Below, in pieces: positions 1 to 64,000 of a DNA stretch of 64,000 bases (position 1 is the first letter of the stretch; each line of letters begins with the position of its first letter). The translations under genes were made by a program, and so were the position numbers. The DNA lies in assembly GCA_041690055.1 (NCBI GenBank), contig JBDNFB010000015.1, positions 645 through 64,644 on the forward strand, written 5' to 3'. The notes beneath the pieces were generated by a model, which had not been told where the DNA came from, did not search any database, and worked only from the letters and a program-made list of their open reading frames with translations. The DNA comes from Myxococcota bacterium. Its GTDB lineage: Bacteria; Myxococcota_A; UBA9160; UBA4427.

Positions 1-81
1 TTCCTTCGGCCCTTCGAGCTCGATTTCGTCGATCTCAAGCGGCTTGCCTGCCTCGACGGCGATTGCGGCTTCAACCTTCAT
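1..81 (-). CDS. Zn-dependent (class III-like) alcohol dehydrogenase; only the first 27 codons are in the window and the gene runs off the left edge
   Basis: Reverse-strand ATG at 79-81 is preceded by AGGA. The translation MKVEAAIAVEAGKPLEIDEIELEGPKE resembles the conserved N-terminus of medium-chain/class III ADHs. Confidence 0.5.
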   Translation of the reverse strand, partial: MKVEAAIAVEAGKPLEIDEIELEGPKE

Positions 82-134
82 ATCCTGTTTTCCCTTTCAT
101 TCCGCCACATGTCCAACGCATGGCCGATCCCGAA

Positions 135-830
135 CTAGTACGCCGCGAGTGCTGCACGCTCTTCGGCAAAAATATCTCGCAAGCACGGCTCAGCATTCAT
201 CTCTGAAACAAACGCGGCCAGCTTTGGCCATCCCGCGGAATCGATCTCTACATCTGAATGAGAAAGATTCACAAGCGGCGACCACATTGAAAGCGTGCCG
301 ATATTAATCAAACTCCCCGCAGCTTCCAGACCTCCGGCCGAATCGGACGAGAGTTTCGACATGAAGAGCTCCTCGACTTGATCAAAAACCGGAGGCAAAA
401 CTTCATCGAGCTGGCGACGCACGATCTCTTCATCACAAATTTTGCCAAAGACGCGGCCATGCACGACGCGCTGAAAAAAGATCGGCGCAATCGACTCAAC
501 GAGTCGAGTATCCGCATACTCTTCCCAAAAGAGCGCTTCGCCGTAGGCCCTCGGATCCGAGGGGTAGAGGGCTGGTTCGGGCTCGATGCGCTCGAGGTAA
601 GCCGAGATCGCAGAGCTATCGGGCAGCGACCAGGAACCCTCTTCCCAAACCGGAATTTTCGAAAGAGGAGATTTCGCGCGAAAATTCGAGTCCACCGCGC
701 CGGGCATCACGTTCACCAGATCGTAAGCGATGCCCTTGAGTGCCAGAACACATCGCACTTTCCGAACGAAGGGCGAAAGTGTGACGCCGTGAAGGATCCC
801 GCGCGCAGCTCCGGAAACAGCTTGTTCCAC
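135..830 (-). CDS. glutathione S-transferase family protein
   Basis: N-terminal thioredoxin-like GST motif ILHGVTLSPFVRKVRCVLALKGIAYDLV, with a helical C-terminal domain. The track ORF extends to 911 but overlaps the upstream gene; GTG at 828-830 is the likelier start (uncertain). Confidence 0.75.
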   Translation of the reverse strand: MEQAVSGAARGILHGVTLSPFVRKVRCVLALKGIAYDLVNVMPGAVDSNFRAKSPLSKIPVWEEGSWSLPDSSAISAYLERIEPEPALYPSDPRAYGEALFWEEYADTRLVESIAPIFFQRVVHGRVFGKICDEEIVRRQLDEVLPPVFDQVEELFMSKLSSDSAGGLEAAGSLINIGTLSMWSPLVNLSHSDVEIDSAGWPKLAAFVSEMNAEPCLRDIFAEERAALAAY

Positions 831-873
831 AGTTCCACTCGCGCCTTCTCCCAATTCGGCACCACTCAATCGT

Positions 874-1299
874 TCATCCCCCGCCGCATGACCGAGCCAG
901 CGAAAACCCAACCAAAAGGAGAATCCAGATCACCCCACCCATCGATCGGATCAGCGCCTTGACCGGCGAAGAACCGGCGTCCTCTGCATCGGCGGAGGCG
1001 GGGGCGGAGGCCGAGGCGGGGGCGGCGCCCACACCCGTCGAAGCATTCCCCGGCTCGTCGCGAAAAACGGATTGCTCGCCGCCCATGCCATACTTGGTTT
1101 CGAAAGAACCAACGTCTGCCGAATCATATGGCGTCGCGCTCGTGCCAAAGCGCGTATCACTGAGCGAGACAGCGTGCCCAGGACCGATCGGGACCCCGCA
1201 ATGAATGCATCGCTTGGTTCCGACGGGGAACGTGACATCGCAGCGGGCGCAACGCACTTCGAAGGATCGCGAATTCGTCGATTCACCGAGCGACATCAA
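874..1299 (-). CDS. zinc-ribbon protein with C-terminal transmembrane anchor (hypothetical)
   Basis: CxxC...CxxC ribbon (CARCDVTFPVGTKRCIHCG), a low-complexity Ala/Ser linker, and a C-terminal hydrophobic helix VIWILLLVGF. There is a 4-nt ATGA overlap with the upstream yqgE-like gene. Confidence 0.6.
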   Translation of the reverse strand: MMSLGESTNSRSFEVRCARCDVTFPVGTKRCIHCGVPIGPGHAVSLSDTRFGTSATPYDSADVGSFETKYGMGGEQSVFRDEPGNASTGVGAAPASASAPASADAEDAGSSPVKALIRSMGGVIWILLLVGFSLARSCGGG

Positions 1300-1859
1300 T
1301 GTACTCCCGCAGTAGAAATCAGTGTCGCGGGATCGATATCCATTTCACGCAGCACGTGATCCCACATCCTCTCTGCCGGAACATCGAAAACGACTTCGGG
1401 CGAAAGGGGGGCCACCACCCAAGCGCCCTGGGCGAGTTCATGCTCCAGCTGCCCCTCGCCCCAACCGGCGTAGCCAAGGAAGATGCGGAAATCGTTAGGC
1501 GGCCGCTCCGCGACTTGGCGAAGGACATCCATGGAACCCGCGAAGCAAAGCTCGCCCTCGACTTTCGAGACCTGATCGCCCTCGATCACCGTATCGAGAT
1601 CGTCTTGAAAAAGCAGCCAGCCGGTATTCGACTCCACCGGACCGCCCCATCCCACCTCGTCTGTCGCGCGACCATTCCAGGTGAAATCGAGACTCTCGCA
1701 GAGTTCCGGAATCGACAACTCCACCTCGCGGTTCAATACGAGACCAAAAGTTGATTCTGCATCGTGATGCACAACCAAAACAACCGCACGCCGAAAATTC
1801 GGATCGGAGAGCTGGGGCATCGCCACCAGGAGAGAAGCGCAGAGTTCGGACTTCGACAC
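1296..1859 (-). CDS. YqgE/AlgH family protein (UPF0301)
   Basis: Family-typical N-terminus LLVAMPQLSDPNFRRAVVLVVHHDAESTFGLVLNR and GYAGWGEGQLEHEL. Confidence 0.85.
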   Translation of the reverse strand: MSKSELCASLLVAMPQLSDPNFRRAVVLVVHHDAESTFGLVLNREVELSIPELCESLDFTWNGRATDEVGWGGPVESNTGWLLFQDDLDTVIEGDQVSKVEGELCFAGSMDVLRQVAERPPNDFRIFLGYAGWGEGQLEHELAQGAWVVAPLSPEVVFDVPAERMWDHVLREMDIDPATLISTAGVH

Positions 1860-1971
1860 GACGTTGAGAGTAGCATCCGGTCTGCAAGACGAGACACCCT
1901 CCGCCCCCCCCCCTTTTTACGTCGGAAGGCGAGGGGCGGAGGGCGCAGAGCCAACTCGGTATGCTCTCGCC

Positions 1972-2628
1972 ATGAACCCACCTCAACGCTCAGATGGGCG
2001 GCGATTCGCGGCGGCGGGACATCTCGTAGGCTTCCTTTCGGCCAGCTTTCTCATCGACCGTCTTTGGCGAGCCGCAGGGATCGCGACGCGGGCGGGCCAC
2101 TCGCCGCTGGAAGCCGTGCCCGGCATGCCTCTCCCCTTGCCTCTCCCCTTCTCTCCCCCCTTCCCCCTGCCCCTGCCACCCGAGGGTGCTGGAGGGTGGG
2201 TCATCGCCCTGGTTCAGGGCGCGATCGTTCCGGCAATGCTCGAGGAGCTCTTCTTCCGAGGCCTCATTTTCGAACTCGTCCGGCGCGCAAAAGGAGAAAT
2301 CGCGGCCATCGGGGTGAGCGCGGGCCTATTCGCACTCGTCCATCCCGGCATGGCCCACACCGCCGCCGCAGGCCTTCTCGGGCTCTATCTCGGCACCTTG
2401 CGCGCGCGCTGGGGGCTCGCGCTTCCGCTCGTTGCTCACGCTCTAAATAATGCGCTCGCCCTTTTTGCAGACGCGGCTCGGACGGGCGGCGGCCCCGCGC
2501 TCGACCCCGGGTTCGGAAGTGGACTGGCCGATCCGTGGCTCTGGCTTGCCATTGGGCTCGTCGGCAACTCCGCCGCAGTTCTCCGGCAAGAAATGCGCAA
2601 CGCGGGGCCTGCACCCGCGATGGGGTGA
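1972..2628 (+). CDS. CPBP family intramembrane glutamic endopeptidase (CAAX protease/Abi-like)
   Basis: Motifs EELFFRG (EExxxR), FALVH and HALNN in hydrophobic context. The start is set at ATG 1972; the track ORF begins at 1864. Confidence 0.75.
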   Translation: MNPPQRSDGRRFAAAGHLVGFLSASFLIDRLWRAAGIATRAGHSPLEAVPGMPLPLPLPFSPPFPLPLPPEGAGGWVIALVQGAIVPAMLEELFFRGLIFELVRRAKGEIAAIGVSAGLFALVHPGMAHTAAAGLLGLYLGTLRARWGLALPLVAHALNNALALFADAARTGGGPALDPGFGSGLADPWLWLAIGLVGNSAAVLRQEMRNAGPAPAMG

Positions 2629-2710
2629 GACGAAGCCTTCAGCGAAACCCTGCACAGGACGAAAACGGGCTGTGAACCCATGCGCCGAAAGGGCGCGCGG
2701 AGGGGGTATC

Positions 2711-3964
2711 ATGCCGACAGCACCGGAGTCCTCGGAAATCCTGCTTCTTGATGACGGCGAGCTCGACCCCGTCGCCGCAGTCCTGGATGAAATGGGGCTC
2801 GCGTTCACGCGCCTCCGCGGGGGACAGATCACAGAGACCGTAGCCCCACCCCGCGATCTGCTGATCGTCACCCCCCGGCGCCTCGACCGAGTCCGGCCCG
2901 GCAGTCCGCCCGAGGCCGCTTCGGGCCGCCCGCTCCGAATCGTCGCCGTTCAGGAAGATTCCCCCGCCATGCGCCGTCGACTGCGGCGCGGCGGACTGCA
3001 TCTCCTGGTGCGACTCCCAAGCAATCCCGAAATCTGGCGCCTGCTTATCCGCCGCAGCCTCTACCAGGGCGCCGAACGCCGCGAGGACCCTCGAGTCGCC
3101 GTCGGCGGAGGCCTCTCGGTCGAGTCCGAACACGCGGCGCAGACGACGCTGCTCGATCTCTCCAACCGCGGTTGCCGACTTCAAACGCAGGAAGCGCTCT
3201 CGGTCGGCGATCCGGTTCGCTTCAGCGTGATCGACACCCAGGAACAAGTCGATGGCGCTTCGCCTCTGCGACTCCGGGGCAAGGTACGGCGGCTGGTTGC
3301 CGAACCGGGGTCGGACCGAATCTCGGTGGCGGTCATCTTTGACGCGGATCTGGAACGAGAGAATCGCGAGAAGCTGACGGCGATGATCAATCGATGGGCC
3401 TCGGGCGCGGCCTCGCTTGGTCCGAGGACCGGCACAACGACAGCGGTCCCGGCTCTTCCGGCGTGCCAGCTTTCCTCTCTGCCCGATCTCGTCCTCGATG
3501 ATGAAACGGATCCGCCGGTTCGCGGAGAAGCCGATATCCGGATCGATTCGGGCGCGGGCGCGGAAGAAGCCCCCGCCGGTAACTCCGATCGTCGCACCCA
3601 GACACGCGGCGCCTTCCTGGCCCCGGTCAGCGCCAAGGCCCCGTCGGGCGGCGGCTCCGTGGTTCTCATCGGTCGAGACCTGTCGGCGGGCGGCATGCGC
3701 ATCGAAAACCACGAAGACATCGCCCTCGGTGACCGCTTCCAACTCGCTCTCCACGGCCCTACACCAGGCAAACCCTTCCTCATACAGGCCACCGTGACTC
3801 GGGATGACGGCGATGACGGCCTCGGACTCGTCTTCAAAGGCGTCGACCGGGAAACGGCCGTTCAGCTCGAAAAGCTGGTCGCCTGTCTGCCGGACGTTGA
3901 ATCCCTTGAGGACGGCGAACTCAGCGGTCTGGGCGCGATTCTCTCTGAGGTCCTGCGGGATTAG
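2711..3964 (+). CDS. tandem PilZ-domain protein (c-di-GMP receptor candidate) with an N-terminal domain of unknown type
   Basis: Two full PilZ signatures are present: RREDPR...DLSNRG and RRTQTR...DLSAGG. ATG at 2711. The opposite-strand 470-aa ORF is an Arg-rich shadow. Confidence 0.8.
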   Translation: MPTAPESSEILLLDDGELDPVAAVLDEMGLAFTRLRGGQITETVAPPRDLLIVTPRRLDRVRPGSPPEAASGRPLRIVAVQEDSPAMRRRLRRGGLHLLVRLPSNPEIWRLLIRRSLYQGAERREDPRVAVGGGLSVESEHAAQTTLLDLSNRGCRLQTQEALSVGDPVRFSVIDTQEQVDGASPLRLRGKVRRLVAEPGSDRISVAVIFDADLERENREKLTAMINRWASGAASLGPRTGTTTAVPALPACQLSSLPDLVLDDETDPPVRGEADIRIDSGAGAEEAPAGNSDRRTQTRGAFLAPVSAKAPSGGGSVVLIGRDLSAGGMRIENHEDIALGDRFQLALHGPTPGKPFLIQATVTRDDGDDGLGLVFKGVDRETAVQLEKLVACLPDVESLEDGELSGLGAILSEVLRD

Positions 3965-4050
3965 GAGCGCTTCTGGCGGCGTGATCGATCGCTGCCATTT
4001 CAAAGCGGCGCTTGTTTTGCGAAGATGAGGCTCCACTGAGGAGAACCCCA

Positions 4051-4434
4051 TTGAGCGAAGAAACGAATCCGCTCGGCGATATCGCCGTTGACCTAAACAA
4101 CCTGTACCGCGAAGAGACCTTCACGGATCTGAAGGTGGCGTCGATTCGCCGCCTCACGCCTGTCAGCGCTGACGGCAGCGACGACACGAGCCGACCCACC
4201 ATGTTTGTGGGCGAGACGACGCTGATGTCTGCGCGCGGCCCATTGCCGATCAATTGCCCCATCGAAGCGGCGTCTTTGACGGATGCCTTGGATGCTTTCC
4301 CGCAAGCCATTCAGCAGGCAGTCGAGCGTTTGATGGAAGAAGCGCGAGAGATGCAGCGCCAGGAAGCCAACCGCATCGTTGTGCCCGGCCAGGGCGGTGG
4401 CGGTGGTGGTGGCGGTGGTCGCATCATTGGCTAA
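4051..4434 (+). CDS. conserved hypothetical cytoplasmic protein with a poly-Gly C-terminus
   Basis: GAGGAG Shine-Dalgarno sits 7 nt before TTG 4051. The product is coherent and acidic/helical (..LTPVSADGSDDTSRPTMFVGETTLMSARGPLPINCPIEA..), ending in GGGGGGGGGRIIG. Confidence 0.6.
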   Translation: MSEETNPLGDIAVDLNNLYREETFTDLKVASIRRLTPVSADGSDDTSRPTMFVGETTLMSARGPLPINCPIEAASLTDALDAFPQAIQQAVERLMEEAREMQRQEANRIVVPGQGGGGGGGGGRIIG

Positions 4435-4505
4435 GGCCTAAGCCGGCGTGCTTTGCGCCCCGCCAGCGAGCGAGTGCGCGAAGTGCTCTGGAGCGGAAAT
4501 GGAAA

Positions 4506-4531
4506 GGGGCCGGGCATTGCTGCCCGGCCCC
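4506..4531. terminator. bidirectional intrinsic terminator hairpin between convergent genes
   Basis: Perfect 11-bp stem GGGGCCGGGCA/TGCCCGGCCCC with loop TTGC. Flanks are T-rich on both strands (ttcgcattt on the plus strand, tttccatttcc on the minus strand). Confidence 0.75.
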
Positions 4532-4562
4532 TTCGCATTTAAGACGTTATGTCTGTCGAGCT

Positions 4563-5114
4563 TTAGAAGATCGACTGACCGTATCCCGGGCCGCACGGAC
4601 CAACCGTCGACCGCTGGTTCTGATTGATGCCGACACCGCCAACAACACATTGCGGGTGGACACCGGGAATCGTCGCACCGAGGTTATCGGCCTTCACGTA
4701 GCCCCAAGCCTGGATGTTGTTGTCCGCGTCGATGTCAGCCGCTGCCGAAATCGTGTAGGCGCTGCCACTACCCGCAACCGCGTACTGGAAGAAAACCTGA
4801 CCTTCCGGGCTCCAGCCCAGCGTGTCGAAGTTCTCGCCCGCGGCGCCCTGGTCGGCGAACGTATCCTTGGTAGCGCCGGGCACAGCAAGCGGGCTGGCAT
4901 CAGCCGCTACGTAGTTACCAAACTCGGCGAGGTACGATTCCTCGGCCGTGCGGATCGCAGCGATGTTTACCTTGCCTTCCGAGCTCTTGGACTTGAGCTG
5001 GAAGCGGAGGAAGTTCGGGATCGCGATCGCAGCGAGAATACCGATAATGGCAACAACGATCATGAGCTCGATGAGAGTGAAGCCCTTATTGGACTTTCTG
5101 ATGAGTTTGCTCAT
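4563..5114 (-). CDS. pilA: type IVa pilin (PilA-like prepilin)
   Basis: Leader MSKLIRKSNKG followed by FTLIELMIVVAIIGILAAIAIPNF (prepilin peptidase site G|F, with Glu5). C-terminal Cys pair C...C (D-region). AAAGGAA Shine-Dalgarno. Confidence 0.9.
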   Translation of the reverse strand: MSKLIRKSNKGFTLIELMIVVAIIGILAAIAIPNFLRFQLKSKSSEGKVNIAAIRTAEESYLAEFGNYVAADASPLAVPGATKDTFADQGAAGENFDTLGWSPEGQVFFQYAVAGSGSAYTISAAADIDADNNIQAWGYVKADNLGATIPGVHPQCVVGGVGINQNQRSTVGPCGPGYGQSIF

Positions 5115-5242
5115 AGTGATGAGGTTCCTTTTGAGTGGTCAAGCACTCGAGTTGATCAAGTCTCTGCCCTATGCAGAGTCTGGCTGCGTTCTCCCCAAGT
5201 TCCATCCAGGAGGGGGGCCCCGTCCGCCGGTTAGGTGTAAGA

Positions 5243-5257
5243 GCAACACTCGTGCCA
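5243..5257 (-). promoter_or_regulatory. sigma-54 (-24/-12) promoter for the pilin gene
   Basis: The minus strand reads CTGGCACGAGTGTTGCT, an exact match to YTGGCACGrNNNTTGCW. It lies about 130 nt upstream of the pilin ATG, in non-coding DNA. Confidence 0.8.
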
Positions 5258-5732
5258 GCGGCGCGGAAAACCCCGAAACCGCTCGTGCGGAATCGGCAAG
5301 TCCGTCAGCCATGTGTTGAGTCGGCCGCACAGAATCGAAGCTGAAGTTTTCTTGGGTCGAATCGCAGCGCGGGATTTACGCAGTGCCGAAAGGCGTCAAC
5401 TCACGCGTAAAGTGACAATGCTCGTCACGATTGGAGACGCGTTCCGTCACCGAAGGGCAGCCGCATAGGAATCGCTCCGGCAAGAACGGAATGCCTTGAG
5501 AGCGCGATCACAGAATGCCTCGATAGGGGCTCCGGACGAGTCCACACCCTAGGCGCATGCTCGTTTGCGGGCGCGCTGCACACGCCCCGCCAGTCGCGCC
5601 CCTCTTATGCCACAACGCGCAAGCGATGGCTGCTCCATTGCGAGTTCAAGAAGGAGCGAGCAAGAGCGGATCGGGGAGCAGCCGACAAGCGGACGCCTCG
5701 TGTTAGTTGGTTCTTCTCGGATCTAGTCCGTT

Positions 5733-6251
5733 TTAGTCGGATTTATTGCTGGATGACCCAGCGGCGTCGGCGACGGGCGCGACGGGAACCGAGGCGCCGG
5801 GCGATGATTCGGCCGGTGCGGGTGTCGCTGTTGGTGTTGGTGTTGGTGTTGGTGTTGAAGAGGACGCGGAAGAAGGCGTATTAGAAGGCGTATTAGAAGG
5901 CGTATTAGAAGGCGGCCTCGAAGGTGCATTCGAGGGCTCACTCGAAGGCGCGGCTGAAGGAGTTTCAGAAGGAGCTGCTTCGAAATTGCCGGAAGGCCGG
6001 CGGGAGAATGCATCCGCTTTGGCCGCCGAAGTTGCGGGGGGAGCGACATCGATCTTGCAGGGACTCGGATCGCGCTGATGTACATCCCAGGCGACGCCAC
6101 ATTCAGAACATGCGAGATCGGGACCGAAGCGATGGCCCGAGGCGCCGGGACGATCCGAGGGATCCGCAGGCTTCGGATTGCCTCCCGCATCCGTGCCGGA
6201 TGCAACTCCTCGTCCGTTTTTCGGACCGCTGCTCAGACCCTTGTTACCCAA
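5733..6251 (-). CDS. Pro/Ser/Thr-rich low-complexity hypothetical protein
   Basis: Only this reading frame lacks Arg-rich junk. TTG start; the product contains ACSECG..C and long (P-S-x-x)n and (TP)n tracts encoded by tandem repeats. Codon bias is weak, so the coding status is uncertain. Confidence 0.35.
   Translation of the reverse strand: MGNKGLSSGPKNGRGVASGTDAGGNPKPADPSDRPGASGHRFGPDLACSECGVAWDVHQRDPSPCKIDVAPPATSAAKADAFSRRPSGNFEAAPSETPSAAPSSEPSNAPSRPPSNTPSNTPSNTPSSASSSTPTPTPTPTATPAPAESSPGASVPVAPVADAAGSSSNKSD
5821..5979. repeat. decaying tandem-repeat tract: (GGTGTT)x4-6, then 12-bp period GAAGGNNNNNNN x9 (3 perfect copies of GAAGGCGTATTA)
   Basis: Read directly from the sequence. GGTGTT runs 5833-5856. 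GAAGGCGTATTA occupies 5872-5907, followed by six degenerate 12-mers to 5979. Confidence 0.9.
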
Positions 6252-6507
6252 TCGCTCGTTCCCTCTATTCCGATTCCTGATGCCCGATGATTCGAGCCTT
6301 AGCTCAGACCGGTACTGCCCGGACTAGGCCCGGGTGTTGGCCGGTGTTCGTTCCGTGGTCAACCCGACGTGTGTCTTGTCGATCGTGACCGAGCGATACA
6401 AACCCTTTGGGCCGAATCGAAAGCGGGTACGAGTCATTAGTATAGCGGGTTCAGCGGAATCTCTGGCGGTCGATTCCCAAACAAGCGCAGAGTCGCGCAG
6501 GTCGCCC

Positions 6508-8088
6508 TCATTCCTGCGGCTTGGACGATTCCACCGCATCGAGTTCGGAGATCAAGGTCGGCGCGTGAAAATCAGCGAGGTCACCCGTGAAGCGGTCAGC
6601 CAGCTTCGCGTCGCAGCGCTTGCCTTCGCAGAAGGTCGATTTAAAAATACTTGCCGCGAGTTCACTCGATTTCGCCCACCAAAGATGGCCCTGCAACTGA
6701 AGAACGACCACACCGATGGTCGGGTTTTCTGCGGGGGCGACGCCCATGAACCACTCGTAGCGGCCGAATGGATCGGTCCCCGTGAGGTTTCCCGTCTTCC
6801 CCGCGATATTGATCCCCGGAACAAGCGGCTGTCCGCGGCGGGTCCTAAACGCGCTCTTGGCCGTGCCGCGCTTCGTCGTTGAGACCAGCATCTTTCGGAG
6901 TCGCGTCGCAATTTCAGGGGAGATCACGTCGCGCGACGCAGCCCTCGGCGGCAACTCGAGCGAGCGGCCGTAACCGTCCACAACGCGGTCCACCCACCAG
7001 GGTTCGATCCATTTGCCCCCCGTCAGAACCGAGGTCAACGCAGCGACGTGGAGCGGCGTCACCCGGATCCCGTCGAGACCACTTCCGAGTCGCCCGAGAT
7101 CGAGGCGCGTCTCGATCTCGTCAATTCGCCCTGCCGCATGTCCGGGCGCCGGAGGCGTCAGCCAGCCGAAGCGCCGAACCATATGGGTCAGCTTTTCTTC
7201 CCCCAGGACATGCACGGCCCACTGCGAAAAACATTGGTTGTTCGACGTCGCGAGCGCATCCTCCAGATCCGACTCCCGCCCGCTGCTCGGCCGGTCGAGT
7301 CGGCGCCGGTTGACCCTGTATTTGTTTCCTCGGTAAACACAGGTCGATTTCGCTTGCTGCGGATCCGCTTCCAGCAGAGCCGCAGCGGTCAGAACCTTTA
7401 CGATCGAGGCCGACGGATACGCATTCCCAGCGGGCATGCCGTCCTCGTCTGCGGAGACGTAGCTGAGCAGGCGACCCGTCCGGGGATCGATCACGATCAC
7501 ATGCCCCTGGTCCACGCGCCCTTTCCGCATGATTCGCCAGATGTTCTCCGTCAGCGCCTCATCCAGCGTGTACTCCACCCGCAAAGGACCACTCGGACTT
7601 GGCCGGGCCTGCTTCTGGATCGACTCGTCCCAGCCCGCAATCGCGGCAGGAGCGGAGCCTCGGGGATCCAGCCATTCAACCAGACGCGGCGTCGCCGAAG
7701 GATCGAAATGCGTCGCTTCCACCCGCGCCTTCATGAATCGGTCTTTGGACCTGGGCGGGTCTTCGAGCCAACTCGGCTCCACTTTGAGCGTCGGAGGGGG
7801 CGCCGACACCGCGGGCATCGGCGGCTTCGTCACGCTGGCCATCGCCTCGCGAAGCGAATCCCAGACCGCACCGCCGCCCCATCCGAGAAGCGGAACGAGC
7901 ACAAGGATGCCGAGAATCAGGGCGCGCCCCAGGCCGGTCAAACGACCGACGGAGCGTCTTCCGCTCCGCCGCCTTGGATTCCGCCGGTTCCGCGTTCGCC
8001 AGCCGCGCCTCCGAAGCCAACCGGACCAACCAGGCCGATCGCCGCCTTCGTGATCGAACTGAAATCCGCCGCTCCCCATTCCGCTCAT
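6508..8088 (-). CDS. penicillin-binding protein, transpeptidase domain (class B-like)
   Basis: Motifs SxxK (ASIVK), SxN (TSNN) and KTG (AGKTGN). Arg-rich cytoplasmic N-terminus followed by one TM helix. Confidence 0.8.
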   Translation of the reverse strand: MSGMGSGGFQFDHEGGDRPGWSGWLRRRGWRTRNRRNPRRRSGRRSVGRLTGLGRALILGILVLVPLLGWGGGAVWDSLREAMASVTKPPMPAVSAPPPTLKVEPSWLEDPPRSKDRFMKARVEATHFDPSATPRLVEWLDPRGSAPAAIAGWDESIQKQARPSPSGPLRVEYTLDEALTENIWRIMRKGRVDQGHVIVIDPRTGRLLSYVSADEDGMPAGNAYPSASIVKVLTAAALLEADPQQAKSTCVYRGNKYRVNRRRLDRPSSGRESDLEDALATSNNQCFSQWAVHVLGEEKLTHMVRRFGWLTPPAPGHAAGRIDEIETRLDLGRLGSGLDGIRVTPLHVAALTSVLTGGKWIEPWWVDRVVDGYGRSLELPPRAASRDVISPEIATRLRKMLVSTTKRGTAKSAFRTRRGQPLVPGINIAGKTGNLTGTDPFGRYEWFMGVAPAENPTIGVVVLQLQGHLWWAKSSELAASIFKSTFCEGKRCDAKLADRFTGDLADFHAPTLISELDAVESSKPQE

Positions 8089-8089
8089 C

Positions 8090-8647
8090 CTAGAGTGCGA
8101 CGACCGATTTGACCTCGGGAATTTCTTCTTTCAATCGAGCTTCGATGCCCATCTTCAATGTGATCGATGAACTCGGGCAGCCGGCACAGGCGCCTTGCAG
8201 AATCACCTCGACGATCCCATCGTGGTATCCGGCGAAACTGATCTCTCCGCCATCCGACTCCACGTAAGGACGCACATCGCGCTCAAGAATGGTTCGGATC
8301 TTCGCAACCACCTCATCGTCCTCGGCCGCTTCGGGCACCTCAAAGGCTTTTCCGAATGCAGACTCGCCCGACGCGGCCCAGGCCTTGATCGCTGCCACAA
8401 TCGGTGCAGCCAGCTCCGTCCATTCACCCCCGTCGGCCTTCGTCACGGTAATAAATGTCGGGCCCAGAAAAACGCTCTCAACGCCCTCGACGTCGAGGAT
8501 CGAGGCGGCCAACGGCGAGACCTCAATTGAAACTGTTCCCTCAAAGGACGCGGACGGCACGACATCCGCCACATCCTGTCCAAGCACCCATTTGATGCTG
8601 TTCGGGTTTGGGGTGCGCTCCGCGTGCATTCGAAAACCAAGGTCCAT
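8090..8647 (-). CDS. NifU/Nfu family Fe-S cluster assembly protein (Nfu_N + NifU C-terminal domain)
   Basis: N-terminal PNPNSIKWVL motif and a C-terminal GACAGCPSSSITLK CxxC motif. Confidence 0.85.
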   Translation of the reverse strand: MDLGFRMHAERTPNPNSIKWVLGQDVADVVPSASFEGTVSIEVSPLAASILDVEGVESVFLGPTFITVTKADGGEWTELAAPIVAAIKAWAASGESAFGKAFEVPEAAEDDEVVAKIRTILERDVRPYVESDGGEISFAGYHDGIVEVILQGACAGCPSSSITLKMGIEARLKEEIPEVKSVVAL

Positions 8648-8766
8648 GAGCGGAGAGTAGGCCGGCCATCGCGACTTGGCTAGAAAACCCGCGCATCCGC
8701 CGCAGGTCGAACGAACTCAGCGCAATGATTCCCCCGAAACGCGACAGGGAACGGCTATGCTGATCC

Positions 8767-9750
8767 TTGGTGTCTCGTCTGAAACACATCGCTTACCGAC
8801 ATGTCCTTCCCTTAGTGATCTCGGGAGCGGCGCTGATCTACGTCTTCGGTTACGCGATCGACTGGGAGGCGATTCCCGAAGCGACCGAGCGCGCCAATAT
8901 GCCGCTTTTTATCGGGATCACAATTCTCGACAAGATCGTCTTCTTCCTCGTTTGGTGTCTCGTACAAGCCTCAATGATCCGCCGTTTTCTTTCGCCTGTG
9001 CCGCGGCGACAAATCATTGCCGTCAAAGGCGGCGCTGAGCTGGCAAGAGCGCTCAATAATTCGATCTCGGATGCCGCTTTCTTCTTGGGCATCTGGCAGC
9101 TCTGCAACGCGCCGCTTCAGGCCGTCGTCGCCGTGACGACGCTGCCTTTCGTTGCCCATTTTCTGGTTCTGCTCTTTCAGGGGTCGATCGCTCTGGCTTT
9201 CGTCGATCCCAACCTTGTTCAGTTCTCCGCCGTTGCCGGCGCGGTCGCCGTCGGCTGGATTCTGGTCGCTGCCTTTTTCGTGGCTCGGTCTATCGGGGCT
9301 ACGGATCGCCTCTACAAGTTCATGCGCCTCGATTGGCTTGAGGGCCGCGTCGAGCTTCGCGACCTGCTCCCTTACCTTTGGATCTTCGCTGCCTTCGCCT
9401 GCGCCGACATTCTGATCCAGGGCATGGCCACCCGCGCATTCGGCAATCCGATTGACTGGATCGCCATGACCTCAGGAATCCCCGTGCTCTATCTCGCAAT
9501 GCTGCTTCCCTCCTTCGCGAATTTCGGCACGCGCGAAATCGTCTGGGCCAACGTCTTTCACGGATATGGGGACGAAGCTTCGCTCTACGCCTTCGCGCTT
9601 TGGACGAATGTCATTTTCCTGATCATGCATGTCCTCATCGGGATACTTTTTCTGAAACGTGCAGTGGCCTTACTGATGGATCTCCGGCGAACGAGATCGA
9701 CGGTGGACGGGGTTCGGACGCCGATCCTTCGGGATGCGCTCGACCCCTGA
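8767..9750 (+). CDS. multi-pass membrane protein, lysylphosphatidylglycerol-synthase-TM/flippase-like (UPF0104-like)
   Basis: About 8 hydrophobic helices. The N-terminus is similar to flippase-like domain proteins. The family call is from memory only. Confidence 0.55.
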   Translation: MVSRLKHIAYRHVLPLVISGAALIYVFGYAIDWEAIPEATERANMPLFIGITILDKIVFFLVWCLVQASMIRRFLSPVPRRQIIAVKGGAELARALNNSISDAAFFLGIWQLCNAPLQAVVAVTTLPFVAHFLVLLFQGSIALAFVDPNLVQFSAVAGAVAVGWILVAAFFVARSIGATDRLYKFMRLDWLEGRVELRDLLPYLWIFAAFACADILIQGMATRAFGNPIDWIAMTSGIPVLYLAMLLPSFANFGTREIVWANVFHGYGDEASLYAFALWTNVIFLIMHVLIGILFLKRAVALLMDLRRTRSTVDGVRTPILRDALDP

Positions 9751-9805
9751 GCCCGGCCGTCGTCGAGAGCACGGACACGCCTTAAGAGATCTCGTCTGTC
9801 TCCGT

Positions 9806-10783
9806 TTACTCGGAGTCGGCCGGCTCCCCTGGAACCCCCGCGACAGGAACAGAGTTGTGCGCATTTTCTGAAACATCAACAGACACATCAACAGACACAT
9901 CAACAGGCACTTCAGCAGGCATAGGAACGGACGAGGCAGGAAGAGCTTTCCGCACGATCACTTCGACTTCGGGCCCACTTTCCGCGATGCCGCTGAGTTT
10001 TCGCACTCGCTCAAAGAGAGCGAATACATCTCCATGCAGATCTTCTCGGCGCATCGCCCGCGCGATCTCGCCCGCCTTTACCTCGGTACCCAAGACCTCA
10101 GCCAATGCCCCGTTGGCGCCGAGGATCCGCTTGGCGTGGATCGAGCCTTCTCCTAAGCCGCCAGAATCAGCTGCAGAGGAGCCCCGCGAGGCCTCTACAG
10201 CTTCCTGGTGTCGGATTAAGTCCTCAACACGCCTGTCTTCGAGATCCAAACTAAGTACCCGCCTAATTACGTCCGGAACTAATAAATAGCTCTCGATGTG
10301 GCGCAGGCTCCATACAAAGACCTCTAGACCCTCTCGAGACGCCGCAGATCGCACCTCATCGTGGTCAGAATGACCATGGTCATCTCGGTCCAGAACAATC
10401 AGCCCCGAAATGCCCGCTTTCTTACCACCGCGCTTTCGGAAATCCGCAATCGCACGCGCGGGCTGCTTGCCGCCGAGGATCACGGTCTTTTCTTCGATGC
10501 ATCGAGCGAGTGCAGGATCGAGTCGCTTCGCCCAGTACCCAAGGATCTCGAGATCCCGTGGTCCCTCGACGTAGAGAACGAAAGCGCCCCGCTCCTGTTC
10601 AGATTCACCGCGCGAACCCCCGCGAGAAGCCCGAGCCACTCCGCGGGCGCGGGCAGAGGCAGGGGCCTTGGTAACTGCATTGGTAACGGGATTGGTAGCG
10701 GCATTGGTAGCGGCATTGGTAGCGGCGGAACCCGAGTCGGCGTTTCGACGAGGCTTCCCGCGCTTCAGATCTCTTCGAAACAA
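9806..10783 (-). CDS. Toprim-like / DUF4435 (AriB-like) domain protein with repeat-encoded low-complexity termini
   Basis: Core motifs FVLYVEGPRD (E-G-x-x-D), LIVLDRDDHG (DxD) and HIESYLLVP. The N-terminal (ATNA)n and C-terminal (VDVS)n tracts come from 12-bp repeats. Confidence 0.6.
   Translation of the reverse strand: MFRRDLKRGKPRRNADSGSAATNAATNAATNPVTNAVTKAPASARARGVARASRGGSRGESEQERGAFVLYVEGPRDLEILGYWAKRLDPALARCIEEKTVILGGKQPARAIADFRKRGGKKAGISGLIVLDRDDHGHSDHDEVRSAASREGLEVFVWSLRHIESYLLVPDVIRRVLSLDLEDRRVEDLIRHQEAVEASRGSSAADSGGLGEGSIHAKRILGANGALAEVLGTEVKAGEIARAMRREDLHGDVFALFERVRKLSGIAESGPEVEVIVRKALPASSVPMPAEVPVDVSVDVSVDVSENAHNSVPVAGVPGEPADSE
9874..9921. repeat. 12-bp tandem repeat CATCAACAGACA x4 (2 perfect, 2 degenerate)
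   Basis: Read directly from the sequence. It encodes the C-terminal VDVSVDVSVDVS tract of the 9806-10783 ORF. Confidence 0.9.
10668..10727. repeat. 12-bp tandem repeat TTGGTAGCGGCA-like x5
   Basis: Read directly from the sequence. It encodes the N-terminal ATNAATNAATNPVTNAVT tract of the same ORF. Confidence 0.9.
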
Positions 10784-10993
10784 TTCCTGAGCCTTTCCGC
10801 TCTGACCTATAGCTTTGACCCATCAAAGAACTCGGCGAGGAAGTTAGTCGCGACCTGCGACGGTGTCATATTCTTGCACCTCACGTTCCCACATGTGAGC
10901 GAAATCGAAACACAATCGCATATCTGAAACGCTGGCCTTCGAATCGGTTCAGTGCGATTGAACCGGCCATGGCATATCCGTTAAGATCTTCGG

Positions 10994-11635
10994 ATGATTT
11001 CGATCGTAATCGCTGATGACCACGGCATTGTCCGAGAGGGGATCCGTCGGCTTCTCGAATCGGAGTCCAATCTCGAAGTATGCAGCGAGGCTTCGGACGG
11101 ACGCGAAGTCCTCGAACAAGCTGCCATCCATCGCCCAGACATTGTCGTGCTCGACATCACTATGCCCCGACTCGGAGGGCTTGAGACTCTGGAGCGACTG
11201 CGCGCGGATCACAAAGACACGAAAGTTATTTTACTTTCTGTGCATAGTGACCCGCCCTTCATCCAAAGCGCGATCGCTCTCGGTGCCGATGGCTACGTGC
11301 TCAAGAATGGACGAGCGGACGAAATCGTGACGGCCATCCAAGAAGTCATGAAAGGCGGCAGCTATTTCAGTCCCGCCGTCGCACGCGAAATCGTCCTGCA
11401 GCTCCGCTCGCCTAACAATCGCTCCGAGAACCCCTTCGACGTGCTCTCCGGACGCGAACGCGAGGTGCTGCATCTTATCGCCGAAGGACTCTCTGCCAAA
11501 GAAGTCGCAGTAGAGCTATCGATCAGCACGAAAACGGTTGAGGCACATCGCACGAGCCTGATGCGCAAGATAGGCGTTCGCAAAGCGACTGAGCTCGTTC
11601 GCTACGCGATCAAACACGGCTTGATCCAGGTGTAA
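10994..11635 (+). CDS. NarL/FixJ (LuxR-type HTH) response regulator
   Basis: Receiver domain (IADDH.., VVLDITMP) plus a C-terminal LuxR HTH LSGREREVLHLIAEGLSAKEVAVELSISTKTVEAHR. Confidence 0.9.
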   Translation: MISIVIADDHGIVREGIRRLLESESNLEVCSEASDGREVLEQAAIHRPDIVVLDITMPRLGGLETLERLRADHKDTKVILLSVHSDPPFIQSAIALGADGYVLKNGRADEIVTAIQEVMKGGSYFSPAVAREIVLQLRSPNNRSENPFDVLSGREREVLHLIAEGLSAKEVAVELSISTKTVEAHRTSLMRKIGVRKATELVRYAIKHGLIQV

Positions 11636-11739
11636 CCCCTCCCTGCCCGCACCCGACCGGGCCCCTTCTCGGGGCCGCGCCAGTTAGCGCGTCAGTCAGT
11701 GCGTTCGCGACTGCGCCGATCAGCGCACCCAAAAGCGCA

Positions 11740-13200
11740 CTAGTCGACGCGCTCGAGTCGAGACACAATTTCGACGTGGGGCGTCTGTGGGAAGAGATCA
11801 AAGGCCTGCACGTGCTCAAGCCGATAGGCGCTCTCAACCAGGGCGCCGACATCCCGGGCCCACGTCCCCGCATCGCAAGACACGTAGATCAGTCGCTTGG
11901 GGCCGGAAGATACGATCGCCTCCCGCACTTTCCCCTCAAGACCCGTTCTCGGCGGATCAACGACGAGGAGCTCCGCGCGGGCGAAGCGTTGCGCAAGATC
12001 CCCCCTATTCTCAACGCGAGCAGTCACGACGTCCACTTGCTTAGAGAGCCCGTTCTCAGCCAGATTAAAAGTGAGGTCGGCGGTCGCCGAGGACTCGCTC
12101 TCGATCGCCACGCCTGAGAGACCTTCCCTCGCCAGAGGCAACGTAAAAAATCCGATACCGGCATACAGCTCGACGAAGCGGGCGGGCTTGGGATCGCATA
12201 GTGCTTCGTTCCGCACAGCTTTAGCGAACGCATCCCAAAGCAAAGCGTTTCCCTGAACGAAACTCTCGGTGCGAGCGCGCAGCCTCTCCCCGAGAACGTT
12301 GAGAAGCACGCTCTCTGCAGACGACGACGTTGAGGGCAGCTGCGAGGGCGAAACTGAAGGCGAACCCGGCTGCGTTGGCGAAGCAGCCTCTTTGTTTTCG
12401 CGAGGCTTTCCCGACGAACGGCGCGCGCCCTTACCGCGGCCACGAGAGGCACCTTTCTGCTGCACGAGCGTATCCCCTTTGGACCCCGCCGTCAGAATCC
12501 ACTCGTTCGCGGGGCGCCGACGACCCGGCTTTTCGGCATCGCCCTCGGCCGGCCCGTCTTTTTTCCTGGCCGCAATCAAGTTCGCGTTCAGGTCGACAAG
12601 GGCCCGCTGTGCGCTCGGGACCAGAATCGGGCATTCGGAAATCGGGAACACATGACGCCCGCCGCGCATTCGGTACCCCACGCCGCCTTCGCTTTCGACG
12701 ACCCGCGCGCGCGCGCGGTATCCATAGGCGCTGGGCGAGCCTTCAATTTCAATCTCGGACGCGTGATCGATGCCGCCGATTCGAGCGAGTGCGTTCCGGA
12801 CGATCTCTTGCTTAGCTTCGAGCTGGACGGGGTAACGCACATGCTGCCAGACACATCCGCCGCAGCGCCCAAAATGCCCGCATTCCGGTTCGACGCGCGC
12901 GTCGCTTGCCTCAATCAGCCGTCCCACCTTGCCTCGCGCCATCTTCTTTCGCGATTCCAGTTCAGCCACTTCAACGAGATCGCCGGGAACAGCGCTCTCG
13001 ATGAACACGACACGGCCGTCTGAGAGTCGGCCGACACCCTCACCACCCGAAGCCCAGCCTGTAATGCGCACCGGCGGAAACATCTCGCCAGGCGCCGTAG
13101 CCACGTCTCCCTCAGCCCCCTCTTCCCCATTCGGCGGGGTCTGCGGCGTTGTGTCGTCCTGGTTCGAAGAGGTCAAGAGCTGCTCCGTGCTCCCCGGCAT
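11740..13200 (-). CDS. rlmD: 23S rRNA (uracil-5)-methyltransferase RlmD/RumA family (TRAM + Fe-S + SAM MTase) with a low-complexity insertion
   Basis: TRAM-like N-terminus, CGHFGRCGGCVWQH cluster, and MTase motifs ELYAGIGFFTL and VVDPPRTG. There is an insertion of about 50 aa that is Arg/Gly/Ser/Pro-rich. Confidence 0.8.
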   Translation of the reverse strand: MPGSTEQLLTSSNQDDTTPQTPPNGEEGAEGDVATAPGEMFPPVRITGWASGGEGVGRLSDGRVVFIESAVPGDLVEVAELESRKKMARGKVGRLIEASDARVEPECGHFGRCGGCVWQHVRYPVQLEAKQEIVRNALARIGGIDHASEIEIEGSPSAYGYRARARVVESEGGVGYRMRGGRHVFPISECPILVPSAQRALVDLNANLIAARKKDGPAEGDAEKPGRRRPANEWILTAGSKGDTLVQQKGASRGRGKGARRSSGKPRENKEAASPTQPGSPSVSPSQLPSTSSSAESVLLNVLGERLRARTESFVQGNALLWDAFAKAVRNEALCDPKPARFVELYAGIGFFTLPLAREGLSGVAIESESSATADLTFNLAENGLSKQVDVVTARVENRGDLAQRFARAELLVVDPPRTGLEGKVREAIVSSGPKRLIYVSCDAGTWARDVGALVESAYRLEHVQAFDLFPQTPHVEIVSRLERVD

Positions 13201-13272
13201 GGGGCCGGCCGGATCCTATGGCTTTGCGGTACGCCGATCCAGTCATCCCCTCATTCAGGCTATATTGCGCCG

Positions 13273-14286
13273 ATGCGAGCCAGCGCCACTCCTTCAGGGC
13301 CAAACGGTCAGCGGACCTTCTCGCGAGGGCGAACATGGCGATCAGTTGCGATCGCCCTGGCGCTCTCGGGCCTTTTGGCATGCAGCGACTCTCCTCCTCC
13401 GCAGGGAGCGCTGGGCTGTGACGGGCGGCCCATTCGAATGGGCGTCGCATCGAGCCTCCGTGAGATCGCTGAAGGCCTCACGGCACGGCTCACTCAGGAA
13501 ACGTCGAAGATCCGAATCGAGCCGATCTTTGGCGCCTCCAGCACACACGCTCGACAGCTCCGACTCGGTGCCCCCTTCGACGTGCTCATCTCCGCAGATG
13601 CTGATCTGATGGAAGCACTCGCAGAAGACGGCTGGATCGAACGCGCATCGATCCGCGAAATCGCCCGCGGAAAGCTCATCCTGATCGGCCGAGCCTCGCT
13701 TCGCCCCTCCGACTTCGAGCCGCTCAACACGCCCGACGCGTCGGCCTCCACAAGCGGACTCCAAAACCAGCGCACGCAATCCGCGGCGATCTTTTCAAGG
13801 AAAGCTGTGAAGCGCGTCGCCGTCCCTTCCGAAGTCGTTCCTCTGGGACGTTATGCAAAGGCGTGGCTGCGGGCGCAAAATCTACTTGAGCCGCTTGAGG
13901 GGAAACTCGTCACGACCGAACATGCACGCGCCAACCTGAGCGCGGTTGAGGCAGGTCACGTCGACCTCGCCTTTGGCTATGCCAGCGACCGCAGGCTCCT
14001 CCGAGACGCGCAGTTCCTGACCGAGCTCGACGCCCGCCACTATCCGCCGATTCGTTATGTTGCGGCGCGCACGAAGCACGCCGCGAAATGCGTGAGCGCG
14101 CAGACAGTCCTCACGGCCTGGTCCCAACCCGCGACGCGGCGCGCGCTCGCCGAAGCGGGCTTTTCTCCGGCGCAAATGGAGGTGCCCACCACGGCGAGAC
14201 CAATTGAGGCGGCAAGTGCGACACGCCCCGAGAGGATCACTGCCTCGAGCGCGGCCGGTCTCGAAGAAGGAGGCGGGCGGTCATGA
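13273..14286 (+). CDS. modA: molybdate/tungstate ABC transporter substrate-binding lipoprotein
   Basis: Lipobox LSGLLAC. ModA-type motif IFGASSTHARQLRLGAPFDVLISAD. 4-nt overlap with modB. Confidence 0.8.
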   Translation: MRASATPSGPNGQRTFSRGRTWRSVAIALALSGLLACSDSPPPQGALGCDGRPIRMGVASSLREIAEGLTARLTQETSKIRIEPIFGASSTHARQLRLGAPFDVLISADADLMEALAEDGWIERASIREIARGKLILIGRASLRPSDFEPLNTPDASASTSGLQNQRTQSAAIFSRKAVKRVAVPSEVVPLGRYAKAWLRAQNLLEPLEGKLVTTEHARANLSAVEAGHVDLAFGYASDRRLLRDAQFLTELDARHYPPIRYVAARTKHAAKCVSAQTVLTAWSQPATRRALAEAGFSPAQMEVPTTARPIEAASATRPERITASSAAGLEEGGGRS

Positions 14287-14945
14287 GCGATGCCCTGCCG
14301 ATTCTCGGCCTCACCCTCCGCGTAGGCCTCCTGTCGACGCTCATTTGCCTGCCCTTCGCGATTGGATTGGGCTATGGCCTAGCACGCGGGCATCTCCCCT
14401 TCCCCAGTCTCTTGCGAGCGTTATTTTCTTTGCCGATGGTGATGCCACCGGTCGCCGTGGGACTGCTGCTCCTATGGTGGCTCGGGGGTTCGAGTCCGCT
14501 TGCGCCGCTCTGGTCCACACTTGGCATTGAGCTCGTTTTCACCCCTGCGGCCGCGGTGATGGCCGCGGCGATCGTCGGATTCCCCCTCCTCCTACGCAGC
14601 GCCGAACAGAGCTTCTCCGAGGTCGACCCGCGTTACGAAGAGATGTCCGCGACGTTAGGCGCGTCTCGCCTCGTCACTTTCTTTCGGGTCAGCCTTCCGC
14701 TCGCCCGTCGCGGAATACTGTACGGCTCTCTCCTCTGCTTCACGCGAGCGTTAGGAGAGTTTGGCGCGACGGCCGTTGTCGCAGGCATCATTCCGGGGCG
14801 CACTGAAACGCTCTCCCTTGCGATCTGGTCGCGACTTCAACTCGGCGATGATGCCAGCGCAGCACAGCTCGTCGGCCTCTCGTTCTGCGTCGCGCTGGTC
14901 AGCATGATCGCGGCTGAGCGTTACCTCGGGAGTACGAGAGGATGA
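14283..14945 (+). CDS. modB: molybdate ABC transporter permease
   Basis: ModB-like multi-pass protein with EAA-loop region SATLGASRLVTFFRVSLPLARRG. Overlapping start/stop codons with its neighbours. Confidence 0.85.
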   Translation: MSDALPILGLTLRVGLLSTLICLPFAIGLGYGLARGHLPFPSLLRALFSLPMVMPPVAVGLLLLWWLGGSSPLAPLWSTLGIELVFTPAAAVMAAAIVGFPLLLRSAEQSFSEVDPRYEEMSATLGASRLVTFFRVSLPLARRGILYGSLLCFTRALGEFGATAVVAGIIPGRTETLSLAIWSRLQLGDDASAAQLVGLSFCVALVSMIAAERYLGSTRG

Positions 14946-16027
14946 GCGCCGCTCCGAAGATCGAGACAGGATCGCTCCTTGCGGCCCGGATGGAACGCGG
15001 CGGAGCAACGATCGATGTGCACATCGAATGGAACGCGCCGACGCTCGTTCTCTTCGGCGCAAGCGGGGCGGGCAAGACGACGCTCTTGCGCGTCATCCTC
15101 GGGCTTGAGCCTTGGGCCCAGGCCCGCGTTCGACTCGGCGGCGAATGGCTTGAAGACGCAACGAACGGCCTGCGCCTACCCGTCCACGCTCGGCGGCTCG
15201 GATGGGTCCCACAATCGCCAACGCTCTTCCCCGACCGCAACGTGGAACGCAATATCCGTTTCGGAGCACAGGGCCCCACATCCGAACCCCATATTCAGCA
15301 GGCCATTGACGTATTGGAACTCGGAGGACTCCTCAAGCGATCCGTCTCGAGCCTTTCCGGCGGCGAGCAAGGGCGGGTGGCTTTGGCACGCGCCATTGCC
15401 AGAAAACCGAGAGCCCTCCTCCTGGACGAACCGCTGGCTGCGCTCGATGTCGCGCTCCGAAGACGCATTCTTCCCTATCTCATCCGCATTCGGGAAGAGC
15501 TTGAACTGCCCATCGTGCATATCACGCACGACCCCGACGAAGCGGTTCTGCTTGGGGACGAGATCGTTGTCATGAGTGAGGGACGCGTTGTCGCGCAAGG
15601 GCAGCCTCGAGAAACGCTGTGGAGCCAGGCTGTGCATTCGCTCGAGAATGAACTCGGCGTGGAAAATCTCATCGAAGTGCGCGGCATCGACGGCGAAGCG
15701 GACGGAACCCTCGTTCGGACGGCGGGCGGCGTCGAGCTCGCCACGCCCTGGCCAGTCCCAAGAGGTGTGGATCTCTCGCTCGCGGTCCGCCCGGAAGACG
15801 TACTGATCGCGCTCGACCGCCCCCACCGGATTTCAGCGCGAAACCGACTCCCCGGCCGCATCGCGCGAATCGAGACCCACCGCGACCACGTCCTCGTCCA
15901 CGTCGCCCTGCGTGATCTGCAAATCGCTTCAAAAATCACGGCCGGTGCCGTGGCGGACCTCGCACTCGAGGTCGGGCAAGACGTCTACTTGGTCATCAAA
16001 TCCCAGGCACTTCGGCGGGTGCGCTAA
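14942..16027 (+). CDS. modC: molybdate ABC transporter ATP-binding protein with C-terminal TOBE domain
   Basis: Walker A GASGAGKTT, signature LSGGEQGRV, Walker B LLLDEPLAALD, and a C-terminal TOBE-like beta domain. Confidence 0.85.
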   Translation: MSAAPKIETGSLLAARMERGGATIDVHIEWNAPTLVLFGASGAGKTTLLRVILGLEPWAQARVRLGGEWLEDATNGLRLPVHARRLGWVPQSPTLFPDRNVERNIRFGAQGPTSEPHIQQAIDVLELGGLLKRSVSSLSGGEQGRVALARAIARKPRALLLDEPLAALDVALRRRILPYLIRIREELELPIVHITHDPDEAVLLGDEIVVMSEGRVVAQGQPRETLWSQAVHSLENELGVENLIEVRGIDGEADGTLVRTAGGVELATPWPVPRGVDLSLAVRPEDVLIALDRPHRISARNRLPGRIARIETHRDHVLVHVALRDLQIASKITAGAVADLALEVGQDVYLVIKSQALRRVR

Positions 16028-16091
16028 CGCGTTGCGCTTCGCGCGGTCCGGGCCGGCTTCGGCCGGCGCAGACACGCACTACCCCCAACCC

Positions 16092-17363
16092 TCAGTCTTC
16101 GTCGATCTCCGCGTTCGGATCTTCAGTGATCGTGACCCGCGTAATCCGACTGCCGGAGACATCAGTGCATTCGAGGATGAAACCCCGGAGACGCACGCGC
16201 TCGCCTTGGCGCGGTGCACGTTCGAGGGTGTTGAACACGAGGCCGCCGATCGTATCGCCCTTCTCCGCCGGCACCTGCCAGCCCGTCTCGCGATTGAAAT
16301 CAAGTACTTTGATGCGCCCGAGCACTTCGTAGCTTCCGCTATTCAATTTCCGAATCGTGAGCAGCTCTTCGGAGTCGAACTCATCGCGAATCTCGCCCAC
16401 GATCTCTTCAAGAATATCTTCTTGAGTCACCAGCCCCTGAGTCACGCCGAATTCGTCTTTGACGAGCGCGAGATGGCAGAAAGCGCGCTGCATTTCCGTG
16501 AGAAGTCGAAGGATCGGCTTGCGCTCGGGAACCCGGAGGACCGGCTTCAAGATACTGAAAATCTCCTTGCCATCCGCCCGAGCCAGCTTCATGAGATCCT
16601 TCAAGTGGATCACGCCTAACACATGGTCGATCGATTCTTCGTAGATCGGCACGCGGGTGTAGCGCCCTTCCAACATCTTATCGATTAGCTCGGATACCGG
16701 CGTATCCGTCGGATAGGCTTCGATCTCGGTGCGCGGCACCATGATCTCGGAGACGTCCATCTCGGCGGCATTCGAGGTCGCGCCGATGATCGCCAGAGGA
16801 GAGCCCGCATCGCCCGCGTAATCGTGCGCTTCCCTTGCCAGGCGCAGCACTTCTTCAGAACCCAGGGACTCGTCGCTGTCCACGCCCCCGGTCACGCGCC
16901 GAACAAGCGGCTCAATCGCCCGATCAAAAAAGCCATGCACCGGCCGCAGCAGCTGATGGAAAAGATAAAGCGGCAACCCGACCACACGCGACACACCACG
17001 CGGATGTCGAGCCGCGACCGCCTTCGGCAAAATTTCGCAGAAGAGCAAAACGAGCACGGTCATCACGAACGTCGCGAGCGGAATCCCTACCTCGACGCCG
17101 AACCAATAGATCGCCAGTCCGGACGCGACGGACGCGGCCAGAATATTGACGACGTTATTGCCGAGGAGAATCGTGACGAGAAGACGCGAGGAGGATGCGG
17201 TCAGATCGCGCACGGCGATATCCGCAGGCCCAACTGCCTCATTGTCGGGATCGAGGTCGTGCGATCGCAGGCGGAAGAGCGCCGTCTCACTACTGGAGAA
17301 GAACGCGGAGGCCACCAGACAAACGAGGATGATCAGCAGGGAGCCGACAATCGACATCCGCAC
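16092..17363 (-). CDS. HlyC/CorC family transporter (CNNM/DUF21 TM + CBS pair + CorC_HlyC)
   Basis: N-terminal 4-TM DUF21, a CBS pair, and a C-terminal transporter-associated domain (..GDTIGGLVFNTLERAPRQGERV..). Confidence 0.85.
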   Translation of the reverse strand: MRMSIVGSLLIILVCLVASAFFSSSETALFRLRSHDLDPDNEAVGPADIAVRDLTASSSRLLVTILLGNNVVNILAASVASGLAIYWFGVEVGIPLATFVMTVLVLLFCEILPKAVAARHPRGVSRVVGLPLYLFHQLLRPVHGFFDRAIEPLVRRVTGGVDSDESLGSEEVLRLAREAHDYAGDAGSPLAIIGATSNAAEMDVSEIMVPRTEIEAYPTDTPVSELIDKMLEGRYTRVPIYEESIDHVLGVIHLKDLMKLARADGKEIFSILKPVLRVPERKPILRLLTEMQRAFCHLALVKDEFGVTQGLVTQEDILEEIVGEIRDEFDSEELLTIRKLNSGSYEVLGRIKVLDFNRETGWQVPAEKGDTIGGLVFNTLERAPRQGERVRLRGFILECTDVSGSRITRVTITEDPNAEIDED

Positions 17364-17508
17364 ACCTCCTTCCCGTAGAGAAAATCTTGAAGCCGCAACA
17401 AGTGCGGCTTGCTTGGGTCAGGGTGTTCGGGCGGTGAACTAGAGGCTGTGGATGAATCCATGGGGTAAGCGGAAAATACCTCGCGCCCTCGGGGCGGGCA
17501 ACGTGTCC

Positions 17509-19686
17509 TCAGTCTTTCTGCTCATCATCTACTGCCCAGCGCTTTTGATCCTTCGCTAAGAAGACCTCGAAGTCTTCCGCAAGCAGGGGGCGACTGAAGA
17601 GATATCCCTGCAGCTCATGGCAGCCCAAATCGACAAGACAATGCGCATGTTCCTGGGTCTCGACGCCCTCAGCCACGACTTTGAGATCGAGCCGCTTGGC
17701 CAAAGCCGCGATCGCGGATACCAAAGCCTCATCGCTGGCACTCTGACCCAGCCCAGAAACAAAGGAACGATCAATCTTCAGTCGCTCAATCGGAAATCGC
17801 TGCAACGCGGAGAGCGACGAATAGCCCGTCCCGAAATCATCCAGGGCAAAGCCGATTCCCATTTCGGATAAATGACTCACTGCCGCCACGATATTGGGAC
17901 TGGCATCCAGGATGGATGTTTCCGTAATTTCCAGTTCGAGGTGGGCGGGACTTAACTCGGACTCGCAGAGGATATCGCTCACCGTTGCCGTCACGCCGTG
18001 CGAGCGAAGTTGGTTCACCGAAATATTCACCGACATGCGGATCGGATCGAAACCCTGCGCTTGCCAAGCCGCGCCTTGCAAACAAGCCGTACGCAAAACC
18101 CAAGCGCCGATATCAACAATTAGGCCCGTCTCTTCGGCAATCGGCACGAACTCGTCCGGCCCTATGCACTCACCGTCGGAGTCTGTCCAGCGAAGCAGAG
18201 CCTCCACCGCAGACACGCGACCCGTTCGGCCATCACGAATAGGTTGATACACAAGATGGAACTCGTCTCGCTCCAACGCGCGGCGAAGCTTGTTTTCCAG
18301 ATTCAGCCGACGCGTCGATGTCCGATTCATTGAAGCATCGAAGAACTGATAGACATGTCCGCCACAGCCCTTTGCATGATACATCGCGAGATCAGCGGAC
18401 TGAAGTAGCTCCTCGCTATTCACGCCGTCGTCCGGCCAAACAGCGATCCCGATACTGCAGCCCGTAAAAATTTCCTGGTCGCCGATCGCGAACGGCCTCG
18501 ACATGGAATCAAGGACGCGGCGCGCCACCCGCGCCGCGTCCTGCGAATGATCGAGATCCGTCACAACGATCGTGAATTCGTCACCGCCGAGACGCGAGAC
18601 ACTGCCGCCCACCCGCCCTTCGGTTTGGAGCTCTGCCTCGGCCTTCGACTCGGCCGCAAGGCGCCCCACCGTATCGCTGCCCCGAACCGCCGCGCGAAGG
18701 CGCTGCGCCACCTGCGTGAGCAGCACATCGCCGCTCGTATGCCCAAGCGAGTCGTTGACGTTTTTGAAACGGTCGATGTCCAAAAAGAGAAGCGCCATGG
18801 GCTTATCGATCTCGCCCGCCCGCGTGATTGCCTTCGCAATCTGCTCATGAAAAAGGTCGCGGTTCGGCAGTCCCGTGAGCGAATCAAAATAGGCGAGGTG
18901 TCGAATCCGCTGCTCTGCCTCCATGCGTTTAGTGATGTTGCGCGCCGTAGCAAGCACCATTCCGTCGCTCAGTCGCCGCGCGGAAAGTTCCGTCCAGACC
19001 CATTCCTTGCCGCGACTCCGACTCAAGCGACGCACCGAGCGAACCGTCATCCCCGCCGCAAGATCTTCCAGCGCTTTCACGTTGGAATCCTCTTCTGCCT
19101 CGAAAAACAAATCGCCTACCGGCGTGTCATGAAGCCTCTCGCGATCGAGTCCGAAGAGTTCGTGGGCAGCGGGATTACTCGTATGAATCTTGCCCTCGCC
19201 GTCGAAGACGATGATGCCGTCCGAGGCCTGCTGAATTAGAGCGCGGTACTGGCTCTCACTTTGGCGCAGTGCCTCTTCCGTTTCGCGTCGATCGGTCACG
19301 TCACGAATCGTCGTGAACGTGCGCAGTGTCGCGTCGGCGCCCTCCTGCCGAACTACGCGCAAAGAACTCTCGACCCAGCGAATCCCGCTCTCTCCGAGAT
19401 CCACCCGAAGCTCGGTCCGGTCTGATCCGGATTCCACTGCGCGGTCGAATTGCGCTCGCGCCGCTTCACGATCTTCCTGGGCGATGAGCCCAACAAGCTC
19501 TTCGGGCGACAGCAAATTGAGGTCGATATCAGGTCGGCCGGGCACCGATCCGGCGATCCATTCCCTCGACCAGGTCCCGTCTTCTTCCCGACGCAAAACG
19601 CAGGCCCAGTCCGAACCCAGTTCCGCGATCACGCGACGTGCTTCGTCGAGATCCAGTCCTTCTTCGGAGTTTGAAATGGTACTCAC
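17509..19686 (-). CDS. PAS/PAC-GGDEF-EAL signalling protein
   Basis: Two PAS-like segments. GGDEF (RLGGDEFTIVV). EAL motifs (EALLRW, DDFGTGYSSL). Confidence 0.9.
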   Translation of the reverse strand: MSTISNSEEGLDLDEARRVIAELGSDWACVLRREEDGTWSREWIAGSVPGRPDIDLNLLSPEELVGLIAQEDREAARAQFDRAVESGSDRTELRVDLGESGIRWVESSLRVVRQEGADATLRTFTTIRDVTDRRETEEALRQSESQYRALIQQASDGIIVFDGEGKIHTSNPAAHELFGLDRERLHDTPVGDLFFEAEEDSNVKALEDLAAGMTVRSVRRLSRSRGKEWVWTELSARRLSDGMVLATARNITKRMEAEQRIRHLAYFDSLTGLPNRDLFHEQIAKAITRAGEIDKPMALLFLDIDRFKNVNDSLGHTSGDVLLTQVAQRLRAAVRGSDTVGRLAAESKAEAELQTEGRVGGSVSRLGGDEFTIVVTDLDHSQDAARVARRVLDSMSRPFAIGDQEIFTGCSIGIAVWPDDGVNSEELLQSADLAMYHAKGCGGHVYQFFDASMNRTSTRRLNLENKLRRALERDEFHLVYQPIRDGRTGRVSAVEALLRWTDSDGECIGPDEFVPIAEETGLIVDIGAWVLRTACLQGAAWQAQGFDPIRMSVNISVNQLRSHGVTATVSDILCESELSPAHLELEITETSILDASPNIVAAVSHLSEMGIGFALDDFGTGYSSLSALQRFPIERLKIDRSFVSGLGQSASDEALVSAIAALAKRLDLKVVAEGVETQEHAHCLVDLGCHELQGYLFSRPLLAEDFEVFLAKDQKRWAVDDEQKD

Positions 19687-19882
19687 CCGCGGCCACCCTT
19701 TCGGACAGAGACTCCTGTCCTATCCCAGGGTGTATCGGCAGACCCCCGCTTCCGGGTGATCGGGCGATCGCGGGAAGCTCTGCTCGGGGTTAAACCTTAG
19801 GGCGAGGTCAACGTCAGGCTTCACGCGTCAGGTCGCAGGTCACAGGTCCCGCGCGCACGGCTTCAGGCCGAGATATGTGGAA

Positions 19883-21790
19883 TTAGGCACTCCCGATCGT
19901 GAAGCCATGCTGTGCAAGTTCTGTTCGTAGAGCGGAATCGGGATCGCCGAGCAGTTCTCTCAAAAGGCGCACGGCCGACTTCTCCCAACGCGCCTCCGGA
20001 ATCACGAAATCATATTCTTCGGCGCGTAGACTCTCAAAACGAAGCCCTGCATCCCGAGCGACGGATTCAATCGTGACGCCCCAATCCGCCCGCCCCTGAG
20101 CGATCGCTGCGGCCACCGCAAAATGCGAGCGGGGCTCATAGGGGTAGCCCGGCGGCCGGCGTTCACCCAACAAACGGTCGATCAAAATACGCGTGCCCGC
20201 TCCCCGATTGCGGTTCACCATCCGGACTTTCGGATCCGCAAGCAGCTCATCGATCGAGCGCGTTTCCTGCACCCGAGTCACCACACCCTGCATTCGCCGA
20301 TAGCCGGGCAAAAGCCGAAGCCCCTGCGTCAGGAAGGGTTCATTGTAACGGTCGGTCGCATCATCGAGGAGATGGATCGGCGCGAGGTCGCATTCGCCCC
20401 GCTGCGCCGCGGCAAGTCCGCCCTGACTCCCCACTGCGAGTAGCTTCACACGCATTCCGTGCCGCGAAAGTTCACTGGCGATCAAATCAAGCCCAGCGCA
20501 ATGGCTCCCGATGACGACAAGATCCGCCACCGGCACCTCATGCCCGATCAGCGTCACCTCGACCGGGGAATCCGCTTCGACCTGCTCCGTATTCCGGCCG
20601 AGTCGCACAAAACCATCCGCGCGACTGAAGCTCGTCACACTGCCGCTGCCCTTGCCCATAGGGTAGGCCGACAGGCGACCCGACTGGTCTTCCACGAGAC
20701 CGACTAGCAAGTATTCAAGTCGACCGCGCTCGCTCTGTGTCTTAATCGCGAGCTGAGCGGTTCGCGTCTCTCGCGATTCGCGGGCGCGACCGGCAAAATC
20801 GCGGATCAGCGGCGCGACAAACTCATGAAAGGTGAAGATCGCGCTCGTCGGGAACCCGGGCAGGATCACGACGGGCTTCGTCCCTTCGGCAGCGAGGCAG
20901 ATCGGCTTGCCGGGTTTGAGCGCAACACCATGCACTAGAATTCCCGGCGAAAGTTCACCGACAACGATCGCGTTCAGATCGCCCTCGCCTTTCGATGTCC
21001 CCCCCGAAAGCAGGACCAGATCCGAGTCTACGAGCGCATTCTGAATCGCACTGCGCAGCGCGGGTAGATCATCTCTAAACGCGCCATGAAAAACCGGATC
21101 GCCTCCGAGCTCAGCCACCGCATCCACCAAGATCCGACCATTGCTATCGAAGACCAGACCCGGTCGCATTGCCTCGCCGGGCTGGACGATCTCGTCTCCC
21201 GTCGACAGGATCGCCACCCGCGGACGACGCACGACCGATACAAACTCACAGCCGATTGCCGCGAGCACGCCGGTCTCTCTCGAAGTAAGCCGCGTTCCCG
21301 CGAAGAGCACGGTCTCTCCGCGCCCCATATCGGTGCCTGCAAAGCTCACCGCCGCCCCCGGCACGCGCGACGCACGCACCAACACGAAACGCTCATCTTC
21401 GGGATCCGCATCCGTCACTTCGATGGGCGCCACGGCGTCGGCTCCGCGAGGCAGCATTCCACCCGTCGCGATCACCGTCGCTGTGCCCTCGCCCACTTCG
21501 ACCTGAGGTTCGATCCCTGTCGCGAGGATCTCATCGTTCAGACGCAGACGTATCGGCTCCTCTTCCGAAGCGCCAAACGTATCCGCCGCGCGCACCGCGA
21601 AGCCGTCCATATTCGACCGATCAAAACCCGGCACATCGACGGTCGCGCGCACATCTTCCGCAAGCACGCGCCCAAGAGCCTTAGCTAGCGGAATCGTTTC
21701 CGGCGCCAAAGCGGCATTGCCTACGACGGCCCGCCACCTCGCCTCGGCCTCATCGCGATCAAGCACTTCGAGAAACTGCGTCTGCTTCAT
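19883..21790 (-). CDS. moeA: MoeA (molybdopterin molybdenum/tungsten transferase) fused to a C-terminal periplasmic-binding-protein-like anion-binding domain
   Basis: MoeA N-terminal, MoCF-binding and C-terminal domains, then about 230 aa of PBP-like fold (VIGSHCAGLDLI...). 4-nt overlap with the upstream moeA paralogue. Confidence 0.8.
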   Translation of the reverse strand: MKQTQFLEVLDRDEAEARWRAVVGNAALAPETIPLAKALGRVLAEDVRATVDVPGFDRSNMDGFAVRAADTFGASEEEPIRLRLNDEILATGIEPQVEVGEGTATVIATGGMLPRGADAVAPIEVTDADPEDERFVLVRASRVPGAAVSFAGTDMGRGETVLFAGTRLTSRETGVLAAIGCEFVSVVRRPRVAILSTGDEIVQPGEAMRPGLVFDSNGRILVDAVAELGGDPVFHGAFRDDLPALRSAIQNALVDSDLVLLSGGTSKGEGDLNAIVVGELSPGILVHGVALKPGKPICLAAEGTKPVVILPGFPTSAIFTFHEFVAPLIRDFAGRARESRETRTAQLAIKTQSERGRLEYLLVGLVEDQSGRLSAYPMGKGSGSVTSFSRADGFVRLGRNTEQVEADSPVEVTLIGHEVPVADLVVIGSHCAGLDLIASELSRHGMRVKLLAVGSQGGLAAAQRGECDLAPIHLLDDATDRYNEPFLTQGLRLLPGYRRMQGVVTRVQETRSIDELLADPKVRMVNRNRGAGTRILIDRLLGERRPPGYPYEPRSHFAVAAAIAQGRADWGVTIESVARDAGLRFESLRAEEYDFVIPEARWEKSAVRLLRELLGDPDSALRTELAQHGFTIGSA

Positions 21791-23076
21791 GCGTCGCTCG
21801 CGATCGTCTGCAGAAGGCCCGGCTCGATATGCTCAGCATCCGGCCCCTCATCATCGTAAAGAAGAACCTCAACCGCCTCGCCCTCGGCCATCCCCTCGAG
21901 CTCGCGCGGCACAACGACGGAACCCGCCGCGCGCACCGTCGACGAAAGAATCGAAGCACCCGAAGTCGCGAGTGGAATCGCTTTTCCGCCCTCGATCGCC
22001 ACGCGGACATAATCCGTTCGCCCCACTTCGGAAACGATCTTGCGCGCAAGGAGCACCTTCACGCGCCGATGCGGCCATTTCCGTGCGCGTCCCCCAAGCG
22101 CCCGAATTGTGGGTCCCGCGAAGAACTCATAGGCGGATAAACAGCTCACGGGATTCCCAGGCAGCAGAAAAACAAAACGGGCTCCGATCCGGCCGATTCC
22201 CGTCGGACTCGACGGGCGCATCGAAATCCCGTGGAAGACCAGTTCACCAAGTTCCGAGAGCAAGCGCGGAGCATGGTCTTCTTGCCCGACCGAGGTTCCG
22301 CCGGAAACCAGAACAATATCGGCGTCTTGATCGGCCATCGCGTCGCGAATGACATCAGGCACGTCGGGTAATATTTCAAAGGGCATCGCTTTACCGCCAT
22401 CGCGTTCGATGAGTCCGCGCAGCACAACCGAATTGCTATCCACGATCTGCGAACCCGCCGGCTTGGAACCCGCCGGTAGGAGTTCATCCCCGGTGATGAC
22501 GAGGCGCACGCGCGGGGCGCGCACGCAGGCGACTTCCGCCCGACCGATCGAAGAAAGCAGTCCTGCGTCCTGTGGTCGCAACCGCCGACCTACGGAGAGC
22601 ACCGGATCCGATCGCCGAATGTCTTCGCCGACCGCGCCGACATTTTTTTGGGGCGCCACCGACTCGCTGATCGCAACGACACCGTCCGCCTCCTCACACA
22701 CCTCCGCCTTGATCACGGCATCGGCCCCATCGGGAATCGGCGCGCCGGTCATGATCCGAACGGCCTGCTTCGGCCCAACCGTTCCTTGGAAGGGCTTACC
22801 GGGAAGAGATAGGCCGATCACGTCCAAGCGGATCGCGTCATAGGCGGATGCGCCGAAACTTTCCTCACCGCGGAGGGCATACCCATCCATGGCCGAGCGT
22901 GCGAAGCCGGGCACATCGACTTCCGCGGTCACGTCTTCGGCGAGAACACGATGAACACATTCGAGTAGAGGCACGCTCTCCGCAGAGAGCGGCTTGGCCT
23001 CCTCACGCAGATACGCGGTCACGATCTCGACATCCACACGCTCTGTGAATCCGCGCATGCGTACGTCGTGCTTCAT
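21787..23076 (-). CDS. moeA: molybdopterin molybdotransferase MoeA (second paralogue)
   Basis: Full MoeA architecture (..VPGFARSAMDGYALR.., SGGTSVGQEDH). Start set at ATG 23076, behind AAGGAAAGAG; the track ORF begins at 23124. Confidence 0.85.
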   Translation of the reverse strand: MKHDVRMRGFTERVDVEIVTAYLREEAKPLSAESVPLLECVHRVLAEDVTAEVDVPGFARSAMDGYALRGEESFGASAYDAIRLDVIGLSLPGKPFQGTVGPKQAVRIMTGAPIPDGADAVIKAEVCEEADGVVAISESVAPQKNVGAVGEDIRRSDPVLSVGRRLRPQDAGLLSSIGRAEVACVRAPRVRLVITGDELLPAGSKPAGSQIVDSNSVVLRGLIERDGGKAMPFEILPDVPDVIRDAMADQDADIVLVSGGTSVGQEDHAPRLLSELGELVFHGISMRPSSPTGIGRIGARFVFLLPGNPVSCLSAYEFFAGPTIRALGGRARKWPHRRVKVLLARKIVSEVGRTDYVRVAIEGGKAIPLATSGASILSSTVRAAGSVVVPRELEGMAEGEAVEVLLYDDEGPDAEHIEPGLLQTIASDA

Positions 23077-23144
23077 CTCTTTCCTTTCGCTGCGCACGCG
23101 GGCCTCGCTATTGGCTCGCCACAACGCATCCCTTCCCTAGAGGT

Positions 23145-23187
23145 CCAAAACACAAAGACGGGCAAGGAGCATTACCCCCTGCCCGTC
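23145..23187 (-). terminator. intrinsic terminator downstream of the AOR gene
   Basis: Minus strand has GACGGGCA-15 nt loop-TGCCCGTC followed by TTTGTGTTTTGG. Confidence 0.65.
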
Positions 23188-23230
23188 TCAGTTTCGTCTA
23201 TTCAACGTGAAGCGCCGGCTCAGCAAAACC

Positions 23231-23307
23231 TAGGCAAAATCCAGGCAAAATCTAAGTCGAATCTTAGTCGAATCTTAGTCGCATCTAAGTCGCATCTAAG
23301 TCAGATC
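23231..23307. repeat. seven tandem 11-bp units (TAGGCAAAATC x2, T[AT][AT]GTCG[AC]ATC x4, TAAGTCAGATC) in the AOR 3' UTR
   Basis: Read directly from the sequence. The period is exactly 11 bp and therefore non-coding. The last unit overlaps the AOR stop codon. Confidence 0.9.
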
Positions 23308-25039
23308 AGCCGCTCGCCTTGGCCACGAAGAGCTCGTCGCGCATCGGGAAGCGGACCTTCGACTGATTGATGATCTCAAGCGAGACATCGAACTTCATCG
23401 AGTGGTCCGGGCCGATGCCCTCTTCCACGAGACATTCGGAAAGACCATTGTCTTCGTCTTTCCAGCCCGCCGCCGCATTGAAGTTCCATTCGTCCTGCAG
23501 ACATTCCCAGCCCTGGTTGGCGATTTCTTCTCGCGAAACTTCGGTTCCGTACATGATTCCGTAGTACCCGCGAATATCGTCGAGGGTCGGCGAGATGAAC
23601 TGACAGAAGCCCGAGGAATCACAGACCATGTTTACGAGCTGGCATTCTTGTGAAGCCCGCGCGAACTCTTCCGGAGCGAGCCCCGGGTTCACGATCAGTC
23701 CGGCCGTATGGTCAGCACCCATCGGGCCCGCCGCGTAGGTCACACCCGTTGCCTTCAGCGGGCGCGGATCCCAAGCCGGAATGGCTTGGCCACGACCGTG
23801 GGGCACGCGCTTATGCTTCAGCTTCTTGCCCGTGGCGACAGCGCCGTTGCCGATCATCTTGCCGCGCTCGGTGCCTTCGGCGATTTCCTTGAGCAGCTCA
23901 ATCGCAGCCTTCGAATCGCCCCAGTCCATGCCACCCGAATCCATCAGGATTGCGATGGCTGCACCCGTCTCGATCGTATCGAGACCAACCTCGTCGCAGA
24001 GCCGATCGAGATCAGCCACTTCGTCAAAGGTCTTGATGGCGCAGGAGGCGCCGAGGATCGTCAGCGTTTCGAACTCGAGAGCCGACGTTTTGTATTTGCC
24101 ATCCGCGTCGTGCACGATGTTCGAGCATTTCACGATGCAGCCCGTCATGCAGTTATGCATGCCGCCGCCGCGGGTCTCGAAGCTTTCGACGATGCGCGCA
24201 CCGTCGAGCGTCTCGACATCGGGGGACTGACCTTCCGTTCGGTTCTTGTACACGAACGTGTTCAGCATGTTCGCGAGCGGTACCACCGAAGACGTGCCGT
24301 GCTGGAACATTTGCGGGCCGTCGAGGTAATCCTTCGAGTACTTCTTGTTCAGCTTGTTGAAGGCTTTCGAATCGGTCGCCTGCCTCGTCCGGGCCTTGCC
24401 GGGATCCACGAGAACCCACTTGAGTCCCTTGGATCCCATCACCGCACCGAGACCACCGCGTGCTGCGTGGCGCGCCGGTCGGCGTTCCTGATCCTGATCC
24501 GTGCAGGCCACCGAAGCACCCGAAAGTCCGAGCTCTCCGGCCGGGCCGATCGAAATCACGCTGGCGGTCTTCTTCTCGTTCGCCAGGAGCTTTTCGCAAA
24601 GCGCGTAGTTCCACATGCCGTTGTATTCGTCGGCGGCAACAACGGAGACTTCGCCTTCGTCGATGCGCAGGCCGTAGCGCTTACTGCCGTCCGAGGGCTT
24701 GCCCTTAACGATGACCGCTCGAATGCCGAGCTTCATGAGATGCTGGCCGGGATTGCCGCCCGCGTTCGCTTCCTTGATGCCGTTGGTCAGCGGGCTCTTG
24801 CCGCCGATCGAGATGCGTCCCGAGGTCGGGGCCGTCGTGCCTGAAAGCACACCAGGCGCCATCACGAGCACATTATCGGGACCCAGCGGATCACAGGTCG
24901 GGTCACATTCCTTAGTCAGGATCTTCGCGGAGAGACCCCGACCGCCGAGCAGCTTCCATTCTTCCGGGAAAGGCTCATAGGACGTGGTCTGGTCCGTCAT
25001 GTTCACGTAGAGAAGGCGATCTCCCTCGGGTCCGGGCAT
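23306..25039 (-). CDS. aor: aldehyde:ferredoxin oxidoreductase family (tungsto/molybdopterin enzyme)
   Basis: AFOR N-terminal domain (LLYVNMTDQTTSYEPFPEEWKLLGGRGLSAKIL) with collinear similarity across 577 aa, including the Cys-rich HNCMTGCIVKC region. Confidence 0.85.
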   Translation of the reverse strand: MPGPEGDRLLYVNMTDQTTSYEPFPEEWKLLGGRGLSAKILTKECDPTCDPLGPDNVLVMAPGVLSGTTAPTSGRISIGGKSPLTNGIKEANAGGNPGQHLMKLGIRAVIVKGKPSDGSKRYGLRIDEGEVSVVAADEYNGMWNYALCEKLLANEKKTASVISIGPAGELGLSGASVACTDQDQERRPARHAARGGLGAVMGSKGLKWVLVDPGKARTRQATDSKAFNKLNKKYSKDYLDGPQMFQHGTSSVVPLANMLNTFVYKNRTEGQSPDVETLDGARIVESFETRGGGMHNCMTGCIVKCSNIVHDADGKYKTSALEFETLTILGASCAIKTFDEVADLDRLCDEVGLDTIETGAAIAILMDSGGMDWGDSKAAIELLKEIAEGTERGKMIGNGAVATGKKLKHKRVPHGRGQAIPAWDPRPLKATGVTYAAGPMGADHTAGLIVNPGLAPEEFARASQECQLVNMVCDSSGFCQFISPTLDDIRGYYGIMYGTEVSREEIANQGWECLQDEWNFNAAAGWKDEDNGLSECLVEEGIGPDHSMKFDVSLEIINQSKVRFPMRDELFVAKASG

Positions 25040-25253
25040 ATGCGATTTCCTTTATCCCGAGCTTTTAGGGGTTCGGGGTCGTTCGGGTTTAGAATTTGTC
25101 AGGTGCTTGAAGGCGTCTTCAGGTCTCGTCAGGTGTTTGAATACGGCCTGAGTCGAGCGGAGTGTAGAGGCCGCAACGCATCTTGGTTCGCTGCAAGCGA
25201 TCCAGTAGCGGGCGGACCCCAAAGATCCTTCAATCGGGTCCGCGTCGCAACGC

Positions 25254-25532
25254 TCAACCGCCCGCGATTGCGGCGATGATCTCGATTTCGTCGGATGCGC
25301 CGACGACCGTCGCGAGCGTCTCGGGGCCGCGGTCGAGAAGCTCTCCGTTCAAGGTGACTTTGACGAATTTGTGGATCGCCCCGTCCCTGGGATCCACAAC
25401 GAGTTCCTTCAGGCCCGGAAACCTCTCTTCAACTGCATCTAAACAGGCCCCGATCGTGTCGAACGCGACCTCGAGTTCAGACTCCCCCTGGGTAGGACCC
25501 TGGAAAATCGTCGGAATCATTACTTTCGCCAT
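25254..25532 (-). CDS. MoaD/ThiS-family ubiquitin-like sulfur-carrier protein
   Basis: 92 aa ending in ..EIEIIAAIAGG (C-terminal Gly-Gly). Strong Shine-Dalgarno GAGAGGAG before ATG 25532. Confidence 0.75.
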   Translation of the reverse strand: MAKVMIPTIFQGPTQGESELEVAFDTIGACLDAVEERFPGLKELVVDPRDGAIHKFVKVTLNGELLDRGPETLATVVGASDEIEIIAAIAGG

Positions 25533-25644
25533 CGTTGCTTCTCCTCTCTCTGGATTCTTATCCATCCGACTGAGCTTCAAGCCCCCGCCATCAGCAACCC
25601 GAGACTCGCCCGGGCCACATTTCCACTCCTCCGGCGAGCGCGCC

Positions 25645-26547
25645 CTACGCGGAGGGCTCCTCAGGATTCACTTCGTCCGCTGCATAGTAGTACCGCCGCT
25701 CGGCCGGAATCTGCCAGACCCGGTCATCGGGCACATCGAAGGCCTTCCGCTCATCTCGGCGCTGCCCCGATCCGGCATCGGCCGGCGCTGACTCGGGGAG
25801 CCAGCCCGTAAGGAAGCCGTCCTTGCCGCGACCGTGATGCACACAGCCGGAATCGAGTCCGCGGAGACCGGGAACAATATGGAGGCCCTGACGCGCCCAA
25901 TGCCCGTAGACCAATCCGAATTCATGCCCGCGCGATAGCCAGGCCTTATGCCAGGCGAATTCAGGTCCTTCCGGCTCTTCACTCGACCAGACCCCATCCG
26001 CCCCAATTCGGCGACAGCGAGTCAAGCGAGCGAGCGCGTTGCGCGTGTCGTCCTCATCGGGTGAGAGCGCAAGAAATGCTTCGGCATCTTTGCGCGATCC
26101 GCCGAGACGCGCGTGCACAGCATCTCCCCACCGCACGAGTTCCGGCAGATCCCAATCGGGACTCGAAGCCGCATGCACCATCGCGAAGGGCTGTCCTTCA
26201 ATTTCGCCGGAAGCAACGAGCGGCCGCTTCCGCAGCCACTCCACCCATTCATTTGCATCGCGTGAGGAAAGCACGTCCTGGATCGAGTCCGCTGGGCGAA
26301 TCTCGCGCAACCCAAACGCAACCTCGAGTAAGAAAACTTCGTGATTGCCTAACACATATTCGGCGCGGCCATCCTCGACCAACCGCCTAACGCGCTCAAG
26401 CGGCCTAAGATTCTCAGGCCCTCGGTTCACCAGATCGCCCGCAACCCAAAGAGAGAACGCATCGCCAAAGGTGTCCTCTGCACGCGAAACCAGTGTTTCG
26501 AGCTCATTTGCGCAGCCCTGGACGTCGCCGATAAAGATACGCTGCAT
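25645..26547 (-). CDS. apaH: symmetrical bis(5'-nucleosyl)-tetraphosphatase (ApaH-type metallophosphoesterase)
   Basis: IFIGDVQGC, GDLVNRGP and GNHE motifs. Collinear with the remembered E. coli ApaH N-terminus. Confidence 0.8.
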   Translation of the reverse strand: MQRIFIGDVQGCANELETLVSRAEDTFGDAFSLWVAGDLVNRGPENLRPLERVRRLVEDGRAEYVLGNHEVFLLEVAFGLREIRPADSIQDVLSSRDANEWVEWLRKRPLVASGEIEGQPFAMVHAASSPDWDLPELVRWGDAVHARLGGSRKDAEAFLALSPDEDDTRNALARLTRCRRIGADGVWSSEEPEGPEFAWHKAWLSRGHEFGLVYGHWARQGLHIVPGLRGLDSGCVHHGRGKDGFLTGWLPESAPADAGSGQRRDERKAFDVPDDRVWQIPAERRYYYAADEVNPEEPSA

Positions 26548-26562
26548 AGTGCCTTCGCTCCG

Positions 26563-27408
26563 CTAAGCCTTTGCAACGCAGCGATTGGATAGCCGGCCGA
26601 TACCTTCGATTTCGGTTTCGATCAACTCACCCGCCGCCAGATACCGACGCGGCTCGCGCACACTACCAACACCGCCCGGTGTCCCGGTGAAAATCAAATC
26701 ACCCGGCATCAGCGTGAGGTACGAAGAGATGTACTCGATGAGCTCCGGCACCGAGAAGATCAGGTTCGAGGTCGTCGATTCCTGCATCTGCTCCCCGGCC
26801 ACCCAACATCGCACCACCAGTGCGTCGGGGTCAGCGAATTCATCGAGGCTCACGAGCGCAGGGCCCGTGGGGCCGAAGGCCGTCGCCGACTTCCCGAGAC
26901 TAAACTGAGGCGGCTTATCCGAGAACTGCAGAGCGCGGTCCGAAATATCTTGCCCCGCCGTGAAGCCCGCGACGTAATCCCAGGCCTGCGCAGCGGAAAC
27001 CCCCGCCGCCGCCTTCCCGATCACAACGACTTGCTCGACCTCCCAGTCCACGCGATCCGAAGTCAGCGGGACCTCCGCCTCGGGTCCGACCAGACACGAC
27101 GGGAATTTCGTGAAGACCATCGGAGAGGAAGGCTCTGGAAGACCCGCCTCCTCGGCGTGATCCTTGTAATTCAGGCCAATCGCGAAGACCTGTGCGGGGC
27201 GCGGAACGGGCGCTTCCAGCCGGGCGGGCACAATCACAGGGCCGGCGTCGCTCGTCGCCTGATCCTCCGCAAATTGACGAATCTCGTCCCAGGCCGCGAA
27301 GGCCGCCATCGGATCCGAGGGCAGGCGCCCTCCGCTCTGCTGCTCGAGGTCGACGAAATGACCGCCCATATCGAGGCCCAATCGCCCCTCATAATTCACC
27401 AAGCGCAT
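26563..27408 (-). CDS. fumarylacetoacetate hydrolase (FAH) family protein
   Basis: C-terminal FAH fold motifs: VFAIGLNYKDHAEE, TLMPGDLIFTGTPGGVG. Confidence 0.85.
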   Translation of the reverse strand: MRLVNYEGRLGLDMGGHFVDLEQQSGGRLPSDPMAAFAAWDEIRQFAEDQATSDAGPVIVPARLEAPVPRPAQVFAIGLNYKDHAEEAGLPEPSSPMVFTKFPSCLVGPEAEVPLTSDRVDWEVEQVVVIGKAAAGVSAAQAWDYVAGFTAGQDISDRALQFSDKPPQFSLGKSATAFGPTGPALVSLDEFADPDALVVRCWVAGEQMQESTTSNLIFSVPELIEYISSYLTLMPGDLIFTGTPGGVGSVREPRRYLAAGELIETEIEGIGRLSNRCVAKA

Positions 27409-27807
27409 GATTTCTCCCGATCAGAAAGGTCGATCTCCGCCTCGACGGCGCACTGTCGGCCCGCCAAATTTTGGCCAGAAGCGCCGCACCTGCAAAAAGG
27501 AGGTGCATCCTACCCCCTCGAGCGCTGCTTCGCGGCCTTCCCGCTGCACCTGCTTCTATTTTATCCAGGCATCATGCGGAGATCCCCTCGGGACCCCGAT
27601 CCCCTTCGCTACCCGAACCACTCGCTGGCGAGCGCCCTTGGTGTAACCTCCGTCCTTCGCAGCGACCGGAGCCCATCCCCCCGACTCGACTCGCCTGATT
27701 CAGGTGAATTCCAGAACGCGGAGGGACGGCACCGATTCGCCGCTTCGTATGCCCTTCTCTGGGCATGCGGGAACTTTGGGCATGCGGAAAACGCCGCCGG
27801 GGGTCGG

Positions 27808-29202
27808 GTGGGACGTCGAATCATCATCTGTGACGGAGCCGAGAGCGCTCGCCTTTGGGCACACATAGGCACCGACGCGTCCGAAGAACTGAACTGGGTT
27901 CCCCGCGAAGAAGAAGGGCGCGCGCGCCCGCCTGGCTTCAAGATGCTCCAGGGTGGTCTCGGCGAAGACGCGATCGCCAAGCTGAGTCCGGCAGACGACG
28001 ATGAGTACGCGCTTGTCAGCGACGATGGTCCGTGGACACGGCTTGCCGTCCGCGAAATCCGCAAGGTCGATGAAGACGCCTCGATCCTGGTGCTCTCCGA
28101 CAGCCTCACGAAAGACGACCTCCCGGACCATGCCTCGCTCCGCCGAACGGGCTGGAAGACGCTGATCCGCGACGATATCAACGAGGAATTCGGTCATCTT
28201 GCCAACCTGCAGCGCGTGGTAAAGATCCGCGAGCTCCTCGGGCCGAAAGAGAAAATCGGCATCCTCGTCCAGCCCGATCCCGATCCCGACGGCATCGCCA
28301 GCGCCTACGCCCTGCGCGCACTGCTCGGACGAAAGCGCACGACGGCGCCTCTCATCTCCTTCGGCGATGTACAGCGCCCTGAAAACCGCGCGCTCTGCCA
28401 CGCGGTGGGCATCGATGTACGCGTGATCACGCCCGACGAGCTCAACGAATTCGACTCGCTGGTCATGGTCGACGTGCAGCCCAACGTGTTCGGCGAAAAC
28501 CCGCCGGAGCGACTGCTCACGCCGGACGTCATCATCGATCATCATCCGGAACGTTCGGGCTACTCCGCCACGATCACGGATATCCGCACAAGCTACGGTG
28601 CGACCTCGACAATCTTCACCGAGTATCTCCGCGCGACGAAAACCGAGATCAATCCCAAGCTTGCCACCGCTTTGCTCTACGGCATCAAGAGCGACACGCA
28701 GTATCTCGGACGCGACTCCAGCCCGCGCGACATGCTCGCCTTCGCTCACCTGCACGAGTCACATAGCCCGGCACTACTGCGGCGCATCGAGCGGCCGGCT
28801 CTACCGATACCGGGATTGCAGGCGCTTGGCCGTGCACTCGCGAAAGCCGAAGTACGCGACGGAATTCATATTCTGATTCTTGGGCGCGTCCGCGAAGACG
28901 TGATCCCACAGGTGGCCGACATGGCGCTCCAGGCCGAGGGCGCGGAGTGGGCGGTTGCGGTCGGCATCGTCGATCGGAATCTCGTCTTCTCCGTGCGCAA
29001 CGTGGGTTATGTGCGCGCCGCCGGTGAAGTCGTACGCGCCGTTGTCGAAGGGCTCGGCGTGGGCGGCGGACATCGATCCATGGCGAAAGGCATCATCCCG
29101 CTCAAAGCCTTCCGCGAAGTCTATGGCAGAGCCGACCGTGCCCAGGTCCGCAGCGCGCTCTACGACGCCTTCGTCCGCGCGATCAATAAAGACACAGACT
29201 GA
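27808..29202 (+). CDS. DHH/DHHA1 family phosphoesterase (NrnA-like) with an N-terminal Rossmann/RCK-like domain
   Basis: DHH motifs [21 protein letters not shown] and GIKSDT, with a C-terminal GGGH. The track ORF (from 26950) is inflated over the antisense of the FAH gene. Start is GTG 27808, or alternatively ATG 27574. Confidence 0.75.
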
Positions 29203-29206
29203 TCCT

Positions 29207-29497
29207 GTGACGCGCCCGAAGGCTCTCGATCCCGAGGAAATCGAATCACGAATGACGACGTTAGGCGAATGGACCATCGAGGCCGGCAAGCTTCATCGCC
29301 AGTTCAAATTTCGCGATTTCGCAGAAGCCTTCGCCTTCATGTCCGAGATCGCGATTCGCGCAGAAAAGATGGATCATCATCCCGAATGGTCGAACGTCTA
29401 TAGCCGTGTCGTCGTCGACCTTGTGACACACGACGCCGGCGGGCTCACAGAGCTCGATTTCAGGCTCGCCGTCTTGATGGACCGCGCCGCCGGGTAA
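29207..29497 (+). CDS. pterin-4-alpha-carbinolamine dehydratase
   Basis: [42 protein letters not shown] is the PCD signature. GTG start 5 nt after the DHH stop codon. Confidence 0.85.
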
Positions 29498-29572
29498 CCC
29501 GACCCGCGCCCTTTTACTCTTTCCTTCACTCTGCCCTTCACTCTGCTCTCCTTCCTTTGATGAACGCGAAAA

Positions 29573-31153
29573 CTACGCGTTCATCGAAAGCAGCTGATGC
29601 GCGCCCTTCGTCTTCTCCGGAATAGGAATGCCGAGCGGGCAACTACCCAGACACGGTGCTGAGCAACCGGCGCAGGCCTCCGCATTCACTTCGAGCTTTG
29701 AATACAACTCCATCGCGTTGCGCTCGTCGTGGTAGTCCTCGAAATACATGCGATGCCGAAGTACGTCATGGATTGGCACTTCCTCCGGACAGCTCGACAA
29801 GCACGCACCGCAATGCGGAGCGCAGTAGGAGCCGAGAATTGCTCGGTCGTAGCTCTGCAGGGTTGCCACATCCTCATTCGAAAGCGAGCCGCCCGACGCG
29901 TGTAGATACTCGTCCAGATGCTGCTGTTCGAAGAATGAGATCACCGCGCAGGACACCTTCGGATTTGAATGCACCCATTTGAGCGCCGCCTGGGCATACG
30001 TATCCGCAGAGTGGAACTCTTCAAGGTTGCGATGCTTCGCTCCCTTCAGCGTCTTCATCGCCACGATCCCCATGTCCTGCTCATCGTGAGCCCGGTCGAT
30101 AATCGAGCCGAGCTGCGGCCAGATCCCATGATGATAGGCGAGCATCATTACGTCGAAGCGACCGGAATCGATCGTCTGATTCGCGACCTGGACTAGGCGA
30201 GGCGTATGCGTTGAAACGCCGAGGAAGCGCACCTTCCCTTCCGCCTTCAGCTGATCGAAGGCCTCGTGTACGTTCGGATCCATTAGGCGGCCCACCTCGT
30301 CGCAGGAATGGATATGGACGAGGTCGACGTAATCCGTGCCGAGTCGGCCGAGGCTCTCATGAATCACTTCCTTGTACCGGTCCACCGAAGTGCCCTCCGG
30401 AAGATGTCCAATCGGAGTACAAAACTTGGTCGCCAGAAAAATTTGATCTCGCGGAATTTCTTTGAGCGCGCGACCCACGGCGAGCTCACTACCCGAGGTC
30501 GAGTAGTCGGGCGCCGTATCGACGTAGTTGATGCCGCGCTCGAACGCCGCCTTCACCAAGGGCCAAGATTCCTCGCCCTTCAGGCGACCCGCGCCGAGTA
30601 CCGTATCGGATACTTTCCATTCCGTTCGGCCCAGGCGTCCGTACGACTGCACCTGCGCGCCCTTCCAGGCATCATCCCAGGTCGGATGCGTTTTGATCAC
30701 GCCGTTATCCGCACTGATCTGGGTGCTCACATCGAGCCAGCCGTTCCCTTTCTTGCCCACACCGAAGAGTGAATGCCCAAGCATCCCGGCCGTGCCGGCA
30801 GCAAGCGCGCTTGCTCCCGCCGCGCTATTCGCCAGGAAGGCGCGACGAGTGCCCGCAGCGGCCGTGCCTGTGCTCGATTCTTCCTCCCCGCGATTTCGCA
30901 ATGCGCGGAAGACGAAGACACCCAGGATGGGCAGTGCCAGAAGGGAAACGAAAGCGGCCACGATCCCGCCCACGGCGTTCGGTACATCGGGTGCCAGATT
31001 GTGCTGAACCCATTCTCCGGCGGGGAAGGCTGACGCGTCGAGACCAATCACGGCGTGATAGAGGTAGTGTCCACTGATCGCATAGCCAGCGATCAGGGCC
31101 AGGACCGCCACAATCGCCAAAGCCCGACTGGTGCTGCCTTTTTCGAATGCCAT
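29573..31153 (-). CDS. aldo/keto reductase with Tat-type signal and C-terminal Cys-rich (4Fe-4S-like) domain
   Basis: AKR core (GINYVDTAPDYSTSGSELAVG.., FLATKF). RRAFLANSAAGASALAAG twin-arginine motif. C-terminal CAPHCGACLSSCP...CAGCSAPCLGSCP. Start set at MAFEKGS (31153); the rest of the 806-aa track ORF is shadow. Confidence 0.75.
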   Translation of the reverse strand: MAFEKGSTSRALAIVAVLALIAGYAISGHYLYHAVIGLDASAFPAGEWVQHNLAPDVPNAVGGIVAAFVSLLALPILGVFVFRALRNRGEEESSTGTAAAGTRRAFLANSAAGASALAAGTAGMLGHSLFGVGKKGNGWLDVSTQISADNGVIKTHPTWDDAWKGAQVQSYGRLGRTEWKVSDTVLGAGRLKGEESWPLVKAAFERGINYVDTAPDYSTSGSELAVGRALKEIPRDQIFLATKFCTPIGHLPEGTSVDRYKEVIHESLGRLGTDYVDLVHIHSCDEVGRLMDPNVHEAFDQLKAEGKVRFLGVSTHTPRLVQVANQTIDSGRFDVMMLAYHHGIWPQLGSIIDRAHDEQDMGIVAMKTLKGAKHRNLEEFHSADTYAQAALKWVHSNPKVSCAVISFFEQQHLDEYLHASGGSLSNEDVATLQSYDRAILGSYCAPHCGACLSSCPEEVPIHDVLRHRMYFEDYHDERNAMELYSKLEVNAEACAGCSAPCLGSCPLGIPIPEKTKGAHQLLSMNA

Positions 31154-31309
31154 GGCTCGCTCTCCTTCATCGCGAATCGCATACGATGGCTCGAGTTGCG
31201 GTCGGTGCGTTGCGCCACCCGCTTTATCTGGGCAAGTATACGGCCGAAAGGCGCCAAACCACAGGCGCTCAGAGGACCCCGAGTCGATCGGGCGAGAGGA
31301 AAGACCGCT

Positions 31310-31777
31310 ATGCCGAGCCCCCTGGTCATTCCGAAAGTCGAAGCGTTTCCCAAATTCGAGGGTCACGACCTCGGCACGACGGAATGGCACACGATTACTC
31401 AAGAGCAGATCGACGCTTTCGCCCAGGCGACGGGCGACCATCAATGGATCCACGTGGACCGGGAGCGCGCCAAACGCGAGTCGCCTTTCGGCACGACGAT
31501 CGCGCATGGATATCTGACGGTGGCGCTTGCCCCCGCCCTGCTTCCCGAACTCATCGAAGTGGAGCAATGCTCTCAGATCGTGAACTACGGAATCGAGAAG
31601 CTTCGACTTCGCGAGCCCGTTCCCTCGGGCAGCCGCATCCGGCTCGCCGGGAAGGTAGGGCGCGTTCGAAAGGTGCCCGGTGGCGCAATGCGCGTCGCAC
31701 TCGAGATGAAGTTCGAGGTGGAAGGCGCGAAGCGACCCGCTTGCTCGGGCCAGCTCGTATTCGTTTATTTTCCGTAG
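31310..31777 (+). CDS. MaoC-like (R)-specific enoyl-CoA hydratase/dehydratase
   Basis: Hot-dog fold motif FAQATGDHQWIHVDRERAKRESPFGTTIAHGYL. GAGAGGA Shine-Dalgarno before ATG 31310. Confidence 0.85.
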   Translation: MPSPLVIPKVEAFPKFEGHDLGTTEWHTITQEQIDAFAQATGDHQWIHVDRERAKRESPFGTTIAHGYLTVALAPALLPELIEVEQCSQIVNYGIEKLRLREPVPSGSRIRLAGKVGRVRKVPGGAMRVALEMKFEVEGAKRPACSGQLVFVYFP

Positions 31778-31832
31778 AGCCGCGGGGCGGCTCTGAGCCG
31801 AAGGCGCTTTTCCGTAGAGCCGCGGGGCGGCT
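31768..31832. repeat. 25-nt direct repeat TTTTCCGTAGAGCCGCGGGGCGGCT x2, spaced 40 bp
   Basis: Copy 1 (31768-31792) contains the MaoC stop codon. Copy 2 (31808-31832) abuts the stop of the convergent hydrolase gene. Each copy carries a small GC hairpin. Confidence 0.85.
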
Positions 31833-31835
31833 GGG

Positions 31836-32720
31836 TTAGTCCGCGAGGAATGTGCGGATTTTGGCGAGGAAGAGGTCCAGTTGATCGTGATGGACCCAGT
31901 GACCGGCATCCTCGACGCGCAGGACTTCATGGTCCGAAACATGCTTTGCGCGGCCATCATCGCGGGGATCGCCATGCCAGCTCTCGGTGCCATGGACTAA
32001 CAAGGCTGGGCAGTTGATGCGCTGCCAGAGTTTCTCGTTCGTGTCGGCCGGAGGGCGTGCGGGGAAAAAGGCGCGCGCGGCGTTGTCGAATTTCCAGGAA
32101 AACGTTCCGTCTTCGTTTCGGGCCACACCATGCACAGTGAGGTGACGCGCTTGATCATGAGAGAGATGCGGATTCGCGCTCTGCATGCGGGCGGCGGCCT
32201 CATCGATCGACGGATACCGCTTGGGAAGCCGCTTTGAGCTCGACCGAACGGTCTCGATCCATTGCTGCATCAGCTCCCAGTTTTCCTTGCCCGCGAATCG
32301 CGCCGTGACAACGGGCGGAATACCCATCCCTTCGACGGCCACAATTTTGTTGACCTTTTCGGGAAAGACGCCGGTGTAGTAGAGGGAGACGGCTCCGCCG
32401 AGGGAATGGGCCACGATACGGAGAGGGGCCAGGTCGAGAACCTCGATCAGCTGAGCAATATCGAGCACGAATTCCGGGATCGTGTACTGCCCGCCCTGAG
32501 CCCAGGCGGAGTCTCCGTGCCCGCGGAGATCTGGCGCGATCACGTGATAATCCTTGCGCAGCGCCCGCGCGACCCAATCCCAACTCCGTGCATGATCCTG
32601 CCCACCATGCACCAGAAGCAGAGGGGGTTTGTCCTCGTTGCCCCAATCCACGAAATGCAGTTTCAGGCGCTGGGAGACGTAATAGCTGGAAGCTGGGCCG
32701 ACAATTTCATAGTCCGACAT
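31836..32720 (-). CDS. alpha/beta hydrolase fold protein
   Basis: HGGQDH oxyanion region, nucleophile elbow AHSLGG, and C-terminal DAGHWVHHD. Confidence 0.85.
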   Translation of the reverse strand: MSDYEIVGPASSYYVSQRLKLHFVDWGNEDKPPLLLVHGGQDHARSWDWVARALRKDYHVIAPDLRGHGDSAWAQGGQYTIPEFVLDIAQLIEVLDLAPLRIVAHSLGGAVSLYYTGVFPEKVNKIVAVEGMGIPPVVTARFAGKENWELMQQWIETVRSSSKRLPKRYPSIDEAAARMQSANPHLSHDQARHLTVHGVARNEDGTFSWKFDNAARAFFPARPPADTNEKLWQRINCPALLVHGTESWHGDPRDDGRAKHVSDHEVLRVEDAGHWVHHDQLDLFLAKIRTFLAD

Positions 32721-32883
32721 CCGAGAAATCCTTTCGCATGTGCCAGCCGGCTGGTCGGCGAGATCGCCGTGCGGCGGCGCGATTATAGGCCGATCCCACT
32801 CCCCTAGGGCGACTGGAACGAGACGCGCGGTCCGGCGTTCACATCGATGCCTTTCCGGGTCGGGTCGCGTTATCGTACAAGCG

Positions 32884-34554
32884 ATGAAGATTGCTCTCGC
32901 TCAGATCAACCCCACAGTCGGAGACCTCGCCGGCAATCGGCGCCTCGCCCAGGAAGCAGCCGACCGAGCCGCTTCTGCAGGTGCCGACTGTGTCGTCCTC
33001 CCTGAACTCGCGCTGACGGGCTACCCGCCCATGGACCTCCTCGAGCGCGACCGCTTCGTGGATGACCAGCTCGCAGAGCTCGACGAGCTCGCCAAATCCT
33101 CCCGCAATATCACGATCATCGTCGGTGCGGTAACGCGCACGGACGATGCGCGGCCCAAAGAGATTCAGAACTCCGCGGTGGTCCTCGCTGAAGGACGCCG
33201 CGTCGCACATCGCGCCAAGACACTGCTCCCGACCTACGACGTATTCGACGAGCGACGCTACTTCGCGATGGCGAAGGACAGGTCGCCCGTGGATTTGCCG
33301 GGCCTGGGCGGGAGCCTCGGGTTGGCCATTTGCGAAGACACCTGGTCGGGCACGCGGCCGTATAAGATCGACCCCGTCTCGGAGCTCGTCGCTGCGGGAG
33401 CCGATATCATCATCAATCCCTCCGCATCGCCCTGGCATGTCGGCAAGGCGGCCGAGCGACGTGCCATGTTCGCCGAGGTTGCTCGCAAACACTCGCGGCC
33501 GCTCGTGTTCGTCAACCAAGTCGGCGGAAACGACGAACTCGTCTTCGACGGCGGCTCTTGCGTCCTCGACGCAAGCGGTCGCGTCCACGCCGCGATGCCG
33601 CTCTTTGAGACCGGTATCGCTGTTTGCGATCTGGGGACGTTAGGCGACAATTCGACTGCGGACGATTTCCAGGGCTGCCCCATCGACGAAGTCGACGAGT
33701 TGAGCCCCATTGAGCAGCTCGAACGCGGCCTAGTCATGGGCATCCGCGACTATTTCCTAAAGCAGAACCTGCCTCCCGGCGCGGTCATTGGACTCTCCGG
33801 CGGCATCGACTCTGCGGTAACGGCCCATCTTGCCGTCGAGGCGCTGGGCGCGGACCGCGTGCTCGGCATCGCAATGCCCGGCCCCTTCTCTTCAGAGCAC
33901 AGCATCGAGGACGCGTTCAAACTTGGCGAGAAACTGGGCATAGAAGTGCGCCGCGCCGATATCGGCCCGATTTACGAGGTCTACCATAACCTTTTCGGCC
34001 AACTCTTCGGCGAACGCGACGATTACGGCCTAACACAACAGAATATCCAGAGCCGAATTCGGGGCGCGATCCTGATGGCCTGCTCCAACGAAGAGAACCG
34101 ACTCGTCCTCGCGACCGGTAACAAGAGCGAGCTTTCTGTCGGATACTGCACGCTCTACGGCGATACCGTGGGCGGCATTGGCGTGCTCGGCGATGTCTAC
34201 AAGGGCGACGTCTACAATCTCGCGCATCATGCCAACCGCGATCGCGAGCGCATTCCGGCTAATACGATTGAAAAGCCACCTTCGGCAGAACTTGCTGCGG
34301 ACCAGCTCGATCAGGACGATTTGCCCTCGTACGATATTCTCGACAATGTCCTGACCCAGGCGATCGAAGGCAAGCGCAGCTGGGCCTCGATCGAACCGCC
34401 GCCGGGATGCACGCCCGAAGTGGCCGCCGACATCGTCCGGCGTCTCGACCGCAACGAGTACAAGCGGCGGCAGACGCCGCTCGTGCTGCGCACTTCAAAG
34501 AAGGCCTTTGGCGGCGGGCGGCGGCTCCCGATCGTCCACCGCTACTCGGGCTAG
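32884..34554 (+). CDS. nadE: glutamine-dependent NAD+ synthetase
   Basis: N-terminal CN-hydrolase domain (MKIALAQINP.., ICED) plus a C-terminal synthetase domain with SGGIDS P-loop. Confidence 0.9.
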   Translation: MKIALAQINPTVGDLAGNRRLAQEAADRAASAGADCVVLPELALTGYPPMDLLERDRFVDDQLAELDELAKSSRNITIIVGAVTRTDDARPKEIQNSAVVLAEGRRVAHRAKTLLPTYDVFDERRYFAMAKDRSPVDLPGLGGSLGLAICEDTWSGTRPYKIDPVSELVAAGADIIINPSASPWHVGKAAERRAMFAEVARKHSRPLVFVNQVGGNDELVFDGGSCVLDASGRVHAAMPLFETGIAVCDLGTLGDNSTADDFQGCPIDEVDELSPIEQLERGLVMGIRDYFLKQNLPPGAVIGLSGGIDSAVTAHLAVEALGADRVLGIAMPGPFSSEHSIEDAFKLGEKLGIEVRRADIGPIYEVYHNLFGQLFGERDDYGLTQQNIQSRIRGAILMACSNEENRLVLATGNKSELSVGYCTLYGDTVGGIGVLGDVYKGDVYNLAHHANRDRERIPANTIEKPPSAELAADQLDQDDLPSYDILDNVLTQAIEGKRSWASIEPPPGCTPEVAADIVRRLDRNEYKRRQTPLVLRTSKKAFGGGRRLPIVHRYSG

Positions 34555-34611
34555 GCTTTCGCCTACGGAAAGCCGCCTCAGGCCTAAGAAAATGCGTCTG
34601 GGAAAAGCGGG

Positions 34612-35691
34612 CTAAGAGATCAGGGCCAGAGCGTTCAGGTCGCGAATTTGTGCGCAGGATCGCGACGCCATCGCCATGAACATCTCGTCTCCCCGGTCGG
34701 TTTGACCCACGGCGAGCGCGCCTAACATCGTGATCGAAGGTCCCTGGAAGGTTCCGTAGACATAATCGTGCCGGACCTGCTCGGCCGTTCGCTTCACCCC
34801 GAGTGCAGCCATCGCCTCTCGGTAGACCTCGAGCATATGATCTTCGTGCGCTCGCCTCTGCTCCGGCGGAGAGCTGTTGCCCAGGAGATAGGCGAGGTCC
34901 TGCCCACCGCAGGCAACCGAAAGCGTCTGCCAGTCCACCGCCGCGACCTGACAACCGGAATCCGTGTGCTCGAACATCAAATTATCGAGCCGGTAATCAC
35001 CGTGCACGAGGGTTTTTTCGGCGGGCCGCGTCTCCATCCAACGCCCGACGCCCGCGGCGAAGGCGCTGAGTGTCTCGGCGTCTGCTGAAGAAAGCCGGTC
35101 TTTATAGCGCTCGATAAATGCAGGCGTTCCCATCTCGATATAGAGCTGGAACTGGCCGCTGAGTCCCGTCGTCACCCAATCGATCTCGTCGAGGGTCGGG
35201 TCGTTCCAGCGCGGGGCGTGCAGCCCCGCCAAATTGCGGACCGCTGCCTCGATTTCCACGTCGCTCCCGCCGGCGATCTGATCGCCCTGGGTCTTGGGTG
35301 CAAGATCTCCAAGAAGCAACGTAAAGGTCGCTTCGTCGTCGGCGATTGCACCGTAATAACAATCCGCCGTGTTGATCGCGAGGCTATTGCCGATCTCGGT
35401 ATAGAAGCGCGTCTCGGCTTTGTAGCCGCCGCTCGCACCCGCCCCGCGACTCGCCTCACTCGGGGAGGGAAATTTCCCAACGAGAGTCTTCGGCGCATCG
35501 CCGGGGTCGCCCTCGTATTCAAGGAAGATGCGCTCGTTATGCGCCATCTGCCCCGTCCCCACGGCTTCGCTGCGCAGCGAACGCACCGTGACATCGAGGC
35601 CTGCGACACGTAGCGCCGCAGTCATCCACTCGGGATTCAGCTCATGGGGTTCGACAAGGATCGCGGGGTTCGGCGGATTCGTTTTCGACAT
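34612..35691 (-). CDS. phosphotransferase (APH/CHK-like kinase) family protein
   Basis: Brenner motif LVHGDYRLDNLMF and a downstream DWQ. Confidence 0.8.
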   Translation of the reverse strand: MSKTNPPNPAILVEPHELNPEWMTAALRVAGLDVTVRSLRSEAVGTGQMAHNERIFLEYEGDPGDAPKTLVGKFPSPSEASRGAGASGGYKAETRFYTEIGNSLAINTADCYYGAIADDEATFTLLLGDLAPKTQGDQIAGGSDVEIEAAVRNLAGLHAPRWNDPTLDEIDWVTTGLSGQFQLYIEMGTPAFIERYKDRLSSADAETLSAFAAGVGRWMETRPAEKTLVHGDYRLDNLMFEHTDSGCQVAAVDWQTLSVACGGQDLAYLLGNSSPPEQRRAHEDHMLEVYREAMAALGVKRTAEQVRHDYVYGTFQGPSITMLGALAVGQTDRGDEMFMAMASRSCAQIRDLNALALIS

Positions 35692-35818
35692 GCGGAGAGC
35701 ATGCGATCCGAAGCGCGCAGGATCAAGTCCGCTCCTCGCCGATCGCGACCGCCGGCGCGGCGGGCCTGATACCCGCCCCTATTTCCTCGCAAAGCTCCTC
35801 GAAAAACCCCTCGAAAAA

Positions 35819-36334
35819 CTACGAAGCAGCAGGCGCAGCTGCAGCGGGGGCGGCGTCGGGCGTCGCATGCCGAACATGCTCTGCGCGGGCACCGCGGGGG
35901 CCTTCTTGGACGACGTACTCTACGAAGTCGCCCTCGGACAGATTATCGTAATCGCCTGCATTGAGACCGGACCGATGGAAGAAGACTTCCTTGCCGTCGT
36001 CTCCACGAATGAAGCCGAAGCCTCGATCGCGCACCATCTTCTTGATCTTGCCCTTGGACTTCGGACCACTCGGCGGAGCGCTGGGCCCGCCGCCTGCCTG
36101 CGGCGTGCGCTTGCGACCGCGGCCTCCACTCCGCCGCCCGCCGGGCGCGCGGAAGCGGTCGGTCGCAACAAACTCGCTGCGGAAGAGGTCGAGCGGGACC
36201 GTGAGATCCTGAAGACCGTCTTGTTCCGGCGAGAGCAGGATTTCTTCATCTTCGAACTCGACCACGCTGTAGCGAAGGCCCGTGTTCTTATGGGTCACGT
36301 AGAGTCCGGATTCAATTTCGTCGAGGGTCAGCAT
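35819..36334 (-). CDS. cold-shock-domain protein with an N-terminal extra domain, an RGG-rich linker and an Ala-rich tail
   Basis: CSD with RNP1-like DRGFGFI and VFFH. Preceded by GGRRSGGRGRKR. GGAGAAG Shine-Dalgarno. Confidence 0.8.
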   Translation of the reverse strand: MLTLDEIESGLYVTHKNTGLRYSVVEFEDEEILLSPEQDGLQDLTVPLDLFRSEFVATDRFRAPGGRRSGGRGRKRTPQAGGGPSAPPSGPKSKGKIKKMVRDRGFGFIRGDDGKEVFFHRSGLNAGDYDNLSEGDFVEYVVQEGPRGARAEHVRHATPDAAPAAAAPAAS

Positions 36335-36870
36335 GACGCTTCTCCAAATGGCTAATCGGCTTGCTCAGCGCTTTCCGCGATCTTCGCGTTCGTCGCATCG
36401 GCTGGCCGTGGCCCGCTTTGGCCGCTCGCTCAGCAGCTTGTTCGGCGGTCGCGCCCTCGCTGTTAAAGCGATGCCCCATCTTTTGGATGAGGCTTGAGTG
36501 CGTCCAGGCGCGGCCTCAGAAAGACCGCAGCGTGTTCTAATTTTTTAACCCCGAAGAGTCTTTAATCCCCTGAAGAGGCTTTATCCCCGCCGTTCGGGCG
36601 GGGTGGATCGCCGCACTGTCTCGGGCGAGAACCACAAACGAAAACCACGAAAAAAGAAAAGCGAACCAGCAAACGCGACCGTGGTTTCTGTCCACGATTC
36701 GCACTCACCCGTCACGGCATCTTCTTCATCCGCGCTCTTAGGGGGCATTGCGCCGAGGGGGTCACAGCATCTGACGCGAACCCGCGGTGCAACGGCCTTT
36801 GAGAGTAGGAGAGGTTATACGCAGGGTCAACATGGGCCGGTCGGATCCGAACGGCGCTCAGGCCTGCTAA

Positions 36871-38361
36871 GTGTTCGCTTCAATGAGACTTTTTCGCTCC
36901 GAAGCCGCCCGCCAAACGAACTCATTCTTGTATGCGATCACATTCGCATTCTGCCTGAGCCTGAGTCTGGGCTGTTTCACCACGCCCCAAGCAGCTGATG
37001 CCCCCTCAGACTCGACGCTGCCGCAGGTCCTACGGATCGGGATCAGCGGCGACTACGCGCCCTTCGCCGTCTGGGATTGGCCGCCTGCCGAAACGTCGCC
37101 GCATAATCCGAAAAGCAGCCTGTCTGCCCCAGACTTACCCCGCCTACCGATGGGTTTTTCGGTCGAAATCGCCCGGGCCTATGCGAAGGAGCGCGGGCTT
37201 TCGATCGAGTGGGTGAAGTTTCGCTGGCCTGAGCTGGCCGCCGATCTTGCTGCGGCGCGCTTCGATCTCGCGCTGTCCGGCGTGACCGTCCGCTCGGACC
37301 GAGCACTTTTGGGCCGGTTCAGTCTCGCCCTCACGACGAGTGGCGCCGTTGCGTTACTGCCTCCGCGAAGCAAAGAGGCCCGACGTATCGCCGCGGGCGA
37401 GGCCCCCATCGGCGTGCTCAATACACCGGGCATCCGCATCGCCGTGAATGCAGGAGGGCATCTCGAAGCCGTCACGAGGCGGCTTTTCCCGAGAGCGGAG
37501 ATTGATCCCGTGCCTTCGAACGCGGCGGTACTCGACCGGTTGCAGGCGAGAGTCGGCCGGGCGGATGCCGTCATCACCGACCTCCCCGAGGCGCCCCATT
37601 GGCAGGCACTCCGGCCCGAGCTCGTCGTCACGCCGGCTTTCACTCAGGATCGAAAAGCGGCTTGGTTTGCACTTCGCAGAGAGGCGCTCGTCGCTGACTT
37701 TGATGCCTGGCTGATCGACTTTGAATCTCAAGGCGGTTTGGCAGAGTTGCGTGCGCGCTTTCAGCTACCGGCAGTGGCGACGGCCCGACCAGACAAGGCC
37801 TTACTGGCCGCGCTCGATGATCGACTCGGCCTCATGATCGACGTCGCCGAAAGCAAGCGCATTCTTGCAAAGCCCATCGAGGATCTGTCGCGCGAAGCAC
37901 GGGTACTCAACGCCGCCATCGCCGGTTTCCAGCGCGAGGCGAAGAAGCGAAACCTGCGCGGTTTCGACGCCGCGGCGATCCGACGCCTGTTTCGCGCGCA
38001 GATCGAAGCGGCCAAATCGATTCAGCGCGCTCATCTTGAGCGATCGGCTGCGATCCGGCGCCGCGCCCCGACCGCCGCCGAGAAAGCCGCGGCGCAGCAT
38101 CGACTCGATGCGGAAATTCGGCCCGCTCTAATCTTTTTTGGGGACCGTATCACCCGGCTGCTCGTCGCCTGCCACGCTGATCCCGATGCGCGACCCGAAC
38201 GCGGCGACGTCGCGCGAGCGCTCACGCCACACGCGATCCCGAAAGGCCAGATCGAGGAGATCGAGCGCGCGCTCGACGCTCTGCTCAGACCGGACGCAGG
38301 ACCGCGCGCGCGATCAATCCGACCAGGATCGGCAGAAGTAGGCAGGCCGCGTAGCGGGTGA
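36871..38361 (+). CDS. exported fusion protein: cyclohexadienyl dehydratase (PheC)-like SBP_bac_3 domain + AroQ chorismate mutase domain
   Basis: Lipobox LSLGC. PheC-like motifs ISGDYAPF and RFDLALSGVTV. C-terminal CM_2-like helices LLAALDDRLGLMIDVAESK...RLFRAQIEAAKSIQ. Confidence 0.75.
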   Translation: MFASMRLFRSEAARQTNSFLYAITFAFCLSLSLGCFTTPQAADAPSDSTLPQVLRIGISGDYAPFAVWDWPPAETSPHNPKSSLSAPDLPRLPMGFSVEIARAYAKERGLSIEWVKFRWPELAADLAAARFDLALSGVTVRSDRALLGRFSLALTTSGAVALLPPRSKEARRIAAGEAPIGVLNTPGIRIAVNAGGHLEAVTRRLFPRAEIDPVPSNAAVLDRLQARVGRADAVITDLPEAPHWQALRPELVVTPAFTQDRKAAWFALRREALVADFDAWLIDFESQGGLAELRARFQLPAVATARPDKALLAALDDRLGLMIDVAESKRILAKPIEDLSREARVLNAAIAGFQREAKKRNLRGFDAAAIRRLFRAQIEAAKSIQRAHLERSAAIRRRAPTAAEKAAAQHRLDAEIRPALIFFGDRITRLLVACHADPDARPERGDVARALTPHAIPKGQIEEIERALDALLRPDAGPRARSIRPGSAEVGRPRSG

Positions 38362-38791
38362 GCGCAAATGACGCGCCCAAGATCGGGATTTCCCAGGCGA
38401 TCAAGCGGTGCAAAGCGAGCAGGCTCCAGGACGATAAAAACACGATGACCGAGGCCGGCGCCGCCCCGGAGCGCAGCATTCCCGCGGCCAGCGGCATCGA
38501 CACAAAAGGCCCCGCCGGCGTAATCATGCCCGCGGCCGAGGCTACGAAGAGCCCCTTCACTCCGGCTTCCTCGCCCAGCGCCGACGCTACCCATTCCCGC
38601 GGCATCAGCGTCTCCGCGAGCCCCGCGACGAGAAACGATAAAAAAATCACCGCGCCAAACTTCGCAAAGAGCCGCGCGCCACTGCCAAGCCCATCGCCTA
38701 GCATCGGCGTCCCGCCGCGCGCGAGCGCAATGCCACTCAGCAAGACGAGCAGCCCGAACACGATCCAAAAATTGCTATCCAAAATTTTCAC
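38285..38791 (-). CDS. small multi-pass membrane protein (putative permease)
   Basis: 168 aa with 4-5 hydrophobic helices. Its 3' end overlaps the convergent 36871-38361 gene by 77 nt. Confidence 0.55.
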   Translation of the reverse strand: MKILDSNFWIVFGLLVLLSGIALARGGTPMLGDGLGSGARLFAKFGAVIFLSFLVAGLAETLMPREWVASALGEEAGVKGLFVASAAGMITPAGPFVSMPLAAGMLRSGAAPASVIVFLSSWSLLALHRLIAWEIPILGASFALTRYAACLLLPILVGLIARAVLRPV

Positions 38792-38825
38792 GTGTCGCCT
38801 AAATGCCTAACAGGTGTCCCGAATA

Positions 38826-39791
38826 TTAGTAGAAATTGCATCGCGTGCGATGCCGCGGACGTGCCTTGATCTCCGGCGACTGCCCGGCATTCCAAAGCAG
38901 TCCGTCCAGCACCCGCGCCGTCGTCGGCTTGCCGCGTTCCGCAAGTGCCGCGACCAATCGCTCGACAGCTTCAACCGCAACCGCCCGAATCTCGACTTCC
39001 TCAGGCGTTGCCGGCTCGATAAGCTGCCCCGAATCGACGCGGGCGCCGAGCGCAGCGTCATAGACCATCACGCCATAGCAGCGCAGCACATGCGGCACGA
39101 GGTTATCTGCGAAGAGCGTAAGGCTATCTAGATCCTCGAACTTTCCGAGAGAACTGTCGCCGAAAGCCGCATGCAGGTCAGCAACCGTAATCTGGGCGCG
39201 TTTATAGAAGGCGACCTCCATATCGCCGTAGGGCGCCACATCGCGATACAGGGGCATCTGCGCGAGCGACTGCACGAGATACTCAGCCGACCCTTTCGCA
39301 CTGCTAACCACGAGATCGAACCGGTCTTCGTGCATCTCAAGCAACCAAATCCCGAGATCTCGCCACGAGAGCGTGTAGAGCGTCATCAGATCTGCGACAT
39401 CCGAGTCGCTCAGATCCTGACCGAGTATTGCAGCCACAGAACGCGGCGTGGTCTTCCGAAGCTGATCCCCACGCAGCGGCCCTTCGGTTTCGAAATGCTT
39501 CTTCATCGCCGATGCGATCGTCCGGTATCCGGAAAGGCCCTCGGATTTCCGCAGCTCGGGAAACCAGCCTGATCCAAAATTGATCGCGTCGAGGGTGATC
39601 GTCAGGCTCAGCTTGGCCTCCTCATCCCCCTCGAAATCATGCAGCGGATCAAAGTCATGCTTGGGCCATTCCGCAGCCGCCAGTTCATCAGCGAACTTGG
39701 CCAAACCCTCGTCGTCGATTCGCACCGACTTCGCACGCCGTGTCACTTCCGCACAATTCGATCGAATCTGCTCGAATAATCCGCCGCTCAA
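38826..39791 (-). CDS. queuosine salvage family protein (DUF2419/Qng1-like)
   Basis: Family-typical LDAINFGSGWFPELRK and LFADNLVPHVLR segments. 4-nt overlap with the upstream dagK-like gene. Confidence 0.75.
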   Translation of the reverse strand: MSGGLFEQIRSNCAEVTRRAKSVRIDDEGLAKFADELAAAEWPKHDFDPLHDFEGDEEAKLSLTITLDAINFGSGWFPELRKSEGLSGYRTIASAMKKHFETEGPLRGDQLRKTTPRSVAAILGQDLSDSDVADLMTLYTLSWRDLGIWLLEMHEDRFDLVVSSAKGSAEYLVQSLAQMPLYRDVAPYGDMEVAFYKRAQITVADLHAAFGDSSLGKFEDLDSLTLFADNLVPHVLRCYGVMVYDAALGARVDSGQLIEPATPEEVEIRAVAVEAVERLVAALAERGKPTTARVLDGLLWNAGQSPEIKARPRHRTRCNFY

Positions 39792-40756
39792 AGTCCATCT
39801 CCAGATACAGCGAAGACGCGCAGCGCCTTCGGAAAAATTTCAGCATACATCGGAAGCGTGCCCACGCTCTCCCCATCGAGATCGATCGGCGCACCGAATT
39901 CCTTCGGCATCACCGAAACCGAGCGCGCCGAATGAAACGAAACACTCGGATGACCCGCGTGAAGCCCCAGGACGAGACGCGGCAGGTTGAACAGAAGGCG
40001 AGGCAAGCTTAAACCGCGGACCACAACGACTTCCAGTCTTCCGTCGTCCACGGCCGCCCCGGGAGCCACTTTCATCCCCGCCCCAAAATAACAGCCATTT
40101 GCGGCGACGATCATGGAGAGCGGCCCCTCATGCACCGAGAGTCCGTCCACTTCAACCGCCGCATCGAGTGGTCGATGCGAGAGGATCGCTCCAACGGCGC
40201 CCAAAAGAAACCCTAACCGCGGCCCAACCCGCTTGCTCAGATTGCCTACGAGCTGCACCGTCACCCCCGACAGCCCCGCGCTCGCCTCATTCGCGAAAAA
40301 GCGGCTCCGCTTCGCCCCGGCGGCATCCCGAAACTCCACTCGCCCGATATCGACCCGGCGCGTCTGCCCCTGCTCGATGAGCCGAAGGGCCGCGGAGAGG
40401 TCCCGGGGCATATCGAGCGCCCGCGCAAAATCCCAACCCGATCCGAGAGGCAGCAGCCCCAAAATCGGCATTTCAAGCGAGCTCGCCTCGGACGGCTCGC
40501 CCCCCGCGGACACCCCATCCATCAGCCCCGTCACGATTTCATTCAGCGTGCCATCGCCCCCTCCGACCAGGATGCGTTCCACACCGCGAATAGCTGCCGC
40601 GTTCGAAATCCGAGAAGCATCGCCGGGTTGCCGCGTGACCTCAACCGCAACGGGCCCCAGGCACGCCTCAATCTCAGCGATCAGCGCCGCCTGCCGGCGG
40701 CCCGTCGCGCCTGCAGCGCTCGCGGGATTCAAGATCAGAAGCGTGTCAGATTGCAC
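39788..40756 (-). CDS. diacylglycerol/lipid kinase family protein (YegS-like)
   Basis: LLILNPASAAG.., and the GGDGTLNE catalytic motif. Confidence 0.85.
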   Translation of the reverse strand: MQSDTLLILNPASAAGATGRRQAALIAEIEACLGPVAVEVTRQPGDASRISNAAAIRGVERILVGGGDGTLNEIVTGLMDGVSAGGEPSEASSLEMPILGLLPLGSGWDFARALDMPRDLSAALRLIEQGQTRRVDIGRVEFRDAAGAKRSRFFANEASAGLSGVTVQLVGNLSKRVGPRLGFLLGAVGAILSHRPLDAAVEVDGLSVHEGPLSMIVAANGCYFGAGMKVAPGAAVDDGRLEVVVVRGLSLPRLLFNLPRLVLGLHAGHPSVSFHSARSVSVMPKEFGAPIDLDGESVGTLPMYAEIFPKALRVFAVSGDGL

Positions 40757-40926
40757 TGCCGCAGAGTACCGAAGTCTCTTGCTTCTCCACGCCCCGCTCT
40801 CGACTGCCGCTCCCTGCCCATCTGCGTCTCTGCTTTTCTCCCCCTCTACCTCTCCACCTCTCTCCTACCTCAATACCTCGATGCCTCTCCTACCCACGGG
40901 ACGCTCCGCCCGCGGCCGAACGGGAT

Positions 40927-41667
40927 ATGATCTCCAGCATGCCGAAAAACCTTCGCCGCCTCCTCATCGCGGGCCTGATTCTGGCCGTGGTCGGAGGCCT
41001 CGGCAGCGTCATCAGAAGCCGCCTGGGCATCGAATTCGACGTCGAGTCTGTGCGCGCATTTGCAGACGGACTAGGACCGACAGCCCCCTTCCTCTTCGTC
41101 TTCGTCGTGGCGGGTCGGTCCCTGCTCTGGCTGCCGTCCCAGGTCGTTTTGATCGCGGCTGGGCTGTGTTTCGGCACAGTCACGGGCGCGCTGGTCGGCG
41201 GGGCGGGACTGATGATTTCGGGCGTCTTCCTGTTTGCGGGCGCTCGCTACGCCGGTCGCGACGCAATCGCATCCCGCATCGGCGCCCGAGGCGAGCATCT
41301 CCTCGGCCTGGCTTCGCGGCGAACGGGCGCCGTCGCCTTCGGACTCGCCTGCGGCTACCCGATCAGCCCCCTCGCCCCGCTTCAAGCCGCGGCGGGCCTG
41401 ACACCCATGCCCTTTCCGAATTTCATGCTCTCCGCCTTTCTCGGGGGCGGCATCCGTGCCGCGGTCTTCGCCTATTTCGGGAATGCTCTGCTCACGCCCG
41501 ACCTCGGAGCGCTCGTTTCTTCGACCGCCGTCTTCCTCCTCGCGATCGCTATCCCCTTCGCCTTCCCGAGCGGCCGCGCCTGGCTCCGCGAACTCTTCGC
41601 CCCTCTCCCTGCCACCCAGCCCGCGACCCAGCCCAGTGGCGGTCAGCGTGGCGGCGGCGGGAAATAG
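40927..41667 (+). CDS. TVP38/TMEM64 (DedA/SNARE-associated) family membrane protein
   Basis: Multi-pass membrane protein with a family-like core (..LLWLPSQVVLIAAGLCFG..). Confidence 0.65.
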   Translation: MISSMPKNLRRLLIAGLILAVVGGLGSVIRSRLGIEFDVESVRAFADGLGPTAPFLFVFVVAGRSLLWLPSQVVLIAAGLCFGTVTGALVGGAGLMISGVFLFAGARYAGRDAIASRIGARGEHLLGLASRRTGAVAFGLACGYPISPLAPLQAAAGLTPMPFPNFMLSAFLGGGIRAAVFAYFGNALLTPDLGALVSSTAVFLLAIAIPFAFPSGRAWLRELFAPLPATQPATQPSGGQRGGGGK

Positions 41668-41685
41668 CCGCTCCAAAAAGAACAA

Positions 41686-41715
41686 AGCCGCAACCGAATT
41701 CAATCGGCTGCGGCT
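41686..41715. terminator. bidirectional intrinsic terminator between convergent genes
   Basis: 12-bp stem AGCCGCAACCGA/TCGGCTGCGGCT (1 mismatch) with loop ATTCAA. Followed by CTGTGTTTGCTT on the plus strand and TTTGTTCTTTTTGG on the minus strand. Confidence 0.7.
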
Positions 41716-41774
41716 CTGTGTTTGCTTGCCCGGCGCGAGTCGGCCCGGGCTATCCCTAAATGATCAGATCGAGA

Positions 41775-44060
41775 TCAGCCCTGCTCGTTCTTGCGAAGCA
41801 GGTTCAGCGCCGACCCCGCCTTGAACCATTCGATCTGCTCTGCGTTCAGCGTCTGCGCAACTTCGAAGCGGTCCTCGCTGCCATCCTCGTGATGCACGAC
41901 GACTTCCACGTTCTTGTCGGGCGCGAGCGCGTCGAGGCCCAGGATGCTGATGCGATCCGTTTCCTGAATTTTGTCGTAATCCGCGGGATTGACGAACGTG
42001 AAGGGCAAGACGCCCTGCTTCTTCAGGTTGGACTGATGGATGCGCGCGAAACTGCGCACGATCACGGCTGCCGCGCCGAGATGCCGCGGCTCCATCGCCG
42101 CATGCTCGCGACTCGAGCCCTCACCGTAATTCTCATCACCCACCACAACCCAGCTCAGACCGCGTGCCTTGTAGTCCCGCGCAATGGCCGGGAAGCCCTG
42201 CCCCGTCTCGCCCGTCTCCAGATTCTTGCCCGTACCCGCATCGCCCGTGAAGGCGTTGATGGCACCGATGAACATATTGTCGGAGATATTGTCGAGATGA
42301 CCGCGGAACTTGAGCCACGGACCCGCCATCGAGATGTGGTCCGTGGTGCATTTACCCTTGGCCTTCAGGAGAAGCGGCAGCTTTTCGTAGTCGTTCCCGT
42401 TCCAGGCGGGGAAGGGCTCGAGCAGCTGAAGGCGTTCGCTTGTCGGGCTCACTGAAACGTCGATGCCGGCTCGCTCCGCCACCGGGGGCGGTCCTTCATA
42501 GCCCCCGTAGCTGATCACGAAGCCCTTCTCCGGGATCTCCGGCGCCCGTCCGGGCGGGTTCAGCTTGAAGCACGTGCCGTCCGGCAGAACGACATCATCC
42601 GTCATGGGGTTGAAGTCGAGCGTTCCGGCGAGGGCAAAGGCGACGCAGATCTCGGGGCTCCCGATAAAGGAGAGCGTCGCTGCGTTGCCATCGTTGCGCT
42701 TCGGGAAGTTGCGGTTGAACGAACTCAGGATCGAGTTCGTTTCACCCATCTCAATATCGTCTCGCTTCCACTGGCCGATGCAGGGACCGCAAGCATTCGC
42801 GAGGACGATGGCGCCGATCGATTCGAGCGCCGCCTTCTGGCCATCGCGATCAACAGTTTCATCGACCTGCTCCGAGCCCGGTGTGCACCAGAGCGTGGAC
42901 TTGACCTTGGCACCCTTGGCGGCCGCCTGGCTGGCGATATCCGCTGCCCGGGAAAAATCCTCGTAGGAGGAGTTGGTGCAGCTCCCGATTAGACAAGACG
43001 AGAGGTTGAGCGGGTAACCGTTCTTCTTGGCATCCGCGGCCATCTCTGAAACGGGGCGCGCAAGATCGGGCGTGTGCGGACCTACAATATGCGGCTCAAG
43101 GGTCGAGAGGTCGATGTCGACGATCTCGTCGAAATAACCATCGGGATTCGCAAGCACGTCCGGATCGGGCGTAAGCAGATCCATGTTCTCGCTCGCGATA
43201 TCCGCGAGTTCGCCGCGCTCGGTCGCCTTGAGATAGGTCGCCATGCGCTCGTCGTAAGGGAAGATCGAGGTCGTCGCACCGAGCTCCGCACCCATATTCG
43301 TGATCGTGCCCTTGCCCGTGCACGAGAGCGAGGCCACTCCGTCACCGAAATACTCGACGACGCGGTTCGTGCCGCCCTTCACCGTCAGCAGCTCGCAGAC
43401 CTTGAGAATCACATCCTTCGGCGAGGTCCAGCCCGAGAGTTCTCCTGTTAGGCGAATGCCCACGACCTTCGGGTAGAGCACCTCCCACGGAAAGCCGGCC
43501 ATTACGTCGACTGCGTCCGCACCGCCGACGCCACAAGCGAACATGCCGAGGCCGCCCGCGTTCGGCGTATGCGAATCCGTGCCGATCATCATGCCGCCCG
43601 GATACGCGTACTTTTCAAGCACCACCTGATGGATGATGCCCGCGCCGGGTCCCCAAAAACCGATGCCGTAGCGGGACGAGCAGGAGCGCAAGAAATCGTA
43701 GACCTCGGCGTTCGTGGTGCGCGCGGTATCCATATCCGCATCGGCACCCTGATAGGCCTGGATCAAATGGTCGCAGTGCACGGTCGAAGGCACGGCAGTT
43801 TCACTCCGTCCGGCCTGCATGAACTGGAGCAGCGCCATCTGCGCCGTGGCGTCCTGCATCGCGACGCGATCGGGTCGCAGCAGTAGATAGGAATCTCCCG
43901 GCGAAAGTTCCTGACTCTGCGGATCGTCGAGATGGCCCAGAAGAATCTTCTCTGCGTAGGTCATCGGTCGCCCGAGTCGCTCTCGCACGATCTCCAGATT
44001 CGCTCGGATCTTCGCGTACGTGTTTCTCACCAGTTCAGGTGTCGTTTCGATTGCGGCCAT
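41775..44060 (-). CDS. acn: aconitate hydratase (mitochondrial-type, about 760 aa)
   Basis: YAEKILLGHLDDP.., the DRVAMQDATAQMA motif, Fe-S ligand regions SCTNSS and ANACGPCIGQW, and the swivel domain. Confidence 0.9.
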   Translation of the reverse strand: MAAIETTPELVRNTYAKIRANLEIVRERLGRPMTYAEKILLGHLDDPQSQELSPGDSYLLLRPDRVAMQDATAQMALLQFMQAGRSETAVPSTVHCDHLIQAYQGADADMDTARTTNAEVYDFLRSCSSRYGIGFWGPGAGIIHQVVLEKYAYPGGMMIGTDSHTPNAGGLGMFACGVGGADAVDVMAGFPWEVLYPKVVGIRLTGELSGWTSPKDVILKVCELLTVKGGTNRVVEYFGDGVASLSCTGKGTITNMGAELGATTSIFPYDERMATYLKATERGELADIASENMDLLTPDPDVLANPDGYFDEIVDIDLSTLEPHIVGPHTPDLARPVSEMAADAKKNGYPLNLSSCLIGSCTNSSYEDFSRAADIASQAAAKGAKVKSTLWCTPGSEQVDETVDRDGQKAALESIGAIVLANACGPCIGQWKRDDIEMGETNSILSSFNRNFPKRNDGNAATLSFIGSPEICVAFALAGTLDFNPMTDDVVLPDGTCFKLNPPGRAPEIPEKGFVISYGGYEGPPPVAERAGIDVSVSPTSERLQLLEPFPAWNGNDYEKLPLLLKAKGKCTTDHISMAGPWLKFRGHLDNISDNMFIGAINAFTGDAGTGKNLETGETGQGFPAIARDYKARGLSWVVVGDENYGEGSSREHAAMEPRHLGAAAVIVRSFARIHQSNLKKQGVLPFTFVNPADYDKIQETDRISILGLDALAPDKNVEVVVHHEDGSEDRFEVAQTLNAEQIEWFKAGSALNLLRKNEQG

Positions 44061-44350
44061 GATTCTCTCCAGGTTGCAAGGTTTGCTGCGTCTATCGTCG
44101 ACGTCGGCCCGCGTCGATCATCCGCGCGGCGCATTATTGCCCGATGCCTGCACAGATTTTTCCGAATCAATCGAACATCGTATGCGGGGCGTGTGCGGAG
44201 ACGTGCGCGGACGAAGACAAGGGCCCTTCGGTCTTCGGGCGAAGTCTCTTAACGATGCGCTCACCTTAGCGCAGGACTTTCGAGACCGGCGGGGGTGTGC
44301 AACGTGGAATCAACTATCCACCTCCCTATCCCATCCCACTGTCCATCTCA

Positions 44351-44398
44351 CTTTCCACCACACTTTTCGTCACATTTTTCACCACACTTTTCATCACA
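44351..44398. repeat. non-coding 12-bp tandem repeat (CTTTTCAYCACA-like) x4
   Basis: Read directly from the sequence. It lies between the M20 stop codon (44430) and the aconitase start (44060). Confidence 0.85.
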
Positions 44399-44429
44399 CG
44401 ATCTACCCCACCGTCCACCTCGGAGTTCT

Positions 44430-45869
44430 CTAGGCCAATTCGTCGAGCAAGTGGGTCGCGGCGCGCAGCGCTCGGGCAAAATCGGCGAGATCAATGCTCT
44501 CATTTTCACCGTGCGCGTTGCAAATAGGATCCTCCAGGCCCAACAAGAGAGCGGGCACGCCGCCGAGCACTTCTGCGAAGGGGCCCACGAAGGGAATGCC
44601 TCCACCACAGCCGATATAGACTGAATCGCGTCCGTAGCCGAGCTTGAGCGCGCGCTCCGCAGCCTCGAAGGTGGGGCCAGACGGCTCCGTCATCCAGCCT
44701 TCCGTCAGCGCCTCGGTCTTGAGCTCAACTTCGACACCCCAAGGCGGATCCGCTTCGAGAAAGGCCAATACGCGGTCGCGCATCGCTTCAGGATCTTGCC
44801 CAGGAGCGATCCGAACGCCGACCCGCGCCGCAGCTTCCGCGATCAGCTGATTCCCCGCCTCAGCGAGCGGCATGCCTTCGAGGGCAATGATCGAGAGCGC
44901 AGGTCGATACCAAAGACGTTCAAAAAGCTCGACACCGCCTGCGCCCAGAAATTTCGCGCTCGGCACCATCCCCACATCAGCCCGAAACGCGGCATCGTCC
45001 ACCGGCAGCGCATGAAGTCGTTCTGCGGCCGCAGAAGACAGCGGCGGTACACCGCTCTCGAAGCCGGGGATCGCCACCCGTCCCTCATCATCAAACAGCC
45101 GGCCTAACAAACGCGATAGCGCACTCGTCGCGTCGGGCACGGGGCCACCCCACATCCCGCTATGCACCGGATGGTCGAGCGCCTTAACCCGCACGTCGAC
45201 ATTCAGAATGCCGCGCAGACTCGTCGTAATCGAAGGCAGTCCCGTCTCAAGATTGGCTGTATCCGAAAGGACGATCACGTCGGCCGCCAGTCGCTCGTGA
45301 TGCGAGCGGAGGAAATCGGCAAGATGTTCCGACCCGATCTCTTCTTCGCCTTCCACAACGATCTTCAGATTCACGGGCGGCTTCCGTCCGCTCGCAAGCC
45401 AGGCTTTCAGCGCGCCCGAAAAAACGACTATCCCTGCTTTATCATCAACAATGCCGCGCCCGTAGAGACGTCCCGCCTCACCTTCATCGTGAACCAGCGT
45501 GGGTTCGAACGCAGGGCTCCGCCAATGGGAAGCGCGTCCGGGCGGCTGCACATCATGATGCGCATAGAGCAGAACAGTTTTTGCATCTTCGCCAGCGCCG
45601 AGCCACTCACCCACCACGTAGGGATGGGCATCGCCCTGCTCCAGAAGTTCGACCTGCTCGAAGCCAGAAGCCTCGAGCAACTCCGCCACCGCCAATGCAC
45701 TTCGCCGCACTTCTTCCGCCGGAAAGCCAGCGGCAGACACGCCGGGAATCCGAGCCAGCAGAGACAAGGCAGCCACATTTTGATCAAATTGGGATTCGAG
45801 CTGTACGAGTGTTTCGTTGGATGCAGGCATACGGGCAAGATAGTTGGCTCCGGGACAGTTCGCGCTCAA
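44430..45869 (-). CDS. M20 family metallopeptidase (dipeptidase-like)
   Basis: LLYAHHDVQP, GRGIVDDKAG and VEGEEEIGS metal/catalytic motifs. The start may instead be at MPASNE (45830). Confidence 0.85.
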   Translation of the reverse strand: MSANCPGANYLARMPASNETLVQLESQFDQNVAALSLLARIPGVSAAGFPAEEVRRSALAVAELLEASGFEQVELLEQGDAHPYVVGEWLGAGEDAKTVLLYAHHDVQPPGRASHWRSPAFEPTLVHDEGEAGRLYGRGIVDDKAGIVVFSGALKAWLASGRKPPVNLKIVVEGEEEIGSEHLADFLRSHHERLAADVIVLSDTANLETGLPSITTSLRGILNVDVRVKALDHPVHSGMWGGPVPDATSALSRLLGRLFDDEGRVAIPGFESGVPPLSSAAAERLHALPVDDAAFRADVGMVPSAKFLGAGGVELFERLWYRPALSIIALEGMPLAEAGNQLIAEAAARVGVRIAPGQDPEAMRDRVLAFLEADPPWGVEVELKTEALTEGWMTEPSGPTFEAAERALKLGYGRDSVYIGCGGGIPFVGPFAEVLGGVPALLLGLEDPICNAHGENESIDLADFARALRAATHLLDELA

Positions 45870-46200
45870 ACCCGAATCGCATGCTCTCCAAGCGGCATCT
45901 CTACTTGGGAAATGGGGCCTGCGGAACCTTCCAGGTCAACTCGGGTACCCAACTAGAACTCTCTGGGATTTTTGTCCCATGGTCGCCTTGGCTGCTAACC
46001 TCAACTTGCGAGCGATAATCGTTGTCAATCCCCTCCTCGTGATGACGATTTTCGCTCGACGCTCATTCTCCTCATACGCTCCCGACGTGCGAATCCCGTG
46101 AATACGAGCGTTTAGAATGTGCTCCGCACCTTTTGGCTGCGAACGGGCTGCAAACGGCTGCGAAATCAAAGCAATGAATGAACTCACAAGAGGCGAATCC

Positions 46201-46977
46201 ATGACGCTGCGAAAACTGGTTGGACAGAGTGTGCCCCGCGTAATCCTGACGGCATGCGTGGCGTTCTGCCTGGTATCGCCCGCTCATGCGGACGAGCACG
46301 GCTCTGCAGCCTCTGCGGGGTCTCCTGCTGCTCCCTCTGCTGCTCCCTCTGCTGGCGCCTCTCCTGGCACCTCTCCTGGCACCTCTCCTGACGCTGCGGC
46401 CCCAAAAATGGTTCAGAGCGCAGAAACCTCGAGCCCCACGCAGTCGGTCGAAGCCTTTCATGCGGGACTGCTTGAGATCATGAAGCAGGCCGAGGTCCTC
46501 GGCATTCAGGGCCGGATCGACAAGCTCGAGCCGCTGATGGCCAAAACCTTCGACATGGATTTCATGGCGAGTAAGACCGTGGGGCGGTATTGGAGCAAGC
46601 TGTCCGACGACGACAAAGTGCGCTGGGTCAAGATCTTCGCGAAGTTCACGAACGCCAACTACGCAGGTCGCTTCACCGGCTACACCGGCGAGAGCTTTGA
46701 GACCGTCGGCGTCGAAGAAGCGGCACGTGACACGCGCGTCGTACTGACGAAGATCGTTGTCCCCAGCGACGACGATGTCCAGCTCAACTACCGATTGATG
46801 CAACGGGACGGCGAATGGCGGGTCATCGACGTCTACCTGAACGGCACCGTCAGCGAACTCGCGCTGCGCCGCTCGGAGTACTCCTCCGCGCTCAAACGCG
46901 AGGGATTCGAGCAGCTGATCGCATCGATCGAGACCAAGATTCAGGATCTCAAGGACAAAGACCAAGCCGACGGCTAG
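46201..46977 (+). CDS. MlaC/Ttg2D-family phospholipid-binding periplasmic protein
   Basis: AAGAGG Shine-Dalgarno before ATG 46201. Signal peptide ending in ..SPAHA. Repeat-encoded linker. Ttg2D-like core (FDMDFMASKTVGRYWSKLS..., WRVIDVYLNGTVSELALRRSEY). Confidence 0.75.
   Translation: MTLRKLVGQSVPRVILTACVAFCLVSPAHADEHGSAASAGSPAAPSAAPSAGASPGTSPGTSPDAAAPKMVQSAETSSPTQSVEAFHAGLLEIMKQAEVLGIQGRIDKLEPLMAKTFDMDFMASKTVGRYWSKLSDDDKVRWVKIFAKFTNANYAGRFTGYTGESFETVGVEEAARDTRVVLTKIVVPSDDDVQLNYRLMQRDGEWRVIDVYLNGTVSELALRRSEYSSALKREGFEQLIASIETKIQDLKDKDQADG
46327..46386. repeat. 12-bp tandem repeats GCTGCTCCCTCT x2 / CCTGGCACCTCT x2 (5 units)
   Basis: Read directly from the sequence. It encodes the AAPSAAPSAGASPGTSPGTSP linker after the signal peptide. 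Confidence 0.9.
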
Positions 46978-47022
46978 CCCCTGAGATCCGGGGATCTGCG
47001 CCTACCGAGGAACTCTAGCTGA

Positions 47023-47910
47023 TCAAGGCTCTCCGCTGGTGCGATGCCCTTCGCGGCGGGTCCAGATTTCGGCGACCCGGTCCTGAAAGTAGCCACTGCG
47101 GAGTGAGGCGTAAAAGTCGACGCTGCTGTCCTCAAGCGCTTTGAGTTCGAGGTAGTGGCGATCGCGGGTGCTGATGCCGGAGCTTCCGCTGTAAATCAAA
47201 ATCTCGGCGGGGCCAAAGAGCAAGTCGGCAGGACCGAGGATGTAGTAGGTCGGCTGGAAAAATCCGTCGATGACCGCACCGACGCCGTCGCGAATATTCG
47301 CCGGACCTAATACAGGCAGCACGATATAGGGACCGCTCGGCGTTCCGGCCAACGCGAGCGTTTGCCCGAAATCAGATTCGTGCCCCTCCAGCCCGATCTC
47401 CTCGGCGACGTCGAAGAGACCCACCAAGCCCACAGTCGAGTTGATCAGCAGGCGCGCCGAGGTCACGCTCGCGTCTTTCCATTCAAGCTGCAGGAAATCG
47501 TTCACGAGCGTCTTCGTGGAACCCAAATTTTGGAATACGTTTGCAACGCCGTCGCGAGCGACCTTGGGTACGGCCCATCGATAGGCCTTCGTGACCGGAT
47601 CCAAGATGAAGCGGTCGACTTGCCGGTTGAACGCGAAGGTGCCCCGATTCGTGTTCTCTAGCGGGTCCGGATAGCCCATCGGCGCGTCTTCGTACGCTTC
47701 GTCGAAAATATCGTCGAAGAGCGGGTCCGCCTCATCGGCACCGGGTGCCTGGGCCACCGCGACCGAAGCCGACGCAAAGACGAGCGCCGTCAGAGCGCAC
47801 AGCCAAATTCGCCTGCGCCGGTGCTCAGCCACGCCGCAAGAGCGCTTTTCCTGTCTCGCCGTTCTCATCGCCATTCCGCCAAGATGCCGTGTTTTGTGCC
47901 CAAGCCCCAC
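47023..47910 (-). CDS. mlaA: MlaA/VacJ family lipoprotein
   Basis: DPLENTNRGTFAFNRQVDRFILDPVTKAYRWAVPK..VANVFQNL is the VacJ signature. Start uncertain. Confidence 0.85.
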   Translation of the reverse strand: MGLGHKTRHLGGMAMRTARQEKRSCGVAEHRRRRIWLCALTALVFASASVAVAQAPGADEADPLFDDIFDEAYEDAPMGYPDPLENTNRGTFAFNRQVDRFILDPVTKAYRWAVPKVARDGVANVFQNLGSTKTLVNDFLQLEWKDASVTSARLLINSTVGLVGLFDVAEEIGLEGHESDFGQTLALAGTPSGPYIVLPVLGPANIRDGVGAVIDGFFQPTYYILGPADLLFGPAEILIYSGSSGISTRDRHYLELKALEDSSVDFYASLRSGYFQDRVAEIWTRREGHRTSGEP

Positions 47911-48235
47911 GGGTTATTCACTGCGCGCTTGAGCTCCCGATCGCCGCGGCGATCGATCCATTCGAGTCTACCCAAGACAGGCCCCTCCAAGCGAAGCAGG
48001 CCCGGAGTCGCTGGCCCTTGCCCTTTAAGTGTTGCCAAAAGGACCCGACCCGAGGGCCCTCCGACGACATGCGTAGAATCCATGAGTTATCCTCCTTCCC
48101 GGTCAGCCGATGCGGTGACCACCCCCCTGAGTTCTGAGCGAGCCCAAACCCATCACCCCAAAGTCCGGCCGCCTCAATCGGGCGGGTGCCGTTGCGGATC
48201 AAACCGCGCGACCAGAGGACCGGGAGGATCGACCT

Positions 48236-49417
48236 GTGGACATTTTCCAGAAGTGCAGAGATTTCACGCGAGTTACCGAAGCTCGCGAGGCGGGGAACTA
48301 CCTCATGTACCGCGAGATCGAGTCTCCCCAAGACCCGGTCGTCACGATGGACGGCCAAAAGGTCGTCATGCTCGGCTCGAACAACTATCTCGGGCTCACG
48401 AGCCATCCCAAGGTCAAAGAAGCCGCCATCAAGGCGACTGAAAAATACGGCACGGGCAGCGCCGGCTCCCGGCTGCTGAACGGCACCCTGGATATCCATG
48501 TCCGGCTTGAGGAACGCCTCGCCTCGTTCATGAAGCGAGAATCCGCGGTTGTCTTCTCGACGGGTTATGGCGCCAACGTGGGTGCCCTGTCCTGCCTTTT
48601 GAGCCGGCACGATGTCGCCCTGCTGGACGCGATGGATCACGCCTCGATTCTGGATGGCGTTCGCCTCGGTTTCGGCAAATCTCTGAAATTTCGGCATAAC
48701 GACGCCGCTGATCTCGGCAAGAAGCTCTCCCGCGTCGACCCCAACAAGGGCAAGATGATCATCGTCGACGGCGTCTTCTCTATGGAGGGCGACGTCACGC
48801 CGCTGCCCGAAATCGTCGAGCAGAAGAACAAGTACGGCGCGCGGCTCTTCGTGGACGAGGCCCATAGCCTGGGCGTCTTCGGCGAGAACGGCCGCGGCGT
48901 ATGCGAGCATTTCGGTCTCGAAGACGAAGTTGATCTCGTGATGGGCACCTTCTCGAAATCCCTCGCCACCGTCGGCGGCTTCATCGCGGGCGAGTCGGTG
49001 ATCATCGACTACATCAAGCACAGCGCCCGCGCCCAAATCTTTACCGCTGCCCTCCCGCCGTCGGCCGCTGCTGCAGTGTATGCCGCCCTCGATATTCTTG
49101 AGGCGGAACCGGAGCGTCGCGAAAAGCTTTGGGAAAACACCAACTACATGCTGCGCGAGATCGAAGGGCTCGGGTTCGAGACCTGTGGTTCGAGCTCCCC
49201 CGTCATCTCCGTGCTGGTGGGTGAGGACGCTCAAGTCTGGCAGATGGCCAAGCGGCTCCAGGAAGAGGGCGTTTTCGTAAACCCCGTCATGACACCTGCC
49301 GTTCCGGCCGGACACGGCATGATCCGCACGTCCTATATGGCGACGCATTCGCGGGATCAGCTCGACCTCTCACTCGGCGCGCTCGCCAAGGTCGGACGAG
49401 AACTCTCCATTATCTAG
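48236..49417 (+). CDS. alpha-oxoamine synthase, serine palmitoyltransferase-like (PLP-dependent)
   Basis: GGGAGGA Shine-Dalgarno before GTG 48236. Motifs VVFSTGYGANVG, DEAHSLG and the GTFSKS PLP-Lys. By eye it is closer to Sphingomonas SPT than to BioF/Kbl (from memory). Confidence 0.8.
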   Translation: MDIFQKCRDFTRVTEAREAGNYLMYREIESPQDPVVTMDGQKVVMLGSNNYLGLTSHPKVKEAAIKATEKYGTGSAGSRLLNGTLDIHVRLEERLASFMKRESAVVFSTGYGANVGALSCLLSRHDVALLDAMDHASILDGVRLGFGKSLKFRHNDAADLGKKLSRVDPNKGKMIIVDGVFSMEGDVTPLPEIVEQKNKYGARLFVDEAHSLGVFGENGRGVCEHFGLEDEVDLVMGTFSKSLATVGGFIAGESVIIDYIKHSARAQIFTAALPPSAAAAVYAALDILEAEPERREKLWENTNYMLREIEGLGFETCGSSSPVISVLVGEDAQVWQMAKRLQEEGVFVNPVMTPAVPAGHGMIRTSYMATHSRDQLDLSLGALAKVGRELSII

Positions 49418-49485
49418 ATCGAGCGCGACTGGGCTTGATGCAGCCATGCCGGCATCGGCACCGAGCAGGCGACTGGGCGAAGGAC

Positions 49486-50433
49486 CTAACGCGCGCCGGA
49501 AGAGCCCGCGCCCGGTCGCGGCGCCGGAAGTTCGTCTAGATTCGCTCGCCCGACCCACTCGTTCGCGAACTGGCGGGCGATCCGCCCCGAACGCCCACCG
49601 CGTTCGAGCGAATAACGGAGCGCCGAATCTCGAGCGGCATCTGTGAGCCCACCCGAGAGCCCGCCCTCCTCTAGCCAATGCTCGACGATCTCAAGATAGG
49701 TGGACTGGTCGCAGGCATAGAAGCCGAGTACAAGCCCGAAACGATCCGAAAGCGCGAGCTTCTCTTCGAGTGCCTCGCCCAGATGAAGTTGCCCGTGCTT
49801 ATCGACCCGCGCTTCCCGGTTCTCCTCCATCGTCTCGGGCAGCAGATGCCGACGATTACTCGTCGCCACGACGCAGATCCGCATCGGCCGCGCCTCAATG
49901 CCGCCTTCTAGCGCCGCCTTGAGTTCCCGAAAGCCGAGCTCCTCTGCGCCAAAAGAGAGGTCATCGCAAAAGACGAGAAACGAAAAGCGCTCGGGCGCGT
50001 CGGCCGTGCCCTGCCTGAGTACACTGAGCAGTTCGGGAAGCTCCGCGAGATCACTCCGGTCGACTTCCACGACACGCAGCCCTTGATCTGCATACCGCGA
50101 AAGGAGTCCGCGCACCGCAGAAGACTTCCCCGTACCCCGCTCGCCGTGAAGCAAGACATCGTTGTAGGGCAGGCCGGCGAGGAGCTGACGCGTATTTCGG
50201 TCGAGCGACTCGACCGCACCGTCGACCCCGATCAGATCCGCCAGATCAAACTTCGAAACCGAGTCCACCGCCTCGAGACGGCCCACGCCGCGCCCCGCCC
50301 GCCAGCGAAACGCATGCGTCTGCTCAAAGAGCTTTTCGTCCGGCACCTCTCCCACGAAGCGCCCAAGCAAGCGCTCGGCGCGGTCCAAGATCGGTTCGAG
50401 GCGGAGTGTCAGTTTATCAAGGGCAGATGACAT
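49486..50433 (-). CDS. DUF815-type AAA/P-loop ATPase
   Basis: Walker A GERGTGKSS and Walker B FLVFCDDLSF, with overall DUF815-like organisation. Confidence 0.7.
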   Translation of the reverse strand: MSSALDKLTLRLEPILDRAERLLGRFVGEVPDEKLFEQTHAFRWRAGRGVGRLEAVDSVSKFDLADLIGVDGAVESLDRNTRQLLAGLPYNDVLLHGERGTGKSSAVRGLLSRYADQGLRVVEVDRSDLAELPELLSVLRQGTADAPERFSFLVFCDDLSFGAEELGFRELKAALEGGIEARPMRICVVATSNRRHLLPETMEENREARVDKHGQLHLGEALEEKLALSDRFGLVLGFYACDQSTYLEIVEHWLEEGGLSGGLTDAARDSALRYSLERGGRSGRIARQFANEWVGRANLDELPAPRPGAGSSGAR

Positions 50434-50458
50434 GGCCGCTGAAGTGTAGACTCTTCGC

Positions 50459-50686
50459 GTGGAGAGTGACTCAGAGAATTCAGAAGCAGCGAAGACAGCG
50501 CTCAGACGGTCAGTTGGCCTCTGCGCCGATTGCCAGTTTCGCCGCGAGCAGAGATCACAGCGCGGCTCCGTCTTTTACCGCTGTGCCCGAGCGGACCAGG
50601 ACAAGGACTTCATGCGCTACCCGCCTCTACCAGTCCTGCGCTGTCGCGGCTTTCTTGCTGAAGCGACAGAGAGCGACGAAGGCTAG
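50459..50686 (+). CDS. small Cys-rich hypothetical protein
   Basis: CADCQ...GSVFYRC...YPPLPVLRCRGF pattern, which I recall in small conserved bacterial proteins. The start codon is unclear. Confidence 0.45.
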   Translation: MESDSENSEAAKTALRRSVGLCADCQFRREQRSQRGSVFYRCARADQDKDFMRYPPLPVLRCRGFLAEATESDEG

Positions 50687-50756
50687 GGCTGAGAACACCG
50701 AAAAAACGAACTGCTCGAACAGAGACGAGAGGACACCGGGCAGAGCGCGGCTCCTG

Positions 50757-51458
50757 CTATTCGCGTTCGTCCTGCGCCTCTGTTTCGGCACGCACATTTG
50801 CAATGCCGCGCACCTCTGCGTCGCTGCGCGCCTTTGCATTGCCGCGCACCTCCGCCCAATTATCTTTGCGAGGCGGAAGCGGCTTGTCGAGCGCTACAAA
50901 GAAGTCCTCCAGGAAACCGTACGTGAGACCCCACACAATGTGTCGCCCCGGCTCGCCCACAAGAATGCCGGGGAAGCGCACCTTCGGCATCTGGGGAACC
51001 TCGTAGTCGATCAATCGTTCGGCGCTATGCATCTCGGCGAGCGGAAACCAGAACGCGGACTGGACCTCGCTTTCCTCAAGAACGAATGGCTGCTCATCCT
51101 GAAGATGAAAAGCATGGGCGGAGATAATCAGTCTGGACTGAATCCGCGGATTGCCGACGCGGTCCGCGACGCGCCCGAGATATTCCGCCTCCGCGAGTGC
51201 CACACCGACCTCCTCCAACGTCTCTCGCGAGGCAGCGCTGCGCGTAGAAGAGTCACCCGGCTCAATTCGACCGCCCGGAAAAGCCATATGCCCCGACCAA
51301 GGGTCCCCGTCGCGCAAAGCGCGCTCGATGAGCAGTACTTCCGTCGTCCCGAGGCGTTCACGCAGCACGACCGCAACGGCCGCCTGAGAGACCCCGAGCT
51401 CTTTCTTTCGCTGGGGCTCATGCAGCCCCAGCTTCTCTTTAACGAAGTCGATCTCCAC
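50757..51458 (-). CDS. Nudix hydrolase (CoA pyrophosphatase-like)
   Basis: Nudix box GGRIEPGDSSTRSAASRETLEEVGV. The C-terminal tail is encoded by a direct repeat. Confidence 0.85.
   Translation of the reverse strand: MEIDFVKEKLGLHEPQRKKELGVSQAAVAVVLRERLGTTEVLLIERALRDGDPWSGHMAFPGGRIEPGDSSTRSAASRETLEEVGVALAEAEYLGRVADRVGNPRIQSRLIISAHAFHLQDEQPFVLEESEVQSAFWFPLAEMHSAERLIDYEVPQMPKVRFPGILVGEPGRHIVWGLTYGFLEDFFVALDKPLPPRKDNWAEVRGNAKARSDAEVRGIANVRAETEAQDERE
50797..50855. repeat. 23-nt direct repeat TTTGCA[AT]TGCCGCGCACCTC[TC]GC x2 at a 36-bp period
   Basis: Read directly from the sequence. It encodes AEVRGNAKARSDAEVRGIANVR at the Nudix C-terminus. Confidence 0.85.
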
Positions 51459-51529
51459 CGTGGCGAGCTTAGCCGTCTATAACCGGCCGCAAGAGCGCAG
51501 TTTTCCCATTCGGGCTAGGGTCGGCTTCA

Positions 51530-52729
51530 ATGGATCTCCCCCGCTCCTTTATCCCTGAAGCACGCCGCCTCCTCACCCTCGCGCGAACCGACCGCCGCGC
51601 CGCCGAGCGTGAACTCGCCGCCCTGTCTCCCGAGGAACAGGCAACTGTTGTCCTCGAATCATCGATGTCGGTCCGCCGTCAAACGATTGAACTTCTGTCG
51701 GATCCTGAGGCGGTCATTCCTCTGCTTCCGGAAGCGGAGTTCTGTTACACGTGCAGAGCGATTGGCCTTGAGGATGCGAGCTGGCTCTTGCCGCTTGCGA
51801 CTCCCGAACAAATCGTCGCGGGCTTTGACCTGGATACCTGGTCCGGGCTGACGATCGATCCGGTTCGACTCGACGTTTGGATGGCAGCGCTTGCGGAGAC
51901 GGAAGACGAGACGATCGTGGCGGCCGCTCAGGCGCTGGACCCGGAGATGCTCGTCATCTACCTGCGCAATCATGTGACGGTCGAGCTCAAGCCGAGCGAA
52001 CAAGACAACCCAGATTGGTCGCCGCCGGAAGCTTCACAAACGCTCGAAGGGCAGTTCTATTTCGTTGCGCGTGATTCCAACGATGACCTAGCGCCGATTC
52101 TTCACATGCTGCACGCGCTCTTCGCAGGGGACTACTGGCTTTATTTTCGGGCCATCCAAGCGGTGACCGAAGAGATTCAAACTGAGAACGAGGAATGGGC
52201 GCTGCGCTGGCGCACGGCGCGACTTGAGGACCTAGGTTTTCCGCCTTGGGATGTGGCGATGCGGATCTACGGATTTCTGCGACCCGATCGCCTCGCAGAT
52301 TTGCCACCGGAGGCAAACGCTCTGGATCTCGAGAGCTGGTCTGTGCCTGTCTGGATCACGGATATGCCCGGCTCGCATTCCGACGAGCGCGCGCTTTTTC
52401 GGGCTACGCGAGAGCTCGGCGCGGAAGAGCGGAGTGCCGTGTTTTACGCGCTGATCGCGCTGGCGAATCGCGTTGCCGTTGCGGACCGCATAGAGCTGGG
52501 CGACTCAGAATCGCTACCGAAAGCGATCGATAAATCGACCCGCTACGCGAGCGATGGTCTTGAACACGTCGCTGCCGAGAAGGGGATGAGTCTTGCGGAT
52601 ACGCTTCGTCGCGTGCCGATCGAACGGCTCTTTCGTGTCGGCGTCAATCTAGACCGCGAAAACGCGCTGCCTCGGCCGCTTGAAGATCCTCTCGAGGACG
52701 AAGAAGCGGACCCGTACGAAGACGCCTAA
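51530..52729 (+). CDS. conserved hypothetical acidic protein (possibly DUF6178-like)
   Basis: 399-aa ORF with good G/C third-position bias and no competing frame. The family name is from memory only. Confidence 0.6.
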   Translation: MDLPRSFIPEARRLLTLARTDRRAAERELAALSPEEQATVVLESSMSVRRQTIELLSDPEAVIPLLPEAEFCYTCRAIGLEDASWLLPLATPEQIVAGFDLDTWSGLTIDPVRLDVWMAALAETEDETIVAAAQALDPEMLVIYLRNHVTVELKPSEQDNPDWSPPEASQTLEGQFYFVARDSNDDLAPILHMLHALFAGDYWLYFRAIQAVTEEIQTENEEWALRWRTARLEDLGFPPWDVAMRIYGFLRPDRLADLPPEANALDLESWSVPVWITDMPGSHSDERALFRATRELGAEERSAVFYALIALANRVAVADRIELGDSESLPKAIDKSTRYASDGLEHVAAEKGMSLADTLRRVPIERLFRVGVNLDRENALPRPLEDPLEDEEADPYEDA

Positions 52730-52806
52730 CGCCCGGTGTTCCCACGAGCAGCCTGAGTCAATCGCAAGACAGTCTGAACCAGCCACAAGACAGTCTGAAC
52801 TAAGAA

Positions 52807-52834
52807 GGCCCGCCAGATCGAAATCTGGCGGGCC
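52807..52834. terminator. bidirectional intrinsic terminator between convergent genes
   Basis: Perfect 12-bp stem GGCCCGCCAGAT/ATCTGGCGGGCC with loop CGAA. The minus-strand trailer is TTCTTAGTT. Confidence 0.75.
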
Positions 52835-52870
52835 TCTCTGACTCGCATACTGGAGTCGGAAAACCTCTGA

Positions 52871-53089
52871 TTAGAGGTCAACCGCCTTCAGCGTCTTGCG
52901 CTTGTTGCCGATGGCACGTACTTCCGCGCCCTTGATCAGCTCGCGAACGACCAGATCGAGTGCACCGTAGAACTCACCTCCAACGTTGCACTTCTTGACG
53001 GCGTTCTTCACGCGTGCCTTCGAAATGATCAGCTCTGCCGGCTTGCCAGCACGCTTCTTTGCTGCCTTCTTCTTCTTCTTTGCTGCCAT
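52871..53089 (-). CDS. histone-fold (DUF1931 / Bdellovibrio Bd0055-like) small DNA-binding protein with a lysine-rich N-terminal tail
   Basis: 72 aa: MAAKKKKKAAKKRAGKP followed by ELIISKARVKNAVKK..GALDLVVRELIKGAEVRAIGNKRKTLKAVDL. GAGGGAG Shine-Dalgarno. Codon choice is AAG/GGT/CGT-biased. Confidence 0.65.
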   Translation of the reverse strand: MAAKKKKKAAKKRAGKPAELIISKARVKNAVKKCNVGGEFYGALDLVVRELIKGAEVRAIGNKRKTLKAVDL

Positions 53090-53209
53090 GGTATTGGCTC
53101 CCTCTCATCATGCCTTGCATCTCGCTCGTGATTCACAATCGAATCCCGGTCCGATCAGCATGGCCCCCCATAAAAATCGAATCAGCAGGAAACCCTGCTA
53201 AACGGCGCG

Positions 53210-53237
53210 ATCATAAACGTTTCGTGCACCTTGTCAA
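53210..53237 (-). promoter_or_regulatory. near-consensus sigma-70 promoter upstream of the histone-like gene
   Basis: The minus strand reads TTGACA-16 nt-TATGAT. It lies about 120-150 nt upstream of the ATG, in a locally AT-richer 530-bp intergenic region. Confidence 0.5.
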
Positions 53238-53622
53238 ACAAAAATGCGAACTCAATTCGGTCTCTCCATGCCGAAATCGAAGGCTTCAGGAGATCGAAAC
53301 GAAGCTCGACCTTCCAACGGACGCAGGATTCGACCCTCTCACGCGATGAAGAGTTCTGATTCGACACGCTCGAAACCGCGGAGTGTGCCGCCGCAGAATC
53401 GGGCGGAATGGGATGCTCTCAAAATCCCGAGTCAAGTCTCGTTTTATTCATGCATCCATTTGGATCTACAGGGAAATTTCGTATTCTTCGCCAAGCTGAA
53501 GGCCACGAAATCAGCCTTTAGAAGGCGCCTCCGTACCGTTCCTGCGACCCCCAATCCCGCGCGCGGCGAAAGCCCTTGAAGTCGAATCGCGCTTCCTCCT
53601 CTGGGCCTTAAGGGCAACGTCC

Positions 53623-54492
53623 ATGGACCTCGATCCACAAACACTTCGATTCGAATCCGTTGACGGTGTTCAGTTGCAAGTTTTTCGCTTTCGCGAGCGA
53701 ATTCTGCCCGAAGACGAGGCCAAAATACCGATCGTGTTGCTGCATGGCGGGGGCGCGAACGCGCATTGGTGGGATCATATCGCCCGGCCTCTCGCAGCCA
53801 AATTCCAACGCGAGGCGACAATCTACGCGCTCGACTTTCGGGGTCACGGAGACTCAGAATTTCCGAACCGGCATGAAGTCGGTGCGTTTGGGATCGATCT
53901 CGAGTCCCTCCTGAGCTGGCTTAGCCGAGAGGATGTGATCCTGATCGGCCATTCGATGGGCGCTGCGGTCGCACTTGACCATGCAAGCCGATTCCCCGCA
54001 ACCCGAGGGCTCGTCCTGGTCGACCTCGCTCGCGGACGCTCCAAGGGATCGCGAAGACGAGCGCGGCTGGCCCTCGCTTTCCGGCGCACGTACCCGTCGC
54101 GCGCGGACGCAATCGCTCGCTACCAGTTCCTGCCCGAGTCGAGCCGCGCCGCCGAATCCCTGCGCCAGGCCATAGCCGAGCACTCCGTAAAGGAAGAACC
54201 CGATGGTCGATTCGGCTACAAGTTCGACCCCGCCTGGTTTGGCCTCCCGAGCAGCGAGCCGCCTAACCTGTCCCAGGTCTTCTGCCCAACGCTTCTGATC
54301 CGTGGCGAGGAGTCCAATTTGATCAGCGACGCCTCTGCCGCCGAGTTCATTTCGCAGATCCAAAACGGCCGAACCCTCTCCCTGCCCGAAGCAGGCCACC
54401 ACGTCATGCTCGACCAGCCCGAAGCGTTTCTCGAAGAAGTGGGTGCCGTGCTGCCTCCCCTCCTTTCCCTGACCACCGAGAACTCCGCGTAA
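53623..54492 (+). CDS. alpha/beta hydrolase fold protein
   Basis: LLHGGGANAHWW, nucleophile elbow GHSMGA, and C-terminal EAGHHVMLDQPE. Confidence 0.85.
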   Translation: MDLDPQTLRFESVDGVQLQVFRFRERILPEDEAKIPIVLLHGGGANAHWWDHIARPLAAKFQREATIYALDFRGHGDSEFPNRHEVGAFGIDLESLLSWLSREDVILIGHSMGAAVALDHASRFPATRGLVLVDLARGRSKGSRRRARLALAFRRTYPSRADAIARYQFLPESSRAAESLRQAIAEHSVKEEPDGRFGYKFDPAWFGLPSSEPPNLSQVFCPTLLIRGEESNLISDASAAEFISQIQNGRTLSLPEAGHHVMLDQPEAFLEEVGAVLPPLLSLTTENSA

Positions 54493-54555
54493 CGCCGGAA
54501 GTGCATCTCGGGCCTTCCCTGCATTTCGTACTCACCGCCTCAAGCGAGCCCCCGA

Positions 54556-54969
54556 TTGGACGATGCCTTTGAGACGCTGCCCTCCAACGGGTGGACGAAC
54601 GAAAGAGGTTTCGTGGACATCGCAAGCACCCAAAGGCTCGCCGCCTACACCCGAGATCTCGGCATCGAGCGAGCAAAGACGGCGGGCGTTTCAAAGGCTG
54701 ATCTGGCGACGGCTTCCGGCCGCGCCCAATCCAGCAGGAGCGCCGCAGACGCTTCCGGTGTTCAGGTCTCACTTTCAGCGAGCGCTCAGGCTCTCTCGGA
54801 AGGCACGAACGAAGGCATCAAGCGCGGCGGCAATGATTCGACCGCCGCCGCACCCAAGCCATCCCAGCCCACCAACCGCGGCCCTCAGTCCAACCGAAGC
54901 TTTGCCGTCGAGGCCTACCAAAAAAACGCGTCAACGATTCCCGGTAGCCGCATCCAAGTAATTGCCTAA
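54556..54969 (+). CDS. hypothetical Ala/Ser-rich protein
   Basis: TTG start. Best G/C third-position bias of the three overlapping frames. No recognisable domain. Confidence 0.35.
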   Translation: MDDAFETLPSNGWTNERGFVDIASTQRLAAYTRDLGIERAKTAGVSKADLATASGRAQSSRSAADASGVQVSLSASAQALSEGTNEGIKRGGNDSTAAAPKPSQPTNRGPQSNRSFAVEAYQKNASTIPGSRIQVIA

Positions 54970-55117
54970 CACAGATCGCAGATTTACCTGAACGCGGCAC
55001 TAGGCAAAAACCGTATTCTGCGCGGGCGGACTGCGCGGGACTCAAACGGACTCCTCATATCATCCAGTTCGCCCGATAGCGGATTAGTTCTAAGCACACG
55101 CGCAGAGACCCTATTCG

Positions 55118-56110
55118 ATGATCGACCAACACATCTCCAAATTCATGTGCCACGACGTGCTATCCGGAACATCGGACACGCCTCTTCGCGAAGTCGTGAA
55201 ACGGATGAAGGAGACTCGACAGAGTGCATTCGTGGTGTGCCATCACGACGAACCCGTCGGCGTGATCACCGAAAGCGACGCAGTCAACGTCCTCTCTGAT
55301 GCCCTCGCTGGCGAATCTTTTCAAGAGACCCTTGCCGCCGACGTCATGACCCATCCGGTCCACACCCTCTGCGAAACCGCGTTCATGGGCGATGTCATCT
55401 CCGTCATGAAATCGCACACCTTTCGCCGCGTTCCGATTACCAACGAAGACGGCCAGCTCACGGGCATCATGAACCTTGAAGATCTCCAAGCCGCAATGAA
55501 CACCACACTAGAGCGGCGCGGACGCGAACTGGAAGTGGCCGTGATGGCGCGCACGGCGGAACTAAACGAAGCGAAGAAGAAATTCGAAGCCCTTTCGCTC
55601 TGCGATAGCCTCACTGGCCTTTCGAATAGGCGCGCAATGGAGAACAAGTTCGAAGAGCTTCATTCACTCGCGCAAAGGCACGGCACACCCTATGCGGTGA
55701 TTCTCTGCGATATCGACCATTTCAAGATCTTCAACGACATGCTCGGACACGTCGCCGGCGATGAGGCCATTCGCATCGTGGCCGACACGCTGCAGCAAGC
55801 GGTTCGCATCTCCGACACGCCCTACCGATACGGCGGCGAGGAATTCTTGATCCTGCTTTCGCACAGCGAAGCCGAGAGTGCGGAGCTCGTCGCCGAGCGC
55901 ATTCGTAAGAGGCTCGCAGCACATCAAATTTTGCATCCGGGGTCGGACGTTTCTCCCTACGTCACGCTCTCCCTCGGATACGCTGAAGTTCCGACATCCG
56001 CAGAAGCATTGACGACCACGTGGGAGGCCGTCGTCGAGAGAGCAGACCGTGCGCTCTATCACGCAAAGGAATCGGGCCGAGACCGCGCGGTGAGCTTCAA
56101 AGGCATTTAG
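55118..56110 (+). CDS. CBS-pair + GGDEF diguanylate cyclase
   Basis: Two CBS motifs. An active-looking GGEEF with an RxxD I-site (RISD) 5 residues upstream. Confidence 0.9.
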   Translation: MIDQHISKFMCHDVLSGTSDTPLREVVKRMKETRQSAFVVCHHDEPVGVITESDAVNVLSDALAGESFQETLAADVMTHPVHTLCETAFMGDVISVMKSHTFRRVPITNEDGQLTGIMNLEDLQAAMNTTLERRGRELEVAVMARTAELNEAKKKFEALSLCDSLTGLSNRRAMENKFEELHSLAQRHGTPYAVILCDIDHFKIFNDMLGHVAGDEAIRIVADTLQQAVRISDTPYRYGGEEFLILLSHSEAESAELVAERIRKRLAAHQILHPGSDVSPYVTLSLGYAEVPTSAEALTTTWEAVVERADRALYHAKESGRDRAVSFKGI

Positions 56111-56224
56111 AATCGAAACCAACCGGCGTTTACCCTAGACCTTCAATCAATCCTCCCTCGGTCCGTTGCCAATGCACTGAATGCCCCGCATTCTCTCGCT
56201 GGTTTCAGAGGAGCTCTTTAGGCA

Positions 56225-56860
56225 TTGATAACGCTTGCTCTATCAGCCTCGGTCGGTGCGCCCACTCAACGAGTCTGGCGTGCCCTTGTCGACCCCGCGG
56301 AACGGATCGCGTGGGATGATCGCGTCCTTGGCGAAATTTCTCCGGCCGCGGGAAAGCGGCACGGTCGGGGCGCTTCTCTTTATGGGAACGGGCCACGGGC
56401 GTCTCATAGGAACGGGCCACGGGCGTCTCATAGGAACGAGCCACGGGCGTCTCATAGGAACCAGCCACGGGCGTCTCATGGGACCGAGCCACGGGCGTCA
56501 AGGCCGTCTCGAAGTGTGGCCCAAGATGTGGCCGCGGAGCCGCTGCGCACGACTCGCTGGCGATTTCAGCTCGGCGGTGTGCCACTGGTCATGGTCGACC
56601 GTATCGTGGAGGCCCAACCCGGCGCGCGCTTGGTCAGTAAGATCGTGATCGGCTCAATGCAGTTCGAGCAAACGCTCACCCTGCATCCTGAGAATGACGA
56701 GACCGGCAACCACACGCGAGTCGGCATGAAGCTGGTGACGCAGAATTCGATCGTCGTGATTGGCGAAATTCTCCCTCGAGTCGACGTCCAGAAGATCATT
56801 ATGGAGTATATCGACACGACGCTCCGCCAGGTGCAAAAGCACTGCGAAGCCGACGCCTAA
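56225..56860 (+). CDS. SRPBCC (START/Bet v1-like) family protein interrupted by an in-frame octapeptide repeat
   Basis: N-terminus SASVGAPTQRVWRALVDPAERIAWD and a C-terminal beta-rich core, with (GPRASHRN)x5 inserted between them. TTG start. Confidence 0.65.
   Translation: MITLALSASVGAPTQRVWRALVDPAERIAWDDRVLGEISPAAGKRHGRGASLYGNGPRASHRNGPRASHRNEPRASHRNQPRASHGTEPRASRPSRSVAQDVAAEPLRTTRWRFQLGGVPLVMVDRIVEAQPGARLVSKIVIGSMQFEQTLTLHPENDETGNHTRVGMKLVTQNSIVVIGEILPRVDVQKIIMEYIDTTLRQVQKHCEADA
56384..56500. repeat. 24-bp tandem repeat GGGAACGGGCCACGGGCGTCTCAT x about 5
   Basis: Read directly from the sequence: units at 56384, 56408, 56432, 56456 and 56480, diverging at 1-3 positions each. Confidence 0.9.
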
Positions 56861-56891
56861 CACTTTCTAACATTCAATGAGCCACCGCGCC

Positions 56892-57932
56892 TTAAAGCAC
56901 GGCCTCCGCGAGCACTCGAAGCGCGTTCACATCATTCGTTCCGGCGAGCAAAGAACCCACATGCCGCTTCGACGATGCTTCCTTCCAAACCTGTAGTCGA
57001 TCGCGGATCCGGTCGGCCGAACCCACCAACGCTACCTCGTCCACCAGCGCGTCAGGCACCGCGGCCACGGCCTCAGCCTTCTTGCCACTCAGGAAGAGAT
57101 CCTGGATCTTCACCGCCGCCTCTTCGTAGCCGAGGCGCTTGGCGTAATCGTTGTAGAAGTTCTTGTCCCGCGCGCCCATGCCACCGATATACAGCGCCAT
57201 ATTTGCCTTCACCGGGATGCGGCATTTCTCAAGGTCATCGCCCATCACGACCGTGCAAAAAGGCGCCACGTCGAAGTTCTCAAGCGATTTGCCACCGCCT
57301 GCTTTCGCGAAACCGGACTCGAGCGAATCCTCCAGTACATCGTATCGCTCTGGATTCATCCAGATAGGGAAGACACCGTCGGCGACTTCCGCTGCACACT
57401 CGAGGCCATTCGGCGAAATCGAAGCCGTGTAGATCTGAAGATTCGGATCGCCATGAAGGATGCTCTTCAGGGGCTTGCCTAGGCCGCTTGCGCCCTCTCC
57501 GTGATACGGAATCTGATAGTGGAAGCCCTCGTGCTGAAGCTTCTCCTTTCGCTCGACGATCTGGCGGATGATCGAAATGTATTCCTTGGTCCGAGTGAGC
57601 GGTCGTCCGTACGGCACGCCGTGCCATCCCTCGACCACTTGCGGTCCCGATGGACCGAGGCCCAGAATGAAGCGGCCCTTAGAAAGGGAGCAGAGCGTCA
57701 TCGCCGTCATGGCCGCCATCGCGGGCGTGCGCCCGGGCATCTGCATGATCGCCGTACCGACCTTGATCTTGGTCGTCTGCGCCAGGATCCAAGCAGCCGG
57801 AGAAACGGCATCCGAGCCCCAGGCCTCCGACGTCCAAACCGAGGAGAACCCAAGCTTCTCCGCTTCGAGAATCATCTCCATCGGAACACTCATCGTCGCA
57901 GGCGAGTAGCCTGCAATAATTCCCAGCTTCAT
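56892..57932 (-). CDS. LLM-class (luciferase-like) flavin/F420-dependent oxidoreductase
   Basis: N-terminus MKLGIIAGY...[17 protein letters not shown], with a TIM-barrel LLM pattern throughout. Confidence 0.8.
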
Positions 57933-58112
57933 CTTCGTTCTCCTTTTTCCTGATCTGACGTGCGGCTGCAGTCTAATTCGGGCGCCGGTCCGCGGCTATC
58001 GCGGACGCAAGACTGCGGGTCCTGCTGCGAAGCCGCGCTCACGGGGCGAGGTCGGCAGGCGGACGGGCCTGGGCGGCGGGCGGACGTTACCGGGAGGGAT
58101 CCAACTGCTGGA

Positions 58113-60656
58113 TCAGCCCGCCGCGCCCACGCCGGACGCCTCCGGCGCGACCAAAGGCAGGTCGATCTGAAACGTAGTTCCCTCACCGGGCGCCGAATGA
58201 ATCTGAATTCGCCCCCCGTGGCGCTCGATAATGCCGTGCGAGAGGGAGAGGCCGAGACCCGTTCCCTTGCCGACCTCTTTCGTCGTGAAGAACGGGTCAA
58301 AAATTCGCAGCTGTACATCGGGCGGAATGCCGGGCCCCGTATCCTCAAATTCGAGCCGCACTCCGGTCTCGCTCACAGCCGTCCGGATCGTAATCGTGCC
58401 GCCCTCTTCGAGAACATCGCACGCATTCATCAAGAGATTCAGGAAGACCTGATTCAGCTGGCCCGGGTAGCACCGCACTTCCGGCAGCGGCCGATATTCC
58501 TTCACGACTTTGATCCCGCCCTTAAGTCGCGGCTCCATCAGAGCCAGGGTGCGATCGATCTCTTCCGTCAGCTGCGCCGATTGAAGGTCAGCTTGGTCCA
58601 TCCGCGAGAACGTCCGCAGATCCTGCACGATCTGCTTCACCCGTTCGGTGCCCTCGCGACTCCGCGTCAGCAGCTTCGTGATCGCTTCGCGAATCTGGGT
58701 GGCGTCCTGACCCGTTTCCTGCGCGACCTCGAGCTTTTCAATGAACTCGTCGAGGAGCTGGAGATTCGCATGTACGAATCCGATCGGGTTATTCAGCTCG
58801 TGCGCAACGCCCGCAACCAGCTGGCCCAGGCTCTTCAGCTTCTCACTCTGCATGAGCTGAGTCTGCGTCTCTTGAAGCTCGCGCGTCCGCTCATCCACGC
58901 GCGCCTCCAGACTTTCATTCAGCTTTGCGATCTCGTCGAAGGCCTTCGCGTTTTCGATCGCAATCGAACTCTGATTTGCGAGCGTGCGCAGTAACTGGCG
59001 ATCATCGCCCGCCAGCCTTTCGCCGGACATTTTCCGACCCACTGCGATAACGCCTAACAAGTCCACGCCAAAAAGGATAGGGACAAGAAGCTCGACTTCC
59101 AGCGTGTCGTAGATATCCCAACAGCTCTCGCGCTTCTCCGGATCCGGTTCATCATCGAAGTCAGCCCTAGAGAGCTCTTCGCGACGCATCCAGAGATGTT
59201 TCCAGATCGGATGGTCGGACGGGATTTCGATGCCGACATCCACCTGGTCCCAATCGCCACGCCAAGCAGACGCGCGAAGAACCCGATCGTTATCGTCGAA
59301 GAGGAGCACCATCGCCCGGGACACGCCCATCGTATCCGTCACGGCCAAAAGGATTCGGTCGCCGATCTCTCCGAGCGAAAGCATCGACACCATCGCTTCC
59401 GAGATTTCCCGCACCGCCAGGCGATACCGCGACCGATCCCGATCGAAAAAGTTATCGACGAATCCCTGCATCCGTTCGCGCAAAGGATTAAAGGCCAAGA
59501 TCGCAAGAAAGAGCAGAACGACCTGCACACTCCGCACGTTCACGCCGTATCGCGAAACGAGTTCGTCCGCGAAGGTGATCATGAAAGCGAAGATGCCCGT
59601 GATGGCGAGGGTCGCTGCGCCGTAGGCCGCCGAGGATCTCGCCGCGAGCCGAAACTCGAAGAGCTGCCGGCGCACCATGCCGTAACCCACCGCGACGGGA
59701 AAAAATCCGACCCAGAGCATCGCCACATACCAGGGCAGCGCCGTCGGCACGAACCATTCTGCAATCAGCGCAAGCAGCGCTGGCAAAAGGCTCACAAGTC
59801 CCGCAACGAGCATGAGATCCGCACGGTCGCCGCTGCCCGCATCACGTGCTTCGCGCCGCGCGAGGGCAAGTACGCCAATCGAAAGCAGTGAAAAGCCAAC
59901 ACCCAGAGTAAACGAGGTCCCCGCGATCATGGTCGGGGAAAGGTCCATCACGGACTGGGAAAGAACCGCGATCAAGAGGCCAAACGCGAGCGCGTAGGGA
60001 ACCAGTCGGATGCCGCGTCGCTTCGCGACCCAGCGCGGCTCCACGGGGAATGTGGTGAAGAGATGAAAGGTCGTCGCGCCGAGAAAGGGCAGCGTCACGA
60101 GCACACGGCTCGCTGCCCAAGGAATCAGATCGACTCGAATTGCCGTCGAGAGGAGGACGGACATCGTCGAGCAATAGAGCAAGAGGGCCCAGGCCTCGGA
60201 ACTCGCCTGGCGCGACCACCAGACCGCCATCGCCACAACGAGATAGAGCGAGCTCACAAGCAGCAGCCCTAGATGAAGCAGGACGTCGCTGGTCCTTTCA
60301 ACCTCTTCGATCGAAACCGGCTCCAGCGAGACGACCCGCTCCGTGCCGTCGGTCTTCAGAAAGAGGTAATCGTTCGCGACGCCTTCTACGAGATCGTGTT
60401 CCCACAGCACCTGGATCGCGGGCACGCCGCCCACACTCACCAGCTGGTCTCCGATCTTGATCCCCGCCGCAGCGGCGTTTTCGCTCACCGCATGCACGAC
60501 CGCGACACCCGAGATAATCGAAATGCGGACCGGCAAGAGCGGTCCGGGCAAGGGAGAGATCAGCGAATAGATGGACAATGCGATCGCGAGCAGCGCCCAG
60601 GCCGCCGCGATCGTTCCCGTTATTTGTCGCGTGCGCCTGCGAGCCATCGGAATCAT
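58113..60656 (-). CDS. sensor histidine kinase (N-terminal PDZ-like segment, multi-TM region, GAF, HisKA, HATPase_c)
   Basis: H-box [11 protein letters not shown] boxes NLLMNA, DTGPGIP and GTGLGLS, a GAF-like segment, and about 7 TM helices. Confidence 0.85.
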
Positions 60657-60723
60657 CAGCCGCTGATCCTAGCTCACGCTAGAAGGTCCGGTGATCACCC
60701 GGGCGGGCGAGCGAGCCGGCTCG

Positions 60724-61269
60724 CTAGCGAGCGGTCTGGAGATCCTTCTCGACACGCATCGCAGCCGGATCAATCGCCGCCGGCGGCGGGCCGTAATTGA
60801 AGCCGCGCGTATTCAGGACGACCCTACCGGGCTGTACCTCAGTCGCGGGCACTCCTGGCCCCGGGTAGTCGCGGGCCGCTTGGGGCTTGCGGCGCGCCTC
60901 GCTGGCGGCCTTTTTGCCGGCCACTGTGTTGGCCTTCGTGGCGGCTTTAGTGGCGGCTTTAGTGTCGGCTTTAGTGTCGGCCTTAGTGTCGGCCTTCGCC
61001 TTGATGGACGCCTTCTTCGATTCGGGCGGCATCTGAGCGACCGCCTTCTGGCGTTGCGCCTCAACGTGCTGGGGATCGACGCTCATCAGCGCTTGACCGT
61101 CCGCTTTCACGGTCCGTACGCCCGTCGACATCAAGAGCAGACTGGCGATCAAGCAAGCCAGACCGACGATATCCGCCCAGGTTCGGGTCGGACGCGAGGC
61201 AGCACCGTCACCGTCGGGCGAGGGCGAGGGCGAGGGCGAGGGCGCACTCTGATCGGATTCAAGCTTCAT
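60724..61269 (-). CDS. single-pass membrane hypothetical protein with repeat-encoded (SP)n and (KADT/KAAT)n tracts
   Basis: GGGAGG Shine-Dalgarno before ATG 61269. TM helix IVGLACLIASLLLM. Lies directly upstream of the kinase on the same strand. Confidence 0.5.
   Translation of the reverse strand: MKLESDQSAPSPSPSPSPDGDGAASRPTRTWADIVGLACLIASLLLMSTGVRTVKADGQALMSVDPQHVEAQRQKAVAQMPPESKKASIKAKADTKADTKADTKAATKAATKANTVAGKKAASEARRKPQAARDYPGPGVPATEVQPGRVVLNTRGFNYGPPPAAIDPAAMRVEKDLQTAR
60929..61000. repeat. 12-bp tandem repeat [GT]CGGC[TC]TTAGTG x6
   Basis: Read directly from the sequence. It encodes KADTKADTKADTKAATKAATKA. Confidence 0.9.
61216..61245. repeat. hexamer repeat (GGGCGA)x4-5
   Basis: Read directly from the sequence. 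It encodes SPSPSPSPSP near the N-terminus of the same ORF. Confidence 0.9.
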
Positions 61270-61463
61270 GAGACACAGCCTCCCGCGCGAGGCGCGTTGG
61301 GGCGGCCTAAAAGCCCATCCCTTTTCGCCCGGGAATTGCTCAGCCACCGGCAAGAATATCGGCAAAGGCAGCAAAATCCTTGAGGTCAGCCATTACATCT
61401 GCGGGTCGAACTCGACTCTCCCGTCGCCGCATCCGGGGAGCGCGGCCCGAGACGGCCTTGGCG

Positions 61464-62240
61464 CTAAATGCCGGAGCCGTCCGCCTCTTCCTGGACGTGC
61501 AGGCCGCATTCCTTGACCCCGTCCTGCTCCCACCACCAGCGCCCGGCGCGCGCGTCTTCGCCCGGCATGATCGCCCGCGTGCACGGCTCGCATCCAATGG
61601 AGGGGAAGCCCTCGTTATGGAGACGGTGGATCGGGACCTTATGCTCGGCCACATATTCGAGCACCTGCTGATGCGTCCAGTCCGCCAAGGGGCTGATCTT
61701 TACGAGACCACCATGGGTCGGATCGACGGCCACCTTTCGGGTATCGGCGCGATTGAGATTCTGATCCCTGCGCAAACCCGTGATATAGGCATCGAATCCG
61801 GCCAGATGGCGCCGCATCGGCTCGACCTTCCGCACGCCGCAGCACGCCTTTCGATTCTCGATGGATTCGTAAAAGCCGTTCATACCTTTCTCAAGGACGA
61901 GCTGCTCGACGGATTCGGCGTTCGGAAAAACCACCTCGACCTGCTTGTCGTAACGATCACGAACGCGGTCGATCAGGTCATAGGTCGCGGAATGCATGCG
62001 CCCGGTATCGAGGACGAAGACGCGGGTCGCGGGATCGACCTTATGCAGCATATCGATCAGAACCATGCCTTCAGGCGCACCGAACGAAGCCGAAAGCGTG
62101 AGACGCGGATGGAATTTCCCGACTGCCCAAGTCAGGATTTCTTCCGTCGTCGCCGATTCGAATTCGTCGCTTCGAATCAACTCTAAAACCTCGTATTTGA
62201 AAGGTTTTCCATCAAGTGCATCCACTGAAAGCAAGGCCAT
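61464..62240 (-). CDS. cysH: adenylyl-sulfate (APS)/PAPS reductase, thioredoxin-dependent, Fe-S type
   Basis: The Cys pairs KACCG and GCEPC (typical of the Fe-S APS-reductase subclass) and the catalytic C-terminal KECGLH. Confidence 0.85.
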   Translation of the reverse strand: MALLSVDALDGKPFKYEVLELIRSDEFESATTEEILTWAVGKFHPRLTLSASFGAPEGMVLIDMLHKVDPATRVFVLDTGRMHSATYDLIDRVRDRYDKQVEVVFPNAESVEQLVLEKGMNGFYESIENRKACCGVRKVEPMRRHLAGFDAYITGLRRDQNLNRADTRKVAVDPTHGGLVKISPLADWTHQQVLEYVAEHKVPIHRLHNEGFPSIGCEPCTRAIMPGEDARAGRWWWEQDGVKECGLHVQEEADGSGI

Positions 62241-62366
62241 ACGAGTTCCTGGAGTCCGTGGGTGCGCTTAGAGGGAGGGTTGAATCGGAAGAAATCCACC
62301 GCACCAGAACGGTGCTTGAGTACTACAGGCCGAAATAAGATTCAAATTTCCGACTATTTAGGTCGT

Positions 62367-62690
62367 TTATTCGGAATCTTCCTCGCGTCGCATTCCGAGA
62401 TGCGAATGCACCGCTTCGACCTTGTCCTGCATTCGGACACTCGGACGATCCCGCCGCTCGTCCATCTTAATCACCGTTCCGACCCGCTCGGCCCCAGCCG
62501 CAAAGACGGCCTCCTGCATCGCGCGGATCGCCTCGAACACATCCTCGCTTTCTCCTTCGAGCGTCGTAAACATCGAGTCCAGCTGCCAACGCACGCGGTC
62601 CTGGGCCTCAAGGACCTTTACCGCAGCGGCGACGTAGGCAGAAACAGAAATCCCTACTCCGAGGGGCGAGATACTGACGGCGGCAATCAT
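62367..62690 (-). CDS. MTH1187/YkoF family thiamine-binding protein (DUF77)
   Basis: MIAAVSISPLGVGISVSAYVAAAVKVL.. and the ferredoxin-like pattern. ATGA overlap with the folK stop, so the start is set at 62690. Confidence 0.7.
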   Translation of the reverse strand: MIAAVSISPLGVGISVSAYVAAAVKVLEAQDRVRWQLDSMFTTLEGESEDVFEAIRAMQEAVFAAGAERVGTVIKMDERRDRPSVRMQDKVEAVHSHLGMRREEDSE

Positions 62691-63292
62691 GATGGCGGGA
62701 GCATACGCAGCAAATCGGCGCTCTGCGTGCTTCCCGGCCAACCCGCTGGACGTGCGAAGGAGCGAACGCCGTCCCGCTCGGCCTCGGGAAGCTCGCGCAG
62801 AATGCGTTCAACATTGAGACCCAACACGGGATGTACGTAATCGGGGGCCAAGGCGGCCATGGGCCGCATCACGAACGCCCGCAAATGAGCCCGCGGATGC
62901 GGCACGACAAGCTCTCGGCGATCGATGCATCGATCGCCGAAAAAGATCAGATCCAGATCCAGCGTCCGCGCATCCCAGCGCACCGCGCCCGCGCCGCGGT
63001 CCCGCCCCATGGCGAGTTCTGTGGCTTGCAGCCGCTCGAGCAACTCGCCCGGCGAGAGCCATGACCGCAGTTCGAGCATCGCGTTCAAGTACGCACCCTG
63101 ACCGGCGGGCCCAATCGGGTCGGTTTCGAAAACGGGCGAGGCTGCCTGGAGCACGAGATCGACCGCCGACTCAAGCGCCCGAATCGTCTGCGAAAGGACG
63201 CGCTCGCGGTCTCCCAAATTGGCGCCGACGGCGACATAGACGATCTCGCCTCCTGCTCGCATTGCGGTCTCCCTCCCTTTTGCCTGCACCAC
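62687..63292 (-). CDS. folK: 2-amino-4-hydroxy-6-hydroxymethyldihydropterin diphosphokinase
   Basis: VYVAVGANLGD, SPVFETDPIG, RTLDLDLIFFGD and VPHPR motifs. The start may instead be at 63262. Confidence 0.85.
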   Translation of the reverse strand: MVQAKGRETAMRAGGEIVYVAVGANLGDRERVLSQTIRALESAVDLVLQAASPVFETDPIGPAGQGAYLNAMLELRSWLSPGELLERLQATELAMGRDRGAGAVRWDARTLDLDLIFFGDRCIDRRELVVPHPRAHLRAFVMRPMAALAPDYVHPVLGLNVERILRELPEAERDGVRSFARPAGWPGSTQSADLLRMLPPS

Positions 63293-63396
63293 TGCGACGA
63301 CGAGCCGCCCGGCACAGATAGAATAGTCCTTTGTCAGCGCCTTCGTCGCGCCCGTCCCACCGCGTCCGCGCGCAGAGGCCCTACACTGCTTTCATC

Positions 63397-64000
63397 ATGA
63401 GTTCTCCGTACGAATCCAGTTCCGCAGCACCCGTCCGCCTCGCCGAGCCGCCGGAAACCGAGCCGCCTGCCCTCGTCTCGGCGATTCCCGGACCGGAGTC
63501 CCGCGCGCTCGCCGCACGCCTGGCTGCTGTCGAAAGACGCAATGTCACCGCCCTCGACCCGCTGCCGATCTTCTGGGAGCGCGCCGTTCATGCAAATCTC
63601 TGGGACGTCGATGGAAACCGTTTCGTCGACCTTACCGCCGCGTTCGGCGTCGCCAATGTCGGGCATGCGCATCCCGAAGTCGTGCACGCGATTTCAAGCC
63701 AAGCGAGTTCCCTGCTGCACGGCATGGGAGATGTCCATCCACCCCGCGTAAAAGTCGAACTGCTCGAACGCCTCGCGGGAATTTATCCGCGCGGCGGGGC
63801 AAGCGAGGCGCCGAGCGTCCGCACCGTACTTTCCTCCTCCGGTTCCGACGCAGTCGAGACAGCGCTCAAGACCGCAATGCTCGCCACCGGGCAAGCAGGC
63901 GTGATCGCCTTCGAAGGCGCCTATCACGGCCTTTCTTTTGGTGCGCTCGACTGCACCTGGCGCGAAGATTTTCGCAAGCCGTTCAACGCGCGCCTCGCGA
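63397..64000 (+). CDS. class-III (GabT/ArgD-like) aminotransferase, 5' part; the gene runs off the right edge
   Basis: My own translation from ATG 63397: ..IPGPESRALAARL..DVDGNRFVDLTAAFGVANVGHAHPEV..SGSDAVETALK..FEGAYHG. It is absent from the track because the ORF is open-ended. Confidence 0.75.
   Translation, partial: MSSPYESSSAAPVRLAEPPETEPPALVSAIPGPESRALAARLAAVERRNVTALDPLPIFWERAVHANLWDVDGNRFVDLTAAFGVANVGHAHPEVVHAISSQASSLLHGMGDVHPPRVKVELLERLAGIYPRGGASEAPSVRTVLSSSGSDAVETALKTAMLATGQAGVIAFEGAYHGLSFGALDCTWREDFRKPFNARLA

Follow-up and report, generated by a model that had tools for sequence, protein, structure and literature searches.

What kind of histone is encoded by a 72-aa ORF from an uncultured, Myxococcota-affiliated lineage, and what might its lysine-rich N-terminal tail contribute? 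A sequence-only reading of the 64,000-nt stretch of DNA analysed here (the window) had proposed a histone-fold singlet with a eukaryote-like tail, related to Bd0055 and the DUF1931 family and served by strong expression signals. To our knowledge, HBb (Bd0055) and HLp are the only bacterial histones characterised structurally and functionally, and we know of no bacterial histone tail that has been studied so far.

The gene, its fold and its family

The ORF is present with exactly the proposed sequence and an ATG start, and a protein identical to its product is already public (P0002). Its coding region divides into a tail and a fold:

52871..53089, minus strand: histone coding sequence including the stop codon, 72 aa with an ATG start (ORF listing)
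53039..53089, minus strand: K/R/A-rich N-terminal tail, codons 1-17, MAAKKKKKAAKKRAGKP, net +9 (charge count)
52874..53038, minus strand: α3-truncated histone fold, codons 18-72 (profile matches to solved histones)

By charge count the protein carries a net +15, with +6 in the core and +9 in the tail, and has a pI of 10.5. No alternative start codon within the ORF would leave α1 intact. The ORF, basic tail, Shine-Dalgarno-like motif, promoter and hairpin recur across species genomes; as the sequence-only reading had argued, this is a real gene and not a spurious ORF. A second 72-aa gene call on the same contig (window 47865..48083) is unrelated to the histone and probably spurious.

We compared a family profile, built from 32 diverse members, with sequences of solved structures in the PDB. 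The profile matched HTkC (9f2c, E = 1.3e-15, 60.7 bits) and HLp (9qt0, E = 8.5e-13, 51.6 bits) over the whole fold, followed by HBb/Bd0055 (8cmp, E = 7.6e-10, 42.2 bits; hhalign probability 97%) and HmvA (8bdk, E = 3e-5), with NF-Y (NF-YB) and HMf (HMfA/B) chains matching marginally at E ~0.06-0.2. Searched as a single sequence against the PDB, the window protein had one match, again to HTkC (E = 0.006). These alignments place α1 at residues ~22-33, L1 at 34-38, α2 at 39-61, L2 at 62-67 and an α3 remnant at 68-72. They agree with the helix and loop layout drawn earlier, and the match to HBb bears out the suggested relationship of this singlet to Bd0055.

Domain databases gave a different picture. 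The histone fold expected of the protein was recovered through the family profile, but a Pfam search with the single window sequence returned no family even at E ≤ 10, including CBFD_NFYB_HMF (PF00808), the core Histone family (PF00125) and DUF1931 (PF09123). Among the 32 family members, weak matches occur to DUF1931 in 15 (best 7.4e-4), to PF00808 in 9 and to PF00125 in 4. The proposed DUF1931 kinship was not upheld: the window protein does not reach the PF09123 gathering threshold, and DUF1931 pseudodimers such as Aquifex Aq_328, which also belong to the histone-fold superfamily, cluster apart from face-to-face (FtF) histones in a published cluster map (Hu et al. 2025, PMC12701072). The sole NCBIfam match, to citrate lyase subunit gamma, is sub-threshold (14 bits against a cut-off of 65) and spurious; it is probably the source of the JGI label 'citrate lyase gamma subunit' carried by some homologues.

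At E ≤ 1e-3 the window protein has 1789 homologues, many bearing the JGI label 'histone H3/H4' or the NCBI label 'DUF1931 domain-containing protein' and coming from Myxococcota or 'Deltaproteobacteria' MAGs. Searching the 50%-identity representatives exhaustively yielded 115 clusters, and close relatives are encoded by at least 132 GTDB species genomes, nearly all of which carry a Myxococcota or Deltaproteobacteria MAG label. Structure prediction gave models of low confidence. An AF2 monomer built with 83 close homologues reached a pLDDT of 63.5, with low-confidence helices at residues 24-34 and 40-70 and only ~52-55 over the tail; a natural fused doublet (P0001), used as a single-chain proxy for the dimer, reached 54.2. 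Foldseek of the low-pLDDT monomer model against the PDB returned one match, a nucleosome histone chain, at E=5.

The lysine-rich N-terminal tail

The 17-residue lysine-rich tail is as first described: residues 1-17 read MAAKKKKKAAKKRAGKP and comprise 8 K, 1 R and zero acidic residues. A survey of homologues for this feature had been suggested, and we retrieved 80 orthologous loci from species genomes, in 79 of which the ORF could be delimited, counting the tail up to the residue preceding the hIISK motif. All 79 scored orthologues start MA(A)[KR]... and bear an N-terminal extension, nearly always K/R-rich. These tails span 8-20 aa (median 17) with a median K+R of 7; the window tail, at 9, lies close to the maximum of 10. 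Typically there is one acidic residue per tail, at the junction with the fold, and a single tail (L063) is nearly uncharged. In a wider set of 60 complete singlet cluster representatives, 30 have a basic tail of 11-46 aa (median 17), 16 are tail-less and 14 are unclear. Some of these relatives carry KKATRKKA-type tails of 42-46 residues that are far more striking than the one studied here.

These counts bear on the earlier suggestion that such tails are uncommon. The statement holds for bacterial histone singlets overall (Hocher et al. 2023) but not for the family of the window protein, and such tails have been described as common and mostly positive (Schwab et al. 2024, PMC11390915). The HLp N-termini are disordered in crystals (residues 1-7 in the free protein, 1-6 in DNA complexes) and were left unstudied there (Hu et al. 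2025, PMC12701072); a 2026 Asgard histone preprint makes no mention of bacterial tails. The description of the tail as eukaryote-like is apt for its composition, with 9 basic among 17 residues, but not for homology, of which none was found; Pfam and NCBIfam searches likewise returned no domain or family match over the tail. Nucleosomal histones with tails, from eukaryotes and Asgard archaea, resemble the window protein in having a disordered lysine-rich N-terminal extension before the histone fold. They differ in belonging to another subfamily, with a full-length α3 and nucleosome or hypernucleosome assembly, and their tails are longer and documented targets of modification. A basic tail is thus normal for this family, neither rare nor specifically eukaryote-like.

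The DNA encoding the tail is rich in AAG repeats, and an exact direct repeat of 13 nt within it (53054-53066 and 53075-53087) accounts for two AAKK units. Among orthologues, K and R interchange freely, and the length of the K-run differs between near-identical proteins. Taken together, K/R exchange, K-run variation and the repeats suggest a translated tail whose composition is under selection and whose exact length drifts, probably through slippage. Constraint on the exact tail sequence is weak, to judge from its variable length and the slippage in AAG repeats.

The same features could be read differently, with a real histone fold and a functionless tail: a slippage-prone, drifting low-complexity extension, tolerated since extra positive charge is harmless. 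Lengths ranging from 8-20 aa among orthologues up to 46 aa in distant relatives, the unequal K-runs, the repetitive DNA with its 13-nt duplication and the 16 of 60 family clusters that lack a tail and are presumably functional would all suit such drift. Yet a basic tail is kept in essentially every species of the clade, only 1 of 79 scored tails is nearly uncharged, acidic residues occur just at one or two positions immediately before the fold, and frequent K/R exchange needs charge-preserving nucleotide changes. Retention of the tail combined with charge-preserving exchange fits selection on composition, and we regard a functionless tail as unlikely.

Class assignment and predicted assembly

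Solved α3-truncated histones differ in how they assemble. HTkC (9F2C) and HLp (9QT0) are FtF histones forming stable tetramers (Schwab et al. 2024, PMC11390915; Hu et al. 2025, PMC12701072), and HBb is a 'bacterial dimer' histone without the two FtF dimer-dimer residues (Schwab et al. 2024, PMC11390915), which are R48 and N52 of the FtF HMM logo (PMC11390915). In HLp, R49/N53/R55 constitute the tetramer network and R55-D62 the clamp (Hu et al. 2025, PMC12701072). In our HMMER alignment, R58/N62/R64/T66/D71 of the window protein fall on HLp R49/N53/R55/T57/D62. Four of these residues (R58, N62, T66 and D71) are invariant in the 32 diverse family members, where R64 is at least 90% conserved, and all five are invariant among 83 close homologues. 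At the positions of R58 and N62, HBb carries S and D, in agreement with the statement of Schwab et al. that bacterial dimers lack these residues.

The remainder of the fold follows the same pattern. An RxTxxxxD motif is present as R64-K65-T66...D71, combining the RD clamp with the L2 threonine. The C-terminus (...RKTLKAVDL) stops one residue past the clamp aspartate, aligning end-to-end with HLp and HBb, and the 55-aa core has the length of tail-less FtF histones. Bacterial FtF proteins in the source data of Schwab et al. span 53-108 aa, with many at ~70-72 (PMC11390915), and Myxococcota are among the FtF-bearing phyla (Hu et al. 2025, PMC12701072). We assign the window protein to the FtF class because R58/N62/R64 match the HLp tetramer residues that HBb lacks, together with the clamp and the one-residue α3 remnant. 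By every criterion that can be tested on sequence it is an FtF histone, neither an HBb-type dimer nor a DUF1931 pseudodimer, and its closest relatives by profile score and motif are the tetrameric FtF histones HTkC and HLp rather than the dimeric Bd0055 type.

We also weighed the possibility that the protein behaves like HBb, as a dimer that bends DNA or coats it as a filament and builds no wrapping tetramer. Similarity to HBb is significant (7.6e-10 and 97% hhalign probability), the RKTxxxxD motif and the α1 lysines are common to both proteins, and 'Myxococcota_A' is listed among the bacterial-dimer phyla (Schwab et al., PMC11390915). However, the FtF proteins outscore HBb (60.7 and 51.6 vs 42.2 bits), and the absence of FtF residues that marks dimer histones is not seen: R58 and N62 are kept in the whole family, and it is at just these two positions that S and D stand in HBb. 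Because the literature separates FtF histones from dimers by those residues (PMC11390915, PMC12701072), we consider an HBb-like dimer quite improbable.

The three solved relatives compare with the window protein as follows. [quoted passage not shown] 2024, PMC11390915), the best-scoring solved relative, shares the fold, the truncated α3 and an R at the R58 position, but is archaeal, tail-less and 59 aa long, with E instead of N at the N62 position. HLp from Leptospira perolatii (PDB 9QT0-9QT2; Hu et al. 2025, PMC12701072) is, like the window protein, a bacterial α3-truncated singlet of similar core length, with the same tetramer residues, RxTxxxxD clamp and C-terminal end point and with conserved DNA-contact positions on α1, L1 and L2. 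It differs in its short N-terminal extension, its phylum (Spirochaetota) and its neighbours (SMC and MAP, as opposed to DUF6178 and an α/β-hydrolase). The tetramer and ~60-bp wrapping have been demonstrated for HLp and are predicted for the window protein. HBb from Bdellovibrio bacteriovorus (PDB 8CMP, 8FVX), which is abundant in its own host, is also a bacterial α3-truncated singlet with RKT...D and α1 lysines; it is strictly dimeric, bends or coats DNA and has no basic tail. As aligned to the profile, HLp and HBb carry ~+2 and ~+3 per chain, compared with +15 for the window protein.

Homology with HLp and HTkC suggests how the protein may act. Two monomers would form a histone handshake dimer through α2, and two dimers would join in a ring-like tetramer in which R58, N62 and R64 contact C-terminal residues of the opposite dimer. 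DNA would be bound sequence-independently around the tetramer perimeter; the net charge of +15, the conserved expression signals and the codon bias are indirect pointers to DNA binding and abundance. In the profile alignment, the HLp DNA contacts A13/S14/K15 map to K24/A25/R26 at the start of α1, K17 and K21 map to K28 and K32 further along α1, and T56/T57 map to K65/T66 in L2. With L1 and L2 included, the predicted contact surface is conserved and is more basic than in HLp. Each tetramer would wrap and compact ~60 bp, contributing to nucleoid organisation. We infer tetramerisation from the three conserved residues and from the ranking of the solved histones by score; wrapping, abundance and the function of the tail are likewise inferred.

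The tail would add considerable charge to this assembly. At +9 per chain, four disordered 17-residue tails would bring ~+36 per tetramer atop +24 from the cores, for a total of ~+60. Lys/Ala-rich, AKK-type extensions are found on other small DNA-binding cores, which are HU- or H1-like and lack the histone fold; examples are the C-terminus of mycobacterial HupB/MDP1, the N-terminus of Deinococcus HU and chlamydial Hc1. Such extensions raise DNA affinity and compaction. By analogy, the four flexible tails most likely raise affinity and neutralise wrapped or neighbouring DNA, and the function of the protein is most likely that of a nucleoid-organising tetramer wrapping ~60 bp.

Overall, we think it likely that this locus encodes a bacterial α3-truncated FtF histone of an uncultured, largely marine Myxococcota-affiliated lineage, which would form a DNA-wrapping tetramer, carry a charge-adding tail and be strongly transcribed.

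Expression signals, genomic neighbourhood and significance

Signals flanking the gene bear on how strongly it may be expressed:

53203..53237, minus strand: sigma-70-type promoter, with -35 TTGACA at 53232..53237, a 16-bp spacer, -10 TATGAT at 53210..53215 and discriminator CGCGCCG
53100..53204, minus strand: structured 5′ leader, with a hairpin at 53182..53201, a G-run at 53164..53169 and then a closing stem around an apical hairpin (from folding)
53098..53104, minus strand: Shine-Dalgarno sequence GAGGGAG, 8 nt before the ATG (read from the sequence)
52806..52835, minus strand: intrinsic-terminator-like hairpin with a perfect 13-bp stem and 4-nt loop, 36 nt past the stop codon

The expression signals described in the earlier reading were recovered, and they recur across species. 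A promoter scan found the TTGACA-16-TATGAT element at 53237..53210, where it matches 11/12 consensus positions and is the sole such site in the surrounding 1.1 kb (shuffle mean 0.3); TTGAC[AT]-16-TAnnnT lies 70-300 nt upstream of the histone ATG in most orthologous loci. The extended signature TTGACW-N16-TAnnnT-N0-3-GCGCC has 1 copy in the 64-kb window and 31 copies in 452 kb of related loci, each upstream of a histone gene. The combination of a GC-rich discriminator with a 16-bp spacer is reminiscent of the growth-rate-controlled rRNA promoters of E. coli. The GAGGGAG motif is in place, and an SD-like motif is found at -20..-4 in 78 of 79 orthologous loci. The upstream intergenic region, described earlier as ~530 bp and AT-richer, measures 533 bp (53090..53622), and its GC content falls to 0.50-0.55 against 0.61 for the window.

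The terminator hairpin is perfect, as proposed, with a stem of 13 bp and not the 12 bp given. It has a folding z-score of -4.5 and is directly followed on the histone gene's strand by UUCUUAGUU; a consensus terminator scan did not list it. GC-rich hairpins, mostly of 12-18 bp with a GGCCCGC...GCGGGCC core, occur after the histone stop codon in 70 of 78 loci, and a T-rich run comes next in 38 of these 70.

Codon usage fits the earlier claim of an AAG/GGT/CGT preference in part. Against a background of 22 long window ORFs, AAG accounts for 16/16 Lys codons (background 0.69), CGT is used in 2/5 cases (0.10) and GGT in 2/6 (0.17); GCA is used in 7/12 cases (0.12) and GTT in 3/7 (0.16). The window contains no ribosomal-protein genes that could calibrate 'highly expressed' usage for this organism, and these figures describe bias relative to neighbouring genes. 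The conserved promoter, SD and terminator signals and the biased codons suggest high expression; the histone gene is probably well expressed and its product plausibly abundant. Strong transcription from the conserved sigma-70 promoter would produce a structured leader of ~113 nt with a strong ribosome-binding site, and end at the gene's own terminator.

The leader itself is conserved. In most loci a 5′-end hairpin is followed by a G-run 30-41 nt after the -10, and the closing stem and apical hairpin after the G-run are found within the window's sub-clade. A covariance model of the leader (R1) has 16 instances at E ≤ 3e-10, each of them preceding the histone gene, and found nothing convincing away from that gene in 516 kb. 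Covariation is seen in helices 2 and 3. In an alignment of just these 16 related sequences, fitted to the model, 88.7% of cells are paired versus 32-54% in slid controls, 8 pairs show compensatory changes, and the observed covariation score was reached by 0/500 shuffles. No Rfam family matches the leader at gathering or permissive thresholds. RNAalifold yielded a structure only within the window's sub-clade and none on a mixed leader set, because two leader layouts are misaligned there.

The histone gene is monocistronic and lies in an ordinary chromosomal neighbourhood, between a divergent α/β-hydrolase gene and a convergent DUF6178 gene. The 64-kb window holds no tRNA, Rfam family or second histone gene. 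Queries with HU and IHF found nothing in it either, a result that applies to a window too small to speak for the genome. A ~68-nt intergenic block (53419..53488) is identical in the closest relative and kept in at least 9 species; towards the hydrolase gene it can be read as TTGGAT-16-TATTCT, and it is probably the hydrolase promoter.

The DUF6178 protein is very acidic (pI 4.37, net charge -39). Its gene is convergent with and adjacent to the histone gene in 64 of 78 loci, an arrangement seen even where identity is 41-50%, and its orthologues are uniformly acidic with D/E-rich C-tails. The negative charge of the C-tail correlates with histone tail K+R (Spearman rho 0.43, p 5e-4, n = 62, phylogenetically uncorrected). 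At a distant long-tailed relative (P0156) this adjacency is absent, the unannotated 405-aa neighbour being unrelated; the contig of a tail-less relative (P0171) is 578 bp long and offers no context.

These observations allow a more speculative scheme, in which the basic tail would be a tunable compaction module, DUF6178 a chaperone or antagonist partner of the +15 histone and the covarying leader a means of feedback control over histone synthesis. The D/E-rich C-tail of DUF6178 is more negative in species with a more basic histone tail. We consider this scheme improbable; if true, tail, DUF6178 and leader would together handle the histone in a small bacterial system that has no described counterpart.

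The histone fold is not confined to chromatin (complexes such as NF-Y and TAFs have it too), and with the acidic DUF6178 gene next door and a long structured leader that recalls autoregulated RNA-binding proteins, the product could be imagined as a small basic protein outside chromatin (acting as a specific regulator, in association with RNA or the ribosome, or as a DUF6178 partner), but this is very improbable given that the HLp DNA-contact positions are conserved or more basic (K24, R26, K28, K32, K65, T66), that the characterised relatives HLp, its L. interrogans homologue and HBb are abundant nucleoid proteins, that the codon bias and the strength of the promoter and SD signals indicate a high copy number, and that a more distant tailed relative lacks the DUF6178 neighbour.

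The FtF reading describes an uncharacterised member of a described family, and the find is largely expected. Family membership by sequence, the conserved motifs, the tail and the expression signals are established here. The current picture is unchanged, since bacterial FtF histones with tails and positive charge have already been described from Myxococcota. What the locus adds is a large, uncultured and mostly marine Myxococcota clade in which every scored species has an N-terminal extension, nearly always K/R-rich, on its FtF histone. This makes the clade a convenient natural series, running from tails of 8-20 aa within it to 46 aa in more distant relatives, on what a tail adds to a wrapping tetramer. 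The find would gain weight if a function were shown for the tail, the leader RNA or the DUF6178 link, and something new is likeliest to come from the conserved leader RNA and from the acidic DUF6178 neighbour.

Promoter and leader of the histone mRNA

Two elements on the strand of the 72-aa histone gene lie at the predicted start of its transcript:

53203..53237, minus strand: histone promoter, with a consensus -35 element and, after a spacer of 16 bp, TATGAT-CGCGCCG with its GC-rich discriminator
53100..53204, minus strand: structured 5′ leader of the histone mRNA, from folding and a covariance model

This promoter layout is kept in 31 related loci and is seen at the histone gene only. It is similar to that of the stringently controlled rRNA promoters of E. 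coli. Downstream, the leader begins with a 5′-end hairpin (53182..53201), followed by a run of six G residues (53164..53169) and then by a closing stem that encloses an apical hairpin. The covariance model matched this element in 16 species, always 5′ of the histone gene, and two of its helices carry compensatory changes. A search of Rfam returned no match to 53100..53204. The leader could be an autoregulatory or stabilizing element.

The convergent DUF6178 gene and the intergenic regions

Three further features flank the histone gene:

51530..52729, plus strand: DUF6178 gene, encoding 399 aa (pI 4.37, net charge -39)
52765..52800: two exact copies of CAAGACAGTCTGAAC, 21 nt apart, each with the palindrome AGAC-A-GTCT
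53419..53488: conserved block of ~68 nt in the divergent intergenic region, with TTGGAT-N16-TATTCT on the plus strand

The DUF6178 protein, for which we found no homologue of known structure, ends in an acidic C-terminus (...EDPLEDEEADPYEDA). Its gene adjoins the histone gene in convergent orientation in 64 of 78 species loci, and this adjacency persists where DUF6178 identity is only 41-50%; a distant long-tailed histone relative lacks the DUF6178 neighbour. Across loci, negative charge of the DUF6178 C-terminal tail correlates with basic charge of the histone tail (rho 0.43, p 5e-4, with no phylogenetic correction).

The paired CAAGACAGTCTGAAC copies could represent a protein-binding site. 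They lie past the stop codon of DUF6178, ahead of the terminator hairpin shared by the two convergent genes. On the other side of the histone gene, the block at 53419..53488 is 100% identical to that of the closest relative, L005, with diverged flanks, and its core is kept in at least nine species. A short inverted repeat (ATCCA-TT-TGGAT) precedes TTGGAT-N16-TATTCT. This block is probably the promoter of the divergent alpha/beta-hydrolase gene at 53623.

Histone relatives and their annotation

Among the homologues, P0001, from the Deltaproteobacteria MAGs OXU53/OXU92, naturally fuses two nearly identical face-to-face (FtF) histone units into one protein of 125 aa. Each unit shares 67% identity with the histone of the window, and the N-terminus is short and non-basic. 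The fusion is present on several contigs, and 62-aa single-unit versions fall within the same 90% cluster; P0001 is apparently a pseudodimer of very recent origin.

Several homologues carry the JGI label "citrate lyase gamma subunit". The label coincides with a spurious, sub-threshold NCBIfam match (14 bits, where the cut-off is 65) and looks like an annotation error propagated in public data. The public contig also carries a second gene call of the same length:

47865..48083, minus strand: 72-aa gene overlapping longer ORFs

Its product is unrelated to the histone; given this and the overlap, the call is probably spurious.

Variation in the basic tail

Much longer basic tails, of about 29-46 aa with KKATRKKA-like repeats, occur in five FtF-type relatives (P0156, P0159, P0169, P0188 and P0200) and recall the C-terminal domains of linker histones. 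The gene neighbourhood of P0156 (TsaD, phosphoglucomutase) differs from that of the window locus. In the window, the tail-coding region itself is repetitive:

53054..53087, minus strand: exact direct repeat of 13 nt (coding strand, GGCAGCAAAGAAG)

The repeat encodes AAKK twice, flanking an AAG run, and K-run length differs among near-identical histone homologues. Together, these observations suggest that the length of the histone tail changes by slippage or duplication.
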